Source: an uncultured Candidatus Micrarchaeota archaeon (GTDB lineage Archaea; Micrarchaeota; Micrarchaeia; Burarchaeales; Fermentimicrarchaeaceae). From it: a stretch of DNA of 64,000 nucleotides. A model generated the notes under the pieces. The model had not been told where the DNA came from. It saw only the letters and a list, made by a program, of their open reading frames with translations, and did no database searches. Positions 1 through 64,000 of the stretch are shown here, in pieces. Positions within the stretch are counted from its first letter, which is position 1, and each line of letters starts with the position of its first letter. The position numbers and the translations under genes are program-made. The stretch covers positions 1-64,000 of the forward strand of contig CAVXDX010000012.1 in the NCBI GenBank assembly GCA_963760615.1, written 5' to 3'.

Positions 1-134
1 CCAGGTACATGGTTGCAGTAACCGCCCCTGATTACAAGAAAGCTGAGAAAACAGTTGCGACATTTTTCAAGAACGTTAAGGATGGTATAAAGGGGAAGGA
101 GGGGTGCGCCAATTTTGAGAGGGAGGAAAAGTAG
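1..134 (+). CDS. eif2a: C-terminal end of translation initiation factor 2 alpha subunit (partial)
   Basis: Frame from nt 3 reads RYMVAVTAPDYKKAEK...EREEK*, resembling the aIF2alpha C-terminus; conserved eIF2a-nop10-PAC2 gene order. Confidence 0.7.
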   Translation, partial: RYMVAVTAPDYKKAEKTVATFFKNVKDGIKGKEGCANFEREEK

Positions 135-139
135 GTTAT

Positions 140-304
140 ATGGGAAAGCTGAGGAAGTGCACAAGATGCGGGGCGTACACCATGAGGGAGCAATGCCCAA
201 AATGCGGAGGGGAGACGCATACGGCGCATCCACCAAAGTTCTCTCCAGAGGACAAGTACGGCAAGTACAGGAGGAGGGCGAAATTTGGTTTGGAGGCGGT
301 TTGA
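140..304 (+). CDS. nop10: H/ACA RNP protein Nop10
   Basis: Hand-translated MGKLRKCTRCGAYTMREQCPKCGGETHTAHPPKFSPEDKYGKYRR; Zn ribbon plus HPPKFSPEDKY signature; not in ORF track (54 aa). Confidence 0.92.
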   Translation: MGKLRKCTRCGAYTMREQCPKCGGETHTAHPPKFSPEDKYGKYRRRAKFGLEAV

Positions 305-1076
305 TGAAGGGTACGATAATACTCTCGAAGAAGGGTGTCAGGCTGAAGAACCCCATACTGGTAGAAGGGCTGCCGGGCATAGGGCTTGTGGGGAAGCTGG
401 CAGCGGAGCACCTCATAAAGGAGCTCAAGGCTGAGAAGGTTGCGGAGATTTACTCTGAGCACTTCCCGCACCAGGTGCTTATGCTTAAGAAAGGAACTCT
501 GAGGATGCTGAAGAACAAAATCTACGCATGGAGGAACCCCAGGAAGGGGGGAGCGATTTGCTAGTGCTTGTAGGTGATATACAGGCCATAACACCAGAGG
601 CTCAGTTCGAGATATGCAATGCCATGCTTGACTACTTTGAAAAGATGAAGGGGAAGAGGATATATACCCTTGGGGGGTATGGAGTGGGCAAGATTGTGGA
701 GAACCCTAAGGTGCTTGGCTCTGCCACGCACAAGGAAGTTGTTGAGGAGCTTAAGAAGTACGGGGTGGTATTCGGGGAGGCAACCGGCTCAATAATAGGG
801 GCGGCGGGTCTGTTGCTTGGGCTTGGTAAGATAAGGAAGATGAACGGGGCATGCCTCATGGGAGAGACCCACGGTGGTTATATTGACGCCAAATCCGCAA
901 AGAGCGTTCTGGCAGTCCTGACAAAGATACTTGGCATCAAGGTTGATTTGAACAAGTTTGATGAGAGGGTGAAGGAGACTGAGAAATTCATGAAGAGGAT
1001 GGAGAAGGAGATTGAAAAGCAGAAGGGTGGTGGAGAGGGAGCGATGAGGGGGGATGAGCTGAGCTACATCCGATGA
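304..1076 (+). CDS. PAC2-family proteasome assembly chaperone, split by a frameshift at a G6 run (546-551)
   Basis: GLPGIGLVGK..AAEHL motif in ORF 115-564 continues as SDLLVLVGD..YTLGG..CLMGET in ORF 528-1076. Confidence 0.85.
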
Positions 1077-1078
1077 GC

Positions 1079-1214
1079 GCGGCCGTAATCTAGAGGCATC
1101 CGCATCTGGCTGGTGCCGGATAACCTGGTGGGCTTGAAGCTTCGGCTGACAGTTCGGGCAGTAGGATCTGAGCTTCCCAAGCTCATTGCCCGGGTTCAAA
1201 TCCCGGCGGCCGCA
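1079..1214 (+). tRNA. tRNA-Gly(CCC) with two D-loop introns (1094-1123, 1129-1161)
   Basis: Acceptor GCGGCCG/CGGCCGC+A, anticodon arm TGAGC-TTCCCAA-GCTCA, T arm CCGGG-TTCAAAT-CCCGG; removing both introns gives a D arm like tRNA-Gly(TCC) in this window. Confidence 0.9.
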
Positions 1215-1228
1215 CTTCTGGTGAGGTA

Positions 1229-2984
1229 ATGGAAAAAACAAAATTCGCTCTGGTGATTCTTCTCCTAGTGCTGCCGCTGTCTGCAAGAGTGGCGTCCATG
1301 CCGGTGCCTGCAGTCCTTACACCCCGCGGGGCGGAGCTGGTTAGGCTTGAGGTTGAGATAAGAGAAGGGACTGGAGAGGTATATGTGGCAACAACGCCGC
1401 TCGTGGGAATCCAGACGCAGGATTCGGCTAGGACTGCCTTCACTGTGTCCAGAAGTATGGCTGGAATTGGGAGCAACTACGATGCGCTTATACGTCTGAT
1501 AGATCCAACGGGCTCAAAATCTGTTGATGGACCGAGCGCTGGGGCGGCGATGACGCTTATCATGCTGTCCGTATTTGAGAACAGAACGGTGAGGGACGAC
1601 CTGACAATGACGGGCACAATTATGAACGACGGATCCGTTGGGGCGGTTGGTGGGGTTGGGGAGAAGACTAAAGCTGCCGCTGATGAGGATATGCACGTCA
1701 TACTCATGCCAAGGAATTCTGATGTTTTTGACAAAATGGTTTTAAGCATACTCGGGAAGAGGTGGAATATCTCCATAGTGGAAGTGGACAACATAAGCGA
1801 GGCTGCAGACATGGCATTCAGCGCGAAGAATGTCACCCTCAAGAGCAATGTCATGGAGGTAGAGCCACAGGCGCAGGTGAACCTTAGTGCAACAGAAATC
1901 AGCTGCGCAGACTGCCACCTTGATGAGTTCAAGGCTCTTGCAAACAGTATAATAAGCAAAAACCGCGCGCTGCTTGATGAGGTGAGCAGGCAGAACAGGA
2001 GCGAGTTCTCCTATTTCATCACAATGGTGGAGGCGAACATGGAGGAGGCTGAGAATGCGGAGAGGTGGAACTATTTATACACCGGAGCGAACTCTGGCCT
2101 TCCTCACTGCGATAAACCTGAATTTCATGAAAGACAGCAACATCACATACGACAGATTCATAAGCCGCATGGATGATGTGGACAGCTGTATAAAGAGTGC
2201 GGAGAGGCCGCAGGTGACAAGGGAGAATTTCGAGTTGGTTGCGGGCGGGGATGAGAGGCTGACGTGGTCAAAGAAGAAGTTCCAAGAAATCTACAGCCAG
2301 AACTACTCAAGCGATGATGATGAAACCATCCTCTTGGAGTACAAGGAGCTTCTGAGCGCGGAAAGCTGGTGCAATATCTCCCACGAGATGTATTCCATTG
2401 CAGGGAGGATTGGCGGGACTCCTGCGAATGAGAGCAACCTCAGGGCATTTGCAGCCGCCAAAATAGCTGAAGCTGATTCCAAGCTCAAAACATTTGGAGG
2501 TGCAGACTTCGGGGATGCCGAGTGGCGCTTCGAGGCTGCAAAGGATGAGTTTAGTGATGCACAATTCACTGCAGCGGTATTTGACTCAGATTATCTGATA
2601 GGCGCCATAGAGTCCCTGAACATGAGCAAGAATACTGAGAGCTTTTTGACAAGCGAGTTTGAATCCCCCAAATCTTGGAACGGGATGTGGGCTGCACTCT
2701 ATGGGAACCATGCCAAGTATATATACGTGAGGAGCAAGGCGCTTGGCGGCGCTACTGCAACTGCAGTCCTGCTGGATGACTACGCAAACCTGCTTGATGG
2801 AGATGCTGTGAGGATGAAGGAACTCTTCCAGAGCCCTGCGAATGCTGGGCAGATAGGCGCGGTTGCAGGCACAGGTGAGCAGTTCCCGGTAAGCTATGAT
2901 AATGAACTTGCGCTCCTTCTTGTTATCTGCATCATCATTGCCATATTCCTGAACCTTGTTCAGATTTTCAGAACATCCGAGTGA
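1229..2984 (+). CDS. Secreted/membrane-anchored S16 (Lon-type) serine protease domain protein, frameshifted near 2096
   Basis: Signal peptide, DGPSAG catalytic Ser motif, GGVGEK Lys; ORF 2055-2984 continues to a C-terminal TM helix. Confidence 0.75.
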
Positions 2985-2985
2985 G

Positions 2986-4194
2986 ATGGTGCACTCCTCA
3001 AAAAATATAACTGGAAGCAAAGGCAGAGAGCTTGAGGGGAGGAGGATTGCCCTCTGCATATGCGGCAGCGTTGCTGCTGTTAAATCTCCCGAGCTGGCAA
3101 GGGAGCTCATGCGGCATGGCGCTGAAGTGGTCCCTGTCATGAGCTATGCTGCAACTGGTATAATACGGCCTGAGCTGATGCACTGGGCGACGGGCAACCC
3201 CGCAGTGACCAAGCTTAGCGGAGATGTGGAGCATCTAATGCTCTGCGGCAGGCAGAAGGGAAGGGCGGACTTGGTGATTGCGGCGCCGGCAACAGCGAGC
3301 ATCATAGGAAAGCTTGCAGGCGGAATCGATGACACGCCAGTGGCAACAATACTGACAACCGCGCTTGGGAGCAGTATACCGATTATAATTGCACCGGCGA
3401 TGCACCTATCCATAAGCGACAACCCTGTTGTGAGGGGGAACATCAGAAAGCTGAAAGCTCTTGGCGTGGAGTTCGTTGAGCCTGCAGTGAGCGAAGGAAA
3501 GGCGAAGATGGCCGACACAAACAGCATAGTTGCGCTTGCCATGAGGATGCTGTATAAAAAAGACCTGGCTGGGAAGAGAGTTCTTGTCACCACCGGTGCC
3601 ACGCGTGAGTATATTGATGACGTGCGTTTCATCTCCAACCCAAGCAGCGGGAGGATGGGGGTGGAGCTTGCGAGAGAGGCATATCTGAGGGGTGCGGATG
3701 TGCTTCTGCTCTATGCACATGTGGATGTGGAGCTGCCGCCTTGCATAAAAAGCAAGCACGCTGAGACGACGGAGGATATGCACCATGAAGTACTGGCAAA
3801 CCTCAGAGGGAGCGACATCGTAGTTCTCGCAGCAGCCCCAGCAGATTTTGCTCCGAGGAGGAAGAGGGGCAAGATTTCCTCCACGGCAGCGCTGAAGCTT
3901 ACGCTACACCCCGTACCTAAGATAAGCGACGCAATAAAGAGAGCCAAGAAGTTTGCGAAACTTATTCTATTCAAGGCAGAGAGTCATGTGAAGGAGTCTG
4001 AGCTGAAGAGGATTGCGCTGAAGAAGCTCAGGGCATGCGATGCGGATATGATAGTTGCAAACGACGTTGGGAAGCCTGGCGTTGGATTTGTGTCTGATTT
4101 CAACGAGGTCCTGCTGATAAAGCCTGATGGTTCGGTTAAAAAGGAGAAGGGGAAGAAATCAGAGATAGCAAAGCTGGTTTTTGATTCTCTTTAA
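2986..4194 (+). CDS. coaBC: Bifunctional phosphopantothenoylcysteine decarboxylase/ligase
   Basis: [51 protein letters not shown]. Confidence 0.95.
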
Positions 4195-4619
4195 CCTTTC
4201 CTGAATTTTGCCAATTTCTCCTTCAGCTCCGGCCTGCTAACTGCGAGAATTTCAACTGCAAGTATAGCAGCATTCCTCCCTCCGTCTATTGACACGGTTG
4301 CAACAGGCACACCACTGGGCATCTGCATCATGCTGAGCAGCGCATCCAAGCCCTCAAGCTTAACATCAACAGGAACTCCTATGACTGGCACTATGACTTT
4401 TGAAGCAATGACGCCCGGGAGGGCTGCAGAGAGGCCTGCAATTGCGATTATGACTTTAGCATTGGATTTTTTGATTATCTCCTCCAATTTCTCAGGAGCA
4501 CGGTGAGCTGAGGCAACTTGAAACTCGCATGAAACTCCAAACTCCTTCAGTATGGCAACAGCATCATCTGCTATCTTCTTGTCACTGCTGCTTCCTACAA
4601 TGATTAAAACATCCATCAA
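4191..4619 (-). CDS. purE: N5-CAIR mutase / AIR carboxylase PurE
   Basis: [36 protein letters not shown]. Confidence 0.95.
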
Positions 4620-4625
4620 ATCACC

Positions 4626-5318
4626 TCACTCATATCTTCCGATGTGTCCGTGGGTTATATTCGACTGTCCCGTTACCATATTGGTGTAGTTTATATAAAT
4701 GTTCAGGCATCCTATGCTCCCAGCTGGCGGTATGGAATCATCCTCATTCTTACAGTAGATCTTGTTGTTTGTATCTCCACCAACAATTTGAGCGTATCCG
4801 CCAGATCGAATTAATATGGATTTATTTAGAGGTTCAATAATGGTCGGGGTAGATGGGTTGGGGGTTTTTGTATTAATACATTCCACACCAGTTATATTTA
4901 TATCCGTCCCACTGCCTTGCCCTATGATGAGGATTAGACCACCCGTGGTATCGATCTTGCTGCTAATGCATGTGAGACCTGCTGGGAAATAGCATGCGGC
5001 GGGACATGGGGCTCCGAGAAAAACATCCCATATTGCCATAGATAACCAAATTAGCAGTATAACTATCATGAAAAATAATATATTACGGGTGTGGAGTTTA
5101 AGCACTAAGTAGATAGCAACCATCACAACTGAAAGGACCATGATTATTTCTGTATACTGGGCAAACTTTTGGATCATTGACAGACCTAAACCAGAACAAC
5201 TATTTATGCAGGGTGGGGTTGTACTTATGTCATAAAACAAGAATAAAGTGATAGCTACGATAACAAAGAACGGAAGATATTTTAGAGTCCAGTGCAGATT
5301 CGGTTTATCTTCCTTCAT
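4626..5318 (-). CDS. Hypothetical membrane protein with C-terminal pilin-like domain
   Basis: Three N-terminal hydrophobic segments, then CYFPAGLTC...LILIIGQGSG...YINYTNMVTG, similar to pilin-like ORFs at 20478/20995/45964; AT-rich. Confidence 0.6.
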   Translation of the reverse strand: MKEDKPNLHWTLKYLPFFVIVAITLFLFYDISTTPPCINSCSGLGLSMIQKFAQYTEIIMVLSVVMVAIYLVLKLHTRNILFFMIVILLIWLSMAIWDVFLGAPCPAACYFPAGLTCISSKIDTTGGLILIIGQGSGTDINITGVECINTKTPNPSTPTIIEPLNKSILIRSGGYAQIVGGDTNNKIYCKNEDDSIPPAGSIGCLNIYINYTNMVTGQSNITHGHIGRYE

Positions 5319-6211
5319 CAAACCACCTCAAACTTCTTCCTGGTTATAATTTCATATGCTTCAATATATCTCTTGCTGGTCCCCTTGACAACCTCAGGAG
5401 GCAGAACAGGCGCCGGGGGCTTCTTGTCCCACTTTATGGATTCTAGGTAATCTCTCACCGGCTGCTTGTCAAAGCTTTTCTGCGGTCCTCCTGGCGAGTA
5501 GGAGTCTGCAGGCCAGAACCTGGAGGAGTCTGGAGTGAGCAGCTCATCTATAACAAGAAGCTCTCCGTTGAGCATACCAAACTCGAATTTCGTATCCGCA
5601 ATTATTATGCCGCGCTCCCTTGCCTTTTCAGATGCTTTCGTGTATATCGTTATGCTTGCCTCCCTGAGCTCCGTGGCCGTGTATTTGCCTACGCTCTTCT
5701 CAAGCTCATGCTCAGTTATATTGATATCGTGTCCTTCCTCTGCTTTTGTTGACGGGGTGAACAGCGGTTCTGGAAGCTTCTCCGATTCCTGCATTCCTTT
5801 CGGCAGGGTGATTCCGCAGACCTCCCCGCTCTTCTTGTAGTCCTTCCACGCAGAGCCAGAGAGGTACCCCCGCACAACGAATTCGGCGCGTATTGGCTGC
5901 GTTTTTCTGACAAGCATTGTCCTTCCTTTGAGTATGCTGGAGAACTTCCTGGCCTCCTCTGGGAATTCATTTACATCTGTTGCGATGAGATGGTTGGGTA
6001 TGATATCCTTAGTATAATCAAACCAGAATGCAGAAAGCCGGTTGAGCACTACGCCCTTGTGCGGTATGCCGTTGGGAAGGACAACGTCAAACGCGGATAT
6101 TCTGTCAGTTGCAATCATCAGCAGTTCATCCCCCGCTTCATATGTATCGCGCACCTTGCCCCTGCTGAAGAGCTTCAGCCCCTTCAAATCCGTCTTCAGT
6201 ACAACACCCAT
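5318..6211 (-). CDS. purC: SAICAR synthetase
   Basis: RGKVRDTY, ATDRISAFD, EFVVRGYLSGS, ADTKFEFG, DELLTPDSSRFW, SFDKQ. Confidence 0.96.
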   Translation of the reverse strand: MGVVLKTDLKGLKLFSRGKVRDTYEAGDELLMIATDRISAFDVVLPNGIPHKGVVLNRLSAFWFDYTKDIIPNHLIATDVNEFPEEARKFSSILKGRTMLVRKTQPIRAEFVVRGYLSGSAWKDYKKSGEVCGITLPKGMQESEKLPEPLFTPSTKAEEGHDINITEHELEKSVGKYTATELREASITIYTKASEKARERGIIIADTKFEFGMLNGELLVIDELLTPDSSRFWPADSYSPGGPQKSFDKQPVRDYLESIKWDKKPPAPVLPPEVVKGTSKRYIEAYEIITRKKFEVV

Positions 6212-6226
6212 ATTCCCACCATTCAT

Positions 6227-7087
6227 TCAATGAAATACAACCGCTCCCAGGAACCCCAGAAGAGCTACGAACATTGCAGCAAGGCTCAGGTTCCTGCTGG
6301 ATTCCATGAATTCTTTTGAAGTCTTTCTAAGTGAATGGATTGCGATATACGCCAGCGTTATATCGTTGATGGTTACCGGTACCAAATAGAACGGATTTCC
6401 TCTGTAAGGGTTGATATATAGGTATGGCACTGCGCTGAGCGCTATGCTTATGATGTAAAACAGCGATGAGAGGTATAGCGAATTTCTTATTCCTATGAGC
6501 ATCGGCAACGTCCTTGAGCCCCTGCCTGCCCTGTCACCGCGGACATCTCTGGCAGTCCCCATCATCTCTCTTGCCAAACCGCTCATGAATGCTATGGAGC
6601 TGAGCAGGAGCACTGGAGCAGGAACATCGCTGGTTACGGCCAGGCTCCCGTAAACAAAAGGCACTGCCATTGTTGATGCGATGTATATATTGCCGACAAA
6701 TGCGATGTCCTTGAGCCTGAAGCTGTAGAGGCACGCCAATACGGTGAATGAGAGAGTGATTATGAAGCAGTTTAGATTTATGAAAATTGATATGACAATC
6801 CCAAGCACAAAGAGGAGCAGCGAGAGCAGAAGGGCATGGCGGGGAGTGATTTCACCACTCACCAGGGGCCTGTCCATCCTCTTGTTTATCCTGTCGCTCC
6901 TAAGGTCGAAGTAATCGTTTATTGCGAAGCTTGCTGCGCTGACGAGCATTGGCGGGAGTATACTTAGCAGAAGGGCATTATACTGCGGAATTGCTTGTAG
7001 GGCTATGGCTTCTCCTACTACTACCGCAACTGCTAGCATGAATGAATGCTCCAGCCGCACAAGCTTCCAGCAGGCATCAATCTTCAT
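6227..7087 (-). CDS. UbiA-family digeranylgeranylglyceryl phosphate synthase
   Basis: AINDYFD..DRINK..RPL.SG Asp-rich motif, REMM...RDVRGD second motif, multiple TMs. Confidence 0.85.
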   Translation of the reverse strand: MKIDACWKLVRLEHSFMLAVAVVVGEAIALQAIPQYNALLLSILPPMLVSAASFAINDYFDLRSDRINKRMDRPLVSGEITPRHALLLSLLLFVLGIVISIFINLNCFIITLSFTVLACLYSFRLKDIAFVGNIYIASTMAVPFVYGSLAVTSDVPAPVLLLSSIAFMSGLAREMMGTARDVRGDRAGRGSRTLPMLIGIRNSLYLSSLFYIISIALSAVPYLYINPYRGNPFYLVPVTINDITLAYIAIHSLRKTSKEFMESSRNLSLAAMFVALLGFLGAVVFH

Positions 7088-7142
7088 CCGCTCCCCTCCT
7101 TAGCAATCATGTTTTAATATTCGAGGATATAAATTATAAAGC

Positions 7143-7817
7143 ATGGCTAGGATGGTGTTCATTCCCGAGATGGGATGCTCTGGTGACATGATTCTGGGGG
7201 CTCTTGCAGACCTTGGGGCTGAGGATGAGATAAAAGAGGGGGTAAGAACCGCTCTGGGGTATACTCTGTCATTTAAAGATACACTGAAACATGGGGTGCA
7301 CGCGAAGATTCTTGAGACTAACTTGGATGAGAAGTGCTCTCCCGCCAGGATGGTGGAGCTGATACGCTCCTCCGCGGATATACTGGAGTTTGACGACTAC
7401 CAGATGAAGTTTGCGTGGGATACTTTTGAGACAATCCTTGAGGCAGAAAAAAGCATCAACAAGCTTGATGGAGCACATCTTCACGAGATGGGCAACATCG
7501 ACACAGTGGTCGACATAGTTGGAGCGGCCATCGGGCTTGGCGTGCTTGGAGCGTTCAATTCCGATGTGATATCAGGGCCTGTGGCGGTGGGGACCGAGCC
7601 GGCGCCGGCAGCCATCCAGATATTGAAGAAGAGGAAGTTCGCTTTTTACAAGAGGGATATAAAGCACGAGCTGTGCACACCCACAGGGGCGGGCATAATG
7701 GTGAACATTGCACAGGGAGTTGGCAAGATGCCTGAAATGAAAGCGTACACGGAGGGCTGTGGTGGGGGGAGCAGGGAGTTCCACCTGCCAAATATCCTTA
7801 GGCTGAGAATTCTTTAG
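7143..7817 (+). CDS. LarC-family nickel insertion protein, N-terminal domain only
   Basis: GCSGDMILGALADLG, HLHEMGNIDTVVDIVGA, CTPTGAGI, PNILRL. Confidence 0.75.
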   Translation: MARMVFIPEMGCSGDMILGALADLGAEDEIKEGVRTALGYTLSFKDTLKHGVHAKILETNLDEKCSPARMVELIRSSADILEFDDYQMKFAWDTFETILEAEKSINKLDGAHLHEMGNIDTVVDIVGAAIGLGVLGAFNSDVISGPVAVGTEPAPAAIQILKKRKFAFYKRDIKHELCTPTGAGIMVNIAQGVGKMPEMKAYTEGCGGGSREFHLPNILRLRIL

Positions 7818-7827
7818 GGGTGATTTT

Positions 7828-8709
7828 ATGAAACTGCTGCACTCGCGACCACCGTACAATTTTCCAGGAATTGAACCTGAGCTGTCATCTTTTGAAAAGG
7901 CAAAAGTAGTTGTCTTCCCGGTTCCCTACGACTCAACAACATGCTACAGGAGCGGCACAAGAAACGGGCCGCATGCAATAATCAGTGCATCAAGGCAGAT
8001 GGAGCTTTACGATGAGGAGCTTGGCTACGAGCCTGCCAGGGTTGGAATACACACTCTTGATGAGCTCGAGCCATCCATGAATTCACCTGAGGAAACCATC
8101 AAGAGGGTTGAGAAGGTCATCGCCGAGATAATTGAGAACAAGAAATTCCCTTTGATGCTTGGAGGGGAGCACTCCGTCTCTCTGGGTGCCGTGAGGGCGC
8201 TTGCAAAGACTTATAGAAACATGAGCGTGCTGCAGCTTGACGCTCATACGGATTTAAGGGAAGAGTTTGAGGGCACGAAGTTTGGACATACTTCAGTGAT
8301 GAGGAGAATTTGTGGGCTATGTGACACTGTGCAGGTCGGCATAAGGGACATGAGCCTGGAGGAGGCGGAGTTCGTAAAGAAAAATAAGCTCAAAATATTC
8401 TATGCAAGGAATGCGCCAAAGCCGAGCGAGGTTGTCTCGCATTTGAAGAGAGATGTGTATGTTTCCATAGATTTGGATGTGTTTGACCCTTCCGAGGTTC
8501 CTGCAGTGGGAACCCCACAGCCCGGGGGGCTGCACTGGCATGACGTGATTGCTCTTCTCAGAGAAGTCGCTTCAAAGAGAAACGTTGTTGGATTTGATGT
8601 AGTGGAGCTCTGCCCCATAGAAGGAGACATCTCTTCCGACTTCCTGGCTGCGAGGCTTGCTTACAAGTTTCTGGGCTATCTTTTTAAGCCACGCCCCCAA
8701 AGGCTATAG
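7828..8709 (+). CDS. speB: Agmatinase
   Basis: GGEHS, LDAHTD, SIDLDVFDP, PGG ureohydrolase motifs. Confidence 0.92.
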   Translation: MKLLHSRPPYNFPGIEPELSSFEKAKVVVFPVPYDSTTCYRSGTRNGPHAIISASRQMELYDEELGYEPARVGIHTLDELEPSMNSPEETIKRVEKVIAEIIENKKFPLMLGGEHSVSLGAVRALAKTYRNMSVLQLDAHTDLREEFEGTKFGHTSVMRRICGLCDTVQVGIRDMSLEEAEFVKKNKLKIFYARNAPKPSEVVSHLKRDVYVSIDLDVFDPSEVPAVGTPQPGGLHWHDVIALLREVASKRNVVGFDVVELCPIEGDISSDFLAARLAYKFLGYLFKPRPQRL

Positions 8710-8711
8710 TT

Positions 8712-9902
8712 ATGGACTGGGTGGCTGCTTATCAGGATGCATTTGCCTATGCTCAGAGGAATATTGTCAGAAACGCCCTTTTTGCTTATAACGTGAATAT
8801 CGATGCAGTGAAATACCTTAAAGGTGGCGAGAAGTTTCCTGCAAAAATCGCAAAACTGCTTAAAAGATGTGTCAGGAATGGCAGGGAAAACGAGGTGAAA
8901 ATAGACCAGAAAACCCTGCAAATTCTTATGAGGAAGGTGGGCTACGATGAGATGCGGATGGGAGGGCAGGCAGGGAATATGAGCAACGTTGTATCCTCTC
9001 TTGGAGTCCTCTGCTACACCCATGTTCCATCAAAATGCAGGGAGCAGATGAAGCTTTTCGAGCACCCTGGGAACATCCTGATTGCTGACGGCAGTTTCAA
9101 AACTCCTGAGAAGATAAACAGGAAGTGCGATGTGCCGATTCATTTCGTTATGGAGTTCGGCAAAGGTTATAAATTCCAGAATGCAGAGGCACCGGCTCCA
9201 AACAGGCTCATTGCATCCTTTAACCCACCCTGCGCAGTCTTGGAGATAGATGATGAATTCAGGAGGCTTGCGCCAAGAATCATTGACACCGTAAGCAGGG
9301 CGGTCATATCCGGCTTCCACAACCCCACTATTGGAGCTGACTTCAGGGATAGGATAAAGAACGTCAGGACGAACATGGAGGAGCTGAAAGGGATGAATCA
9401 CAGTTTAAAGATTCATGTCGAGCTGGGAGACTTTCAGAACCTCAAAGTTCTGAAGGAGGTCACCGAACAGATTCTGCCAATGTGCGACAGTGTTGGTTTC
9501 AACGAGAATGAGCTGGAACAGATTAGAAAGGTTACCGGGATTAAGGAGGATGCATGGAAAGCGTGCGACAGGATTTGCAGTGAATTCTGCGGTGCCGTCT
9601 TCCACCGCCCGCAGTTCTCCTTCCTCGTGACAAAGGAGGAGAGTTGCGAGAGCCCATTGCTGTTCGGTTCCCTCCTCGCAGCTCACAGGGCAGCAAACGG
9701 AAGAAATGCCTCATTCAAAGAACTGGAGGAATTCGCGAAGAGCGTTAAGGTGAATGCCGAGGGAGTTGAAAAATACAATGAGTTCAAGAAGGTAAAATTC
9801 AGGAACAACGCTTATTTTGCTCCTTCTCTGGATATTGGGGAGCCCAAGATGACAGTGGGATTAGGGGACTGCTTCACGGCTGGTTATTTCCTGACAAAAT
9901 AG
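8712..9902 (+). CDS. pfkC: ADP-dependent glucokinase/phosphofructokinase
   Basis: AYNVNIDA, RMGGQAG, SGFH, HVELG, SVGFNENEL, TVGLGDCFTAG. Confidence 0.85.
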   Translation: MDWVAAYQDAFAYAQRNIVRNALFAYNVNIDAVKYLKGGEKFPAKIAKLLKRCVRNGRENEVKIDQKTLQILMRKVGYDEMRMGGQAGNMSNVVSSLGVLCYTHVPSKCREQMKLFEHPGNILIADGSFKTPEKINRKCDVPIHFVMEFGKGYKFQNAEAPAPNRLIASFNPPCAVLEIDDEFRRLAPRIIDTVSRAVISGFHNPTIGADFRDRIKNVRTNMEELKGMNHSLKIHVELGDFQNLKVLKEVTEQILPMCDSVGFNENELEQIRKVTGIKEDAWKACDRICSEFCGAVFHRPQFSFLVTKEESCESPLLFGSLLAAHRAANGRNASFKELEEFAKSVKVNAEGVEKYNEFKKVKFRNNAYFAPSLDIGEPKMTVGLGDCFTAGYFLTK

Positions 9903-9975
9903 TGCGACCGCCGGGATTTGAACCCGGGTCGTTGGCTTGGAAGGCCAAAGTCCTACCAGGCTAGACTACGATCGC
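9903..9975 (-). tRNA. tRNA-Gly(TCC)
   Basis: Reverse complement GCGATCGTAGTCTAGCCTGGTAGGAC-TTGGC-CTTCCAA-GCCAA...GGGTTCAAATCCCGGCGGTCGCA. Confidence 0.95.
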
Positions 9976-9978
9976 AAG

Positions 9979-10128
<150 letters not shown>

Positions 10129-10173
10129 GCGAGATAATTGTATCATGTGAATTTAATAATCCTTTTCGTGCGG

Positions 10174-10617
10174 CTAGATTAGGTGGTTGAAGTCCTCCTT
10201 CACAACATTCAAGACAAAATGCGTATTTGTCTTCTCAACTCCTTTCATACCCAAGAGGTGTTTTACGAATCTGTTCATCTCCTCCCTATTTTTGAATTTG
10301 GCGATCACTATGGCGTCACAAGCTCCGGTTGCATCATACACTCCCATCACATGCGGCAGCTGTGCTATCTCCTTCTCCGCCTCAACTAACTTGCCTTTCC
10401 TCGCCATAATCTCAATTATTGCTGTGAGTTCATAGCCTAGTTTTTCATAGTCAAGTAGGATTGAATACCCCTGTATCACACCATTTCTTTCCAATCCCCT
10501 GACCTTTTGAATCACAGTTGAGGTTGAGACTCCCAATTTTTTCGATAATGCCCTGAAGGATATTCTTGAGTCCTTACTGAGCTCTTGGATTGTCCTCAGA
10601 CTCATTTCATCAAACAT
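10174..10617 (-). CDS. Lrp/AsnC family transcriptional regulator
   Basis: N-terminal HTH (LSKDSRISFRALSKKLGVS), GVIQGYS linker, RAM domain. Confidence 0.9.
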   Translation of the reverse strand: MFDEMSLRTIQELSKDSRISFRALSKKLGVSTSTVIQKVRGLERNGVIQGYSILLDYEKLGYELTAIIEIMARKGKLVEAEKEIAQLPHVMGVYDATGACDAIVIAKFKNREEMNRFVKHLLGMKGVEKTNTHFVLNVVKEDFNHLI

Positions 10618-10683
10618 ATGTTCACCTCTATTTCGTTTTTATGGTATTTTTTAGATGAATATACTTTAAAAATATGTTATTAT

Positions 10684-10763
10684 GGACATTTGTCCTATTT
10701 TTTAGTATAGGAACAAACTTATATATATTTGAGTGGCTAAAACTAGCTACTCATTGGAGGTGA
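10684..10763 (+). promoter_or_regulatory. glnA promoter: BRE/TATA, two palindromes and SD
   Basis: GGACA-TT-TGTCC (10684-95), TATA TTATATAT (10719-26), TGAGTGGCTA-AAAC-TAGCTACTCA (10730-53), SD GGAGGTGA (10756-63). Confidence 0.6.
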
Positions 10764-10768
10764 ACGCG

Positions 10769-12106
10769 GTGAGTGAAAATGAGTTGAAGGAAGGGATACT
10801 CAAGAATGCAAAAAAGAACGGATTGAAGTTCGTGAGTCTGCAGTTTGTAGACATCTTTGGCGTTGCCAAAAACTGCGAGATAACCAGGGATAAACTGGAG
10901 GATGCACTCAACTCCGGTCTGTGGTTTGACGGCTCCTCCATTGAAGGGTTTGCTAGGATTCATGAAAGTGACATGCTGCTCAAGCCAGACCTAAAAACCT
11001 TCTGTTTTCTCCCGTGGACAGAGAATAAGGTTGCTAGGATAATGTGCGATGTTTATACAATCGATGAAAAACCTTTTGAAGGGGATCCAAGGGGGAATCT
11101 AAAACATTCTTTGAAGAAACTCAAAGAGGAGGGGTTTGAGTACAAGGTTGGACCTGAGCTTGAGTTCTTCTTTTTTAGGATGACGGACGGCCTTGCTCCG
11201 AATCCCGAGCCCCACGATGCTGGAAGCTACTGGGACCTGAGTCCGCTGGATTTGGCCGTGGATGTAAAAAGAGAGGTTATTGAGCAGATGGACCGCATGG
11301 GTTTGAACATAGAGAGAGGCTCACATGAGGTTGCCCCTGGACAGCATGAGATAGGTCTTGGATATGGTGATGCACTTTCAATAGCAGATAACGTTCTCAC
11401 GTATAAGAATACTCTTAAGATGATAGCAAAGAAATATGGGCTTTTTGCATCCTTCATGCCGAAACCAATTTTTGGGATAAACGGTTCTGGGATGCACACC
11501 CACCAGAGCATATGGAAAAACGGTAAGAATGCATTCTTCGACGCTGATGATAAGTACGGCCTTTCAAAAATTGCGCATCAATTCATCGCAGGCCAGCTCC
11601 ACCACGCCAGACCGCTGGCTGGTGTTGTCGCACCAACAGTCAACTCATACAAGAGGCTTGTTCCAGGCTATGAGGCACCGGTATACATCTGCTGGGCTCG
11701 GATAAACAGGTCTGCTTTGATAAGGGTGCCCAAATCGATAAAGGGTAAGAGGGAAGCAAGCAGAATAGAGCTCCGATGCCCAGACCCGTCATGCAATCCG
11801 TACTTGGCTTTCGCTGCCATGCTCTCTGCAGGTTTTGACGGAATCAAAAACAGGATGACTCCACCAGAACCGCTGGAAGAAAACGTATATCATTTTGATG
11901 ACAAGAAACTGGAAAAACTTCGGATAGGAACGCTGCCTGCATCCCTCAGTGAAGCAACTACGGAGTTGGGCAGAAGCAGAGTTATGAGAGAAGCACTGGG
12001 CGAGTTTATATTTAACAAGCTGATTGAGATTCAGGAGAAACAGTGGGATGCCTACAGGACGCAGGTAACTCCTTGGGAGATAGAGAGGTATCTACCAATC
12101 CTCTGA
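10769..12106 (+). CDS. glnA: Glutamine synthetase type I
   Basis: FDGSSI, GPELEFF, HEVAPGQHEI, FMPKP..NGSGMHTH, RLVPGYEAP, NRSALIRVP, RIELRCPDPSCNPYLA; GTG start 5 nt after SD. Confidence 0.97.
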   Translation: MSENELKEGILKNAKKNGLKFVSLQFVDIFGVAKNCEITRDKLEDALNSGLWFDGSSIEGFARIHESDMLLKPDLKTFCFLPWTENKVARIMCDVYTIDEKPFEGDPRGNLKHSLKKLKEEGFEYKVGPELEFFFFRMTDGLAPNPEPHDAGSYWDLSPLDLAVDVKREVIEQMDRMGLNIERGSHEVAPGQHEIGLGYGDALSIADNVLTYKNTLKMIAKKYGLFASFMPKPIFGINGSGMHTHQSIWKNGKNAFFDADDKYGLSKIAHQFIAGQLHHARPLAGVVAPTVNSYKRLVPGYEAPVYICWARINRSALIRVPKSIKGKREASRIELRCPDPSCNPYLAFAAMLSAGFDGIKNRMTPPEPLEENVYHFDDKKLEKLRIGTLPASLSEATTELGRSRVMREALGEFIFNKLIEIQEKQWDAYRTQVTPWEIERYLPIL

Positions 12107-12107
12107 G

Positions 12108-12179
12108 TGGGCCCGCCCGGGATCGAACCGGGAGTTTTCACCGTGTAAGGGTGACGTCTTACCATTCGACCACGAGCCC
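12108..12179 (-). tRNA. tRNA-Val(TAC)
   Basis: Cloverleaf with anticodon arm TCACC-CTTACAC-GGTGA. Confidence 0.93.
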
Positions 12180-12235
12180 GTTAACTGCGGATATTAACGA
12201 ATTTCAATTTAAAATACGTTTGGCAATTCAGGTGT

Positions 12236-13639
12236 TTAGGCAACTTCCTTCCCATCTCCTTTCTCAACTCTTCCGTACTCGCTCATGCCCGCCCTCCACA
12301 ATGAGCCGTACCTCTCGTTCATCTGCTCCTCAATTGTTTTGCCTCTCTTCACTGCAACCTCAACATGCTTCTTCTCTATGAACTCGCTTCCCTCCACAGA
12401 GGCAATGTCTCCTGCAAGCTTTATTATCCCGCTCACTCCCCTCAGGCGCAGGGTTAATGCAGCAACATCGTCTATTGTTTTGGCCCTCTTCCTCGCCTCG
12501 CTTATTATCGCCTGGATTGCGCCTGCATCTGCATGCGGTATTCTGCCGTCCTTCACTATCTCCTGCGCCACGAACTGCACCATTTTCATCTGGTTCTCTT
12601 CAGTGTCATCCATATATGTTTTCAGCAGAACTTCGTAGCCGTTGCCTGTCATCCTTGACCTCAAGGGCGGGAGCAGCGAAGGCAAATCGCTCATGTTCAA
12701 TGCAGCAACAAGTATGAAGTCGCATGGAACGGCATCAACCCTCACAGATGCTCCTGTGCTCGACTCATTTCTTCCAGTCACTGGGAACTTCTTCTCCTGC
12801 ATTGCTGTGAGTATGAACCTCTGCAGATAACCAAGATTCGCTATTTCATCTACGAAAAGCACTCCCTCATGCGCCTCGTGAATCGCCCCTGGGACAACCC
12901 GCATATAGGGCAGCGTGCCTACCTCAGGATGCCCTCCGTATGGGTCGTGCCTCACGTCTCCGAGCAGCTCAGTCTCTGATGCGCCTGTTGCCTGCACAAA
13001 TGTCTCCCTCTTTAGGGGCACTATTACCTTCCTAGGTCTCACTTCTGAATCAATGACCTTTGTGAGCGACTTCTGGTCATACACTCTCACCTTGTCCCCG
13101 TCCGCCCTCTCGTATACCATTATCTCCTCCTTCCCATCCGGGCATTTCCTCGTTGCATATACACGGTCCTTTGTCTTTGTTGCATTCGTTGAGACAAAAT
13201 CCTCAAATGGGGATACGCGCTTCATCTGCTTGTCAGAGCCGCAGTTGGGGCACACCTGAGGGTTCGTGCTGAGCACTCCGCACATTTCGCACCTGCAGCC
13301 CAGTTTCTCTGCAATATACTTTGGAATCTTGGAAACGGGAACTACCACGCCCTCCTCCCTGCTGCCTGAGCATGGCTTGAACTCCCTCACATCCAGCATA
13401 GGTCTTTCAGGGTTTGAGAAGTTGTGCAGCACTGCCACCTCTTGCTTCGGCGGGGGTATCAGATGGGCCAGAGACTGGGCTATCATGCTCTTTCCGGTTC
13501 CCGGAGGGCCAACGAGAAGAAGATGTCTCCTCTGCCTTGAGGCTATTCTCGCTGCCTCAACTGCGCCACCCTGTCCTATTATCATTTCAAGCGGATCCTT
13601 GGGCAGAGCAACGTCTTTTGTGCTCCCCGGTAGGTCCAT
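12236..13639 (-). CDS. LonB-like AAA+ ATPase lacking the protease domain, with a Zn-finger insertion
   Basis: LEMIIGQ, Walker A GPPGTGKS, GAIHEAHEGVLFVDE, CEMC..CPNC insert, LRLRGVSG; no GPSAG domain. Confidence 0.8.
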   Translation of the reverse strand: MDLPGSTKDVALPKDPLEMIIGQGGAVEAARIASRQRRHLLLVGPPGTGKSMIAQSLAHLIPPPKQEVAVLHNFSNPERPMLDVREFKPCSGSREEGVVVPVSKIPKYIAEKLGCRCEMCGVLSTNPQVCPNCGSDKQMKRVSPFEDFVSTNATKTKDRVYATRKCPDGKEEIMVYERADGDKVRVYDQKSLTKVIDSEVRPRKVIVPLKRETFVQATGASETELLGDVRHDPYGGHPEVGTLPYMRVVPGAIHEAHEGVLFVDEIANLGYLQRFILTAMQEKKFPVTGRNESSTGASVRVDAVPCDFILVAALNMSDLPSLLPPLRSRMTGNGYEVLLKTYMDDTEENQMKMVQFVAQEIVKDGRIPHADAGAIQAIISEARKRAKTIDDVAALTLRLRGVSGIIKLAGDIASVEGSEFIEKKHVEVAVKRGKTIEEQMNERYGSLWRAGMSEYGRVEKGDGKEVA

Positions 13640-13696
13640 AGAGTAGCTTTTGATGCTACATTTTTATATTGCTTTTGAAAGGAAAAAAGAAAAAAA

Positions 13697-14983
13697 TCAG
13701 AACTTTGTGGATATCAGCATGTCCTCAGGCCTTCGGAATATGTTGCCCAACTTCACTCCAAGAAGTATCTTCGCCCCCTTGTTCTCAGCTAAATCAACAA
13801 GCCTCTGCGTGATTATCCCATCCAACACAACTGCATATATTGGTGCCGTGTCAGTGAGCGCCTTGATCAAATCCCTCACAGGAACTTCAAACTTGAGGGA
13901 AAGTTGCTCGTCATATATCCTTGCCCTCAGTGTATTCTCCAGCTCAGTCAGGCTTGTGAGCAGCATCTGCGGGGGCTCAACCTCTGTGCTTATCTTGGTT
14001 ATATCTTGCAGGGCAGACTCCTCCACTTTTGGTGGCGCGGGCTGCATCTCAGGAGGGCGGTACTGCTGCCTCTCTTCCTGTCTTTGTGGATACTGCTCTG
14101 GCTTCGGCTGGTACTGCTCCTGCCTAGGCTGGTATGAAACTTCCTGCTTTGGCTTGGCGTTCTCCGTCACCTGCTCTATTGGAACCTTGCCTCTCAGACA
14201 TTTTATTATCTCCTTTCTAGTGAGTTCCTCCACCTCCTTCCCTGCGGGCGCTCTTGCAATGTAGTCAATCTCAGCCACCTGGGAGAGCTCCTTGAGTATG
14301 ATGTCCCCTCCCCTATCCCCGTCCAAGAAAACAGTGACCTCCTTCTCCTTGCACAGTGCTGCAAGAGTTCTAGGCACATTGGCGCCTCCTACTGCAATCA
14401 CATTGTTTATGTCGTTCTTGAGCAGGTTTATCACATCTGCTCTTCCCTCAACTATGATTACTGAGTCGTATGTAGTTATGTTTGGACCGGAAGGCAGCTT
14501 CTCAGGCCCATACTCGGAAACCTCGGCAGTCTTCACCTCCTGCCTAACAAGCTGCGAGATCTCCCTGCTCTCAGGTATCTCGGTTGCAAGAAGCGTTTTC
14601 AGCAAAGACTTGGCCCTGTCTACAACCACTTTTCTCTTTGCATTTCTTGTATCTTCTATCTTCTCAACATTCACCCTTGCATCACAGGGGCCCACCCTGT
14701 CAACGGTTTCCAGGGCAGCTGCCAGTATGCTCGTCTCAACCATGTCCAACGAGGATGGAAGCATTATCTTTCCCACGCTCCTGCCTCCCCTCACCTGTAT
14801 GTCAACCTCTATCCTGCCTATCCTGCCGTTCTTCTGCAGCTCCCTCAAGTCCAATTCGTCTCCTAGAAGACCTTCAGTCTGTCCGAAGACTGCTCCAACG
14901 ACATCGGGCTTCTCCACAAGCCCCCCTATCTCAATATTCGCGGATATCACATATTTCACAGTGTCAATATACGTCTTAGCCAT
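13697..14983 (-). CDS. dnaG: Archaeal DnaG-type primase (exosome-associated)
   Basis: GLVEKPDVVGAVFGQTEGLLG, VEGRADV, DGDRGG, LDGIITQRLVD. Confidence 0.95.
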   Translation of the reverse strand: MAKTYIDTVKYVISANIEIGGLVEKPDVVGAVFGQTEGLLGDELDLRELQKNGRIGRIEVDIQVRGGRSVGKIMLPSSLDMVETSILAAALETVDRVGPCDARVNVEKIEDTRNAKRKVVVDRAKSLLKTLLATEIPESREISQLVRQEVKTAEVSEYGPEKLPSGPNITTYDSVIIVEGRADVINLLKNDINNVIAVGGANVPRTLAALCKEKEVTVFLDGDRGGDIILKELSQVAEIDYIARAPAGKEVEELTRKEIIKCLRGKVPIEQVTENAKPKQEVSYQPRQEQYQPKPEQYPQRQEERQQYRPPEMQPAPPKVEESALQDITKISTEVEPPQMLLTSLTELENTLRARIYDEQLSLKFEVPVRDLIKALTDTAPIYAVVLDGIITQRLVDLAENKGAKILLGVKLGNIFRRPEDMLISTKF

Positions 14984-15371
14984 TTGGATCACCCTCAATT
15001 TTCTTTTTGAATTCCTCCAGTTTCCTGTCAATCTCCTCGAAGTTGTACACCCCGAGCAGATACCTCAGTTTCCTCCTTACTTCAGTGTCAGGAAGCACAT
15101 TGTATGAATACAACGCTTCCTCAACTCTCTTGCACAGCTTCTCTCCAGTCTCATCGAAATCGGTGAGAACCACCGCCTCGTCAGCAATTTTTGCAACTCT
15201 TTTGCACAACTCATCAGGGGTTAGGTTTATCAGGAATATCCTGTTCCTCACCCCTATGCGCTCAAGGGCTGCCTTGTCCCTCTTTCCCTCCACCAGTATC
15301 GGCTTTCCGCTTTCCTCCAGCTCCCTCAGAACCCTGCGGAGCAGCTTCTGCTTCCTCTGAAGCTTCCTCAT
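14976..15371 (-). CDS. Small Toprim-domain protein
   Basis: ILVEGKRDKAAL, VLTDFDETGE. Confidence 0.85.
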   Translation of the reverse strand: MRKLQRKQKLLRRVLRELEESGKPILVEGKRDKAALERIGVRNRIFLINLTPDELCKRVAKIADEAVVLTDFDETGEKLCKRVEEALYSYNVLPDTEVRRKLRYLLGVYNFEEIDRKLEEFKKKIEGDPNG

Positions 15372-15540
15372 CCTTAGAGGAGTGAATTTCTTCACTTTCA
15401 TCACTTGCAACTTTGTAGGTGTAGAGAATAAGAGTAGAAGTGTACTGTGCAATGTTGACCGAATTTCATTGATCGGCTTTCTCCATCAGCCATCCTTTGC
15501 ACAGCAGTTATATTTTGAATAAACCCCTATATAAGCTTGA

Positions 15541-16086
15541 TTAAACTGACTCCTCCTCTACACACTCCTCGCAGGCAAGCTTGCCACCGCTCTTCTTCAG
15601 TGTCTCCGAATAGTTGCCGCATATCTCGCAGTTGCCCGACACAAATTCAGAAGCACCAAAATTTTCCAGCTCTGTTTTCTCGCGTATTATCTCGTAGAGC
15701 CCTGGCGATATCCTCACTATGTCCGTCTCTCCTATGATGCCTATGAGTTTCCCCTTGTCATTAACCACAGGCAACCTCTTTATCCCCTCATCCCTGAGTA
15801 TCTCTGCAACCTTCTCTATCATCTCATCAGGCCCTACTGTCTTGAGTTTGGAGTGCATAATTTCCTTCATGAGAGTCTCCCTGGGGTCTCTCCCCTCTGC
15901 AACCACTTTATAGGTTATATCCCCCTCCGTCACTATTCCCACTAGAGCGTCATCCTTTAGTATTACTACGGAGCCTATCTTGTTTTCCCTCATAAGCTTC
16001 GCTGCTTCCATAGCTGTGTTCTCTTCCTTGAGGGTTACAACCTCCCTCTTCATACAGTCTCCTACTCTTATTTCCTTTACCTTCAT
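15541..16086 (-). CDS. CBS-domain pair protein with C-terminal Zn ribbon
   Basis: Two CBS repeats (GIVTEGDI, GIIGETDI) plus CEIC..CEEC. Confidence 0.88.
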   Translation of the reverse strand: MKVKEIRVGDCMKREVVTLKEENTAMEAAKLMRENKIGSVVILKDDALVGIVTEGDITYKVVAEGRDPRETLMKEIMHSKLKTVGPDEMIEKVAEILRDEGIKRLPVVNDKGKLIGIIGETDIVRISPGLYEIIREKTELENFGASEFVSGNCEICGNYSETLKKSGGKLACEECVEEESV

Positions 16087-16143
16087 ACACTATGCTTTTG
16101 CACTAGTAATTTTATAAAACTTCGCCGAGCAGCTTATAATGGT

Positions 16144-16533
16144 GTGGATTTGCTGAGGTATGCAAAGGGTGCACGGGGCGAGAGAGAGCTGATCAACATA
16201 TTCCATGAGAATGGCTTCTCGGTGATACGGGCAGCCGGGAGCGGAGTCAGCTCCCTGTGCCCTGACATGCTTGTCTTCAGGAAGGGTTTGCAGTATGCAT
16301 TCGAATGCAAGGCGTGGAACTCCGGAAGCTTGAGCATAGAGAAGGAGAAGTTCAAAGCACTCAAGGAGTGGGAGGACAACACGGGCATAACCACATTCAT
16401 TGCTTGGAGGATGAACAGGGTGGGCTGGAGGTTCATTTACCTCAGCGAGCTTGAGGAGAACCCGAGGAGCTACACTGTGACAAGGAGCAGGGCATTGGCA
16501 ATAGGTAGGGTGCTTGACAAGCTTCTGGGATAG
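16144..16533 (+). CDS. hjc: Holliday junction resolvase Hjc
   Basis: KGARGERELI, RAAGSG, PDM, ECK motifs. Confidence 0.93.
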   Translation: MDLLRYAKGARGERELINIFHENGFSVIRAAGSGVSSLCPDMLVFRKGLQYAFECKAWNSGSLSIEKEKFKALKEWEDNTGITTFIAWRMNRVGWRFIYLSELEENPRSYTVTRSRALAIGRVLDKLLG

Positions 16534-16572
16534 GTTTTTTAATGAAGATAGGCAATATGTAACAGGGGTTCA

Positions 16573-16959
16573 ATGAAGGAGCTTCTTGTACTGGCGAAGG
16601 ACAGAATAGGGCTTCTGGCTGACTTATCCTACATACTGGGCCAAGCAGGCATCAACATAGAGTCTATCTCAGCTGATACTCTTGGAGACAAGGCTGTGAT
16701 ACACCTGATTGTTTCCGATGACAAGCAGGGGAAGGAATTGCTGGAGAGGGGGGGCTTCATAGTGATGAGCTCGGATGCCATTGTCATAAAGGTGAAGGAG
16801 AGGCCTGGCGAGTTTTCAAGGGTCACCAGGGTGCTGGCAAACGCAAGGATAAACATAAAGAGCACTCAACTGCTCACAAAGGAGGGCGGACTTGCCTTAT
16901 ACACTCTGAGAGTTGATAATGTAAAGAAGGCAGCAGCCCTACTCAAGGACTATATGTGA
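16573..16959 (+). CDS. Tandem ACT-domain protein
   Basis: DRIGLLADLS..L.AGINI and ERPGEFSRV..LA.A.INI repeats. Confidence 0.85.
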   Translation: MKELLVLAKDRIGLLADLSYILGQAGINIESISADTLGDKAVIHLIVSDDKQGKELLERGGFIVMSSDAIVIKVKERPGEFSRVTRVLANARINIKSTQLLTKEGGLALYTLRVDNVKKAAALLKDYM

Positions 16960-16960
16960 T

Positions 16961-17437
16961 TTGATGAGAAAGCTCAAATCCTTCCGCTCTGAAAGCAGGA
17001 ACTCGCTTCTTAATTGGCATAGAGTGAAGAACCCACTGAGAGTTTCTCTGAATTTTCTTCTAATATACACTGCAAGATACATGCCTTCACTCAGTGTGAA
17101 GAATTTCCTTTACAGGCTTACTGGGATGAAGGTTGGGAAGGATGTCGCTGTAGGGCTGGGGGCAGTTTTTGATATATTCTTCCCTGAGCTCATAGAGATT
17201 GGGGATAACTGCATAATAGGCTACGGGGTGACTGTGCTGGCACACGAGTTTCTCATCAAGGAGTGGAAGACTGGGAGGGTGAAGATAGGCAGGAATGTCC
17301 TCATAGGAGCTAACACAACGGTGCTTGCCGGGGTGAGCATAGGCGACAACTCAACAGTATCGGCATGCTCTCTGGTGAATGACAGTATACCGGCGGACTC
17401 CTTCTACGCAGGAGTCCCGGCAAAAAAGGTGAAGTGA
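16961..17437 (+). CDS. Hexapeptide-repeat acyltransferase
   Basis: IGDNCIIG, IGRNVLIGANTTVLAGVSIGD. Confidence 0.85.
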   Translation: MMRKLKSFRSESRNSLLNWHRVKNPLRVSLNFLLIYTARYMPSLSVKNFLYRLTGMKVGKDVAVGLGAVFDIFFPELIEIGDNCIIGYGVTVLAHEFLIKEWKTGRVKIGRNVLIGANTTVLAGVSIGDNSTVSACSLVNDSIPADSFYAGVPAKKVK

Positions 17438-18120
17438 GTTTGATGAAGAGGAGTCTTCTTATCATCTCTTTGATAATACTCGTAGACTTGATAGGGATAG
17501 CCTATGGGTATTACTACTATGCAGAACAGCTGGGCTCATCCCCTCTTTACCTCTGGCTGTTCATACCCGACTGCCCCTTCTATGTCATGGTGTTTACAAT
17601 TGCACTACTGCTTGCAATCTTTGGATTTGAGAGCAGGCTCTTCAGCTACATAGCTGCAGTTGGTATGATGGAGTATGGCCTGTGGACTGCAACAGCGCTG
17701 GTGCTATTTGGGGATTATTTTTTCTCAAGTAAGCTCTGGCTGATGTCCTCCGTCCTCTTCATACTCCATATTGGAATGTTCGCGGAAGGCCCGCTGCTCA
17801 TCCCTAAAAAAATTGGCAGAAGGCACCTGGGTGTAGGCTTGCTGTGGTTCTTCATAAACGATTACATTGACTACTTCTATGGCTACTTGAACACGGCAGG
17901 AGCGTATGTTCTAGGAACGCACCCAATTCTTCCTTCAGCTGACAGACTTCCTCTCATGATGGTTCTGACCTTCATTCTCACTATACTCTCTAGCTTCTTC
18001 GCCTACAGGTGGTCGCAGACCTCCGCAAGCTGGCCTGCGAGGAAAGAGCTAGAGGAAGTGGAGGGTTACTTTCAGACAGTAAGGAAAACAAGCAGGGGAA
18101 GGAGAAGCAGCAGGAAGTAA
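17434..18120 (+). CDS. DUF1405-like membrane protein
   Basis: GYYYY..QL, FIPDCP, YGLWT, NDYIDY motifs; multiple TMs. Confidence 0.7.
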   Translation: MSLMKRSLLIISLIILVDLIGIAYGYYYYAEQLGSSPLYLWLFIPDCPFYVMVFTIALLLAIFGFESRLFSYIAAVGMMEYGLWTATALVLFGDYFFSSKLWLMSSVLFILHIGMFAEGPLLIPKKIGRRHLGVGLLWFFINDYIDYFYGYLNTAGAYVLGTHPILPSADRLPLMMVLTFILTILSSFFAYRWSQTSASWPARKELEEVEGYFQTVRKTSRGRRSSRK

Positions 18121-18752
18121 TCCGCAGGGCTGAATCTGATGTCGACTGCTACACCTATGTTTTCAGGGTCAAAGCCCCGCGACTCCAGCGATATGGCAAG
18201 CTCGCTGGCACGCTTCAGCGATGAGTGTAGGAGAGGCACTAGGAGGGGAATGGGAAGTGAGAATGGGGCAAGCTCGTAGCCTCTCACGGCCTGGGATATC
18301 CTTATTCTGCCAAGCTTCTCCTGCATGATGGGGAGGAAGCGTATGGACACTGTGAGCATGAAGGCGAACTCGCTTGGCACCTTGAAGAAGACAAGCGCCT
18401 GCAGTATGGATTTGACTTCAGTTGTGTATATGCCTAGCATGGTGAGGAGTATTATGTTCAGCGTGAAGAGGGAGCCCATGATTCCAGAATACAGGCCATT
18501 TCGCGGGTTTATGAGCAGATTAAGGAAGATTGGCAGCATGATGAAAAGCCAGCCCGCCCCCAGGTCGCGCAGAGGCTGGGTCAATTGTATGCGGCCCAGC
18601 GCATAGAGAAGCAGTGTGAGCAGTGAGCAGAGGATAAGCACTACGAGGTTCTGCCTTACTATGAGAAGGAGAAATAAGAAGAAGAGGTAGAGTATTTTCA
18701 CCCTTGCATCAACGCTGTGTATCGGAGAGCTTTGGGGAATGAACGCTATCAT
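18072..18752 (-). CDS. ecfT: ECF transporter transmembrane component T
   Basis: DARVKIL, RFLPIM, SQAVRG, LAISLESRGF. Confidence 0.9.
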   Translation of the reverse strand: MIAFIPQSSPIHSVDARVKILYLFFLFLLLIVRQNLVVLILCSLLTLLLYALGRIQLTQPLRDLGAGWLFIMLPIFLNLLINPRNGLYSGIMGSLFTLNIILLTMLGIYTTEVKSILQALVFFKVPSEFAFMLTVSIRFLPIMQEKLGRIRISQAVRGYELAPFSLPIPLLVPLLHSSLKRASELAISLESRGFDPENIGVAVDIRFSPADYFLLLLLPLLVFLTV

Positions 18753-19525
18753 TCACCCACCTGCAGAGGTTTTTTTAATTTTTTCCTAAGCGGATAGGGA
18801 ACTTTCAGCCCGTAGCGCTCAATCTTTGGATTTGAGAGCACGCTCTTCGTAGGACCATCAAGCTCTATCCTGCCACCCTTCACAACCACAACTCTTTCTG
18901 CATTATTCAGCAGCATCTCCGTGTCATGCTCAACCACAATTATCGTCCTCCCCATCCTGCTTAGGTTTCTCAGCATCCTATAAAGCTCATTAGCACTGCC
19001 AAAATCAAGGTTTGAGGAGGGTTCATCCAGCAGTATTATCTCAGGCTCCATGGCAAGGGTTGAAGCAACGGTGAGCTTCTGCTTCTGGCCTTCTGATAGG
19101 TTGTTCGGGTTCTGGTCCTTCATAGACTCCAGCCCGAAGAGCCTGAGGTATTTCATAACCCTGGTCTCTATCTCTTCCTTGGGGAGCCTTCTGTTCTCAA
19201 GGGCAAATGCAACCTCGTCCCACAGCTTCAGCGAGAATATCTGCGAGTTGGGGTCCTGCAGAACTATCCCTATGCCTTTTGAAAGCTCGCTCACGCTGGT
19301 TTTTCTGGTATCCCTGCCGCGCACGAGTACCTCACCCTCAAACTTTCCTTCTATGAGGTGCGGTATGACGCCGTTCATCGTGAAGAGCAGGGTGCTCTTG
19401 CCGCTTCCCACAGGCCCTATCACCCCAACAAATTCGCCCTTGCCAATTGAGAGGTTTAGATTCGACAGGACTTTCTTTTCCCCGTAGGAGAAGCTGAGGT
19501 TGCTTATCTGTATAAGCTCTACCAT
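18749..19525 (-). CDS. ecfA: ECF transporter ATPase
   Basis: GPVGSGKST, LQDPNSQI, LSEGQKQK, LLDEP, VEHD. Confidence 0.9.
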   Translation of the reverse strand: MVELIQISNLSFSYGEKKVLSNLNLSIGKGEFVGVIGPVGSGKSTLLFTMNGVIPHLIEGKFEGEVLVRGRDTRKTSVSELSKGIGIVLQDPNSQIFSLKLWDEVAFALENRRLPKEEIETRVMKYLRLFGLESMKDQNPNNLSEGQKQKLTVASTLAMEPEIILLDEPSSNLDFGSANELYRMLRNLSRMGRTIIVVEHDTEMLLNNAERVVVVKGGRIELDGPTKSVLSNPKIERYGLKVPYPLRKKLKKPLQVGE

Positions 19526-20355
19526 TTCATGTACCTCTCGATGAACCCAAACCTGAATGCCAGGGTCCATGCTACTGCAACTTCCATGAACCCCTGAAAT
19601 GCATTCCACAAGAATATCAGGTACCAGGGAACTTCATTCATAAAATCGCTGGGCGATATGCGGAAGAAAAGCGGCCCTGCGAAGTAGTAGTTTGAGATTA
19701 TCATGGCTATGCCGCGGACGATGACGCTCAGGGACGTGACTATGAGCATTGCATCGGCATTGGAGAAAATGAGGGGACTTACATCCTTGGAGTACCTGCC
19801 CCAGAAGTGCAGCACAAGAAGCGAGAATACTGTTATTGTTGCAATTGGCAGTAAGCCAAGGAGCAGGTCCGATGCTCTGACATTTGTCTGAGTATTATTC
19901 AGGTAATTGACGCTGGGGACTGTGTACATTATATCCGAAGACGGCGGGACATAGGGCTGAGCAGCGAGGTTTGTGTTTATCGACAGGATGAAAAGCATCA
20001 TGGAGATGAAAAGCGCGAAGAATACATTGATGAGAAGCTTGCCCAAATCGAAATTCTTCTTTATCGAGAGAAGGTAGAATGCGGGCACGAGGAACATTGG
20101 GACTGTAGCAGTGAACTTCATTATGGCGCCAATCCACGAGGTGGGGGCAACGAGGGTTATGATGAGCGCGGTAAGGAGGGCTGTGTACATCGCCGCATCG
20201 AGCCCGAAGAGTAGGAAGCCAAGCAGAATGGGAACTCCCACAAGATCAACCGTCATCCCGAAGCCGCTGGGCACCCCTATAACTCCATTGGAAACCTGCA
20301 GAATTGCCGCCACGCACGAGAGCATTGCTACTGCGGTTAGTTTGTATGTTTTCAT
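19519..20355 (-). CDS. ECF transporter S component (enlarged)
   Basis: TAVAMLS.VAAIL, DLVGVP.LLG.LLFG, GAIMKF; first gene of ecfA-ecfT operon. Confidence 0.7.
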   Translation of the reverse strand: MKTYKLTAVAMLSCVAAILQVSNGVIGVPSGFGMTVDLVGVPILLGFLLFGLDAAMYTALLTALIITLVAPTSWIGAIMKFTATVPMFLVPAFYLLSIKKNFDLGKLLINVFFALFISMMLFILSINTNLAAQPYVPPSSDIMYTVPSVNYLNNTQTNVRASDLLLGLLPIATITVFSLLVLHFWGRYSKDVSPLIFSNADAMLIVTSLSVIVRGIAMIISNYYFAGPLFFRISPSDFMNEVPWYLIFLWNAFQGFMEVAVAWTLAFRFGFIERYMKW

Positions 20356-20477
20356 AGAGAGAGATTTGCTTTTTACTCTTTTAAATGTATTTACTCAAAA
20401 ATAGTTATTATGAGTAGGCAGCCACTGGTGCCTTGCCCTAGGGAATATTTTTAAATGAGAGGATAGAAATCTAGAGT

Positions 20478-20954
20478 ATGGGTATGAAAGGACAAAGCGG
20501 GGTAGAATACCTGACAATGTATGCCATGGCATTCATGATTCTGCTAGTTGTCCTCGCAGGAATTTATTATGTGATGGTGTATTCCACTCCAGTAACTTCT
20601 CACTGTGATTTCCCACTGGATTTGCAATGCACTGACTATTATATTAATTCTACGGGTAACCTCACCCTAATTATAAAGCAGGAAACGGGCCACCCCATAA
20701 CAATAACCCAGTTCAACTGCACCAGCAATGACAACCTCGCTGGGATTACCTCGCCACTGCCAAACCCCGTGAATATCAACAGTGGCATGCAGGATTATTT
20801 GTCGAATGGAACCCCCTGCTACAGGCCAAACGGCGATGTCGCAAAGGGACGCGTGGGCAGTTACTACACCGGAAAGCTTTTTGTTAAGTACAACGAGACA
20901 GACACTGGTTTTGTTCACGTGCTGACGGGAAACATAGTTGTTAAATATGAATAA
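20478..20954 (+). CDS. Pilin-like protein with class III signal peptide
   Basis: MKG/QSGVEYL plus hydrophobic helix; CxF..C domain. Confidence 0.75.
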   Translation: MGMKGQSGVEYLTMYAMAFMILLVVLAGIYYVMVYSTPVTSHCDFPLDLQCTDYYINSTGNLTLIIKQETGHPITITQFNCTSNDNLAGITSPLPNPVNINSGMQDYLSNGTPCYRPNGDVAKGRVGSYYTGKLFVKYNETDTGFVHVLTGNIVVKYE

Positions 20955-20994
20955 ATTTATAAAGAGTCCTATGACAAATAGAATGGTGAAGCGG

Positions 20995-21510
20995 ATGAGA
21001 AAGGCACAGGCTGCAATGGAATACCTCATAACATATGGGTGGGCGGTGCTGGTAATGCTGATTGTTGTTGGAGTTCTCTTCTATCTAGGGATATTCAGCC
21101 CCCATACAATAATGACATGCACCTTCCAGAATCCGGGTTTCAGCTGCGCTGCATACAAGCTGACTTCGAATAGTGGGGGTGAAGGCGGCATCATACTTGA
21201 CCTAGGCCAGTCTACTGGGCGTGACATAAAGGTTGTCGGTTTCAACTGCACAACCGCCAGCAGCTTCACAGTAATTGATTTTAATGGAGTGACTGCAAAC
21301 AATGTGACCGTTCCCACTGGAGGTCATGCGCCCCTTAATGGGACTGCTGCAGCCATGAAACCCCTTCCATGCTACAAGAACGATGGCAGTATGCTGGGAA
21401 CTGCGGATGCAGGGAGTTATTACAAAGGGAAGCTCTACATCCATTACTGGGATTTGGAGACCAACCTTGACCACAAGGTTACGGGCGACATAGCCGGAAC
21501 CGTGGAATGA
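20995..21510 (+). CDS. Pilin-like protein with class III signal peptide
   Basis: MRKA/QAAMEYLITYGW plus hydrophobic helix; SD GGTGA 5 nt upstream. Confidence 0.78.
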   Translation: MRKAQAAMEYLITYGWAVLVMLIVVGVLFYLGIFSPHTIMTCTFQNPGFSCAAYKLTSNSGGEGGIILDLGQSTGRDIKVVGFNCTTASSFTVIDFNGVTANNVTVPTGGHAPLNGTAAAMKPLPCYKNDGSMLGTADAGSYYKGKLYIHYWDLETNLDHKVTGDIAGTVE

Positions 21511-21538
21511 CTACTTCTTTGCGTTTGAGAGTGATAGT

Positions 21539-22171
21539 ATGCTGAAATCCAGCTTTTCGGAATTCTGCAACAGAGTAAGCATAAGGCTCGGAATGGTATT
21601 CTCAAAGATTCCCATTTCTGCCAATGCCTGGACTATACTCTCGCTCCTTCCGGCAGTTGTGGGGTTTGCATTTCTCGTGCAGAGGCAGATGGAGAATGCG
21701 CTCGTTCTCTTCGCAATCTCAGCCATCTTGGATGCGGTAGACGGGGGCGTTGCCCGAGTCACGGGAACGGTTAGCAACCTTGGAGCCTATCTTGATGGCA
21801 TGATGGACAGAGCAGTTGAGGGGCTCCTCTTGATAGGGATAATGCTTCACGGGATACCTGACTTGGTTATTTGGGGCTACACAACTCCCGCATTCCTGTG
21901 GATTGCGCTCCTGCTGTTTTTTGGTTCTGCCATGGTGAGCTATTCAAGAGCATACGCAGTTTACAGAAGAGTCCTGAGGGATGATAAGAAAATCTCGAAA
22001 ATGCCAGGTGTCATGGAGAGGGCTGAAAGGCTCATCCTTGTGTTTCTCGGCATGCTGCTCTATCCCTTCAACCCGCTCTATCTGACTTGCGCAATAGCTC
22101 TCGCTGCTGTGCTTTCGATTGTGACGGTTATGCAGAGGATGCTTTACACCATAGGAAAGGCGGAGTACTGA
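21539..22171 (+). CDS. CDP-alcohol phosphatidyltransferase
   Basis: D.VDG.VAR...SNLGAYLDGMMDR motif. Confidence 0.9.
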   Translation: MLKSSFSEFCNRVSIRLGMVFSKIPISANAWTILSLLPAVVGFAFLVQRQMENALVLFAISAILDAVDGGVARVTGTVSNLGAYLDGMMDRAVEGLLLIGIMLHGIPDLVIWGYTTPAFLWIALLLFFGSAMVSYSRAYAVYRRVLRDDKKISKMPGVMERAERLILVFLGMLLYPFNPLYLTCAIALAAVLSIVTVMQRMLYTIGKAEY

Positions 22172-22175
22172 TTCA

Positions 22176-22823
22176 ATGAAGGTGGACATGCACATCCACA
22201 CCGTATACTCCGGGGATGCCACATGCAAGCCTTCTGGAGTTATGGAAGCGGCAAGAAGGAGGGGTCTTGACGGCATTGCTGTGACAGACCACAATACGAC
22301 TAAAGCATGGAAAGAAACGCTTGCAGAGGGCAGAAAACATAGCATAGCAGTAATCCTCGGGGAAGAAATTTTAGTGGAATATAAGGGAAGACAAGTGGGA
22401 GAAGTGCTGGGCTATTTCATGAATGAGGAGATAAAAAGGGGGGATGTATACGAAGTGCTGGATGCAATTGCAAGCCAGGGGGCGCTGGCTGCTCTTTCCC
22501 ATCCATTCTGCTTCTGGAGGGGCTTGAGGATGGATGCAGCTGAGTTAGTTGACAAAATTCAGGCAGTTGAGGTTTTCAACTCCAAGATGTATTTTAATTA
22601 CCACAACCGCAAGGCGCTTGAGTTTGCAAGAAAGCACAAACTTGCCGAAGTTGGAGGCAGTGATGCGCATAGCGAGCATGAAGTTGGCGATGCATATACC
22701 CTTGCAGAAGCAAGCAGTATAAAGGAATTCAGGAGGGCAATGGAGAAAAGGAAAACAAAGGCTGAAGGAAATATTTCAGGCTACCTTCCTAGGTTATTTT
22801 CAAAGCTTGCTAGTTTGGGATAA
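22176..22823 (+). CDS. PHP-domain phosphoesterase
   Basis: DMHIHT..SGD, VTDHN, SHPF, GGSDAH. Confidence 0.88.
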   Translation: MKVDMHIHTVYSGDATCKPSGVMEAARRRGLDGIAVTDHNTTKAWKETLAEGRKHSIAVILGEEILVEYKGRQVGEVLGYFMNEEIKRGDVYEVLDAIASQGALAALSHPFCFWRGLRMDAAELVDKIQAVEVFNSKMYFNYHNRKALEFARKHKLAEVGGSDAHSEHEVGDAYTLAEASSIKEFRRAMEKRKTKAEGNISGYLPRLFSKLASLG

Positions 22824-25337
22824 TCAGCCTCCTTTCTTTATAATTGATTTACCTCTTGGTGTGAGTTTGTAGAACACCCACTTCCTACCATCAACTTCTA
22901 TTTTCTCGACAAGGTCCGCCTCCCGCAGCTTGTCAAGATGCTCCACTATTGTTGCTTTGCTCTTGTTGAGCTTTGAGCTTATGTCCGTCGGAGTCCTCTC
23001 CCCCTCAAGAAGAGTATTCAGAATCTCCATTCTCGTCCCTGATGATAGCGCGCGGTACACATCTGCATCACCAGGCTCCTTCTGGGCTGGGGCTCTCCTC
23101 AGCATACTCAGGACGACGAAAATGGTAAAAAGAACAAGAACTACTGCCACTGGTACTATTAAGTTTGAATTCGAAGGCTCGGTTCCAGTTGCTGGAGGTG
23201 ACTGCTGGTTTGCGTTCTGAGGGGGTGTCTGACCGGTTGATGCGGGGGTGATTCTTACGACACCTCCCGCATTGCATAACAGCGCATTATCCCCAACAGA
23301 GAGGTAGTTTGCAGTTTTTTCATCGCTTATCAGGCTCAGGTATTCCTGCGAGCCGAACTGAACATTCCTCGTTGGCTCCATGCCATTGCATCCTGTGTCC
23401 TCCCATATGCCGCCGACAGAGACGAATGTTTTGTCACCGATAACCTTTGTTTCCGGAGCCTGGGAAGTCTGCTCTGCCATGCTGCTTGTTGCCTTGTATG
23501 CATTTGCCACTCCGTAGGAACCACCAGCAACAGTTGCTGCCATTGGAGCTATATCCATATTTCTTCTTATCTCATTCCCCTCTGGTGATTTCACAAGGTA
23601 GGATGTGTAAGGGGTAGGTATTCCATATTTTACGGCAAGTTCAGTAACCTGCTGCTTGAGTTCTGGAGTCTCCCCATCCAGAGTTATCTGGTCAAGCAGA
23701 TAGCCAACCTTCCTCAGAGCCCATGTTCTCTCCACGAAACTGTTTGATGAAGTCTGAGGGAAGCTTACATCGTACTTCAGCTCCTTCTGCACCCCACCTA
23801 CGGAACCTTTCAGCCTGACAGTTGCGTCTCCATAGCCGCTGTATCTGCCAGCAACTACCAACTGTGTTCCAAGGAATATGTCCGGTATCCTCTTTGGGAG
23901 GAGATCATATGTCGAAACTGCACCTTCCACGCCAACGCATGCTGTGCTACCCATCTCGCATACTACCGGAGCTGAGGAGGGGGTTATGGTGAGCCGCACA
24001 TCTGAAAGCACCGGAGTTGAAACTCTGTCATAGAAAGACTTGAGTGTCATCTCCAAATCCGCTTCATTCTTTATGTATGTGGCTATTCCATCCCCGAATT
24101 CGTTTGAAAGCTTGTCGAGAAGCTCAAAATCTACGTCTTCGCCTACTCCAAACACGAAGAGTTTGAAATTCTTTCCACTTCCGTCTGCGCTGCCAGTCAG
24201 GGCCTTTAGTATATCTGTATTGGAGTGCCCCGTGGTGTCCCTGCCATCTGTGAGTATTATGACTAGGTGCATCCTGCTGTCGTTCTGGAACCATGCGATG
24301 GATTGCGCAAGAGGATCCTGTAGGTCTGTTGCGCCTTCCGCGGACATACCATCGACGAAATTCTTTGCGCCCTGGACTGAGCTTACACTCTGCAGGGTAT
24401 CCGCATACCTCTTTGTAGTGCTTGAGAATGAGATTATGTTGAACCTATCCTCTCCGTTCAGCCTGTCCAGCCCGTACTTGAGAGCACTTTTCACCTGGTC
24501 AAGCTTGGTGCCCTCCATGCTTCCGGAGGTGTCAATAACGAAAACGACATCCTTCGGAATTGTTGTCTGGTTGACAATGGAGGGGTATATGAAAAGCAGG
24601 AAGTAGCCGCTCTCGTTGCTTTTTTGAGCCAGCAGCTTCACATCGTAATCCCTATTGCTTACACCATAGTAAAGCTGGAAGTCCTTATCCGGCAGTACTT
24701 TCTCCTCGTAGTAGGATACGACTGCCTTGCCGGTCTCTCCTCGCTGCACCGTTATGTTGTGCGTCGGCGAGTATATGAAACCCAAAGTGCCAGGTGCGTT
24801 TATGTTTATTGTTATATTCACCGGGTCTATAGGCTTTGTTGAATACCTCTCAGGGCTTAGGGGGTACATGTAGGTGTATAGCCCTGCGCTGGATGAGATT
24901 ATCTGTTCGTAGGTTATCACGACCTTGACTGTTTTTCCTCTTGGGAGCACAATGCTTGAGGAGAAGGCATCCCTTCCGACATACTCCAAGAGAGATGCAT
25001 CCCTCCTCTCAAGGACATACTGCTGGTAGGTTTTCTTTGCTTCCTCGCTTCCAAGAAGTGTTCCCTCAAGGGTTTTGCCATCAACTATAAGCTTGACATC
25101 CCTCACACCGCCTCCTGGGACTGGGAACATGTATACTCCTTCCAAATCCCTGTAACCGTCATTCCTGAACTCCTGCTCCACTCTTGTACGGGCGTACGTG
25201 TCATTTATTGTTACTGTAACATAGTGATTCAGTATGAGGGGGTACTGGTCCTCATGATGGATGGGTATGATCACTCCATCTGAATGAACGAAGCCTAGCA
25301 ATAAGAAAAGCATCAGAATTGCAAACTTTGTCTTCAT
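22824..25337 (-). CDS. Signal peptide-VIT-VWA-TM-ArsR-type winged HTH fusion protein
   Basis: VIT (EQEFRN..LEGVYMFP), MIDAS DTSGS and LTDG, TM LIVPVAVVLVLFTIFVVL, C-terminal ALSSGTRMEIL..HLDKLREADLV. Confidence 0.8.
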   Translation of the reverse strand: MKTKFAILMLFLLLGFVHSDGVIIPIHHEDQYPLILNHYVTVTINDTYARTRVEQEFRNDGYRDLEGVYMFPVPGGGVRDVKLIVDGKTLEGTLLGSEEAKKTYQQYVLERRDASLLEYVGRDAFSSSIVLPRGKTVKVVITYEQIISSSAGLYTYMYPLSPERYSTKPIDPVNITININAPGTLGFIYSPTHNITVQRGETGKAVVSYYEEKVLPDKDFQLYYGVSNRDYDVKLLAQKSNESGYFLLFIYPSIVNQTTIPKDVVFVIDTSGSMEGTKLDQVKSALKYGLDRLNGEDRFNIISFSSTTKRYADTLQSVSSVQGAKNFVDGMSAEGATDLQDPLAQSIAWFQNDSRMHLVIILTDGRDTTGHSNTDILKALTGSADGSGKNFKLFVFGVGEDVDFELLDKLSNEFGDGIATYIKNEADLEMTLKSFYDRVSTPVLSDVRLTITPSSAPVVCEMGSTACVGVEGAVSTYDLLPKRIPDIFLGTQLVVAGRYSGYGDATVRLKGSVGGVQKELKYDVSFPQTSSNSFVERTWALRKVGYLLDQITLDGETPELKQQVTELAVKYGIPTPYTSYLVKSPEGNEIRRNMDIAPMAATVAGGSYGVANAYKATSSMAEQTSQAPETKVIGDKTFVSVGGIWEDTGCNGMEPTRNVQFGSQEYLSLISDEKTANYLSVGDNALLCNAGGVVRITPASTGQTPPQNANQQSPPATGTEPSNSNLIVPVAVVLVLFTIFVVLSMLRRAPAQKEPGDADVYRALSSGTRMEILNTLLEGERTPTDISSKLNKSKATIVEHLDKLREADLVEKIEVDGRKWVFYKLTPRGKSIIKKGG

Positions 25338-25382
25338 TATATCACCAAGATAGTTAGGCAATGAGGATATTTATAGCCTATT

Positions 25383-25451
25383 CGTTTTTGTTAGGCGCTT
25401 GCCGAACAATTCCCTTACACCTCGTCAATGCGCCTATTGAAAGCAAAAACG
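25383..25451. other. Long imperfect inverted repeat between divergent promoters
   Basis: CGTTTTTG/CAAAAACG, TAGGCGC/GCGCCTA and TTG/CAA nested arms. Confidence 0.55.
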
Positions 25452-25503
25452 GTAATGTTAAATAGAATTGCAGTGCAAATGTTCTCCGCAAGAGGAGGTT
25501 GAA

Positions 25504-27021
25504 TTGGAAGGCGGTTATTTCAGGTATGACAAGCTGCAGCCCAGAGAATACCAGCTCAGGATAGCTGAGAACGTTCTGAAAAAGGGCAATTCCCTAGTCA
25601 TACTGCCAACCGGGCTGGGAAAAACCGCAATAGCACTGCTCGTTGCTGATAAATATCTCCAGCAGGGTAAGAGAGTGCTCTTCCTCGCACCAACAAGACC
25701 CCTGTGCGAGCAGCACAGGAAGAGCTTTGAGGAGCTTATGAAGCTCCCGAGTGAGGACATTCTGCTTATAACTGGCAAATTTGGGGCGGGGGAGAGGGAG
25801 GATTTGTGGAATACTGCAAAGGTTATTGTCGCAACCCCGCAGTGCGTGAAGAATGACTTGAAAAAAGGCAAAATGAAACTGGAATTCGGACTTGTTGTGC
25901 TTGACGAGGTGCACAGGGCAGTTGGCAATTATGCGTATACTTTCGTTGCAGAGGAGTGCAGGAAAGTTGGGCTTCACCTGCTCGGTCTGACTGCATCACC
26001 TGGAAGCTCCAAGGAGAAGATTGAGGAGATGAGCAGCCTTCTTGGAGTTAAGAATATAGAGATACGGGATGAGGCTGATGAAGATGTGAAGGAGTATGTC
26101 CAGCCTCTTGACATCCACTGGGAGACCGTTGATTTTCCAGCTGAGATGGATGAGGTGAGAAAGCTTCTGGAAGATGCAATGGAGGATAGGCTGGAGGTGA
26201 TGAGGAAGTTCGGGTGGATAAATGCCAAGAGCTTCCGCTCCCTGGGGAAGAAGGTGCTCCTGCTGGCCAGGAGCAAAATTGAGAGGACTTCAGGAGGAGT
26301 AAAGTATATGGGTCTGTCGCAGTATGCCGCGCTGATGAATCTCACTCACGCGCACGAGCTGCTTGAGACTGAGGGCGCTTCAACTTTCCTGGAGTTTTTC
26401 AAGAGAATGGAAGCCCGCGAGCAGAAGAGCAGGGCGGTTGTCAGAATATTGAAGGATTACAGGGTTGTGCAGGCTTTGGAGAAGGCTAGGCAGCTGAAGA
26501 TTGACCACCCGAAGCTGGACAAGCTGCGCCAGCTCATAGAGGGGAGGAAGGACAGGATATACATAATTTTCGTGCAATTCAGGGACCAGGTTAAGAAAGT
26601 GGTTGAGGAGCTAAACAAGATACCTGGAGTGAAGGCTGAGAGGTTTGTTGGAAAGCGTGATGGTGTAACACAGGAGGAGCAGAAGGATACTATAGAGAGG
26701 TTCAGGAACAGGGAGTTCAACATACTTGTGGCAAGCTCTATAGGGGAGGAAGGGTTGGATATACCTGCCGTGGACTGCGTCATCTTCTACGAGCCAATAC
26801 CGAGCGAGATAAGGAACATCCAGAGAAGAGGCAGGGCCGGGAGGACCAGAGCCGGGGAAGTGATAATACTCATAACAAAGGACACGCGGGATGAGGCGTA
26901 CTACTGGGTTTCAAGAAGCAGGGAGAGGAAGATGAAGAGGATAGTAAAGGGAATGCAGAACAGGTTCGGAGGAGAAGTTAAAAAAGTAAAGGGGCAGAGC
27001 AGGCTATCTGACTTCGGCTGA
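25504..27021 (+). CDS. hef: Hef/FANCM-like SF2 helicase without nuclease domain
   Basis: PREYQ, LPTGLGKT, DEVH, GLTASPG, GEEGLDIP, QRRGRAGR; C-terminal QSRLSDF; TTG start inferred from SD. Confidence 0.88.
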   Translation: MEGGYFRYDKLQPREYQLRIAENVLKKGNSLVILPTGLGKTAIALLVADKYLQQGKRVLFLAPTRPLCEQHRKSFEELMKLPSEDILLITGKFGAGEREDLWNTAKVIVATPQCVKNDLKKGKMKLEFGLVVLDEVHRAVGNYAYTFVAEECRKVGLHLLGLTASPGSSKEKIEEMSSLLGVKNIEIRDEADEDVKEYVQPLDIHWETVDFPAEMDEVRKLLEDAMEDRLEVMRKFGWINAKSFRSLGKKVLLLARSKIERTSGGVKYMGLSQYAALMNLTHAHELLETEGASTFLEFFKRMEAREQKSRAVVRILKDYRVVQALEKARQLKIDHPKLDKLRQLIEGRKDRIYIIFVQFRDQVKKVVEELNKIPGVKAERFVGKRDGVTQEEQKDTIERFRNREFNILVASSIGEEGLDIPAVDCVIFYEPIPSEIRNIQRRGRAGRTRAGEVIILITKDTRDEAYYWVSRSRERKMKRIVKGMQNRFGGEVKKVKGQSRLSDFG

Positions 27022-27030
27022 GTTCAGGTA

Positions 27031-27333
27031 CTAAAAACTGATTTTCACTCCTAAGAGCATTAGGAGGAGTATAGTTGCCAGTCCCGGAAGACCGAATAAT
27101 GCCACAGGCACTATGGTTGGCCATATGGGGATAGCTTGTAGGGATTGGATGTGCAAAGATGTCCCTATTATATTGAGTAGGAAGAGGCATACAACCCCCA
27201 CTATGGAGTTGAGTATGATTGTTAGGAGCCACTTGAATCCCACTCTTGCCAGCTTGAAGAAAAGCACTATCCCAATTACTAAAAAGAATATGAATACCAA
27301 TGAAGTGCAGATTAACGCAATGTCAAATGCCAT
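27031..27333 (-). CDS. BofA-like small membrane protein
   Basis: NSIVGVV.LFLLN, IPI, ALFGLPG pattern. Confidence 0.65.
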   Translation of the reverse strand: MAFDIALICTSLVFIFFLVIGIVLFFKLARVGFKWLLTIILNSIVGVVCLFLLNIIGTSLHIQSLQAIPIWPTIVPVALFGLPGLATILLLMLLGVKISF

Positions 27334-27382
27334 AATACCACCTAGGAGTTATCTCAGATGGGGTTTAAAAGTTTGACGCATT

Positions 27383-27781
27383 CTATTCAGTTGTTCTGCC
27401 GTCAAACTCCTCCGGGCTTGCAATTGCCTCTGCCTTTGTCTTCCTCACTACTTTGTCTTGGTGCTCGGGAGGGGAGTAAATGGTGTAGAGCTTGAGCTCC
27501 GAAGTTTTGGATGTATTGATCACGTTATGCTTTGCGCCCGCAGGGACTATTACTCCATCCCCATCCTTGACAGGGTATTCATTTCCGTCAATAACCACCT
27601 TTCCCTCTCCTGCTTCAAATCTGAAGAACTGATCCCTATCCTTGTGCACCTCCATGCCTATCTCTTCCATGGGCTTGAGGTTCATCAAGACCAGCTGGCT
27701 GTTCTTCCCGGTGTACAAAACTCTGCGGAAATCTGAGTTTTTCCTAGTCTCCTTTTCAAGAGCTGTTGCATACCCTTTCAT
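27383..27781 (-). CDS. Cupin-domain protein
   Basis: FRRVLYTG..SQLVLM.L..EEIGMEVH..DQFF, VPAG..HNV. Confidence 0.88.
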   Translation of the reverse strand: MKGYATALEKETRKNSDFRRVLYTGKNSQLVLMNLKPMEEIGMEVHKDRDQFFRFEAGEGKVVIDGNEYPVKDGDGVIVPAGAKHNVINTSKTSELKLYTIYSPPEHQDKVVRKTKAEAIASPEEFDGRTTE

Positions 27782-27939
27782 ATTCGTCACCTCTCAGTTA
27801 CGATTTCAGTTTCAAGGTATATTAATATTGACTATATTCGAGTAAAGCTAGCTTGAATATTTAAAAGAGATACATACGCCAGTTTGGGACAGACTCTGTT
27901 TCTTTAGGTTTTATAAAGACAAAAAGGCATAATTTAACC

Positions 27940-28812
27940 ATGCCAGAAAACGTCAAATTTACGGAAGAGCGAAACTCGGAAGAAAAGGTACCGAGAAGGG
28001 AGCACCTCCAGCCTATCAAGGAGATTATCCACCAATTACATAAAAAGAAATTTGTCGAGCCAAGTTCAGTGAAAGCTGTGCTGCTGTATATAGAAATGGA
28101 TTGGGGGAGCGGTGAGCTGCAGAAATGGGCTGATGAGGTTGAACGGAAAAAAGAGAGACTAGAAAAAAAGTTTAAGGTAAATGAGAAGCTCACCACTGAG
28201 ATAAAAAGCATAATTGAGAGAGTGGGCACAGGTGTTCTAAGCGAGGATGAAATGAAAGAGGCTGAGAGGAGATTCAAAGGAGCGAAATATGCGTGGAGCC
28301 GCTATTCCATTATCCCTCTTATTGTCAAGGGTGGGCAAACAGCAGGCCATATTGAGCTGCTTAGAACTGCCCCGTTATTGGATGAGGTAGCGAGTTACGG
28401 GATAAAACTTCACGAGTCCGCCCATTTTATTCATCTTTTCATAGTTGAGAAGCGCCTTGAGAGCGGGGATATCAAAGACCCGATAATGAAAAGGCTTTAT
28501 GAGTACATGCACGGGAAATATAGCAACGAGATAATTGATGCCGCGGTGCGCGGCTATATCGGCCCGCGATATCAGGAGACCGTGGCGGAGGCTCTCATGT
28601 ACTGCGTGCTGCACAAGGGCGAAACACCTGACAAGCACAGGGATTTCAGGGTGGCTGACGAATTCAGGCTGCTCGGACATGACGTCAAGGAGCTGGGAAA
28701 CCTTTTCAAAAGCAACCCTGAGACATTCAGAAAGCTCGTGGAAAACCCCTCATGGTGGGTGGAAGCTGGCAGCGTTGAAAAACTTGTTGAAAAGTTGAAG
28801 GAACCGGGCTAG
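27940..28812 (+). CDS. Hypothetical protein with HExxH motif
   Basis: 290-aa ORF with own TATA; LHESAHFIH and downstream AEAL. Confidence 0.6.
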   Translation: MPENVKFTEERNSEEKVPRREHLQPIKEIIHQLHKKKFVEPSSVKAVLLYIEMDWGSGELQKWADEVERKKERLEKKFKVNEKLTTEIKSIIERVGTGVLSEDEMKEAERRFKGAKYAWSRYSIIPLIVKGGQTAGHIELLRTAPLLDEVASYGIKLHESAHFIHLFIVEKRLESGDIKDPIMKRLYEYMHGKYSNEIIDAAVRGYIGPRYQETVAEALMYCVLHKGETPDKHRDFRVADEFRLLGHDVKELGNLFKSNPETFRKLVENPSWWVEAGSVEKLVEKLKEPG

Positions 28813-28850
28813 TGACAATCTTAAAAAGGAGAAAAGGCATAATTTAGGAT

Positions 28851-29816
28851 ATGCCAGCATACAAGAAAGAGAAGGCGGAGGGCATATCAGAAAGCCACCC
28901 TGCTTCGAAAGTTGACGTCTTCCCAGACCACCTAAACACCAAGATTGGGGATTACAAAGTTCGCATAGACAAGGATGGGGTAAAAGCAAGGAAGGAAGTA
29001 AAGGACCTGACGGTTCAACTTGCGCGGATGGATTATGAACAGTGGTATTACCCGTCGTTAGGTCCGAATTTTGTAGATAAGAAAGAAATTAAGGTGCCTT
29101 CCATTGATCTTGTCGTATCGTTCAGTTTTGAAGACCTATCCAGTATAGCCGAGTTGAAGCCTAATGAGCTTAAGGGATATCCTGAAAGGACCTCCCAAAA
29201 TTGGATAAATGTGAACGTTTCTGCAAAATTCCTTATTGACGATAGGGAGATGGATATGAAAGGATTCACCAGGGGAGTTGTCAAGCATTCAATGCCTCGT
29301 TGGCTTACTGACGCCAAGGAATCCAAGCTTCGTGATGCCATTATTCTTGATGATGATTTCCGCGGCAAGCTTGCCGGTGACATCAGGATGCTTGCCAGGA
29401 AGGTTGACTGGATGCTGAAATTCGACCCAAATGCCTCTGTGTCATTCAAAGCGCTAATGGCTGCAAAGAAGGCGGGGATAGAAAACTTCGACAGAGAAGT
29501 CGAGAGTCTGACAATACAGGTTTTGGAAATATCAGAGAAATGCGATGTTTTCAAGAACCCGGACGCCCTGCTTCAACTGGCCGTTAAGGCAAGGGAACAG
29601 GAAAATGGCGAAGCCATAGTTCTTAAACTTGGCGTCGACCTTTTCATGGCAGCCCAATTCATCCGAGATGAAGCTAATAAGACGACTGACCCCGCTGCCA
29701 AGGCTTTCCGGGAAAACCAGGCAAAAAAACTGTATGCGCTTAGCCAGCTATTCCATGATTACGCTCTAAAGGACTTGAATGAAAAGAGAGACAAGAAGTC
29801 CAAGAAGGAGTCATAG
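28851..29816 (+). CDS. Hypothetical protein
   Basis: 321-aa ORF with own TATA and shared upstream motif; no recognised domain. Confidence 0.6.
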   Translation: MPAYKKEKAEGISESHPASKVDVFPDHLNTKIGDYKVRIDKDGVKARKEVKDLTVQLARMDYEQWYYPSLGPNFVDKKEIKVPSIDLVVSFSFEDLSSIAELKPNELKGYPERTSQNWINVNVSAKFLIDDREMDMKGFTRGVVKHSMPRWLTDAKESKLRDAIILDDDFRGKLAGDIRMLARKVDWMLKFDPNASVSFKALMAAKKAGIENFDREVESLTIQVLEISEKCDVFKNPDALLQLAVKAREQENGEAIVLKLGVDLFMAAQFIRDEANKTTDPAAKAFRENQAKKLYALSQLFHDYALKDLNEKRDKKSKKES

Positions 29817-29948
29817 ACGTTTTTCTGACATTTCTGAAATCATCTAGGCTTTCTTCTGGTTGAGGTAATGTAACTATGGTTACACAAACTACATGGAAAG
29901 GAAGTCAGTTTCTTTATGGTTTATAAGCTTAAAACGAGCAATTTTAGC

Positions 29949-31250
29949 ATGCCAGAAGCGCACAAGAAAGCAGTCTATACGCAGTCCTTGATAGACAACC
30001 CTAAGCTTTCAGAAGACAAGGTAACCGGTGAGTTCAAGGGATTCCCACTAGAATACAGGAACGGCGTGATATACCTAAGCAAGGAATACCACCACATACA
30101 TGCAATTATAGAGTGGTGGGATGAGGGAACGAAGGATTTTATCAAGAGACCGGTGGTATTCGATTCAGTCAAGGTTACTGCGGAATTCAGGGGGAAGGAA
30201 TTCGCACATGGATTCTACGGGGAGGATATAACAATTGACTGCGGTTACGCCACTGCGGAATTCAAGCTTGACGGGAAGAAGTACAAGGTGGATTACGGCA
30301 TATTTGAAGGCGACAATTCTAGTTGGTATCTGAACTACTACTCGGACTTCGACAATGACAAGAAAAGACTGTATTTCATGCGTCATTTCAACAGCAGAGT
30401 CATGGATGATTTCGTCCCATTCAGGGACCATGGGCTTGTGGATGTCCTCAGGTTTGACAAGCATGTTGCTCCGCTCTTCGAAATTGAGCTGGAAACAAGA
30501 AAGAAAAAGCATGAACTGGTTGAAGACTTGAAGCTGGAGGCGCAACAGATTGGCAGGCAATACGACATAGAAAGAAACCCCCTTCCTCTGCAGCCGATAT
30601 TCAAGAGGGCCAAGGAAGCAGGGGTGGTTGATAAACTCATAGGCGGACTGAGGAGGTGGGCCATGGACAGAAGAGAGCACATGTCAGATTGGGGAGAGGA
30701 GACGAGGTGGGTTTCGATTGAAGAGATTGCAAGCGGAAGGAGAAGGGAGAGCTTTGAGGACTTGGCAAGGAGGACTCAGGCAGAGAGGCTTGACAAGATA
30801 GCAGATGCGCTTCAGAAGTTCAACCAGAAACCCACTAAACAGCAGGAGAAGGAATCTGCGGAATGGCTTGCCTTCGACAATGCGTTGAAGAAGGTTGATG
30901 GAATGATGGCTGAGGAAAAGGACTGGAGCAGGGATACTGGTAAATTTGCCGCTCGTGTCATTGAGGAGATAAAGCCCATATGCGAGCCGAGAAAGTTTGC
31001 GGAAACCCTGAAAAGACTCATGGAGTTCAAGAAGGATGATGGAGTGGTTGAGCAACTCTCTGCACTTTACAGCCCTATGTATTTCAGGAACTTCATCAGA
31101 ATGATGGGTGGGGATATCAGCAATGAGGAACTTGAGGAGCTGTTCGGAAAGGGAAAGGAGCGCCTGGGAGAGTATGTGAGAGGCGTGGCTGATGAGACCA
31201 AGGGGAGGGAGCTTCTTCTTTTGAGCGAGGAGATTCTGAAGAGATGCTGA
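29949..31250 (+). CDS. Hypothetical protein
   Basis: ~433-aa ORF; start MPEAHKK inferred from TATA spacing. Confidence 0.6.
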   Translation: MPEAHKKAVYTQSLIDNPKLSEDKVTGEFKGFPLEYRNGVIYLSKEYHHIHAIIEWWDEGTKDFIKRPVVFDSVKVTAEFRGKEFAHGFYGEDITIDCGYATAEFKLDGKKYKVDYGIFEGDNSSWYLNYYSDFDNDKKRLYFMRHFNSRVMDDFVPFRDHGLVDVLRFDKHVAPLFEIELETRKKKHELVEDLKLEAQQIGRQYDIERNPLPLQPIFKRAKEAGVVDKLIGGLRRWAMDRREHMSDWGEETRWVSIEEIASGRRRESFEDLARRTQAERLDKIADALQKFNQKPTKQQEKESAEWLAFDNALKKVDGMMAEEKDWSRDTGKFAARVIEEIKPICEPRKFAETLKRLMEFKKDDGVVEQLSALYSPMYFRNFIRMMGGDISNEELEELFGKGKERLGEYVRGVADETKGRELLLLSEEILKRC

Positions 31251-31371
31251 ACAGCCAGCACACGGGCTCCTGACAGGAAGTTTGGGAGGGGGCAGCAGAC
31301 GATTAGCGGAAAGTTACCCCTTGCCAATGTTTTTAAACGACAAACCTAGTATCAATACAGAGGCGGGGTAA

Positions 31372-31818
31372 TTGGATGTTCTTTTAGATACAAATGTCTA
31401 CCTGGCGCATATAAAAGGTGAAATGCAGGGCTCTCATGCAAAAATTATACTGGAAAGGGTGGCAGCAGGGGAGCTTGCCCTTTGCTACAACGGCATAATC
31501 CGGATGGAAATAGAGAGAAAGTATGGGTATTACCTAGAACCGTTTTGCGCCATACTCGAAGAGCTGAGAAAATTAGGCAGAGTTGTGGATGTTGAAATCA
31601 CAAATGAGATGAGTGAAAAGGCAATACAACTCGATAGGAAGCTGATAAAATACAGAAGAGGAAAGGAAGAAAGATTCGGAAAGATTGATTGCTTGCTGAT
31701 ACTTCTTGCAAAGAAACATGGATGCATGCTTGTGACTATTGAGAAAGAATTAATTGAAGCCGCAAGAGAAGAGGGAGTCAAGGCAGTCAGTCCAATGGAT
31801 CTAGCGATGAGTTTCTAG
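31372..31818 (+). CDS. PIN-domain (VapC-like) nuclease
   Basis: LLDTNV, E, IDCLL..LA, LVTIE acidic tetrad. Confidence 0.85.
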   Translation: MDVLLDTNVYLAHIKGEMQGSHAKIILERVAAGELALCYNGIIRMEIERKYGYYLEPFCAILEELRKLGRVVDVEITNEMSEKAIQLDRKLIKYRRGKEERFGKIDCLLILLAKKHGCMLVTIEKELIEAAREEGVKAVSPMDLAMSF

Positions 31819-32130
31819 GTTCGCTTCCTTTATGAGCATGCCCAGAGCTTTACGTTCATTGTTATCCGCCCTCTTTAGAAAATCTTTCCACAACGATTTT
31901 CTGGCTGCCCTTCCTAGTTTTGCTGCGCTCTTTGCTCTATCTCGTTTAACACTCCCGAAAGTCTCCTCAATAATCTTTAATGCCCTTTGTCTTAAAAGTT
32001 CAGTCTTTCCTAATTTACTCATATCTTTTACGGCCTCACTTCTAGAGGTATAGTATCCTTCTTTAACCAGAATATCTATCTCCTCAACGTCTTTTACTGC
32101 ATACCGAACTGGTACGACAATGGATTTCAT
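31801..32130 (-). CDS. Ribbon-helix-helix (CopG-like) putative antitoxin
   Basis: V.VR....EID.LVKEGYYTSRSEAV; palindrome TGTATAC-N6-GTATACA (32131-50) abuts the start. Confidence 0.7.
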   Translation of the reverse strand: MKSIVVPVRYAVKDVEEIDILVKEGYYTSRSEAVKDMSKLGKTELLRQRALKIIEETFGSVKRDRAKSAAKLGRAARKSLWKDFLKRADNNERKALGMLIKEANLETHR

Positions 32131-32287
32131 TGTATACTAAAGCGTATACAGTATTTAAAAGCTTTTGCTGTTCGTATTAAGCCGAATTGTTATTTCATCA
32201 AGATTGATAGAATGACCAAGAGGGACGGGGGAATGTAACCCGGGTTACAAAGCAGGCTTAAATATCGGGAAAGGCATAATTTAAGGC

Positions 32288-32455
32288 ATGACAGAGGCAA
32301 AAAAGCCGGCTGCCAGCATGAGAAAAGATATAGAGCGGCAGCAGGAGAAGATGAGGGAGCTGTTCGACGAGCTCAAAGAAACCGTGAGCAAACCCAAATG
32401 GGATGAGAAGCCGAAGGGGTTCTTCACCGCGCTTGAGAAAAAGCTCGGCAACTAA
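32288..32455 (+). CDS. Small hypothetical protein (55 aa)
   Basis: Hand-translated MTEAKKPAASMRKDIERQQEKMRELFDELKE...LGN*; TATA and AAAGGCATAATTTA motif upstream. Confidence 0.55.
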   Translation: MTEAKKPAASMRKDIERQQEKMRELFDELKETVSKPKWDEKPKGFFTALEKKLGN

Positions 32456-32657
32456 CCTTAAGGCAACGGATATAATACACTTTGTCACGGCGGGTGAATC
32501 AAAATGTAACATTATACTGACTTCAGATGATGACTTTATTTCAGAAGGTACAAGATTTCTAAAGATGAAAAAAGAAGATGACAAGCTAAAGTTCTGTAAG
32601 CCTATCGAAAAGAATGTGCTAGATGCAGTTGATAATCTCACTAAAAAAGTTCCTTAA
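32456..32657 (+). pseudogene. C-terminal fragment of a PIN-domain gene
   Basis: LKATDIIHFVTA..KCNIILTSDDDF with no N-terminal half or credible start. Confidence 0.6.
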
Positions 32658-32692
32658 AGTATATAGATTTTTGTGTATAATATAGCATCCGT

Positions 32693-33020
32693 GAATCACT
32701 CGAAACCGTCCGGTTTTGCCAGAAAAAGCAAAAAAAGCGGTAAAATCCGGCAGAACAGGCAGTATCTCTCCAACTTCTTCAAAAATCCTGAAAAGCCAGC
32801 CTAGACCGGAGAAGCCGGCTCAGGCGTAAGCCTCTTCCGGCTGCGCCAAAGCGCAGCAAGTGTTAGTTTGACCGTTTCACGATGAAGAGAAAAAGCAGGT
32901 GAAACGGTAACCGATGCTGCTCAGACGTAAGCATATTCCGAACTGCCTACCGTTTCGACCGATTCTACAGACGTGTTTTATACCCTAGCAGAAATTTGAA
33001 AAAAAGCAGAAAGCTTACGC
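32693..33020 (+). ncRNA. Putative structured ncRNA of unknown family
   Basis: Long-range closing stems and at least five internal hairpins; repeated 14-mer and A-rich loop motifs; GU pair and GUAA loop favour + strand. Confidence 0.55.
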
Positions 33021-33053
33021 TATACTCGCAGTCAATGACTACTGCCCACCTCC

Positions 33054-33254
33054 CTACTTACTCAGAGCTTTTGCTATTACTATCAGAACTGGTGTTATGA
33101 TTGTCAGTGCTACTGCAGCTGTTATAACTTGTAGTATCTGAGAACCTAGTGGATTACTGGTTGTTATTAGATAGAGTGCTGCTAGTACGATGATTGCAAC
33201 TGTTCCACTTGCAATTCCAATTCCAAATATCTTCAGTGAACTCATGCCTTTCAC
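33054..33254 (-). CDS. Small two-TM hydrophobic protein
   Basis: 63-66 aa, two hydrophobic helices, SD-like GGAGGTGA and TATA-like TTTAAA upstream. Confidence 0.55.
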   Translation of the reverse strand: MKGMSSLKIFGIGIASGTVAIIVLAALYLITTSNPLGSQILQVITAAVALTIITPVLIVIAKALSK

Positions 33255-33574
33255 CTCCAGCCCTTACTCGCTAGAAAGGTTTTTAAATCGCCTCTTACAA
33301 AACTAGTAACAGTTATGTAAGAGGTGGTAGCGGGAGAGGTCATGGTTACACGTGTACCCTCCCCCATCTCTTTCTAGTTTTCAAAACTGCTATAATTTTG
33401 GAAGTAAAAGTTTTAATAACATATTGTCCAACAAATTCAGTCGCTCCGACGAGAAGATGCCGGAATGTGAGTTCTGCTGGTTCAATCGAAGTATTTTATA
33501 CCCGAATTGAAGATGCTGGTTTTTGTGCGAGTTGAGAGGCAGATATTTAAACCGAAAAATGCATAACTTATTCC

Positions 33575-33816
33575 GAGTGATGAGCCGGCAGCTTTCCCGC
33601 AAGGGAGGAAGTTCCACCCATCGCGAAGGCTGAGGGAACCTAAGGTTCGGACGGGAACAGAAACGAGACTGGCCGATTCAGATGAGGATGAAGCAATGAG
33701 ATGGGTCGAGCCGGGTGAAACGCGCCCGTCGCAAAAGCAGGATGTGCGATGCAAGGCCTTTGAGCCGCTTAGTCCAATGCTGTCTAAAACAAAAGGTGGG
33801 CTATGGCTCGTCACTC
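33575..33816 (+). ncRNA. rnpB: RNase P RNA
   Basis: P1 GAGTGATGAGCC/GGCTCGTCACTC, P2 GGCAGC/GCTGTC, P3 TCCC-GCAA-GGGA, CR-I GAGGAAGTTCCACC, ACAGAAAC, TGAAAC, CR-V ACAAAAGGTGGGCTA; TATA ~24 nt upstream. Confidence 0.92.
33770..33816 (+). repeat. 47-bp direct repeat copy 1 (rnpB 3' end; putative attL)
   Basis: TAGTCCAATGCTGTCTAAAACAAAAGGTGGGCTATGGCTCGTCACTC, identical at 35010-35056. Confidence 0.92.
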
Positions 33817-34326
33817 TTTCTGCTTGCTTGGCTTCTTTATGACAGGTTTTTCCTCTGGCTTTGTTTTCTGTAAAGTAAGCGCAAGCGACCATCCGATGGT
33901 TACTCCGCAGACCCACAAAAACCCGAAGATTATAGGACTGATGTCGGAATGGTATATCGGGCACGCATCCAAAATTCCAAATAGGGGTTTGTTGTATGGC
34001 CTTCCGGAGGTGCAGTGGAAAATGAATGGTATCAGCGCCAGTATGGCAATGAAGAAAAGGAAAGTGAGAATCCCGCTGGCAATCAGATCTATTGAATCCA
34101 GATGGTATATTCTCACCGCAGCGTAGCCGCCGCTGATAAAAATGATAAGGACAGCCAGCAGATACCCGAAGTAAAAGTTGCTTCCAAATGCAAATTGAGA
34201 GTAGCCCGGGAGAGAATCGTACATGGGCTCGGTTATTGCGTATATGAGAAATATCAAAGCCACTGGAATAAGCGATGCTTTCAGCATTTTCTTCCATTCC
34301 ATGAGACCACCCATCAGATATGCCAT
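33811..34326 (-). CDS. Hypothetical four-TM membrane protein
   Basis: 171-aa hydrophobic ORF with TATA TTTATAAA upstream; stop codon overlaps rnpB 3' end. Confidence 0.65.
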   Translation of the reverse strand: MAYLMGGLMEWKKMLKASLIPVALIFLIYAITEPMYDSLPGYSQFAFGSNFYFGYLLAVLIIFISGGYAAVRIYHLDSIDLIASGILTFLFFIAILALIPFIFHCTSGRPYNKPLFGILDACPIYHSDISPIIFGFLWVCGVTIGWSLALTLQKTKPEEKPVIKKPSKQKE

Positions 34327-34378
34327 TCCGAGATTTATAAAGTTTCACACCGGGGGCTTTTTTTCCAGCAGAATGCGC

Positions 34379-34699
34379 TTATAACTCCGTATGGATTACC
34401 TTGAGGAGCAGACCGTCCTTTATCTTTTCGAACAGCACAAGGTCCTTGTCATGAATCTTCTCCTCCTCAACCAGCTTCTCAGGCAGTGTGACCACTTTTG
34501 AATGCCCCACCACCCTCACCCTCCTGGCCAACGACTTCCTCCTGCCGGTCAGGACTTCCCACCTCAGCATTTCGCTTGAGGGAAAGAAGGTCTCGGAGCA
34601 GCCCTGGCACTTCCATCCTCTAATCCTGACGCCTTCGCTTACTTCCGTGTATTTTTTCAACGGTCCTTTGCAGATTGCGCATCTTTCCATAAACATCAC
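34379..34699 (-). CDS. Putative antitoxin: YgiT/MqsA-type Zn finger plus AbrB/MazE-like domain
   Basis: CAIC..CQGC.E.F followed by VRVVGHSKVVTLP. Confidence 0.75.
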   Translation of the reverse strand: MMFMERCAICKGPLKKYTEVSEGVRIRGWKCQGCSETFFPSSEMLRWEVLTGRRKSLARRVRVVGHSKVVTLPEKLVEEEKIHDKDLVLFEKIKDGLLLKVIHTEL

Positions 34700-34950
34700 C
34701 TCACAAGCTTCAGATGAATTAATATAATCTCCTTGTCAGTTTCGGCATAGACAAGCTCCCAAACTCCATTTTTTGCTTTCCTCTCAACCCTTACCTTCTC
34801 CTTGGATTCCTTCTCATGCTCTCCTTTCTCCAGGATTTCCAGAACAAAATCCAGATTTTTCCTGTATATGTTGTAAAGTTCATTCTTGAAATGCCCTGTC
34901 TCAATCAAATCTTTGTTCTTGAATCGCAGCTCTTCAGGCATATATCTCAA
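34696..34950 (-). CDS. Putative toxin (DUF4258/RelE-like)
   Basis: 84 aa, TGHF..E..LEILEKG..ELVYAE..ILIH; overlaps the antitoxin start. Confidence 0.55.
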   Translation of the reverse strand: MRYMPEELRFKNKDLIETGHFKNELYNIYRKNLDFVLEILEKGEHEKESKEKVRVERKAKNGVWELVYAETDKEIILIHLKLVR

Positions 34951-35009
34951 CTGAGTAAAGTATATACTCTTGGATATTTATATATCTTTCTATAATTGAG
35001 GCTTTGCTG

Positions 35010-35056
35010 TAGTCCAATGCTGTCTAAAACAAAAGGTGGGCTATGGCTCGTCACTC
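35010..35056 (+). repeat. 47-bp direct repeat copy 2 (rnpB 3' fragment; putative attR)
   Basis: Identical to 33770-33816. Confidence 0.92.
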
Positions 35057-35073
35057 ATTATTGTTTATTGTGT

Positions 35074-35949
35074 TCAGGCGATTCCGTACTGTTTTTTTAT
35101 CTCCTCGAAAGTAGGCAGGGCAAACTCCTTTCTTGCTTTTACTACTTCCTGAAAATCCTCAGGATTGACCCCGAGCTTCTTGGCTATGTCCTTCACATCT
35201 AACAGCTTAACCTTTGAAAGCTTTACTACTCCGAACCAGTGCATCGCCCTCACGTCATCCCAGAGAAGCTCGCCATTGGGGTTTTTCGCCAGCTCTTCTA
35301 TTATCTCCTTCCTGGCTGCATAAATCTTGTCGTCATCCCCGAGAATCCTGTTGTTGAAAAAAAGAAAGATTTTCGCAAACGTGACTTCCTCCATGTCTTC
35401 AGATTTTTTGCTGCCATCTGAAGGTTTGAAATTTCTTATTCTCTCTTTTGTTTCCTCAAGTTCGAAGATACGACCTCTGAGTTTCATGTTTTCATCTCCA
35501 AACTCGTGCATCACCAAGCTCGTTTCATGGTTATTGCTCTCATCCCTCAGTAGGACATGCACATCAACATCGCTCCTTGCCCCTGCGGTTCCTTTTGCCC
35601 AGCTCCCCATAAATGAAAGTCCTATAAACTTGTCCCCGTTAATGAATTTTAGCGCTTTCTCAGCTCTCCCCAGCAGCTCTATGAGTTCTTCATAGCGCTG
35701 TTTTTCCAAAGCAGTGCCCTTTCTACCTATAAACTCCGGGTATTCGGCTGACTTGAGGACTTCCGCCCTTGCGGCCTGCTTCAGCTCATTCTTGAATGAC
35801 TTCGTGAGAAACTTTTCAGCAGCAGCCCTTTCGTCATCTGACAGGATGCTTTTCTTCAGGGCTTCCTTGAAGTCTGAGCCTATCTCATCCCTGAGTTTTT
35901 GCTCTATCTGCTTGTCCTTTGAAATTTTCTGCATGTCTAGATTAGGCAT
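35074..35949 (-). CDS. Pol-beta-superfamily nucleotidyltransferase domain protein
   Basis: MGSWAKG.A...SDVDVHV motif. Confidence 0.72.
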   Translation of the reverse strand: MPNLDMQKISKDKQIEQKLRDEIGSDFKEALKKSILSDDERAAAEKFLTKSFKNELKQAARAEVLKSAEYPEFIGRKGTALEKQRYEELIELLGRAEKALKFINGDKFIGLSFMGSWAKGTAGARSDVDVHVLLRDESNNHETSLVMHEFGDENMKLRGRIFELEETKERIRNFKPSDGSKKSEDMEEVTFAKIFLFFNNRILGDDDKIYAARKEIIEELAKNPNGELLWDDVRAMHWFGVVKLSKVKLLDVKDIAKKLGVNPEDFQEVVKARKEFALPTFEEIKKQYGIA

Positions 35950-36125
35950 TTCTTTCTATTTAATCTTGCCTCCCCCCCAACAACCAAATTAACCAGTAAG
36001 ATTTCCCACCGGGGGCTTTTTTCCAGTTATGTAACCATGGTTACATTGCCTTGACACGGATTTATTTTGTTACAGTAACAAAAAATGCCTCTTTTCGTGC
36101 TGATTTTGTTATAATAACAAATTAA

Positions 36126-36407
36126 CTAGTCCGCCCCGCACCAGAATCCGCCGTACTTCTTTATGTACTTCTCCTCCTGCTTGAAATGCTTCCTGCAGAG
36201 GTAGCTCCATCCCGAGTCCTTTCCGATGTGGTAAACCTCCTTGAATGGTTCATCGGTGCAGCCCTTATAATCGCAGAAATGCCCCTCCATGTATCTTCTG
36301 GCGCATTTCTCGGAGCAGAACTCGCCGTATTTCTTCAGGGAGACTGCCTTCCTGCCCGTTTTTCCATCGCACCATCTGCACTCTCTTTCTCTACGCATGG
36401 TATGCAA
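36126..36407 (-). CDS. Small Cys/His-rich Zn-finger protein
   Basis: CRWC..FCSEKC and CDYKGC..LCRKH. Confidence 0.5.
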   Translation of the reverse strand: MHTMRRERECRWCDGKTGRKAVSLKKYGEFCSEKCARRYMEGHFCDYKGCTDEPFKEVYHIGKDSGWSYLCRKHFKQEEKYIKKYGGFWCGAD

Positions 36408-36750
36408 CTGCCTTTATCGATTTCCTATGGGCCGCTCCTTCACCGACGGATTGTCTTATCAGCGCAAGCTCTATCTTCTTTATTTCTTGCACTATTGGGC
36501 TTGCCTCGTTGAGCTGGTAGAGCTTTATCCTGCCAATCTGCCTTGTCACTTTCATTATGTTCCTTTCCTCAAGCCTGTCCCAGTATTTGTACAGGGTCGT
36601 CCAGCCAACTCCCGAGCCATTTGCTATTTCCTTCTTGGTGAAATCCCGCAGTCTGTTCTCCAGTAGGAAATCAATTATTCTGAATAATGGCGTGTCCCCG
36701 AAAAATTCAAGAAGAAGGGAACTACCACCGCTAGGGTCGCCAAGACTCAC
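36391..36750 (-). CDS. Winged helix-turn-helix protein
   Basis: FFGDTP..RIIDFL..FTKKEIA..GVGWTTLY..R.IGRIKLYQLN. Confidence 0.75.
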   Translation of the reverse strand: MSLGDPSGGSSLLLEFFGDTPLFRIIDFLLENRLRDFTKKEIANGSGVGWTTLYKYWDRLEERNIMKVTRQIGRIKLYQLNEASPIVQEIKKIELALIRQSVGEGAAHRKSIKAVAYHA

Positions 36751-36896
36751 TTATATCACCTCTAAGCATTATTATTAACAGTTAATAGTTAACACACAAA
36801 AGTATTTAAATGTTCGCTAATAAATATATGAGCATTCTTCAAAAAGAACAGTTGGAGAGTAGTCTGAGGTGACCGTGACTCCAACGGAGAATACGT

Positions 36897-37187
36897 ATGA
36901 GTGAGATTGACAGGGCATATTCAAAAGAAGAGCTTAAGGCGCACATTCTCTATAAGCTTGCAAGGAGGAGGATGTGGGGAGGCAAACACCTCCCGATTAT
37001 GTATGTCCGTTCTGGAATTCCTCAGAAATATTTGAGTCAGTTAGATGAGATTGCGAAGGAACTTATAAATGAAGGACTTCTCATTCAAGCTCCGAAAACA
37101 GGCCAGCTTCATGTCTCACTCAATCCGCGTATGAAGAGGGAAATAATTGAGCTGATTGAAAGACATTTCGGAAAAGTTTACTGGTGA
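36897..37187 (+). CDS. Hypothetical protein divergent from the HTH gene
   Basis: 96 aa, ILYKLARRRMWGGKH..KELINEGLL..VSLNP. Confidence 0.6.
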   Translation: MSEIDRAYSKEELKAHILYKLARRRMWGGKHLPIMYVRSGIPQKYLSQLDEIAKELINEGLLIQAPKTGQLHVSLNPRMKREIIELIERHFGKVYW

Positions 37188-37240
37188 AACACGAGCCACT
37201 CACCCTTTTAAATTTTCTATTTCACAACTAATACGCCAAG

Positions 37241-37364
37241 GCCAAGGTAGCTCAGCTTGGTTAGAGCACCAGACTCATAAGCTCAGCTTCATGAGTGATG
37301 AGCGCTATGCGCGATGATATGCTGCGTAATCTGGGTGTCGCGAGTTCAAATCTCGCCCTTGGCA
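37241..37364 (+). tRNA. tRNA-Met(CAT), elongator type, with 49-nt intron at 37/38 (37280-37328)
   Basis: GCCAAGG/CCTTGGC+A acceptor, CCAGA/TCTGG anticodon stem, lacks initiator A1-U72. Confidence 0.9.
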
Positions 37365-38606
37365 CTATTTCTTCTGTGAATGAGACTCCAGCCAGTCATT
37401 GAACTCCTTCTCCAAGTCCTCATGCACCTCTGGAGGAGCTGCTGGCGGCTGGGCTGGCGGGGCTGGAGGAGGCGGCTTGGGTGCTTCCTCCTTTCTGGGC
37501 TGCCTCTTTACAAACGGCAACGCAACAATAACCAACGCGACAATAACGAGCAGGACAACGAACGCGCCTCCAAGGACAAGGAGGGTGTTATCGCCTCCTG
37601 AAGAAGTCTGGTTTGAGGAGGAGTTCGTTGAATTATTTTTAACAGGTATGATGACTGATTTATTAGGTGCACTGACTGGGCACTTCCCAATGGAGTTCAC
37701 CGATGAGTGTATTGAGCTGTTGGCATCTCTGAGCTTTGAGAATGCGACTGTATAGTCATCCGAAGCCAGAGCCTGCGCTGCCTCACTGACAGATTCATTG
37801 GCGCTGCTGAGCTGCGACTCTGAGAGGGTGACATTTGAGCCGCATTTCCTACCCTCTAGGATGACTTTCGCGACAGACGCAATTCTGAGCGCAGTGTCGT
37901 TTATGAGGGATACCACAGCGCTGCAGTTTTTCTTCAACAGCATGAGAGACTCATTTGCAGCGTGAATTGAATTGGATGCGTCTATCATGTAACTCCATGA
38001 GGAGGAGAGCTGGCATTGCCTGAGGGAGGTATTCGCTGCGGAGAGGTTCTGCAATGCACTTCCAAGGTAACCCTTCACTGGAAGCATGCCGCAGCATGAG
38101 CTGCCGTAGCAAATTCCCCCAAGCGCATTGCTCACCTGTTTGAAACCATCTTCCGTGCTCTGCATTCTGGAGAGAACATTCATTTCATAGGGCGAGGTAT
38201 GATAGCTCATAAAGATATCAAAAGATGTCGTGTAGTTATAACCCCCATTACTGCCGATGACTATCACGTTTGTGGGTGAGGAGCCGTTCAGGCCTCCCAT
38301 CATGGTGTATACCCTCAGCGTGCATGAAGCTGTGCTGGATGATGGCAGTACATTGTTGGTGCCTATGCACCTAATCAAGCCACCATCCCTGTAGAAGCCG
38401 ATGCTAGGGTCGTACCACTCATAGGAGAGTGTGAGGGGGCGCGAGGAAGGATTTATGACTGCTATGCTGAATTCCACAGGATTGGGGTTGCCGTCTCCCC
38501 TGCAGTTGCAGCCGCTGAATGATACTGTGCCTGTCTGGTAGGCAATAAGCTGCTGCGCACTAGCCATGCCTATGAAAGCCAGCAGGATAATCAGCTTTAA
38601 CTTCAT
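37365..38606 (-). CDS. Secreted, C-terminally anchored hypothetical surface protein
   Basis: Signal peptide, many N-glycosylation sequons, TM helix and Pro-rich tail. Confidence 0.7.
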
Positions 38607-38668
38607 CAGTTCACCACTATAAATTTTGGGCGGGAGAGTATTTAAGGTTTATTTTTCATATCACTAGC

Positions 38669-39397
38669 GTGATACCCGAGAACCACCCGAGGAGGAAATC
38701 CCTCCTTTTGAGGGAGAAGCTTATTGAGGGGTACAAGAAAGGGCTAGTATCCGATGAGGGGCTCATAGCCCATGGTAGGGGGGAGGCTTTTTATTACCTT
38801 CTCGGAGAGAGAACGAGGGAACCTGCTAAGAGAGCAATAAGGGCAGCTGCGGCAGCGCTGCTTCTCGCAAAGAATCCTGTGATTTCTGTGAACGGCAACG
38901 TTGCTGCGCTTGCAGCAGAGAGCGTCGCCGAGCTTGCAAGGGAGATTAATGGCAAGATTGAGGTGAACCTATTCTACAGAACGCGGGAGAGGGCGGAGAG
39001 GATAGGGGGACGCCTCAAGCATGCGGGTGCTGAGAATGTTCTGGGCGTGAATGACGCCTATGCTCGGATACCGGAGCTGTTCAGCGAGAGAAGAAAGGTG
39101 AGCGTGGAGGGGATTTACCTTGCAGACTGCGTGCTCATCCCTCTTGAGGATGGGGACAGGTGCGAGGCGCTTGTGAAGATGGGGAAGAGGACTATTGCCA
39201 TAGACTTGAACCCTCTTTCAAGAACCGCAGTAAAGGCACACATAACAATAGTTGATGAACTGACAATGGCCCTGCCCTTGCTTATCAAGGAGGTTAAGAA
39301 CCTTAGGGTGAAGGATGATGCTTATTTGGAATCGATTCTTAAGAGCTACAACAACAAGAAAGTGCTTGCGGATATGAGGAAGCTGATAAATCTATAG
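38669..39397 (+). CDS. pps: 4-phosphopantoate--beta-alanine ligase (archaeal Pps)
   Basis: [49 protein letters not shown]. Confidence 0.92.
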
Positions 39398-39414
39398 TCT
39401 GCAAATGTCCGCTA

Positions 39415-40707
39415 TCAATAAATCTTTGACTGCATGGGCTGGCTGTACACTATTTTTCCTCTTGAGATTGTCATCACAGGCACTCCAACAGTCTGGAAGC
39501 CTTCGAAAGGAGTCCACTTGCACTTTGTGTACAACTCCTTGGCATGTATCTCCCGCTTCTTGTTCAAGTCAACAACCACTATGTCCGCATCACTCCCCTC
39601 TGCAAGCACCCCTTTCTGTGGATACAAGCCCATCCTCTTTGCAGGGTTGATGCTGAGCAACTTTGTAAGCTTATAGAGGTTTATCCACCTCCTTTTCACA
39701 GCAGTCAGCATGAGAGGAAGCATCGTCTCTATGCCCGGAACTCCTGCGGGAGCCTCCCAGTAGGGCTTCTTCTTCTCATCCTTGGTGTGGGGTGCATGGT
39801 CGCTTGCAACAATGTCAACAACACCTGTTTTTATGCCCTTCCAGAGAGCAGCCTGGTCCTCCCTGCTTCTGAGAGGAGGGTTCATCTTACCGAAGTTCCC
39901 AAGCTCCTTCATATTCTCTTCGGTGAGGAATAGGTGGTGTGGCGTGACGTCGCATGTCACATCCATCATCCGCTTCATGCTTCTCACAAGCCTCAGAGAC
40001 TCCTTTGTTGAGAGGTGAGTGAGGTGCAGCTTGACACCCGCAGCCATTCCGAGCTGCAGTGCAGTTGCAACTGCAACAGATTCTGAGAGCGGCGGGCGTG
40101 CTGCCGGATGCAGGAGAGGGTCGTTCCTCTTCTTCAGCTTCTCCCTGAAATATGAGTTTATATCCGCATCCTCAGCATGCGTTATGGCAACCTTCCCAGT
40201 CTTTGTTATCTCCTCATAGGCCTCAAGGAGCTCATTCTTGCTAACCTGCAGCTCCCCGAAGGACTCGCACATGAATATCTCGCCGAAAGCCCCTACTGCA
40301 TTGGCCATGCCTGCAAGCTCGTGTATATTGCCCTTCCTCACTCCTCCGCATATTCTGTAGTCTATCACGCATTTTGAGCTTGCCAGCCTGCTCTTCTCCT
40401 GAATCCTCTGCAGGGTGGTTGTAGGTGGCATGGTATTCGGCATTTCAAAAACTAGAGTTACACCTCCGTGGGCAGCAGCTTTGCTGCCGTTCTCCCAGTC
40501 CTCCTTGTACTCCATCCCTGGCTCGCGGAAGTGCGCGTGTATGTCAATCACGCCAGGCAGCATCACCTCCTTCTTGAAGACAAATGTCTTCTCAGCTTCC
40601 TCGAGGTGCCTGCCAACCTTAGCTATTTTCCCCTCGCTTATTCCAAGCTCGCATTCCACAAGCCTCCTATTCAGCAATGCGTGCCCGGCAAGCTTTAGCT
40701 CGTACAT
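39415..40707 (-). CDS. pyrC: Dihydroorotase
   Basis: DIHAHFREPG, MPNT.P, HAED, KMNPPLR, ASDHAPH, PAGVPG. Confidence 0.9.
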   Translation of the reverse strand: MYELKLAGHALLNRRLVECELGISEGKIAKVGRHLEEAEKTFVFKKEVMLPGVIDIHAHFREPGMEYKEDWENGSKAAAHGGVTLVFEMPNTMPPTTTLQRIQEKSRLASSKCVIDYRICGGVRKGNIHELAGMANAVGAFGEIFMCESFGELQVSKNELLEAYEEITKTGKVAITHAEDADINSYFREKLKKRNDPLLHPAARPPLSESVAVATALQLGMAAGVKLHLTHLSTKESLRLVRSMKRMMDVTCDVTPHHLFLTEENMKELGNFGKMNPPLRSREDQAALWKGIKTGVVDIVASDHAPHTKDEKKKPYWEAPAGVPGIETMLPLMLTAVKRRWINLYKLTKLLSINPAKRMGLYPQKGVLAEGSDADIVVVDLNKKREIHAKELYTKCKWTPFEGFQTVGVPVMTISRGKIVYSQPMQSKIY

Positions 40708-40744
40708 ACGACCACTAATTTATTAATGGCACCCATTTAAATTT

Positions 40745-41269
40745 ATGGATGTTGCCACGGCACTTGGAGTCGCAAGCAATGCAATGGGTCCTGTAACAAG
40801 CTTCATGGCCAGCCAGAATATCGGCATTCTCACTACATTTTCACTCTTCGCAGACCAGTACACCTACGCAGTGCTGCCTGCATTGATTATAGTTTTCTAC
40901 AAGAAGCTTGGGAGGAGAAGGGTGGCATCTCTTGCACTGTGCATGCTACTGCTTTACATATCCGTAACATCCCTCAAAATATTTTTCCACGAGCCAAGGC
41001 CATGCAATGAATACCTCAAGACAAGCTGCCCTGAGGATTACTCCCTTCCGAGTGGGCATGCGTCGGTTGCTTTCGCGTTTGCATTCTTCTCTGTCGGCAC
41101 GGTTGCCTTCCCATTCTATTATGTGAGCGCCTTCCTTATTGCACTGAGCAGAATCTACCTGGGGGTGCATACGCTCAATGATGTTGCGGGCGGAGCAGTT
41201 GTAGGCATTTTCAGTTATTTTGTTTCCGAAAAGGTGGTTGGAGCATGCTTGAGATACGTAGGAGGTTAA
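40745..41269 (+). CDS. PAP2-family phosphatase
   Basis: K....RP, PSGHA, SRIYLGVH..DV. Confidence 0.88.
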   Translation: MDVATALGVASNAMGPVTSFMASQNIGILTTFSLFADQYTYAVLPALIIVFYKKLGRRRVASLALCMLLLYISVTSLKIFFHEPRPCNEYLKTSCPEDYSLPSGHASVAFAFAFFSVGTVAFPFYYVSAFLIALSRIYLGVHTLNDVAGGAVVGIFSYFVSEKVVGACLRYVGG

Positions 41270-41805
41270 TCCACATATCGGTTGGGTTGTTTATTATAGC
41301 AGCTCTCTCTATCTGGGGGGCTGGCTACTATGAATACGTAGAGGGAACACTTTTTGCGATGTTCCTTGTTGGGCTGTGGATAACTGACCAGAAGCTGAAG
41401 AGGAGGAAGCTGCCTGTTGTGGATTACATGCTTGAGATGTTTGAGAGACCGCATGCTCTCCCAACTTATGGGGCTTTCTGGTATGGGATGGGCGTGCTGC
41501 TGTTGTTTTCATTCATGAAGGACTTGAACTACATACAAGCAGGAATAGGCATTCTGGCCATAGGGGATGGCATAGCAACATTGGTTGGCAGGAGCGGGAA
41601 TATAAGAATTTTCTACAACCCGAACAAAACCATTGAGGGGACTGCTGCTTTCTTCATTGCCAGCTCCCTTGTTGCATATATTTTCCTTGGAAGCGCAGGA
41701 GTTATGCTCTCCCTGCTCTGCTCGCTTGCGGAGAGTGTGGACTGGGGAGTGGATGACAATTTCATCATTCCTTTAACATGCGTGCTGTTCTATCTTTTAG
41801 TATAG
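41245..41805 (+). CDS. Dolichol/phytol kinase-like membrane protein
   Basis: RRLIHI, LAIGDG.ATLVG, KTIEGT, DDNF. Confidence 0.82.
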   Translation: MLEIRRRLIHISVGLFIIAALSIWGAGYYEYVEGTLFAMFLVGLWITDQKLKRRKLPVVDYMLEMFERPHALPTYGAFWYGMGVLLLFSFMKDLNYIQAGIGILAIGDGIATLVGRSGNIRIFYNPNKTIEGTAAFFIASSLVAYIFLGSAGVMLSLLCSLAESVDWGVDDNFIIPLTCVLFYLLV

Positions 41806-41830
41806 AAACTATGCAGTTTTACAGTATACT

Positions 41831-44800
41831 TTAGCAAGCACAGTATAAAGTACTACACGCGGTAACGCATTGGTAGTCGGTTCCCGTGTGGCAGAAGTTA
41901 TCGCAGTTGCAACAGACCTGAGACCCAGGACAAGTACCAGTTGGATGTGCGTTATCACAAGCGCCAGCTGCTGACTGACATGTTCCTCCGCTGCATGTAC
42001 CTGATTGGCATACTCCAGGGCATAGGCATGCTTGCCCGTTTGCTAAAGAACCTGCGGTTATGCAGTATGAAGCACCTGTACCTCCTCCCTTGCACATATT
42101 GGCGCACTTATAGTTGTTGGTTGCGCCGCATGCTACTGCATTGCAACTGTTTGAACTGCAGGTACCACAGACTGCACAGGCAGCTGTTGATGAAACTGCA
42201 GTGCATGATGGGGTTGATGTGGTGGTAGTGCAGCCTACTGTTGGGAAATAGTGGGTTGCGTCGCAGTTTGTGATTGGGTTGGATGAGCAGGTGGCGAGAG
42301 TGCCAAAGTAATAGCCGCAGAGACTGGGTGTATTTGCGTAGTATCCTTGGCATACGCCGGGGTTACCCGAACATGCTCCTGAAGTGCACATTCCAGCGCA
42401 GTAGCAGGTTGCTCCTGTTCCGCCTTTGGCTACGCAGTTTCCTCCACCTGTTCCTAGACCATTGCATACACTGGGACTAGTACAGCCATAGCCGTTTGTT
42501 GTACCGCATGATTTTGTACCGCAGGTATCACCAGTGCCGGTGCAGTCTCCGCATACCGCGCAATAGCCTGAAACACATGATAGCTGAGCGCCTAGTATGC
42601 AGGTTGGTTGTGATGCGCTGACTTTATAGCCTGATGCGCAGAATGCATTTGCGGGTCCGCATGAGGCAGAATTTCCATAGTAATAGCCGCAGAGATTTGG
42701 TAATGACTGGTAATAGCGTGAGCATTTATGGGTGGTGGTATTGCAGACCAGCCCACCTGTGCACATTTCAGGACAGTAACAGTCAGCTCCCTCAGTGCTG
42801 GATGGGGGTACGCAGTTTCCTCCACCTGTTCCTAGACCATTGCATACACTGGGACTAGTACAGCCATAGCCGTTTGTTGTACCGCATGATTTTGTACCGC
42901 AGGTATCACCAGTGCCGGTGCAGTCTCCGCATACCGCGCAATAGCCTGAAACACATGATAGCTGAGCGCCTAGTATGCAGGTTGGTTGTGATGCGCTGAC
43001 TTTATAGCCTGATGCGCAGAATGCATTTGCGGGTCCGCATGAGGCAGAATTTCCATAGTAATAGCCGCAGAGATTTGGTAATGACTGGTAATAGCGTGAG
43101 CATTTATGGGTGGTGGTATTGCAGACCAGCCCACCTGTGCACATTTCAGGACAGTAACAGTCAGCTCCCTCAGTGCTGGATGGGGGTACGCAGTTTCCTC
43201 CACCTGTTCCTAGACCATTGCATACACTGGGACTAGTACAGCCATAGCCGTTTGTTGTACCGCATGATTTTGTACCGCAGGTATCACCAGTGCCGGTGCA
43301 GTCTCCGCATACCGCGCAATAGCCTGAAACACATGATAGCTGAGCGCCTAGTATGCAGGTTGGTTGTGATGCGCTGACTTTCTTGCTTGCTGGACAACTT
43401 GTGATTGGGTTGGAGGAGCAGGTGGAAGAAGTTCCATTGTAATAGGCGCAGAGATTTGGTAATGACTGGTAATAGCGTGAGCATTTATGGGTGGTGGTAT
43501 TGCAGACCAGCCCACCTGTGCACATTTCAGGACAGTAACAGTCAGCTCCTTCGATGCTGGATGGAGCAGCACAGTGGCTTGCTCCGGTTCCCACTCCATC
43601 GCAGACATTACCACTTGTTGAGCATCCATATGTAGTTCCACAAGCAGCAATCCCGCAGGTATCCGTCCCATCACCAACACAGTCTCCGCAAGTTGCACAT
43701 GAACCAGATGAAGTTTCTGGCTGGCAGAATTTATAGCCTGATGATAAACAGTCTTGAATTGGGAAGTACTTTCCTGAACTGCAGTAGGTTGTAGTAAGTC
43801 CAGAACCGCATCCACCCGTTGTTGTTGACTGATAACCACAGAGGTTGGTGGTGTTCCGGTAGAAGTAAGTTTGTGCTGTGCAGATACCACCCACGCATGT
43901 CGTTCCACCGGTGCAGACATTGCCGCAGTATCCGCAGTTGCTGTCGTTTGTATTCAGGTCAGGAACCTCGCATGCATCTGATGAATCATTATTGCAGTTT
44001 ACAGAGGTGCCAGGGCAGTTAGTATAAATTCCGCCAGTGCAGTAGAACATATTTCCACAGTCATCTATTGATCCTGTGCAGCATTGAATCTGGTAGTTGA
44101 TTCTGCCATCGCTGCCGCCTGTTGAGTTTGAGCATATACGGGTGCCTTTTGAGATTTTATCACATGCCGGCCAGAATGTTAGGGTATTGGGAGGACAGCC
44201 ATTTTGACCTAAGCAGGATGCATTGCATATGCCGTTAAATGTGCAGGCTGCATTGCAGGCAGCAATGCATTGGCCTCCCTGACATGCAGTTCCCATCGGG
44301 CAGACATTGCCGCAGTGTCCGCAGTTGCTGTTGTTTGTAAGCAGATTCACCTCGCATGCATCTGATGAATTATAATTGCAGTTTGCAAACCCAATTGAAC
44401 AACCAGTGCAACTGCCACTGCTGCAGTATGATGTGTTCCCGCAGCTTGTTATCGCCCCGTTGCAGCATGAAACATTGTAGTTGATTGTGCCTGTTGTTCC
44501 ACCTGACGAGTCTGTACACAGTTGAACATTGGCACCAACATTGCCATTGCAGGCTGGGAATATTGAGGAACAGCCGGAACAGGTTGCATTGCATTTGTTG
44601 TTAAATGTGCAGTCTGGCATGCATGTGTTGGTGCACGCAGCGCAGTCACTTGGGCAGTTGACGCAGCTTTCTCCATTCGCAGTATCGCAGTGGGTATCTC
44701 CGCACCAGCCAATTGTTGTTGATGTATCCTGATAACACCTGTAACCTGGAGGTGCTGTGCCTCCTGTTGAATTTGGAAGGGACCTTGGCGCCCCGAGGCA

Positions 44801-45964
44801 GCATGTAACATAATAGTTGAGGAGAGGAGGAGTGCCTTCGGGTGCTGTGCCTCCTATTGAATTTGTGCATTTCTGGGAGTTTAGAGTATATGTATCGCAG
44901 ACAGGCTGCGGGAACTGGTTCCACGCCCCGCAACCGGAAGAGCTGCAGGAAGAATTGCACGGCAGGTTGGGATTGCCAGTTACACCAAAAGTACAGTCTG
45001 AGAAGCAGTGCGGGATGCCAGTACACGGTGGGCAGTCAGCTGGGCAGTTGCTGCAGTTCTTTCCATGCACCTGGGCATTAGCACTGCAGTCGCCATCCCC
45101 GCAGTAGCCAATAGTTATTGGGGTGTTCTGGTTGTTCTGGTAGCAGTTTGTAGCATTGTTCAGTGCTCCATTGCAGCATTGAACATAGTAGTTCAACGCA
45201 CCGGATATAGCCCCTGACGAGTCTGCGCACACCTGAGATTTGTTAGAATTGCCATTGCAGGCTGTTTGGAAGCCTAAGCAACCATTAACCCCTATGCAGG
45301 ATTGGTTGCATACACCATTAATTGAGCAGTCCGAAAGGCATACTGGACCGGCGCATGGACCGCAGTCAGCAGGACAGCTGCTGCATGTCTCCCCTGCTGT
45401 GCACACCCCATCCCCGCAATAGGATGGCGTGCCAGCTGGGCGCGCCTCAAAGGTGGCGGTGATTGCTCCATGGGAAGTCCTGTTCAACCCTCCAACGCAG
45501 CTGTTTGGGTAGTTTGGAGAAGTTTCGCAATCAACATAGTTCAGAGCCACATCAAATTTGACATTCTTGTTTATTGATGGAATCACATCAGTGTCTGTTA
45601 TATTGAAGGAGCAGTATACAGTGTCACCCTCCCTTACGATGGTTCCAGTGCCCCAGCAGTATCCGGCGTAGCTGTTCGTTCCTGTCTTGCCGACATTTGT
45701 GACGTTTACTGTCTGGGTTCCATTGAAGGTTATTACCTTCCCCATGCCGTTGTTCAGCTGGAATACAAGCCTCATCCCTCCGCTGCTGTTTTTGAAGAAC
45801 TTGAAGGTCTGGCAGGGCATACCAACCCCGAAGTTGCACTGGGGCGCAGGCTGCTGCGAAGAGAGGTAGTAGAATGCCACAAAGGCTACGAGAAGAATAA
45901 GCAGGAAGGCCCAGCTGTAAGCGGTTATAAACTCAATAGCCGACTGTGCCTTCTGGACCACCAT
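41831..45964 (-). CDS. Giant Cys-rich repetitive pilin-like surface protein
   Basis: QKA/QSAIEF class III signal, pilin-like domain, then >1,100 aa of Cys/Gly/Thr/Ser/Asn-rich repeats. Confidence 0.8.
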   Translation of the reverse strand: MVVQKAQSAIEFITAYSWAFLLILLVAFVAFYYLSSQQPAPQCNFGVGMPCQTFKFFKNSSGGMRLVFQLNNGMGKVITFNGTQTVNVTNVGKTGTNSYAGYCWGTGTIVREGDTVYCSFNITDTDVIPSINKNVKFDVALNYVDCETSPNYPNSCVGGLNRTSHGAITATFEARPAGTPSYCGDGVCTAGETCSSCPADCGPCAGPVCLSDCSINGVCNQSCIGVNGCLGFQTACNGNSNKSQVCADSSGAISGALNYYVQCCNGALNNATNCYQNNQNTPITIGYCGDGDCSANAQVHGKNCSNCPADCPPCTGIPHCFSDCTFGVTGNPNLPCNSSCSSSGCGAWNQFPQPVCDTYTLNSQKCTNSIGGTAPEGTPPLLNYYVTCCLGAPRSLPNSTGGTAPPGYRCYQDTSTTIGWCGDTHCDTANGESCVNCPSDCAACTNTCMPDCTFNNKCNATCSGCSSIFPACNGNVGANVQLCTDSSGGTTGTINYNVSCCNGAITSCGNTSYCSSGSCTGCSIGFANCNYNSSDACEVNLLTNNSNCGHCGNVCPMGTACQGGQCIAACNAACTFNGICNASCLGQNGCPPNTLTFWPACDKISKGTRICSNSTGGSDGRINYQIQCCTGSIDDCGNMFYCTGGIYTNCPGTSVNCNNDSSDACEVPDLNTNDSNCGYCGNVCTGGTTCVGGICTAQTYFYRNTTNLCGYQSTTTGGCGSGLTTTYCSSGKYFPIQDCLSSGYKFCQPETSSGSCATCGDCVGDGTDTCGIAACGTTYGCSTSGNVCDGVGTGASHCAAPSSIEGADCYCPEMCTGGLVCNTTTHKCSRYYQSLPNLCAYYNGTSSTCSSNPITSCPASKKVSASQPTCILGAQLSCVSGYCAVCGDCTGTGDTCGTKSCGTTNGYGCTSPSVCNGLGTGGGNCVPPSSTEGADCYCPEMCTGGLVCNTTTHKCSRYYQSLPNLCGYYYGNSASCGPANAFCASGYKVSASQPTCILGAQLSCVSGYCAVCGDCTGTGDTCGTKSCGTTNGYGCTSPSVCNGLGTGGGNCVPPSSTEGADCYCPEMCTGGLVCNTTTHKCSRYYQSLPNLCGYYYGNSASCGPANAFCASGYKVSASQPTCILGAQLSCVSGYCAVCGDCTGTGDTCGTKSCGTTNGYGCTSPSVCNGLGTGGGNCVAKGGTGATCYCAGMCTSGACSGNPGVCQGYYANTPSLCGYYFGTLATCSSNPITNCDATHYFPTVGCTTTTSTPSCTAVSSTAACAVCGTCSSNSCNAVACGATNNYKCANMCKGGGTGASYCITAGSLANGQACLCPGVCQSGTCSGGTCQSAAGACDNAHPTGTCPGSQVCCNCDNFCHTGTDYQCVTACSTLYCAC
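42431..43564. repeat. 378-bp (126-codon) tandem repeat, ~3 copies
   Basis: TACGCAGTTTCCTCCACCTG at 42431, 42809, 43187; identical shadow ORFs 378 nt apart. Confidence 0.9.
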
Positions 45965-46002
45965 AAAATAGGGTTTTGGCAAGGGAATATATAAAACTAT
46001 AG

Positions 46003-46176
46003 CTATTTCTCCCTCAAAACAACAAGGGGTATGACTCCCTTTTCAAACTCCATGTAGGCAATTTTAACTGGATTTATCAGCTTTTCAGGCAATTCTATGA
46101 TTGGGGGTGCGCCTGATGCAAGCTGCAATGCTCGCGCACCGATGACTCTTGCTTTCTCAAACCTGGTCAATTCCAT
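46003..46176 (-). CDS. rpoK: RNA polymerase subunit Rpo6/K
   Basis: Hand-translated MELTRFEKARVIGARALQLASGAP...EFEKGVIPLVV. Confidence 0.93.
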   Translation of the reverse strand: MELTRFEKARVIGARALQLASGAPPIIELPEKLINPVKIAYMEFEKGVIPLVVLREK

Positions 46177-46185
46177 TATATCACC

Positions 46186-47367
46186 TTATACTAATGCACC
46201 CAGAACCTTTAATAGCTGAGGCCTCTTAAGCAGAACCTTCTGGACAACTGGCTTGTAGTCGCCCTTTATGAGCTCATCCAAATCCTTGTCAGTGAGGTTC
46301 TCAAAAATTGCATTGAAGTCGTCATCATCAAGCTTCTCAAGCACCTTCCTCAAACGCAGCCTCCTCATGAGCTTTGGCTCCACCTTCCTCCTCCACCTGC
46401 TCTCATACTCATAGAGGCTCTTCCTGTCTGCCTTCCCCTCAGCTGCGCACTTTGCTGCAACCTCGCCTGCCATACCCCCTGCCTCCATGGCAAGAGCCAT
46501 CCCACCCCCGTGGATTGGGTCAACTTGGTGCGCTGCAGTCCCAACAATCATCAGCCCATCTGCAACAAGCTCCTTCAAAGGCTCTCCAACTGGTATCAGA
46601 CCTCCTTTTATTGCAACTGTCTGAGCTCCTTGGAAACGCTCGTTGTTCTTTATGAACCTATCCAAGTATTCAACCGCATTGCCCTTCTCCAAGCCGCCTA
46701 TGCCCACTCCCACATTGGCAACATCCTTGCCCTTCGGAAACACCCACACATATCCTCTGGGGGCTGCACTCTTGCTGAAGTATATCTCAATCAAATCCCG
46801 GCATTCTACATTCACCATCTCGTACTCTATGCCGAAGTCCGTATCGTAAAGAGTAGCAGTTGAATCCACTCCTGCCATTCTCGCAATTGTGGACTCCCCT
46901 CCATCTGCAGCTATGAGCACCTTGCAGTTTGCCTCAAACTTCTCCCCAGCGCAGTTTGCTTTCACCCCGCAAACCTTTCCATCCTTCTTCATGACCTCAT
47001 AAACTTCTGTCTTGGCAATGACTTCTGCTCCAGACCTTCCTGCATCAATTGCCAAATCCTTGTCGAAGACCTTCCTGTCAATAACATACCCCCTTGTCTC
47101 CGGGTTCTGTATCTTGACCTCCCTCTTCATATTGGGCGAGTATAAAACTGAGCCGCTTATTTCAGCTGATATTGCTTTTGGTGATATTTTCAAGCCAAGC
47201 TCATCCAGCCAGTGGGAACCAAGTCCCTCACCGCAGCGGACTGGAGCTCCGAGCTCCTTTCTCCTGTCAATAAGCAAAACTGAAGCACCTGCTTGGGCAG
47301 CTTTCTTTGCGGCAAAACTGCCTCCAGGTCCTGCTCCAACAACTATGACATCATAATCTGTTTTCAC
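46186..47367 (-). CDS. Digeranylgeranylglycerophospholipid reductase
   Basis: GAGPGG, PVRCGEG, ADGGES, YVWVFPKG, DPIHGGGM. Confidence 0.88.
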   Translation of the reverse strand: MKTDYDVIVVGAGPGGSFAAKKAAQAGASVLLIDRRKELGAPVRCGEGLGSHWLDELGLKISPKAISAEISGSVLYSPNMKREVKIQNPETRGYVIDRKVFDKDLAIDAGRSGAEVIAKTEVYEVMKKDGKVCGVKANCAGEKFEANCKVLIAADGGESTIARMAGVDSTATLYDTDFGIEYEMVNVECRDLIEIYFSKSAAPRGYVWVFPKGKDVANVGVGIGGLEKGNAVEYLDRFIKNNERFQGAQTVAIKGGLIPVGEPLKELVADGLMIVGTAAHQVDPIHGGGMALAMEAGGMAGEVAAKCAAEGKADRKSLYEYESRWRRKVEPKLMRRLRLRKVLEKLDDDDFNAIFENLTDKDLDELIKGDYKPVVQKVLLKRPQLLKVLGALV

Positions 47368-47371
47368 ACAA

Positions 47372-47545
47372 TCACTTCCTGAACTCAATAGCCTTCATGG
47401 GACACGCTTTGGCGCACACACCGCAGTTTATGCACTTCTTCTCATCGTACTCTATGAAAGTTTCCTTAAGAATAAGAGCAAGTTTTGGGCACACGCCCAC
47501 ACACGCCCCGCAGTAGATGCACCTGTGCCTGTCTATCTTTATCAA
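47372..47545 (-). CDS. 2[4Fe-4S] ferredoxin
   Basis: Hand-translated CIYCGACVGVCP and CINCGVCAKACP; directly upstream of the GGR gene. Confidence 0.9.
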   Translation of the reverse strand: MIKIDRHRCIYCGACVGVCPKLALILKETFIEYDEKKCINCGVCAKACPMKAIEFRK

Positions 47546-47620
47546 ACTCACACCTTTGGCTCTTGAATTATAGCACTAAGCTAATAAAAAACTAACTGAA
47601 GCCTGACATACAGTTTATTC

Positions 47621-47890
47621 CTAGCAAACTGATAAAATGGTAGTGGCCAGGAGTGCTGCTAGAATTATAACTAACGGTAGAGAAAGAATTGGATTTTGGG
47701 ATGATACGATAATGAGAGTTATAAACATGTAAAAGATTATGATGTAATATAATTGTGGAGTTGCACAGTGATTGGGTTCCGCATAAGCCATAAAAAGAAA
47801 TCCCAAAATAAGTATTGTTGTCAAAATTTGGAGCAGTAGCCTATACTTCCTTTGATTATCTGGTTTATTTAATTCACCTTTCTTTGCCAT
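47621..47890 (-). CDS. Small AT-rich membrane hypothetical protein
   Basis: Three hydrophobic segments, SD-like GGTGG. Confidence 0.45.
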   Translation of the reverse strand: MAKKGELNKPDNQRKYRLLLQILTTILILGFLFMAYAEPNHCATPQLYYIIIFYMFITLIIVSSQNPILSLPLVIILAALLATTILSVC

Positions 47891-47901
47891 CCAACCACCC
47901 A

Positions 47902-48549
47902 TCACCACTCATTATACTCAGTATCATTGAACTCATAAACAATTTTGTTCTCCTCATCCTTCTCCGTTGATATCTGGGCTTCCAGAATCTCCTTGCTGCC
48001 TGCAAGGTTTATGTCATGCACCGGGTCAAAGAGGTAATACCTGCTGCCGAAGCTGAACATGACGAAGGCGTGCTTCAAGCCTCCCTTCGTCTCCACAACC
48101 ACCTTTGCGCTTCTATTGCCGAGAGCTATGAGCAAGGAACACAGCAGTATTGCCTTGTCCATCTCGTCAGCTGCACTCAGCTCGAGTATGTCCCTCGGGC
48201 TGAGCCAGAACTCTATGTTGACGTGCTCATTCTTAATCTCATCCTTCACAAACTCGAAAGACTTCTGGGAAGCAGCGAGGAAATCCCTCTCATAATCATA
48301 GGGCTTGAACTCCCTCGTCAGCTTGTCCCTCAGCTCTATAACCGCAGAGCTCTGCGGCTTCACCAGGCTTCTCAGCTCAGGGATGGATTTGCTCTCCCCT
48401 GCTTCTATGAGCTCCCTGTAGCGCTCTATTATCTTCTTGTAGATTAGTTCGCGCCTCTTCAAAACCTCGAGCTCAGATTCGCATTCTTTGGCCGCCTCAT
48501 CAGGCTCTGGCTTGGGCTCTGGCGCCTCCCTCTTCCTGAGGAATGGGAT
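47902..48549 (-). CDS. Transglutaminase-like (Cys-His-Asp) domain protein
   Basis: EFWLSP....AADEMDKAILLCSLL, HAFV, DP; frame open to ATC at 48549. Confidence 0.6.
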   Translation of the reverse strand: MPFLRKREAPEPKPEPDEAAKECESELEVLKRRELIYKKIIERYRELIEAGESKSIPELRSLVKPQSSAVIELRDKLTREFKPYDYERDFLAASQKSFEFVKDEIKNEHVNIEFWLSPRDILELSAADEMDKAILLCSLLIALGNRSAKVVVETKGGLKHAFVMFSFGSRYYLFDPVHDINLAGSKEILEAQISTEKDEENKIVYEFNDTEYNEW

Positions 48550-48631
48550 GATGTTGGCGGCAAATATTATTATATATACCCACTATGTATCTACTTATGA
48601 CGAATTGTTAATAAATGGTTAAGGTGATTTA

Positions 48632-49930
48632 ACGAATATAACTTTTTTTGGCGGTGCTGGTGAGGTCGGAAGGAACTGTATACTGGTTGAGGATGGAAGG
48701 TCAAATCTTCTGCTTGATGCCGGCGTGAAGCTGGGGGAAACTGACGAATACCCGCTCATACGCGATGAAGAGGTAAGGACGCTGCACAGGATAGCAATAA
48801 GCCACACTCACTTGGACCACATGGGCTATCTGCCTTACATGTACGCAAGGGGGTGCAGGGCGACAGTATACTCGACAAAACCAACTCATGACCTGAGCCA
48901 GCTGCTGCTCGCGGATTACCAGAGGATAAACAGGGGTATGAAGTTCAGCAATAATGACATAATAAAGGCAATGAAGATGTGGAAGATGGTCGAGTACGGG
49001 GAGGTTGTCGGCGAAGGGCTAAAGTTCTCCTTCCACAAATCAGGTCATATACTTGGCAGCTCCATGGTGCTTGTGCAGGGCGACAGCAGACTGCTCTTCA
49101 GCTCTGATGTCAACGATAGGGAGACCAAGCTGCTCGACCCGGCAGAGAGGAACATTGTTGCAGAGAACCTCATAATTGAGAGCACTTACGGGGCTCCTGG
49201 GGATGAGCACCCTACTCTTAAGAACGCATCAAAGATGCTGTGCGACAGCATAAACAGGACAATCAAGAAAGGGGGAAAGGTTATCATACCGAGCTTTGCT
49301 GTGGGGAGGGCGCAGGACATACTTTTCGTCCTTGAGAGCTACATGAGTTCCGGAGTACTAGAGCATGTGCCGATATTTGTTGACGGGATGATACTGAAGG
49401 CAAACAGGATATACAGGCAGAATGTGATATATGCCAGAGATGAGATACAGAAAAGGATACTCATGAGCGATGACGACCCGTTCAAGAGCAAGTTCTTCCA
49501 CACTCCGCACACAAAGGACAGGAGCGATGTGATTGAGAGAGGTAGCGCAATAATTGTATCCACCTCAGGAATGCTTACAGGAGGTCCTGTGCTGCACTAT
49601 ATGGAGAAGCTTGCAGGGGATAGCAGGAATTTGCTCATCTTCGTTGGCTACCAAGCAGAAGGAACTCTGGGGAGGAAGCTGGTTGAGGGGCAGAAGCATA
49701 TGACCATAGACGGCAAGGAAGTTGAGATTAAGATGGGGGTTGAGCAGCTGTCTTTCAGCGCCCACGCGGACTATAAGGGTCTGCTTGACATAGTGAGGAG
49801 CACAAAGAAGCTGAAGAGGGTTTTCGTCATACACGGGGAGGGGGACAAGCCGAGGGAGCTTGGAGAGGCCATAGGGAAGATGGGATATGAGGTTGTTATA
49901 CCCAGGAATGGAGAGAGCTTCAGGATTTAA
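48632..49930 (+). CDS. MBL-fold beta-CASP ribonuclease (aCPSF-like)
   Basis: FFGGAGEVGRNC upstream of track start, SHTHLDH, GHILGS, ESTYG, FAVGRAQ, SGMLTGG, FSAHAD, HGE. Confidence 0.88.
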   Translation, partial: TNITFFGGAGEVGRNCILVEDGRSNLLLDAGVKLGETDEYPLIRDEEVRTLHRIAISHTHLDHMGYLPYMYARGCRATVYSTKPTHDLSQLLLADYQRINRGMKFSNNDIIKAMKMWKMVEYGEVVGEGLKFSFHKSGHILGSSMVLVQGDSRLLFSSDVNDRETKLLDPAERNIVAENLIIESTYGAPGDEHPTLKNASKMLCDSINRTIKKGGKVIIPSFAVGRAQDILFVLESYMSSGVLEHVPIFVDGMILKANRIYRQNVIYARDEIQKRILMSDDDPFKSKFFHTPHTKDRSDVIERGSAIIVSTSGMLTGGPVLHYMEKLAGDSRNLLIFVGYQAEGTLGRKLVEGQKHMTIDGKEVEIKMGVEQLSFSAHADYKGLLDIVRSTKKLKRVFVIHGEGDKPRELGEAIGKMGYEVVIPRNGESFRI

Positions 49931-49961
49931 TATTTAAATTAAGGGATGCAATTCTAATTGT

Positions 49962-51278
49962 ATGGAATCCGCTTTTCTCAAGAGGTGCCAGGAAGTCAGA
50001 AAATGCATAGAGAGCTTCAGCAAGCCCCTTATTGTGCACCACTACGATGCAGATGGAATGGCAGCGGGCGCGCTGGTTGCAAAGGCGCTGAGGAAGAGGG
50101 GAATTATGTATAACATGCTGACTCTGCGCAAGCTGGAAGAGAGAAACGAGATAAAGGAGGCAAAAGAGCTGATTTTTGTCGATTTTGGCGGGGTTGAGGA
50201 GGCGCTGGGGGAGGCGCTGAAGGGGAAGAAAGCTGTCATAATAGACCACCACCCGGGGGGAGAGGGCAGTTTTCTGCAGGCCAACCCGCACCTCTTCGGG
50301 TTTGACGGGGGAAGCGACATAAGCTCAGCAGGCACAGCTTACATGGTGTTTGGAGATGTTGAATTTGTTGATTTGGCTCTTGTTGGCGCTGTCGGGGACA
50401 TGCAGTTCCCCCTGAAAAGCTTGAACAGGGAGATTCTCAGGGAAGGGATAAAGAATGGAATTGCCAGGTGCGATATTGATTTGGGCATCTTCGGGAGGGT
50501 TAGCAGGCCTCTTGTCTGGTTCCTCTCCTACTGCACAGAGCCCTTCCTGCCAGGTCTAACTGGGAATGAAAAGAGCTGCTACAGGTTTCTTAGCGAGGCG
50601 AGCATAGAGTTGAAGCAGGAAAATAGATGGAGGAAGTATTTTGAGCTCAGCATGGAGGAGAGAGTGAGGCTCATCTCGGCTCTTGTTGCCTACCTTTACT
50701 CAAAAGGAATTGGAGAAGTTGCCAGCGAGCTCATTGGGGAGGTTTACATTCTTACAAAACAGCCTGAGGGAAGCGAGCTGAGCGATGCCAAGGAGTACAG
50801 CACTTTACTTAATGCATGCGGGAGGCATGACAGGCCTGACATAGGCATAAGAGTATGCCTTGGGGAGGAGGGGGCTCTGGAGGAGTCCAGAAAACTGCTC
50901 TATGAGCACAGGAGGCAGCTGAGGGAGGGGATGTTCTACGCAATATCCAAGTACGAAAACTACGGGAAATTCTATTTCCTTGATGGGAGAGACCACATAG
51001 AAGACGGCATCATAGGCATAATCGCAGGCATGCTTTACGGCGGGGCTCTTGCCAGCGACAAGCCGATAGTTGGGATTGCAAATGATAGGGGAGGAAAGAT
51101 AAAAATTTCCGCAAGGGCGACCAAAAAGCTTGTTGAGAGAGGGATGAATCTTGGTGAGGCTCTTGGGAATGCATGCAGAGGGATAGGAGCAGGAGGGGGG
51201 CACAACATAGCTGCAGGCGCAACAATAGAAAGCAACAAGCTCAATGAATTTTTAATAAACTTCGCAAAAGAGCTATAG
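49962..51278 (+). CDS. DHH/DHHA1 phosphoesterase (archaeal RecJ-like)
   Basis: HYDADG, DHH, GAVGD, LLNACGR, GGGHNIAAGA. Confidence 0.88.
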   Translation: MESAFLKRCQEVRKCIESFSKPLIVHHYDADGMAAGALVAKALRKRGIMYNMLTLRKLEERNEIKEAKELIFVDFGGVEEALGEALKGKKAVIIDHHPGGEGSFLQANPHLFGFDGGSDISSAGTAYMVFGDVEFVDLALVGAVGDMQFPLKSLNREILREGIKNGIARCDIDLGIFGRVSRPLVWFLSYCTEPFLPGLTGNEKSCYRFLSEASIELKQENRWRKYFELSMEERVRLISALVAYLYSKGIGEVASELIGEVYILTKQPEGSELSDAKEYSTLLNACGRHDRPDIGIRVCLGEEGALEESRKLLYEHRRQLREGMFYAISKYENYGKFYFLDGRDHIEDGIIGIIAGMLYGGALASDKPIVGIANDRGGKIKISARATKKLVERGMNLGEALGNACRGIGAGGGHNIAAGATIESNKLNEFLINFAKEL

Positions 51279-52160
51279 TATTCTACATCCTACTATTTCG
51301 AATAAGGCCATGAGGATGAATTGCGCCACAAGATTGGCTACCATGGGCAGCACGGCAGTTGCACCAAAAAGTTTTAGTACTATGGCGAAGGACAGCATGG
51401 CATTCTTGACGCTGGTTGCAACGAAAAACGTCACTGCTGACTTCTTTCCATACCTCTTACCAAATAGGTAGGCCAGCACACCACCAAAAAGAAGCATGAA
51501 GAAAATTATGACAGTCTGCTGGAGGAACATCTGCTCATTTCCCGCTATGACTCCATAGCTCACACCAATTATGCTTGAAGCGAGGAGGAACATGACAACA
51601 AGCTGGTAATCCTTGTGTGTGTTTATGCTTTCAACCAGTTTTTTGAAGAGTTTTTTTGAAAGTAGAGCTACGAGTATTGGGATTACTATGACTTCTATGA
51701 GAATTGTGAAAATTTTATTATTGTCAATTGAGCCTGAAGCTCCACCCAGCAGGTATACGGTAAGAGGAAGCGTGACTATTGAAAGAAGCGATGCTATGAA
51801 GGATATTGCAACTCCGAGTGCAATATCCCCTCCCAGAAATGATGTGAAGAATGCTGTTGCCGCTGCGCTCGGTGACGCCAGTGCGAAAAGCACCCCTAAG
51901 AAAGTCATGGAGTCTGAAAGCTTGAACGGCAAGGCAAGCAGAGGCATCAAAACAAAGACAAAAAGCAGAAGGACCAGCAGCTGCCTTGGGTTGGCCTTTT
52001 CCAAATCTTTCTTTTCCACCCTCAGCGCAGAGAAAAACATCAGGAGGGCAAGAAGGAAGTTCTGGTAATCCTTCCAAAGCAGTGTAATATTTGGGAACAG
52101 TAGTCCGCATGCTATTGAGAGAAATATTACAATTGAAAATAGGTATCTACTCATCCGCAT
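51273..52160 (-). CDS. Bile acid:sodium symporter family transporter
   Basis: LLMFFSAL, ASPSAAA, SVKN motifs; ~9 TMs. Confidence 0.78.
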   Translation of the reverse strand: MRMSRYLFSIVIFLSIACGLLFPNITLLWKDYQNFLLALLMFFSALRVEKKDLEKANPRQLLVLLLFVFVLMPLLALPFKLSDSMTFLGVLFALASPSAAATAFFTSFLGGDIALGVAISFIASLLSIVTLPLTVYLLGGASGSIDNNKIFTILIEVIVIPILVALLSKKLFKKLVESINTHKDYQLVVMFLLASSIIGVSYGVIAGNEQMFLQQTVIIFFMLLFGGVLAYLFGKRYGKKSAVTFFVATSVKNAMLSFAIVLKLFGATAVLPMVANLVAQFILMALFEIVGCRIL

Positions 52161-52803
52161 CGAACTCGCTCAGCTTCCTCTGCTTCAGCTTGTCAATTGT
52201 TTCCCATTCCTTCCTTATGTACTTGTGAATTTCCGGCCTGTGGAAGTTCTTCTTCAGAAAATCTATCGTCCTGTCATCGGAGCTGTAGCCGCTCCCAAAA
52301 TTGCAGCAGAGCTCCTTCTTTATCTCCTCAATTACTGCATCCCTCTCCACCTTTGCTATGATGGATGCAGCCGAGCATATGGGGTAGTTGAAGTCCGCCT
52401 TGTGCTCGCAGATGAGCTGCTCATCGCCAAGGTGGTATTTCCTTATCCTCGTGCAGAACCTATTGGCAACAGTATCCGGCGAGTCTATGTAAACAACCTC
52501 TGGAGGAGTTTTTAGGAGGGAGAGGGCTTTCCCAAGCTCCATGGCCTCAATTTCATTCAGGCTGTGCTTCTTCATCTCCTCATTCAGCGAGTTTGCGGTC
52601 GTCTTCATAACCACAAACTCTCTGCATAGGGAGGTCATCTTTCCGTAGAGGTGCTCCCTCTTTTTAGGTGTGAGGAGCTTTGAGTCCTTCACGCCAATCT
52701 TCCTGAGCTCCTCCTCCTTCTCCTTTTCGATGGTTGCAAGGCATATGACAAGCGGGCCGAGCACGCACCCCCTGCCAGCCTCGTCTGCCCCTCCTATGAG
52801 TAT
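52147..52803 (-). CDS. rnhB: Ribonuclease HII
   Basis: GADEAGRG.VLGPLV, VKDSK, IDS, HKAD, AASIIAKVERD, GSGY; C-terminal PIP-like QRKLSEF. Confidence 0.95.
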   Translation of the reverse strand: MLIGGADEAGRGCVLGPLVICLATIEKEKEEELRKIGVKDSKLLTPKKREHLYGKMTSLCREFVVMKTTANSLNEEMKKHSLNEIEAMELGKALSLLKTPPEVVYIDSPDTVANRFCTRIRKYHLGDEQLICEHKADFNYPICSAASIIAKVERDAVIEEIKKELCCNFGSGYSSDDRTIDFLKKNFHRPEIHKYIRKEWETIDKLKQRKLSEFDADE

Positions 52804-52850
52804 GGTACCACCTCTTTAAACTAAAGAAACAGAATGAGAAAGGGTAAAAA

Positions 52851-53102
52851 TCAAAGCACTTTCTTGTCAAGTATTATGTGGTCCGAAACAGCGAGCACTG
52901 CAGAGTATGGGATGAGGAGCATTCCCTCCTCTCTCTTCATCTTTCTCACCGTCGGGTTGTCCACATTGGGCTCAACAATCAGCGACTCTATCTTTCCAGT
53001 GACCTCGCTGACGTAGGCATCAACGAATTTCCCTATCTCTTCCCCGTCATTTGTTATCAGCTTCTTGCCAGCCAGCTGTTTCGCAATAACGAATTTTCCC
53101 AT
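52851..53102 (-). CDS. PRC-barrel domain protein
   Basis: L.GKK.IT.DG..IG...D...TG.I..L.VEP..IPYSAV. Confidence 0.85.
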   Translation of the reverse strand: MGKFVIAKQLAGKKLITNDGEEIGKFVDAYVSEVTGKIESLIVEPNVDNPTVRKMKREEGMLLIPYSAVLAVSDHIILDKKVL

Positions 53103-53147
53103 CGATACCACCTTTCAATCTCAAGAGACTTTTATCTTCTAGGTTAT

Positions 53148-53597
53148 TTAAATAGCTTTCGTATAGTCGCGCCAGAAGAGCGGAATTAGACCTGCGATGA
53201 AAGCTAAGGTGACGATTATTCTAACTTGTTTTTCATCGCTAATGCCGAAGTATAACATGCCAAATACAGCTGCCAGCACAATTATGAGCATTATAATCAG
53301 CTCCTTGAAAGGCGGGTGCAAAATATGATGTAGAGGTGTCCCTAGGATATCACGTGTCTTTTCTGCCTCTTCTCTAGATATCTTAGATTCTTTGATTTTT
53401 TTATCAAGTTCATTCCCTCTGTGGTATAAATATGGGAAGACAAGTATTGCTCCGATAAGAAAAGCTACCCAAGGATTAACATTAAAAATAACGGATAGGG
53501 TAAGTGTTATTGCAACGAAAACGAACCCTCCTACATATTGTATTTTTTTAAGCTCTTTCGCAAAACTTTCTATTTTCCTTCTTTCTGCTTGGCTCAA
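53148..53597 (-). CDS. AT-rich membrane hypothetical protein
   Basis: Four hydrophobic segments; TTG start after SD. Confidence 0.5.
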   Translation of the reverse strand: MSQAERRKIESFAKELKKIQYVGGFVFVAITLTLSVIFNVNPWVAFLIGAILVFPYLYHRGNELDKKIKESKISREEAEKTRDILGTPLHHILHPPFKELIIMLIIVLAAVFGMLYFGISDEKQVRIIVTLAFIAGLIPLFWRDYTKAI

Positions 53598-53605
53598 ACA
53601 ACCAC

Positions 53606-54766
53606 CTAGGGCTGCTCCCACTCAATCTCGTAATACTCGTACTTGCTTCCCGGCAGCTCTATCCTCCTCACCCTGTAGTATGTTACAGAGGTTTCCCTAT
53701 CGCTTATTGCAAGAATCAAATCCAACCCCAGCTTCTTTGCACTTTCAATTGCCTCTGCCAGCTCAGCACCGCCAATCTGCTCCTCCTCGCTGAGTGACAA
53801 CATAATAAAGCTAGGGTCATCCTTGCCGGGAACTTCCACCCCTCCATTTTTTCTGTGGTAGAGCAGAAAATCCAGCTTCGCCTTTGCCTTCCTCTTCGCA
53901 CCGGGTATGGCAAGTATGAATGTCTTCCTCACGCTGTGCGCCACCCTTATTGCCCTGGCCCACTCAGAAATTAACATTCTGCTGCTTCTTGGAAATACAT
54001 GTATGACATGCTTGGAGTGCACCCACTCCTCACCAGTCTTAGTTGGAGATGCCTTTGGGAAGTACACTCTGAAATGCGTGCCGAATTTGAAGCCCGTCTT
54101 GAGTATGAAACCCCTCAGCCTCCAGTCCTCGTATACATCATACATGTAGTGCAAATCAGGCCTGCTCTTCTTTGCGTATGCCTTAACCCTCCTCTCGCTT
54201 GAATTTTTCAAATGCAGCCCGCAGTGCTCCAGCATGAAAAGAGTTTCGTAAACATCCAACTTTGAGAGCTTGCCCCTCTGCTCTGCCTTGTAGCTGCCAA
54301 ACTGCCCCAGCCAGTAGTTTTCATACAGTTCCCTTCCAACCTCCTCATCATCAATGATTGTAATCAAATCGTCCGGAAAGAACAATCCTTCAATGCTGTA
54401 TTTCGGGGATGTGAATTTTCCTGAGGGGTATTTCTTTATTGGGCTCTTTCCATAACTCCCCCTTGCCTCTTCAATATTCCTCACCATGAGGCCCCTGTCC
54501 CTCCAGTCTTTATAGGTGAAATACCTTGCCATGAGCTTCTTTGAGTATAAGAAATGCGAGAGGTCATTGAATCTCAGCTCGTTGCCCTTCTCATCATAAC
54601 ATTTGGCATTCCTTATGTCCATGAAGTATAACGCCTCTTCAGGGAAAAGGTAAACAACTCCTTTTCTCATCACTCCATAATGACCGTTCTGCAAAGAGCT
54701 GACAGACTCTGGCTCGCTAACTGTGAGCTCCTTGCTCTGAATGTTGAATGAAATTGTCACTGGCAT
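53606..54766 (-). CDS. endA: tRNA splicing endonuclease (probably three-unit epsilon2 type)
   Basis: YKDWRDRG unit, catalytic unit YEDWRLRG..KTGFKFGTHFRVY..H..RVAHSVRK, C-terminal unit ending VTYY. Confidence 0.9.
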   Translation of the reverse strand: MPVTISFNIQSKELTVSEPESVSSLQNGHYGVMRKGVVYLFPEEALYFMDIRNAKCYDEKGNELRFNDLSHFLYSKKLMARYFTYKDWRDRGLMVRNIEEARGSYGKSPIKKYPSGKFTSPKYSIEGLFFPDDLITIIDDEEVGRELYENYWLGQFGSYKAEQRGKLSKLDVYETLFMLEHCGLHLKNSSERRVKAYAKKSRPDLHYMYDVYEDWRLRGFILKTGFKFGTHFRVYFPKASPTKTGEEWVHSKHVIHVFPRSSRMLISEWARAIRVAHSVRKTFILAIPGAKRKAKAKLDFLLYHRKNGGVEVPGKDDPSFIMLSLSEEEQIGGAELAEAIESAKKLGLDLILAISDRETSVTYYRVRRIELPGSKYEYYEIEWEQP

Positions 54767-54818
54767 CTGTTTCACTGAATATAAATATGTCTATATATAA
54801 ATTTAAATTGGTACCACA

Positions 54819-55790
54819 ATGCCATACATACCTGAAGCTCTTGCAATTCAGCTGAGGAAGCAGCAGTATCATATTGTTGGCAGCCATTCCGCTGTGAAGA
54901 GCTGCAAGTATCTGAAGGAGGGCATACTGGGAAAGAGGCTGTGCTACAAGAACACATTCTACGGGATAGACAGCTGGAGGTGCCTGCAGTGCTCCACCAT
55001 GGTGAGCTGCAACCTCTCCTGCCGCTTCTGCTGGAGGATATCCCCCGAGGATGTGGGGTTAAGCTGGAACGAGATGAGCACTCCTGAATGGGATGCTCCC
55101 GAGCTGCTTGCTGACGGGTTTCTTAAAGAGCAGAGGAGGATAGTCTCAGGTTATAAGGGGAATCCCAAGGTTGACAGGAAGAGGTGGGAGGAGGCGAACA
55201 CGCCTGCCCATGTCGCAATAAGCCTTGTTGGTGAGGTGACGATGTATCCCTTCCTCTCAGAACTCATGGATATATTCCACCAGAAGGGTATGAGTACTTT
55301 CATTGTGACAAACGGCACGCTTCCCGAGAAGCTCAGCAGCCTGAAGACATTGCCGACGCAGCTCTACATGTCCCTTGAGGCACCAGATGAGGAAACATAC
55401 CTCAAGACATGCAGGCCAAAGGTGAAAGACGCCTGGGAAAGCGTGAACAGGACTCTTGAGCTCTTTCCCTCTCTTAAAACAAGAAGAGTTCTAAGGCTCA
55501 CCCTTGTCAGGAGATTGAACATGTTCAAGCCTGAGAAGTATGCAAAGCTCATTCTCAAGTCAGAGCCGGATTATGTTGAGCCCAAGAGCTTTGTTTTTGT
55601 GGGCGGCGCAAGGTATAACAGGGGCTTGGAGCTCGGGGACATGCCGAGCCATGACGATATAAGGGAGTTCGCAAAGAAACTTTCTGAGGAGACGGGCTAC
55701 ATAATATCTGATGAAAGGACTGACAGCAGGGTTGTGCTTCTCTGCAAGGATAAGGGTGCTGAGAAGAAAAGGTTCATTCAGAAGAAGTAG
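54819..55790 (+). CDS. taw1: 4-demethylwyosine synthase (radical SAM)
   Basis: HSAVK.C, CYK..FYGI.S, CNLSCRFCWR, AISLVGE, VTNGT, VEPKS. Confidence 0.93.
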   Translation: MPYIPEALAIQLRKQQYHIVGSHSAVKSCKYLKEGILGKRLCYKNTFYGIDSWRCLQCSTMVSCNLSCRFCWRISPEDVGLSWNEMSTPEWDAPELLADGFLKEQRRIVSGYKGNPKVDRKRWEEANTPAHVAISLVGEVTMYPFLSELMDIFHQKGMSTFIVTNGTLPEKLSSLKTLPTQLYMSLEAPDEETYLKTCRPKVKDAWESVNRTLELFPSLKTRRVLRLTLVRRLNMFKPEKYAKLILKSEPDYVEPKSFVFVGGARYNRGLELGDMPSHDDIREFAKKLSEETGYIISDERTDSRVVLLCKDKGAEKKRFIQKK

Positions 55791-56074
55791 GTATTCCTGT
55801 CCCGCTCCTTTGCTTTCACTTCCAAGACTGCGCTCTTCAGCTCATTCTGGGTTGGAACACCTACAAAGGTTAACCTGCCATTTATCAGTATCGCAGGAGT
55901 TGATTCCAGGCTTAATTCATCTGCCCTTGCCTGCCCCTCCTCTGTGATTATGCTTGACTCATGGACTATGACGGGGAACTTGCATTTTGAAACGAAGGTA
56001 CTGGCAACTCTCAATGCCTTTGGTGAATGAGGGCAGTTTGGAGAGGTTATAACTTCGATGTATATTGGGTCCAT
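55778..56074 (-). CDS. Thioredoxin-fold protein with CPHS motif
   Basis: ITSPNCPHSP, STPAILING..FVGVP. Confidence 0.75.
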   Translation of the reverse strand: MDPIYIEVITSPNCPHSPKALRVASTFVSKCKFPVIVHESSIITEEGQARADELSLESTPAILINGRLTFVGVPTQNELKSAVLEVKAKERDRNTYFF

Positions 56075-56118
56075 GATTATTTTTTGTTGCTCGTTATATA
56101 AAAACCCCTAGTAAAAGG

Positions 56119-56826
56119 TTAGGCGGGTCTGAGAAGCCCAAGTTTTCTCTCACTCCTGAAAATCCTGATTTTTGAATTCGGCTTGACTCCGTGAATGAAC
56201 TGCCCGTCTATGACGAGGTCTGCATTGCCTGCAGTGACGCTCATCTCGCATCTTGCTGAGTCTGGAAGCACCACAGGCTTGAATTCCCTCCTGTGGGGTG
56301 CTATTGGAACAACCTCATATCTCCTTGCCAGCGGGCTGAGCTGCGGCGCACCTGCGGAATATGCATACGCACTTGAACCGGTTGGAGTTGAGAAGAGCAC
56401 CCCGTCTGCCCTGAATTTCCTGCTTCTGCCGCTGAAAGAAAGTGAAACGTCAATGACTCTGTGGTCTCTGCTCCTGATGCATATTTCATTCAGGGCATTT
56501 TCGTAAACTCTGCCAGAAATGCTGCAGCGGAGCATGCTCCTCCACTCAATTCTTGAGCTGCGCAGCACTGCGGAGAGCATCTTCCTCCAGTTCTTGAAGT
56601 TTGACTGGCAGATGAAGCTTCTTTCACTTCCGATTCCAAAAATAGGCTGCGTGTATCTGTCCTTGTTGTACAACATTGTCCCGTCCCCGCCGATGGTTAT
56701 TAGGACGTCCCCTCCTCTTTTTAACTCAACCCCATGCTTCTCAAGGAAGCCCTCAACTTCTTTTTTGAGCTCAACGGCTATTCGTTTATCCGGATTCGGG
56801 GTGACAAAGGCGCTTCTTATCTTCAT
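56119..56826 (-). CDS. nadK: NAD kinase
   Basis: GGDGT, ALNE, ADGVLFSTPTGSSAYAYSAG. Confidence 0.88.
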   Translation of the reverse strand: MKIRSAFVTPNPDKRIAVELKKEVEGFLEKHGVELKRGGDVLITIGGDGTMLYNKDRYTQPIFGIGSERSFICQSNFKNWRKMLSAVLRSSRIEWRSMLRCSISGRVYENALNEICIRSRDHRVIDVSLSFSGRSRKFRADGVLFSTPTGSSAYAYSAGAPQLSPLARRYEVVPIAPHRREFKPVVLPDSARCEMSVTAGNADLVIDGQFIHGVKPNSKIRIFRSERKLGLLRPA

Positions 56827-56830
56827 CCAA

Positions 56831-57229
56831 TCACTGAGATTTTAGTATACTTATTACTATCTCCCTGTCCGACCTCGGCCCATCAAGCTCGCAGAACATT
56901 ATCCTCTGCCATGTGCCAAGTGCAAGCTTACCCTCCTCTATGGGTATTGTCCTCCCGCTCCCGAGCATACCACTGAGCAGGTGGGCGCGTGCATTATTGT
57001 CTATGTGGTCGTGCGAATAATCCATTTGGGGCAGCATTTTTTCAAAAACCTGCTCAAAGTCTCGCTGGAGGTTTGGTTCAAACTCATTTAGGACTATTGC
57101 AACGGTTGCATGGGGCGCATGCACCACGCATGCTCCAAATTTCACACCGCTTTTCTCTACGGCATACTCAATCTGGCTGGTTATGTCGACCAGCTCAATC
57201 TTCTTCTTTGTCGATATGGAAAACCTCAT
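56831..57229 (-). CDS. YjbQ/UPF0047 family protein
   Basis: HATVAI.LNE.E, HDHIDNNARAH, LGTWQ....ELDGPR. Confidence 0.9.
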   Translation of the reverse strand: MRFSISTKKKIELVDITSQIEYAVEKSGVKFGACVVHAPHATVAIVLNEFEPNLQRDFEQVFEKMLPQMDYSHDHIDNNARAHLLSGMLGSGRTIPIEEGKLALGTWQRIMFCELDGPRSDREIVISILKSQ

Positions 57230-57588
57230 TACATCACCCTCATCCTGCAAAGTTCGGCAGTATCATTATCCTGAATAAGCCTGCATACAAGTGAGCTGTT
57301 GACCTTCAGGCCCATCACGACATGCACGCACTGTTCCCTGAGGGAGGTTTCAGCTGCACAGTCCGACTCAGAAAGTGTTGAAATTGCTACTCTCATCACG
57401 CAATACTCCCGCAAGGTGGCATTCTGAACCTCCGCGCACGTTGTGGTATTGCCATCCCTCAAAGCCAGTGTGGAGAAGCAGCTGTCCCTCACACCTGCAT
57501 CCAGGGAATTCTCGCATATGGTGCGCATATCGGTTAGATTGGAGCATCCAAGCAGCAGAATGGACAGCAGAAGGATTTTGAAATTCAT
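57229..57588 (-). CDS. Cys-rich putative lipoprotein
   Basis: Signal ending LLGC; repeated C...RD.C / C...LRE.C units. Confidence 0.6.
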   Translation of the reverse strand: MNFKILLLSILLLGCSNLTDMRTICENSLDAGVRDSCFSTLALRDGNTTTCAEVQNATLREYCVMRVAISTLSESDCAAETSLREQCVHVVMGLKVNSSLVCRLIQDNDTAELCRMRVM

Positions 57589-57680
57589 ATAGAGTATAAT
57601 GCAGCTGAATTATTTAAAGCCTATAGCGCTATTTGGTATTGAGAAGGAGTCCAGATTTTCACTGGCAAGCATGTCACAGG

Positions 57681-58421
57681 CTATATGAAACGCTGTAGCG
57701 CTTCCTCCTCCATGAAGTGGAGCTTGCCCGGTATCACCAGTATGAAAGGCGGCTTCCCAAGCTGCTTTTTAGTAAGTTCCTCCGGCTTTCCATATGTTAT
57801 CTTCTGCCCCTTGCTCCCAACCCTACTCAGCACTACTGCATGGAATTCACCAAGCCTCTTTTTTTCTTTCTCAATTGCAAGCAGTTGCTGGAGCGCTTCT
57901 GATGCCTCCATGCACCTCTCCTTGATATCGAGGAAGACAACAGAATGCAGCCCCCTCTCCCTGTTCTCGGCTATAACCTCATAGCTGCTTGTGGGCTCAT
58001 AGCCCTTGCTCCAGAGGGCGATGGTGCACGGCTTTCCAAGCTTATATGCCTGGAGGCCGCACTCGCCAATTGCAGCTGTGAGTATGGATGAGGAGTGCAC
58101 CACGGCGGTTTCTATTCCTCTCTTCTCCGCGGAGAGCTTCAGCGATATGTGAGTTGTTGAGATAAGAGGATCGCCAGGAACAAGGAGTGCAACCTTCTTT
58201 GAGAGAGCCTCACTCAGTATCCTATCCTCCCCCTCAACCTCCTCCCTGTTGAGGATGGTTATTTTCCTGCCCACAAGCTTCTCCAGCCTCTTGAGCGAGC
58301 CCTTCTCTCTGCTGCCAGTGTACTGCTCTGCAAATACAACGTCGCAGCCCTTCAGCTCCTCCAGTCCCCTGAGGCTGACGTCTTTCTCGTCCCATATCCC
58401 CATTCCAATGAGCAGCAACAT
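57681..58421 (-). CDS. dph5: Diphthine synthase
   Basis: LIGMGI, E.YT, PGDPLISTTH, GLQAYKLG, GLHS..FLDI. Confidence 0.92.
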   Translation of the reverse strand: MLLLIGMGIWDEKDVSLRGLEELKGCDVVFAEQYTGSREKGSLKRLEKLVGRKITILNREEVEGEDRILSEALSKKVALLVPGDPLISTTHISLKLSAEKRGIETAVVHSSSILTAAIGECGLQAYKLGKPCTIALWSKGYEPTSSYEVIAENRERGLHSVVFLDIKERCMEASEALQQLLAIEKEKKRLGEFHAVVLSRVGSKGQKITYGKPEELTKKQLGKPPFILVIPGKLHFMEEEALQRFI

Positions 58422-59300
58422 TCACACACCAGCAAGCAGCCTCAGGGCATCCCTCACCCCTGGTGCCAGACCGAATATTATGAGTAGAAGCAGGATATAG
58501 ATTTTCTCATCCCTCTGGTCATCTGAGGTTTCGACAACCCAAACGGCAAGGGTTGAGAAGAGCACCTTCACAACATAGAATGCGAACATCGTCCCGAAGA
58601 CTGTCCCCAGTGCCCCGCTGACGACATGCTGCTCAAAATAGTTTCCGTTGAAAAGGTCTATCGCCACGTAGGAAGCAGCACCATCAAGCGAGTGGGAGAA
58701 TATGACGAGAAGCTGCGACAGGCCAGCCTTCAGCTTCACCCTTTCCAGTAGGAGCTTGCCGGAAAACAGGCCGATAAGAGAGAGCACAACAATGAGCAGG
58801 AAGTGCAGCCAGTTTTTCATGAGCGGCATGAGAAGTATGATGTGCGGAAGGAGCAGCACCAGCGCAAACAGCGGGAGGAGGTCCATCCTCTTTATTCTGT
58901 TGAAGAAGATTATTGAGAGAAATGTCAGCACACCTATGACAACGTATATGCCTGGAGTTGCAGTGAGAAAGCCGTAGTCGTATACATGCAACCCGCCAAC
59001 AAACCCGTACAGGCCAAAAAGTGCCGAGCTGTTCTGCAGGAACTGATTTGGAAGGCCTGAGAAGACTCCCCCAGTTGCATCGGTTACTACTCTCACAACA
59101 GAGCCAAGGATTATGAATGGTATGACGCGGAGGACAAATCTATCATCCAGCTTGACTTTCTCCCTCTTGAGGATTTTGAAGAAGATGAACGCAAAGAACA
59201 GCGCAATGACTGCATAAACTAGAGTGTTGATTACATTGTAGCCAGTCCTGTCGTAAACCGGCTTTATGAAATATGAGTCAATGAATTCTACTACATCCAT
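58422..59300 (-). CDS. DUF63 family membrane protein
   Basis: GYNVINTLVY, RV.TD, HSLDG, FEQHV, GLAPGVRD. Confidence 0.82.
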   Translation of the reverse strand: MDVVEFIDSYFIKPVYDRTGYNVINTLVYAVIALFFAFIFFKILKREKVKLDDRFVLRVIPFIILGSVVRVVTDATGGVFSGLPNQFLQNSSALFGLYGFVGGLHVYDYGFLTATPGIYVVIGVLTFLSIIFFNRIKRMDLLPLFALVLLLPHIILLMPLMKNWLHFLLIVVLSLIGLFSGKLLLERVKLKAGLSQLLVIFSHSLDGAASYVAIDLFNGNYFEQHVVSGALGTVFGTMFAFYVVKVLFSTLAVWVVETSDDQRDEKIYILLLLIIFGLAPGVRDALRLLAGV

Positions 59301-59301
59301 A

Positions 59302-59814
59302 TCATCGCTCCCACATCTCTATGAACCTATCCACTATTGCATCAAGGAAACTGGTGCGGTAGGTGATTATCGCCTTTGCAATCTCATCTGGCTTCGCGAG
59401 GGAGTACAATACCTCCTTTCCAATTCTTTTCTTCCTTGCAAGTTTTGACTCCAGCATCTTGTCAAGGTACCAGGAGGTGGTAGCGGGTGAACGCTTGAGC
59501 TCTTCTGCTATTCTCTTGTGGTTGAGCTCTTTGTCTGTAAGAAGCATAATTGCAATATGTCGTATGGGTTTCTGCCTCAGGAGAGAGAGGAGCATCTTTT
59601 CCCTTTCTGTGAAAATTCCTATGGCATAATACCGCACATACTCCCCATCCTTCTTCTGGATTACCATGCTATCGTGGAGGAGGTTGGTGAGGTGGTACTG
59701 CAGCGTGCCCACAGGTAGCTTTAGATGCCGCTGTATTTCCCTGAAATGGCTTCCTGGGAAATGCAGGACGTGCTCATATATCTGCTGACGCTGCTCCAGA
59801 CCCTGAACTCTCAT
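59302..59814 (-). CDS. Double winged-HTH transcriptional regulator
   Basis: R.QIY....PG.HFREI...GTLQYHL and second HTH ATTSWYL. Confidence 0.8.
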   Translation of the reverse strand: MRVQGLEQRQQIYEHVLHFPGSHFREIQRHLKLPVGTLQYHLTNLLHDSMVIQKKDGEYVRYYAIGIFTEREKMLLSLLRQKPIRHIAIMLLTDKELNHKRIAEELKRSPATTSWYLDKMLESKLARKKRIGKEVLYSLAKPDEIAKAIITYRTSFLDAIVDRFIEMWER

Positions 59815-59817
59815 ACT

Positions 59818-60087
59818 CTACTCCCTCACCACAGCAGAGAATATCAGGGCCAGCGTCAGAAAATCGAGTAGATTGGAAAGCAACATTGCGAATATGGACT
59901 GCTCACTTGTCAGTTTTATTAGGGTTCTTGCGAAATAGGCAACAAAAGCAAGCGAGACAAACAGTATAGTCCTCCTCCTGTTCTTCCTGTATGCCAGAAG
60001 TGATATGACAGCCAGCCCAAGGGCAAAGATGACTGTTGATACCTCCACCAGCAGGTTAAAGCCAGTTATGTATTCTTCCATATTCAT
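59818..60087 (-). CDS. Small three-TM protein co-transcribed with the HTH regulator
   Basis: LAVISLLAYRK..LFVSLAF. Confidence 0.6.
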   Translation of the reverse strand: MNMEEYITGFNLLVEVSTVIFALGLAVISLLAYRKNRRRTILFVSLAFVAYFARTLIKLTSEQSIFAMLLSNLLDFLTLALIFSAVVRE

Positions 60088-60111
60088 CCCTCCAAAACGT
60101 TAACAATTTCC

Positions 60112-61545
60112 TCACTCAAACTTCCAGCTCGTTCCCTCCTTTTCATCGTTGAGGGCCACTCCCGCCTTCTTGAGCTCAGCTCTTATTTCATCTGAAGCCT
60201 TCCATTCCCCTTTCTTTCTGAGCTCCTCCCTTGCCTTTATGAGGATTGCCATCATCTTTTCAACCAGCTCTCCCCCAGCCCTCTTCTCCTCTGTGAGCTT
60301 CAGCCCGAGAATTCCGCCAAGCTCCTCAAACATCTTCAGAATCTTTTCCTTCAGCTCAGGACTCATTGAATCATTCTTTGATGTGAATGAATTCAGTTTT
60401 GTTGAGAACTCGAAAAGAGAGGCCAGCGCACTTGGTGTGTTGAAGTCGTCATCCATTGCCCTCTCAAACTCCTCTCTTATCTTTTTAATAAGCTTTTCTA
60501 ACTCCTCACTCGCTGTTTTTGAAGGCTTGAGCCTCTTAAGAAGCAGGATGGAATTCTTCAAGCTCTCCAAGCTCCTCCTTGCCTGCTCCAGGTTCTTCTC
60601 GCTGTAGTCTATTGGGCTCCTGTAGTGCGTTGATGTGAAGAAGAAGCGCAAAGTATCCGCGTCATATTTCTCAAGCGCCTGGCGCAGCGTCACATAGTTA
60701 CCCAGCGACTTGGACATCTTCTCTCCATTTATTGTGAGGAATTCGGTGTGGAGCCAGTACTTAACAAAGGGTTTCTTCCCAGTAAGTGCTTCTGCCTGCG
60801 CTATTTCATTCTCATGGTGCGGGAACTTCAAATCCCTCCCCCCTCCATGAATGTCAAGCTGCTCCCCGATGTACTTTGCAGACATCACTGAGCATTCAAT
60901 ATGCCAGCCTGGGAAGCCCTCCCCCCATGGGCTGGGCCACTTGAATGGGTCACTTTCCCTGGCTTTTTTCCACAGTGCGAAATCCTCTGGGTTTCTCTTG
61001 CCGGGATGCACCTCAAACCTCGTCCCTGCAGCCATCTCCCCCGGGTTTATCTTTGAGAGTTTCCCATAATCCTTGAACTTGGAGACATCGAAGAAGACAT
61101 TGCCGTCAACCTCGTAGGCATACCCTTTCTCAATGAGCTTCTGCACTGCCTGAATCATGTCTATGATGTGCCCAGTCGCCCTCGGCGAGATGTCCGGCCT
61201 GATGACACCAAGGCTGTCCATATCCTTGAAATACTCCCGTATGTACTTTTCAACAAGCGCCATTGGCTGAATTTTCTCTTCGGTGGATTTCTTCCCGATT
61301 TTATCCTCTCCAGTATCCTCCCTCAGGTGGCCTACATCTGTTATATTCTGTATATATGTAACTGAGAATCCCCTGTGCTTGAGCCAGCGCAGGATTATGT
61401 CAAACGCTATGTACGTTCTTGCGTGTCCTAGATGCGCCCAGTCATAGACTGTGGGGCCGCATACATACATCCCAACCCTTCCCTTCCTGAGAGGTATGAA
61501 CTCCTCCAACTTTCCACTTAGGCTATTGTGCACTTTCAACGGCAT
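60112..61545 (-). CDS. cysS: Cysteine--tRNA ligase
   Basis: [37 protein letters not shown]; start MPLKV after SD GGTGA. Confidence 0.96.
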
Positions 61546-61557
61546 CTGCTCACCCAG

Positions 61558-61628
61558 AGCCAGGAAGGGGAATCGAACCCCTCTATGCCGGTCTGCAGCC
61601 GGCCACATGGCCACTCTGTCATCCTGGC
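61558..61628 (-). tRNA. tRNA-Cys(GCA)
   Basis: Reverse complement GCCAGGA..GCCGG-CTGCAGA-CCGGC..GGTTCGATTCC..TCCTGGCT. Confidence 0.92.
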
Positions 61629-61660
61629 GCGGAGTATATTTTGGTTAATTTGTTATTTAA

Positions 61661-62950
61661 TTACGTGCCCTCCTCCCAGGAGCGCGCATACCTCTCCTGC
61701 TCCTTGCTGGGCTTGGAGAGTTTTATTCCCTTTGCTGCGAGGGCAAGCTCCGCAACTACGTCGTCTATGCTTCTGGGAACCGAGATTACCTTTGCAGGAA
61801 GCTTTTTTTTCAATATGAACTCCAGGCTCAATGCCTGAATTGCGAAGCTTCCATCCATTATTTCTATTGGGTGGCCCTGCCCTGAAGGCCTTGCAAGGTT
61901 GACGAGCCTTCCCTCAGAAAGCAGGTACAGCTTCTTTCCATTCTTCAGGGTGAAGCGCTCCACGTTCTCCTTAACTCTCTCCCTCTTTTCAGAGAGCTGC
62001 TCCAGCCCCTTTAGGTCTATCTCATTGTTGAAATGCCCTGCGTTTGCGAGTATTGCGCCATCCTGCATCTTCTCGAAATGCTTCTTGGTTATGACATCTA
62101 CATTTCCAGTTGAAGTTATGAAGAGCTCTCCCTCTCCCGCTGCCTCATCTAGGTTCATCACCCTGAAGCCACTGTAAAGAGCTTCAAGAGCCTTGTGCTG
62201 CCCTGCGGGACCCTCCTCTTTTCCAAGCCTGCCAGAAACTTCAACAACTATAACATTTGCGCCGAGGCCTCTCATCCTTTCGCTTATGCCTCTTCCGCAC
62301 CACCCAAAGCCAATCACGACAACAGTTTTTCCTGCCACTAGCTTGTTAGTTGCGCGCATTATTGCATCAGCTGTGCTCTGGGCTGTGCCAAACCTATTGT
62401 CAAAAAGGAATTTTGAGTAAGCGTCATTCACTGCAACAACTGGAAGCTTCAGTTTGCCCTCCCTCTCCATTGCCCTGAGGCGTGTCACCCCAGTTGTAGT
62501 CTCCTCGCAGGCACCCCTGATCCTCCCAAGCAGCTCCTTCCTCTTTGTGTGCACCATGAATATCTGGTCGCACCCATCATCAATCAACAGGTCGGGCTTG
62601 CGGTCAAGCACGCTGTTTATATTTTCGTAGTATTCCTTCTCATTTTCACCAGCCCATGCATAGACATGCATGCCTTCCCCAGCAAGCGCAGCAGCCACTC
62701 TGTCGTCAGTAGTCAGCGGATTGCAGCTTGCCGCAGCTATGCTTGCACCTCCTTCCTTGAGAGTTTCAAGTAGCACGCCCGTCTTCTTCTCAAGGTGCAG
62801 GCACACCCCTATGGTGATTCCCTTGAATGGCTTCTCCCTCTCAAACTTCTTCCCTATAATTGAAAGGAGAGGCATGTTCTCTCTGGCCCACTCCAGCTCC
62901 TCCCTGCCTTCCTTTGAAAGCTTCGCATCTTTTATTCTGCTCATATCCAC
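61661..62950 (-). CDS. ahcY: Adenosylhomocysteinase
   Basis: CLHL, SCNPLTT, DDGCD, EETTTG, K.LFDNRFGT, GFGWCGRG, GHF, EGRLVNL. Confidence 0.96.
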   Translation of the reverse strand: MDMSRIKDAKLSKEGREELEWARENMPLLSIIGKKFEREKPFKGITIGVCLHLEKKTGVLLETLKEGGASIAAASCNPLTTDDRVAAALAGEGMHVYAWAGENEKEYYENINSVLDRKPDLLIDDGCDQIFMVHTKRKELLGRIRGACEETTTGVTRLRAMEREGKLKLPVVAVNDAYSKFLFDNRFGTAQSTADAIMRATNKLVAGKTVVVIGFGWCGRGISERMRGLGANVIVVEVSGRLGKEEGPAGQHKALEALYSGFRVMNLDEAAGEGELFITSTGNVDVITKKHFEKMQDGAILANAGHFNNEIDLKGLEQLSEKRERVKENVERFTLKNGKKLYLLSEGRLVNLARPSGQGHPIEIMDGSFAIQALSLEFILKKKLPAKVISVPRSIDDVVAELALAAKGIKLSKPSKEQERYARSWEEGT

Positions 62951-63076
62951 CCTCCAATATGTTTATACGTTCTATTCTAAAAACTTCTCTCTCACTATAG
63001 ACAATGTTATATACTAGCTCAAATATAACCGAGTTTTATTTAAAACTGTTTGTTCAAAAATAACTTGGGTGACCCT

Positions 63077-63454
63077 ATGATGATGCCATGCGAGGTTATA
63101 GTGCGCTACTACCTGCCTGCGATGAGGTACAGAATAGCTGATGAGCTTATGGAGAACTACGGCTGGACGCAGGTTGAGGTTTCTGAGAGGCTGAGGATAA
63201 CGCAGGCTGCAGTGAGCAAGTACATGGGAGGGAAGCTCGATGAGAAGGCAAAGGAATTCTCCGAGATGAAGGAAGTGAAAGATGCAGCCAGGAGAATTGC
63301 AAAGGGGATTGCAGAAGAGAAACATAGGTCTGACTCCATAGCAGAGCTTTGTATTGTATGCGGCAACCTGAGAAGAGAGGGGAAGCTGTGCAAGATGCAT
63401 CTTAGCATGAAGAAGTTGAAGGAGTGCAACTGTAATATATGCATTAGCAGGTGA
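63077..63454 (+). CDS. Predicted HTH transcriptional regulator with Cys-rich C-terminus
   Basis: PCE....LPA.R..IA..L..TQ..V...L.ITQAAVSKY; C..C..C..H tail. Confidence 0.78.
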   Translation: MMMPCEVIVRYYLPAMRYRIADELMENYGWTQVEVSERLRITQAAVSKYMGGKLDEKAKEFSEMKEVKDAARRIAKGIAEEKHRSDSIAELCIVCGNLRREGKLCKMHLSMKKLKECNCNICISR

Positions 63455-64000
63455 ATGCTTGAAGCGCAAAAAGGATGGCAGTGAGGTTCTGGGGCTGGTA
63501 TTTCACATATGCTTCTTCCTAGTTTCTGTATATCTATTGCTGGTGCTACTCTCTCCGCTGCTCATCCAGTCAGACAACAGAATTCTCCTTGGGATGGGCG
63601 CAGTGAGCTACATCTCCAATGTTTTGATGTGCCACCAACTCCCAGAGAGGAGCTTTGAGCTCTTCGGGCAGTACATGCCAATATGCTCAAGGGATATAGG
63701 TCTTTTCCTCGGGGTGTTTGTAGCATGCATCGTATCATTTGCCAGCAAGCTTCCAAACTTCCTGAAAAGCAGCTGGCTCGCCATCCTAAGCGTAGTTCCT
63801 CTCGGCATTGACGGAGTGATGCAGCTCCTCGGCTTCTGGGAGAGCACAAACGAAATTAGACTCGCAACCGGGCTCCTTGCAGGCTTCTGCATCTCTTACT
63901 ATGCAATAAAAGTTTTCATTGGCCAGCCCACGTGGGATAGGGGCGCATTCACCGCACTACTGCTGCTCCTGCCTTTCCTTGCCATTCTGCTTGGAGCATC
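63455..64000 (+). CDS. DUF2085-like membrane protein (partial, runs off window)
   Basis: Hand-translated CHQLPERSF..QYMPICSRDIG and DG..QL..ST motifs. Confidence 0.75.

Follow-up and report, generated by a model that had tools for sequence, protein, structure and literature searches.

How DPANN archaea, with their tiny genomes, acquire and exchange genes is poorly understood. In a draft metagenome-assembled genome of a tiny, symbiotic Micrarchaeota archaeon (1.14 Mb, 16 contigs; of the genus that includes Ca. Fermentimicrarchaeum), the intact gene for RNase P RNA (rnpB) is followed by a second copy of its own 3′ end. This raises the question of whether rnpB serves as an insertion site for small DNA units and, if so, what could move them. 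The locus lies in the window (the whole 64,000-nt stretch of DNA analyzed), on a contig of 72 kb. For comparison, we used three congeners (G002, G003 and G004), seven metagenome contigs independent of one another and an SRA contig (L108), all of this genus. The metagenome scan used a 41-nt pattern, which shorter att sites escape.

The 3′ end of rnpB is repeated downstream of the intact gene

A sequence-only reading of this DNA had claimed that the 3′ 47 nt of an intact rnpB recur exactly downstream. This was confirmed at both positions (Table 1), the two copies being 1240 nt apart from start to start. The repeat spans the conserved joining region through to the final base of helix P1, and the rnpB body was absent upstream of the second copy. 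A match of this kind was produced by 0 of 100 dinucleotide shuffles. The 47-nt core has just two copies in the whole 1.14-Mb genome, and the 19-nt right-hand core was found at the same two places only, across all 16 contigs with up to three mismatches allowed. Among 29 species genomes of the order, the source genome alone had two core copies. A scan of genome contigs matched the rnpB genes of five congeners and nothing else. Congener rnpB genes are 90-96% identical to the one described here.

Table 1. Coordinates of features at the rnpB locus and at the tRNA-Glu array of the same genome
Feature	Position	Strand	Basis or remark
rnpB, intact RNase P RNA gene, 242 nt	33575-33816	+	Rfam RF00373, 86.3 bits (gathering score 84), full model 1-288
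attL-side 47-nt core, final 47 nt of rnpB	33770-33816	+	last base is the end of P1
Small multi-pass membrane protein, 171 aa, hydrophobic	33811-34326	-	ORF; membrane nature predicted from sequence
26-nt motif, copy 1 (contains CACCGGGGGCTTTTTT)	34338-34363		promoter region of membrane gene
Toxin-antitoxin block (promoter, toxin, antitoxin)	34364-34998	-	conserved as a unit; nucleotide comparison with L053-L061
Putative antitoxin, 106 aa	34379-34699	-	N-terminal CxxC...CxxC zinc ribbon, C-terminal AbrB/MazE-like domain
Putative toxin, 84 aa (81 aa from ATG at 34941)	34696-34950	-	predicted RelE/YafQ/ParE-like fold
attR-side 47-nt core, then native flank	35010-35056	+	exact repeat; flank homologous to sequence directly after G002 rnpB
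Nucleotidyltransferase-domain (NTase) protein, 291 aa	35074-35949	-	Pfam NTP_transf_2, E 1.3e-5
NTase promoter/operator region	35997-36121		26-nt motif and palindromes
26-nt motif, copy 2	35997-36022		within NTase promoter/operator region
GTAACCATGGTTAC palindrome	36031-36044		NTase promoter/operator region
Two TTTGTTA-N3-TAACAAA palindromes	36064-36121		NTase promoter/operator region
Third cassette: 93-aa Cys-rich protein (-), 119-aa winged-helix-like protein (-), 96-aa protein (+)	36126-37187
Intron-containing tRNA-Met (anticodon CAU, read by eye)	37241-37364	+	Rfam tRNA, 57.6 bits
tRNA-Glu array	contig C14, 55.2-81 kb		several partial copies of tRNA 3′ end and flank

The islet holds a membrane-protein gene and a putative toxin-antitoxin pair

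Exactly three ORFs lie between the 47-nt copies, in line with the sequence-only reading, and all are on the minus strand; the accompanying label "DUF4258-like" for one of them found no HMM support. The membrane-protein gene, which probably has a leaderless start a few codons into the ORF, places its stop codon within the last 6 nt of rnpB, so that its GAG-TGA end is in the rnpB-derived core. No Pfam family matched the protein. Homologues of it immediately flank an rnpB copy on the right-hand side in loci L040, L043 and L108, and in L108 this cargo was joined to another toxin-antitoxin pair.

The toxin and antitoxin genes overlap by 4 nt. The best antitoxin profiles were Pfam MazE_antitoxin (E 0.0053) and NCBIfam doc_partner (E 4.7e-4), both below the curated cut-offs, while no HMM in Pfam or NCBIfam matched the toxin. 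An AlphaFold model of the toxin, built from six sequences only, had a pLDDT of 75.7. The best Foldseek matches to this model, through rank 36, were all RelE-group toxins or RelE-fold proteins (E 0.04-0.4), named as YafQ, HigB2, YoeB, RelE, ParE and Cami1; the list as a whole was dominated by such toxins at E 0.04-0.6 and TM about 0.5. As modeled, the toxin would thus bear a resemblance in fold, and that only, to the RelE/YafQ/ParE group. For DUF4258 (PF14076), no profile match appeared even at E up to 10, and the sole lead was an ESM feature (0.87). Searches with the toxin, the membrane protein, a HEPN-like partner protein and several cargo proteins against Pfam, NCBIfam, PHROGs and PDB sequences gave nothing significant.

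The toxin-antitoxin block is 84-88% identical, over 621-635 nt, to loci L053-L061, which lie away from rnpB. The 1.24-kb unit is itself a mosaic. The pair of 81 aa and 103-105 aa recurs in at least three different neighborhoods, with the toxin gene always paired with the antitoxin gene.

Relatives carry empty sites and variable cassettes

If DNA had been inserted at the 3′ end of rnpB, as the sequence-only reading proposed, relatives might be expected to include empty alleles and differing cargo, and both were found. G002 has the exact empty site, in which rnpB is directly joined to a homologue of the NTase gene that follows the second copy here. In G003 and G004, about 75-105 nt separate rnpB from an intron-containing tRNA-Met gene. 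Cargo differed among eight further loci of the genus, each with right-anchored partial rnpB copies: besides the one in rnpB itself, the 3′ end was present once or twice more in L108 and in all seven metagenome contigs with this rnpB. These additional copies measured 46, 37, 30, 24, 17 and 16 nt, and every one ended at the last base of rnpB. The cassettes that they delimit are 1.2-2 kb long, and several cassette ORFs end within the rnpB fragment. By comparison, 20 genomes of other genera had no extra copies within 10 kb of rnpB.

Most cassettes carry a toxin-antitoxin pair, and four classes end with a different toxin-antitoxin-like pair beside the copy. In L038, for example, a 236-aa gene and a ParE/RelE-like pair lie between rnpB and a 46-nt copy; L037 represents the empty site for this islet, the gene downstream of it sitting directly at rnpB. 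A cassette encoding a minimal nucleotidyltransferase (MNT), whose partner is labeled HEPN solely by an R-x5-H motif beside the MNT gene, was 93.4% identical between L041 and L042 over 1049 nt, whereas the adjacent core coding DNA was 75.9% identical. The cassette is first in the array in one of these loci and second in the other. Such sequence comparison indicates horizontal spread between lineages and, given the differing positions, spread in the present small, integrase-less form.

Apart from the rnpB fragment, the cassettes share no sequence and therefore have no common arm sites. One cassette type occurs in two versions, its copy being 24 nt long in one and at least 33 nt in the other. Both ends of L108 fall inside core copies, a pattern that fits a circle and an integrated form alike; none of the contigs tested was circular by terminal overlap.

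An older resident and a third cassette lie between the second copy and a tRNA gene

Beyond the second 47-nt copy lies the NTase gene, whose G002 homologue is 41% identical and directly follows rnpB; it is an older resident of the rnpB site. The 26-nt motif upstream of both this gene and the membrane-protein gene occurs twice and no more in the genome and once in L040, at the corresponding junction. Comparison with L040 allows, equally well, a local history in which a 1.66-kb insertion is flanked by the 26-nt repeat. As the array has been reshuffled at other shared motifs such as this one, the moved unit need not be exactly 33817-35056. In L039, L041, L042, L043 and L108, sequence homologous to 36068-36121 lies ahead of a partial rnpB copy.

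The third cassette has 80.5% nucleotide identity to L040, where it is trailed by a 17-nt rnpB copy, and is missing from G002, G003 and G004. On its right, the variable region stops at the intron-containing tRNA gene, a border that is conserved, and in other genera too rnpB adjoins an intron-containing tRNA.

No recombinase is encoded in the islet, its contig or the related loci

The islet had been described as integrase-less, and this held for a wider area. Neither the islet nor the 72-kb contig encodes an integrase, PF00589 matching, in the whole genome, on contigs C8 and C14 only. Three XerA-like recombinases are encoded there (C14:74300-75511, C8:48553-49758 and C8:73177-74382), and genomes of the family have 0-8 each; by tblastn, these three had no match in 13 related loci. 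No recombinase was detected among the cassette proteins with Pfam and PHROGs.

Viral contigs searched for exact 47-, 22- and 17-nt core patterns yielded nothing, or three chance matches in unrelated high-GC contigs, and the anticipated element with the 47-mer beside an integrase was found in neither viral nor genome contigs. The core was also compared with DNA upstream of integrase genes, giving local scores of 7-10, with no shuffled null, in the 10 loci scored of 21. A 9-mer, CTATGGCTC, common to the core and a hairpin after tRNA-Glu was noticed post hoc and given no weight.

The tRNA-Glu array of the same genome resembles the rnpB locus in that partial 3′ copies of an RNA gene bracket integrase-less segments, one of which has a Fic-domain protein. 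It differs in having an integrase, a 403-aa tyrosine recombinase that stands at the end of a 20-kb element and is separated by 90 nt from one of the copies; the rnpB array is without any.

Discussion

The duplication is very probably an insertion scar at an rnpB hotspot. On balance, we favor a fuller explanation, namely Campbell-type insertion at this hotspot by a recombinase supplied in trans. A DNA circle of about 1.2 kb would recombine with the 3′ end of chromosomal rnpB, the 47-nt copies being the leftover junctions; it would bring along the gene for the small membrane protein, the toxin-antitoxin genes and its own copy of the rnpB 3′ end. On the left, rnpB would be rebuilt intact; on the right, the displaced native 3′ fragment would be followed by the native flank. 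In this genus, cassettes of 1.2-2 kb stack between rnpB and the adjacent tRNA-Met, each ending in a right-anchored rnpB fragment, usually with a toxin-antitoxin operon beside the terminal fragment. Toxin-antitoxin pairs may penalize loss through recombination between copies, and cassettes that carry them would persist for this reason.

As no cassette encodes a recombinase, one supplied in trans is the most likely agent. That it is a trans-acting tyrosine recombinase we propose only tentatively: no recombinase was identified, and its class is therefore something we infer. Such a site-specific enzyme might require just the last ~16-24 nt of rnpB, and candidates would be the XerA-like, zinc-ribbon recombinases of the genus or the integrase of a co-resident element. 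All copies end at one identical base, which suggests a defined site. Their lengths differ, so a single fixed crossover point is not an easy explanation.

The cassettes might instead be eroded remnants of a larger virus or plasmid that inserted at rnpB with its own integrase and later lost this gene and most others by deletion, or whose integrase-bearing neighbor excised, in which case the islet at its 1.2-kb size would never have moved. The tRNA-Glu site, with its 20-kb integrase-bearing element beside integrase-less segments bracketed by partial tRNA copies, would fit such decay, as would the degraded, partial-tRNA elements reported from islands of Prochlorococcus (bioRxiv 10.1101/2020.12.28.424599), and other recombination clearly reshuffles the rnpB array. 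However, no whole or fragmentary integrase was found beside at least five independent copy classes (13 loci), and the MNT cassette, at 93% identity against 76% for the core and in differing array positions, points to spread in small form. We consider erosion unlikely. Host homologous recombination could also act with no site-specific enzyme, inserting DNA that carries an rnpB 3′ fragment (for example, circles from another array) and using rnpB, tRNA and promoter motifs as anchors. Varying copy lengths, rnpB as the sole shared sequence, breakpoints at other short shared motifs and the movement of the toxin-antitoxin block among unrelated contexts without an rnpB fragment would all be consistent with this. 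Copies of 16-24 nt, however, are short substrates for homologous recombination, those of 16, 17 and 24 nt being very short; the common end base again suggests a defined site; and 20 other genomes with equally conserved rnpB had 0 copies. Taken together, these points make short-homology insertion quite improbable.

Assembly from metagenome data into a 16-contig draft, and the splitting of one congener's rnpB over two contigs, might raise the suspicion that other DNA, either a free circle or the locus of another strain, was threaded in by the assembler at the shared 47-mer. We regard this as extremely improbable: the junction from toxin promoter to 47-mer must belong to an actual molecule, a like duplication appears in eight further assemblies that differ in sample and pipeline, and the right flank agrees with the G002 empty site. 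Nor is it at all probable that the rnpB fragments are not scars and are kept for use, for instance as an antisense TTTTGTTTT run that terminates convergent cassette genes. Several cassette ORFs do end inside the fragment, and the T-run can be read on the antisense strand of copies of at least 37 nt, but copies of 16-24 nt are without it, and empty sites and the origin of the copies would be left unexplained; a secondary use is the most that could be argued. A transposon target duplication was rejected, 47 nt being far too long and the IS6-family transposases of L038 and L043 not being at the junctions.

Insertion at rnpB with a recombinase in trans has partial parallels elsewhere. Elements that target the 3′ ends of tRNA and tmRNA genes (bacterial genomic islands, and the pNOB8 and SSV types of archaea) likewise leave an intact RNA gene and a displaced 3′ copy, with identity running to the 3′ end of the gene, empty sites in relatives and stacked insertions; here, however, the target is rnpB, the units are 1.2-2 kb and none has an integrase. 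RNase P goes unmentioned in a review of the tyrosine recombinases of archaea from 2021 (PMC8371274). The literature searched did not name rnpB as an att site, and neither this target nor this cassette style was found there for archaea, in agreement with the earlier reading, which knew of no archaeal element with this target. Tycheposon islands of Prochlorococcus have hotspots beside RNA genes, scattered partial RNA-gene copies, older residents pushed outward by new arrivals and much DNA without integrases (bioRxiv 10.1101/2020.12.28.424599). The rnpB array shares the RNA-gene hotspot, partial copies, outward stacking and integrase-poor DNA, but Tycheposons are 10-20 kb with integrase and replication modules, complete elements of that type were not seen at rnpB, and the cargo of the rnpB array is dominated by toxin-antitoxin pairs.

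Chromosomal integron arrays are also made of ordered, small, mostly one-orientation cassettes that lack their own recombinase, with toxin-antitoxin cassettes that plausibly stabilize the array. There is, however, no IntI or attI beside the rnpB array (the 72-kb contig is without a recombinase), its separators are fragments of a host RNA gene and not attC hairpins, and its cassettes have their own promoters. IMEX, integrase-less elements that stack in tandem at one site using a host recombinase (Xer, at dif), are a further likeness, given the three XerA-like recombinases of the source genome. Here the site is the rnpB 3′ end and not dif, and the DNA beside the XerA-like genes was unlike the core in a comparison made with no shuffled null.

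A short interval between two RNA genes takes up small cassettes and swaps them across lineages. They encode membrane proteins, secreted proteins and nucleotidyltransferases, together with toxin-antitoxin-like pairs of no fewer than four kinds. The anchor is an essential ribozyme gene, and in genome annotation rnpB fragments should be anticipated as marks of islands, in the same way as fragments of tRNA genes. If the agent is indeed a recombinase that acts in trans and needs only ~16-24 nt, enzyme and site would form a compact integration tool for archaea and a natural example of integrase-less cassettes being mobilized. A bolder reading, which we think unlikely, is that of a gene-capture platform, integron-like but differently built, docked at the rnpB 3′ end and served by a remote recombinase acting on mini-cassettes locked by toxin-antitoxin pairs. 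Insertion and excision of these promoter-bearing units of 1-2 kb would fall to a helper element or to an XerA-like, zinc-ribbon enzyme encoded on the chromosome, and the units themselves would carry only a short mimic of the rnpB end. Were this true, the platform would give genome-reduced symbionts a dedicated route for swapping surface and defense genes.

Results

rnpB and the islet

The sequence-only reading had described an intact rnpB followed downstream by an exact copy of its last 47 nt, and this was confirmed: the two copies match with zero mismatches, no rnpB body precedes the second, and none of 100 dinucleotide shuffles gave a match to the repeat. The repeat begins within the conserved single-stranded joint that precedes P2 and extends to the final base of helix P1. 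Its 19-nt right-hand part had no further occurrence in the 1.14-Mb, 16-contig genome with up to three mismatches allowed. Matches to the rnpB 3' end came from MAGs labelled Candidatus Fermentimicrarchaeum limneticum Sv326 and from other Micrarchaeota, which places the window in a DPANN archaeon of this genus. In the same-genus genome G003, rnpB is split over two of its contigs (C37 and C14) with a 130-nt overlap (rnpB positions 62-191), which points to strain variation flanking the gene on either side in this sample.

Exactly three ORFs lie between the copies. HMM searches with the 81-aa protein gave no match. In a Foldseek search with its AlphaFold model (pLDDT 75.7), ranks 1-36 were all RelE-group toxins or RelE-fold proteins (E 0.04-0.4), including YafQ, HigB2, YoeB, RelE, ParE and Cami1. 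The 106-aa partner showed a zinc ribbon and weak MazE/AbrB-type matches. Versions of this toxin-antitoxin block, 84-88% identical, stand in at least two further neighbourhoods that have no rnpB fragment; in one of them the block adjoins an SMC gene. The islet was therefore assembled from modules.

Features of the window, its genome and the rnpB arrays of the genus
Feature	Locus	Position	Strand	Remarks
rnpB, full-length	window	33575-33816		Rfam RF00373, 86.3 bits (gathering score 84), model positions 1-288
47-nt repeat	window	33770-33816 / 35010-35056		
171-aa hydrophobic protein	window		minus	last codon and stop (GAG TGA) inside rnpB end
84-aa protein	window		minus	81 aa from ATG used by homologues
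106-aa protein	window		minus	putative antitoxin, partner of 81-aa protein
Toxin-antitoxin block	window	34364-34998		
291-aa nucleotidyltransferase-domain (NTase) protein	window	35074-35949		
26-nt repeat	window	34338-34363 / 35997-36022		23/26 identical; two copies only in genome
tRNA with intron	window	37241-37364		anticodon CAU (read by eye), intron ~50 nt
Block before rnpB	window	27866-33540		ORFan genes of 290, 321, 444 aa; PIN/ribbon-helix-helix pair; broken PIN gene
Candidate structured RNA	window	32690-32970		~280 nt, fold z-score -4.08
Imperfect 32-nt repeat	window	32954-32985 / 33472-33503		
GTAAC-N4-GTTAC	window	36031-36044, 32235-32248, 29870-29883		
403-aa tyrosine recombinase	C14	74300-75511		
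Exact 27-nt direct repeat	C8	36195-36221 / 49822-49848		13.6 kb apart
IS6-family transposase	L038	11779-12585		DDE_Tnp_IS240, N-terminal zinc finger
IS6-family transposase	L043	622-1455		DDE_Tnp_IS240, N-terminal zinc finger
Extra rnpB copy	L038			46 nt
Extra rnpB copies	L042			37 nt and 24 nt
Extra rnpB copy	L037			30 nt (~40 nt with one gap)
Extra rnpB copy	L039, L041			24 nt each
Extra rnpB copy	L040			17 nt
Extra rnpB copy	L043			16 nt, preceded by gapped remnant of left part
Cassette class	window			81-aa protein + 106-aa zinc-ribbon partner
Cassette class	L038, L043			87-aa ParE/RelE-like protein (E 0.0098) + 80-aa partner
Cassette class	L042, L037			133-aa ParE-like protein (E 2.5e-4) + 95-aa partner
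Cassette class	G001, L039, L041, L042, L043, L108			187-aa MNT-type nucleotidyltransferase (Polbeta, E 1.8e-10) + 115-aa partner

Empty sites in congeners

For comparison with genomes of the same genus, 27-44 kb of the window was used. In G003 and G004, rnpB is followed by a spacer of ~75-105 nt and then by the intron-containing tRNA, so that the whole of window 33817-37195 is accessory. In the Micrarchaeota genomes of other genera surveyed below, rnpB often adjoins the intron-containing tRNA, and the adjacency is thus ancestral. The window tRNA has box C/D-like GUGAUGA and CGAUGA motifs and shares an identical 11-nt stretch with the rnpB 5' end. In the congener G002 (CP058998), a 292-aa protein directly after rnpB is 41% identical to the window's NTase protein, and the DNA after rnpB aligns with that after the window's second copy. 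Judged by this alignment, the site of the 1.24-kb segment is precisely empty in G002, and the empty allele sought downstream of rnpB in relatives was thereby found. In the relatives GTCACTC is followed by A, as at the window's second copy, and the first copy runs into the end of the membrane-protein gene. The native flank is therefore that of the right-hand copy, in keeping with attR.

Also absent from G002, G003 and G004 is the 5.7-kb block in front of rnpB, in whose place a cupin/BofA-like gene pair abuts the rnpB promoter. Parts of this block recur upstream of rnpB in the metagenome contigs L038 and L041. The candidate structured RNA belongs to no Rfam family; a 79% homologue occurs in G004, where it and rnpB are on different contigs, and in L038 the RNA lies directly upstream of rnpB. 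In the window it is followed by a 518-nt insert with a 66-aa membrane ORF, bracketed by the 32-nt repeat of the RNA's end.

rnpB arrays and their cassettes

One metagenome scan with a 41-nt pattern yielded seven contigs from several samples (L037-L043), all of which carry rnpB together with one or two extra copies of its 3' end. The extra copies share a single endpoint, the terminal 3' base of rnpB. Both ends of a further contig from SRA, L108, lie inside long copies of the core, i.e., the terminal rnpB segment. In 20 Micrarchaeota genomes of other genera, taken as a control, no 14-mer from the genome's rnpB recurred within 10 kb on either side of the gene.

The units delimited by the copies measure 1.2-2 kb, with genes almost all on the minus strand; four classes of them have a toxin-antitoxin-like operon directly left of an rnpB copy. 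The 115-aa partner of the MNT (minimal nucleotidyltransferase) protein has an R-x5-H motif and could be a HEPN protein. Small membrane or secreted proteins are frequent products of the rnpB-proximal gene, with PsbP-like ones in L037, L038 and L043. Several such ORFs continue into the rnpB fragment, whose TCA or CTA, read in reverse, supplies their stop codon. The arrangement in L038 closely parallels that in the window, with rnpB, a 236-aa gene, a toxin-antitoxin pair, the 46-nt copy and the PsbP-like gene in that order; in L037 the PsbP-like gene lies directly at rnpB. The cassettes have nothing in common but the rnpB fragment. IS6-family transposases stand at the outer array edge in L038 and L043, away from cassette junctions.

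Comparisons between loci indicate that the cassettes move. The MNT cassettes of L041 and L042 share 93.4% identity over 1049 nt, against 75.9% over 2511 nt for the adjacent downstream core coding DNA; the cassette is the first unit after rnpB in the former and the second in the latter. The membrane-protein gene always has an rnpB copy immediately on its left. This is rnpB itself in the window and L040, the second copy in L043, and in L108 a core copy truncated by the end of the contig. The L108 homologue, 78% identical to the window's membrane protein, stands between two core copies and is paired with the MNT pair, not with the window's toxin-antitoxin pair. Copy length is loosely tied to cassette type, the MNT cassette occurring with a 24-nt copy in four loci and with at least 33 nt in L108. 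The GTAAC-N4-GTTAC palindrome has eight sites in the window's genome (three in the window, five elsewhere), mostly just upstream of accessory genes, and occurs at module junctions of the array in L040 and L108.

Recombinases of the genome

PF00589 matched at three places in the genome, none of them on the window's contig. Searches of 13 rnpB loci by tblastn with the three recombinases returned nothing, and Pfam and PHROGs scans of the cargo proteins found no recombinase, in agreement with the earlier description of the islet as integrase-less. The three enzymes, candidates for an agent acting at rnpB, are ~401-aa, XerA-like proteins with a C-terminal zinc ribbon, of which genomes of the family encode 0-8.

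On contig C14 of the window's genome (55248-81000, loci L106 and L107), a 20-kb element at tRNA-Glu has its recombinase gene next to its att copy. The gene is separated by 90 nt from this copy, which comprises 27 nt of the tRNA-Glu 3' end and flank and lies 20 kb from the tRNA. Three more partial copies, at 76.9, 79.9 and 80.9 kb, bracket integrase-less segments, one encoding a Fic-domain protein; two paralogs of 254-301 aa are also among the genes of these segments. This genome thus offers an instance of the same architecture in which the enzyme is retained. On C8, one copy of the 27-nt repeat lies 64 nt from the second recombinase gene (401 aa), so the 13.6-kb segment is probably another integrated element. 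The third gene lies 94 nt from a tRNA-Leu gene. In G002, three identical recombinase genes at 341-415 kb are spaced exactly 25,989 bp apart, as would result either from tandem triplication of a 26-kb element or from a repeat in the assembly.

Discussion

Empty sites, arrays elsewhere and variable cargo support the interpretation, first drawn from the sequence, of a small integrase-less element inserted at rnpB, and we consider it very probable that the duplication is an insertion scar at a hotspot. In the mechanism that we favour, small circles would insert Campbell-type through a site-specific recombinase supplied in trans, with the crossover falling within the last 16-24 nt of rnpB, perhaps together with the first bases of the flank. 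Each insertion would rebuild rnpB and shift older units outward, and the toxin-antitoxin pairs would act against cells that lose a unit when copies recombine. We only tentatively name a trans-acting tyrosine recombinase as the agent.

Two main rivals were weighed against insertion of small circles. The cassettes might be erosion products of larger integrase-bearing elements, or short-homology recombination might have produced the copies. Relative to L040, the window contains an additional 1659 bases, which comprise the toxin-antitoxin block, the NTase gene and the 47-nt copy and are bracketed by the 26-nt repeat. The array is therefore reshaped by recombination at other short motifs as well, and the unit acquired by the window's lineage need not have been exactly the 1.24-kb segment. 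Misassembly is unlikely, since eight independent assemblies show the same pattern.

The pattern at rnpB matches that of tRNA- and tmRNA-targeting islands. The array closely resembles those of Prochlorococcus, in which partial tRNAs mark stacked, degraded tycheposons (bioRxiv 10.1101/2020.12.28.424599), but differs from both in its target gene, its very small integrase-less units and its regular toxin-antitoxin cap. In our literature search no paper described rnpB as an att site, and a 2021 review of archaeal tyrosine recombinases (PMC8371274) does not mention RNase P. In large island databases, 22.8% of sites are classed as intergenic, and unrecognised cases may therefore exist.
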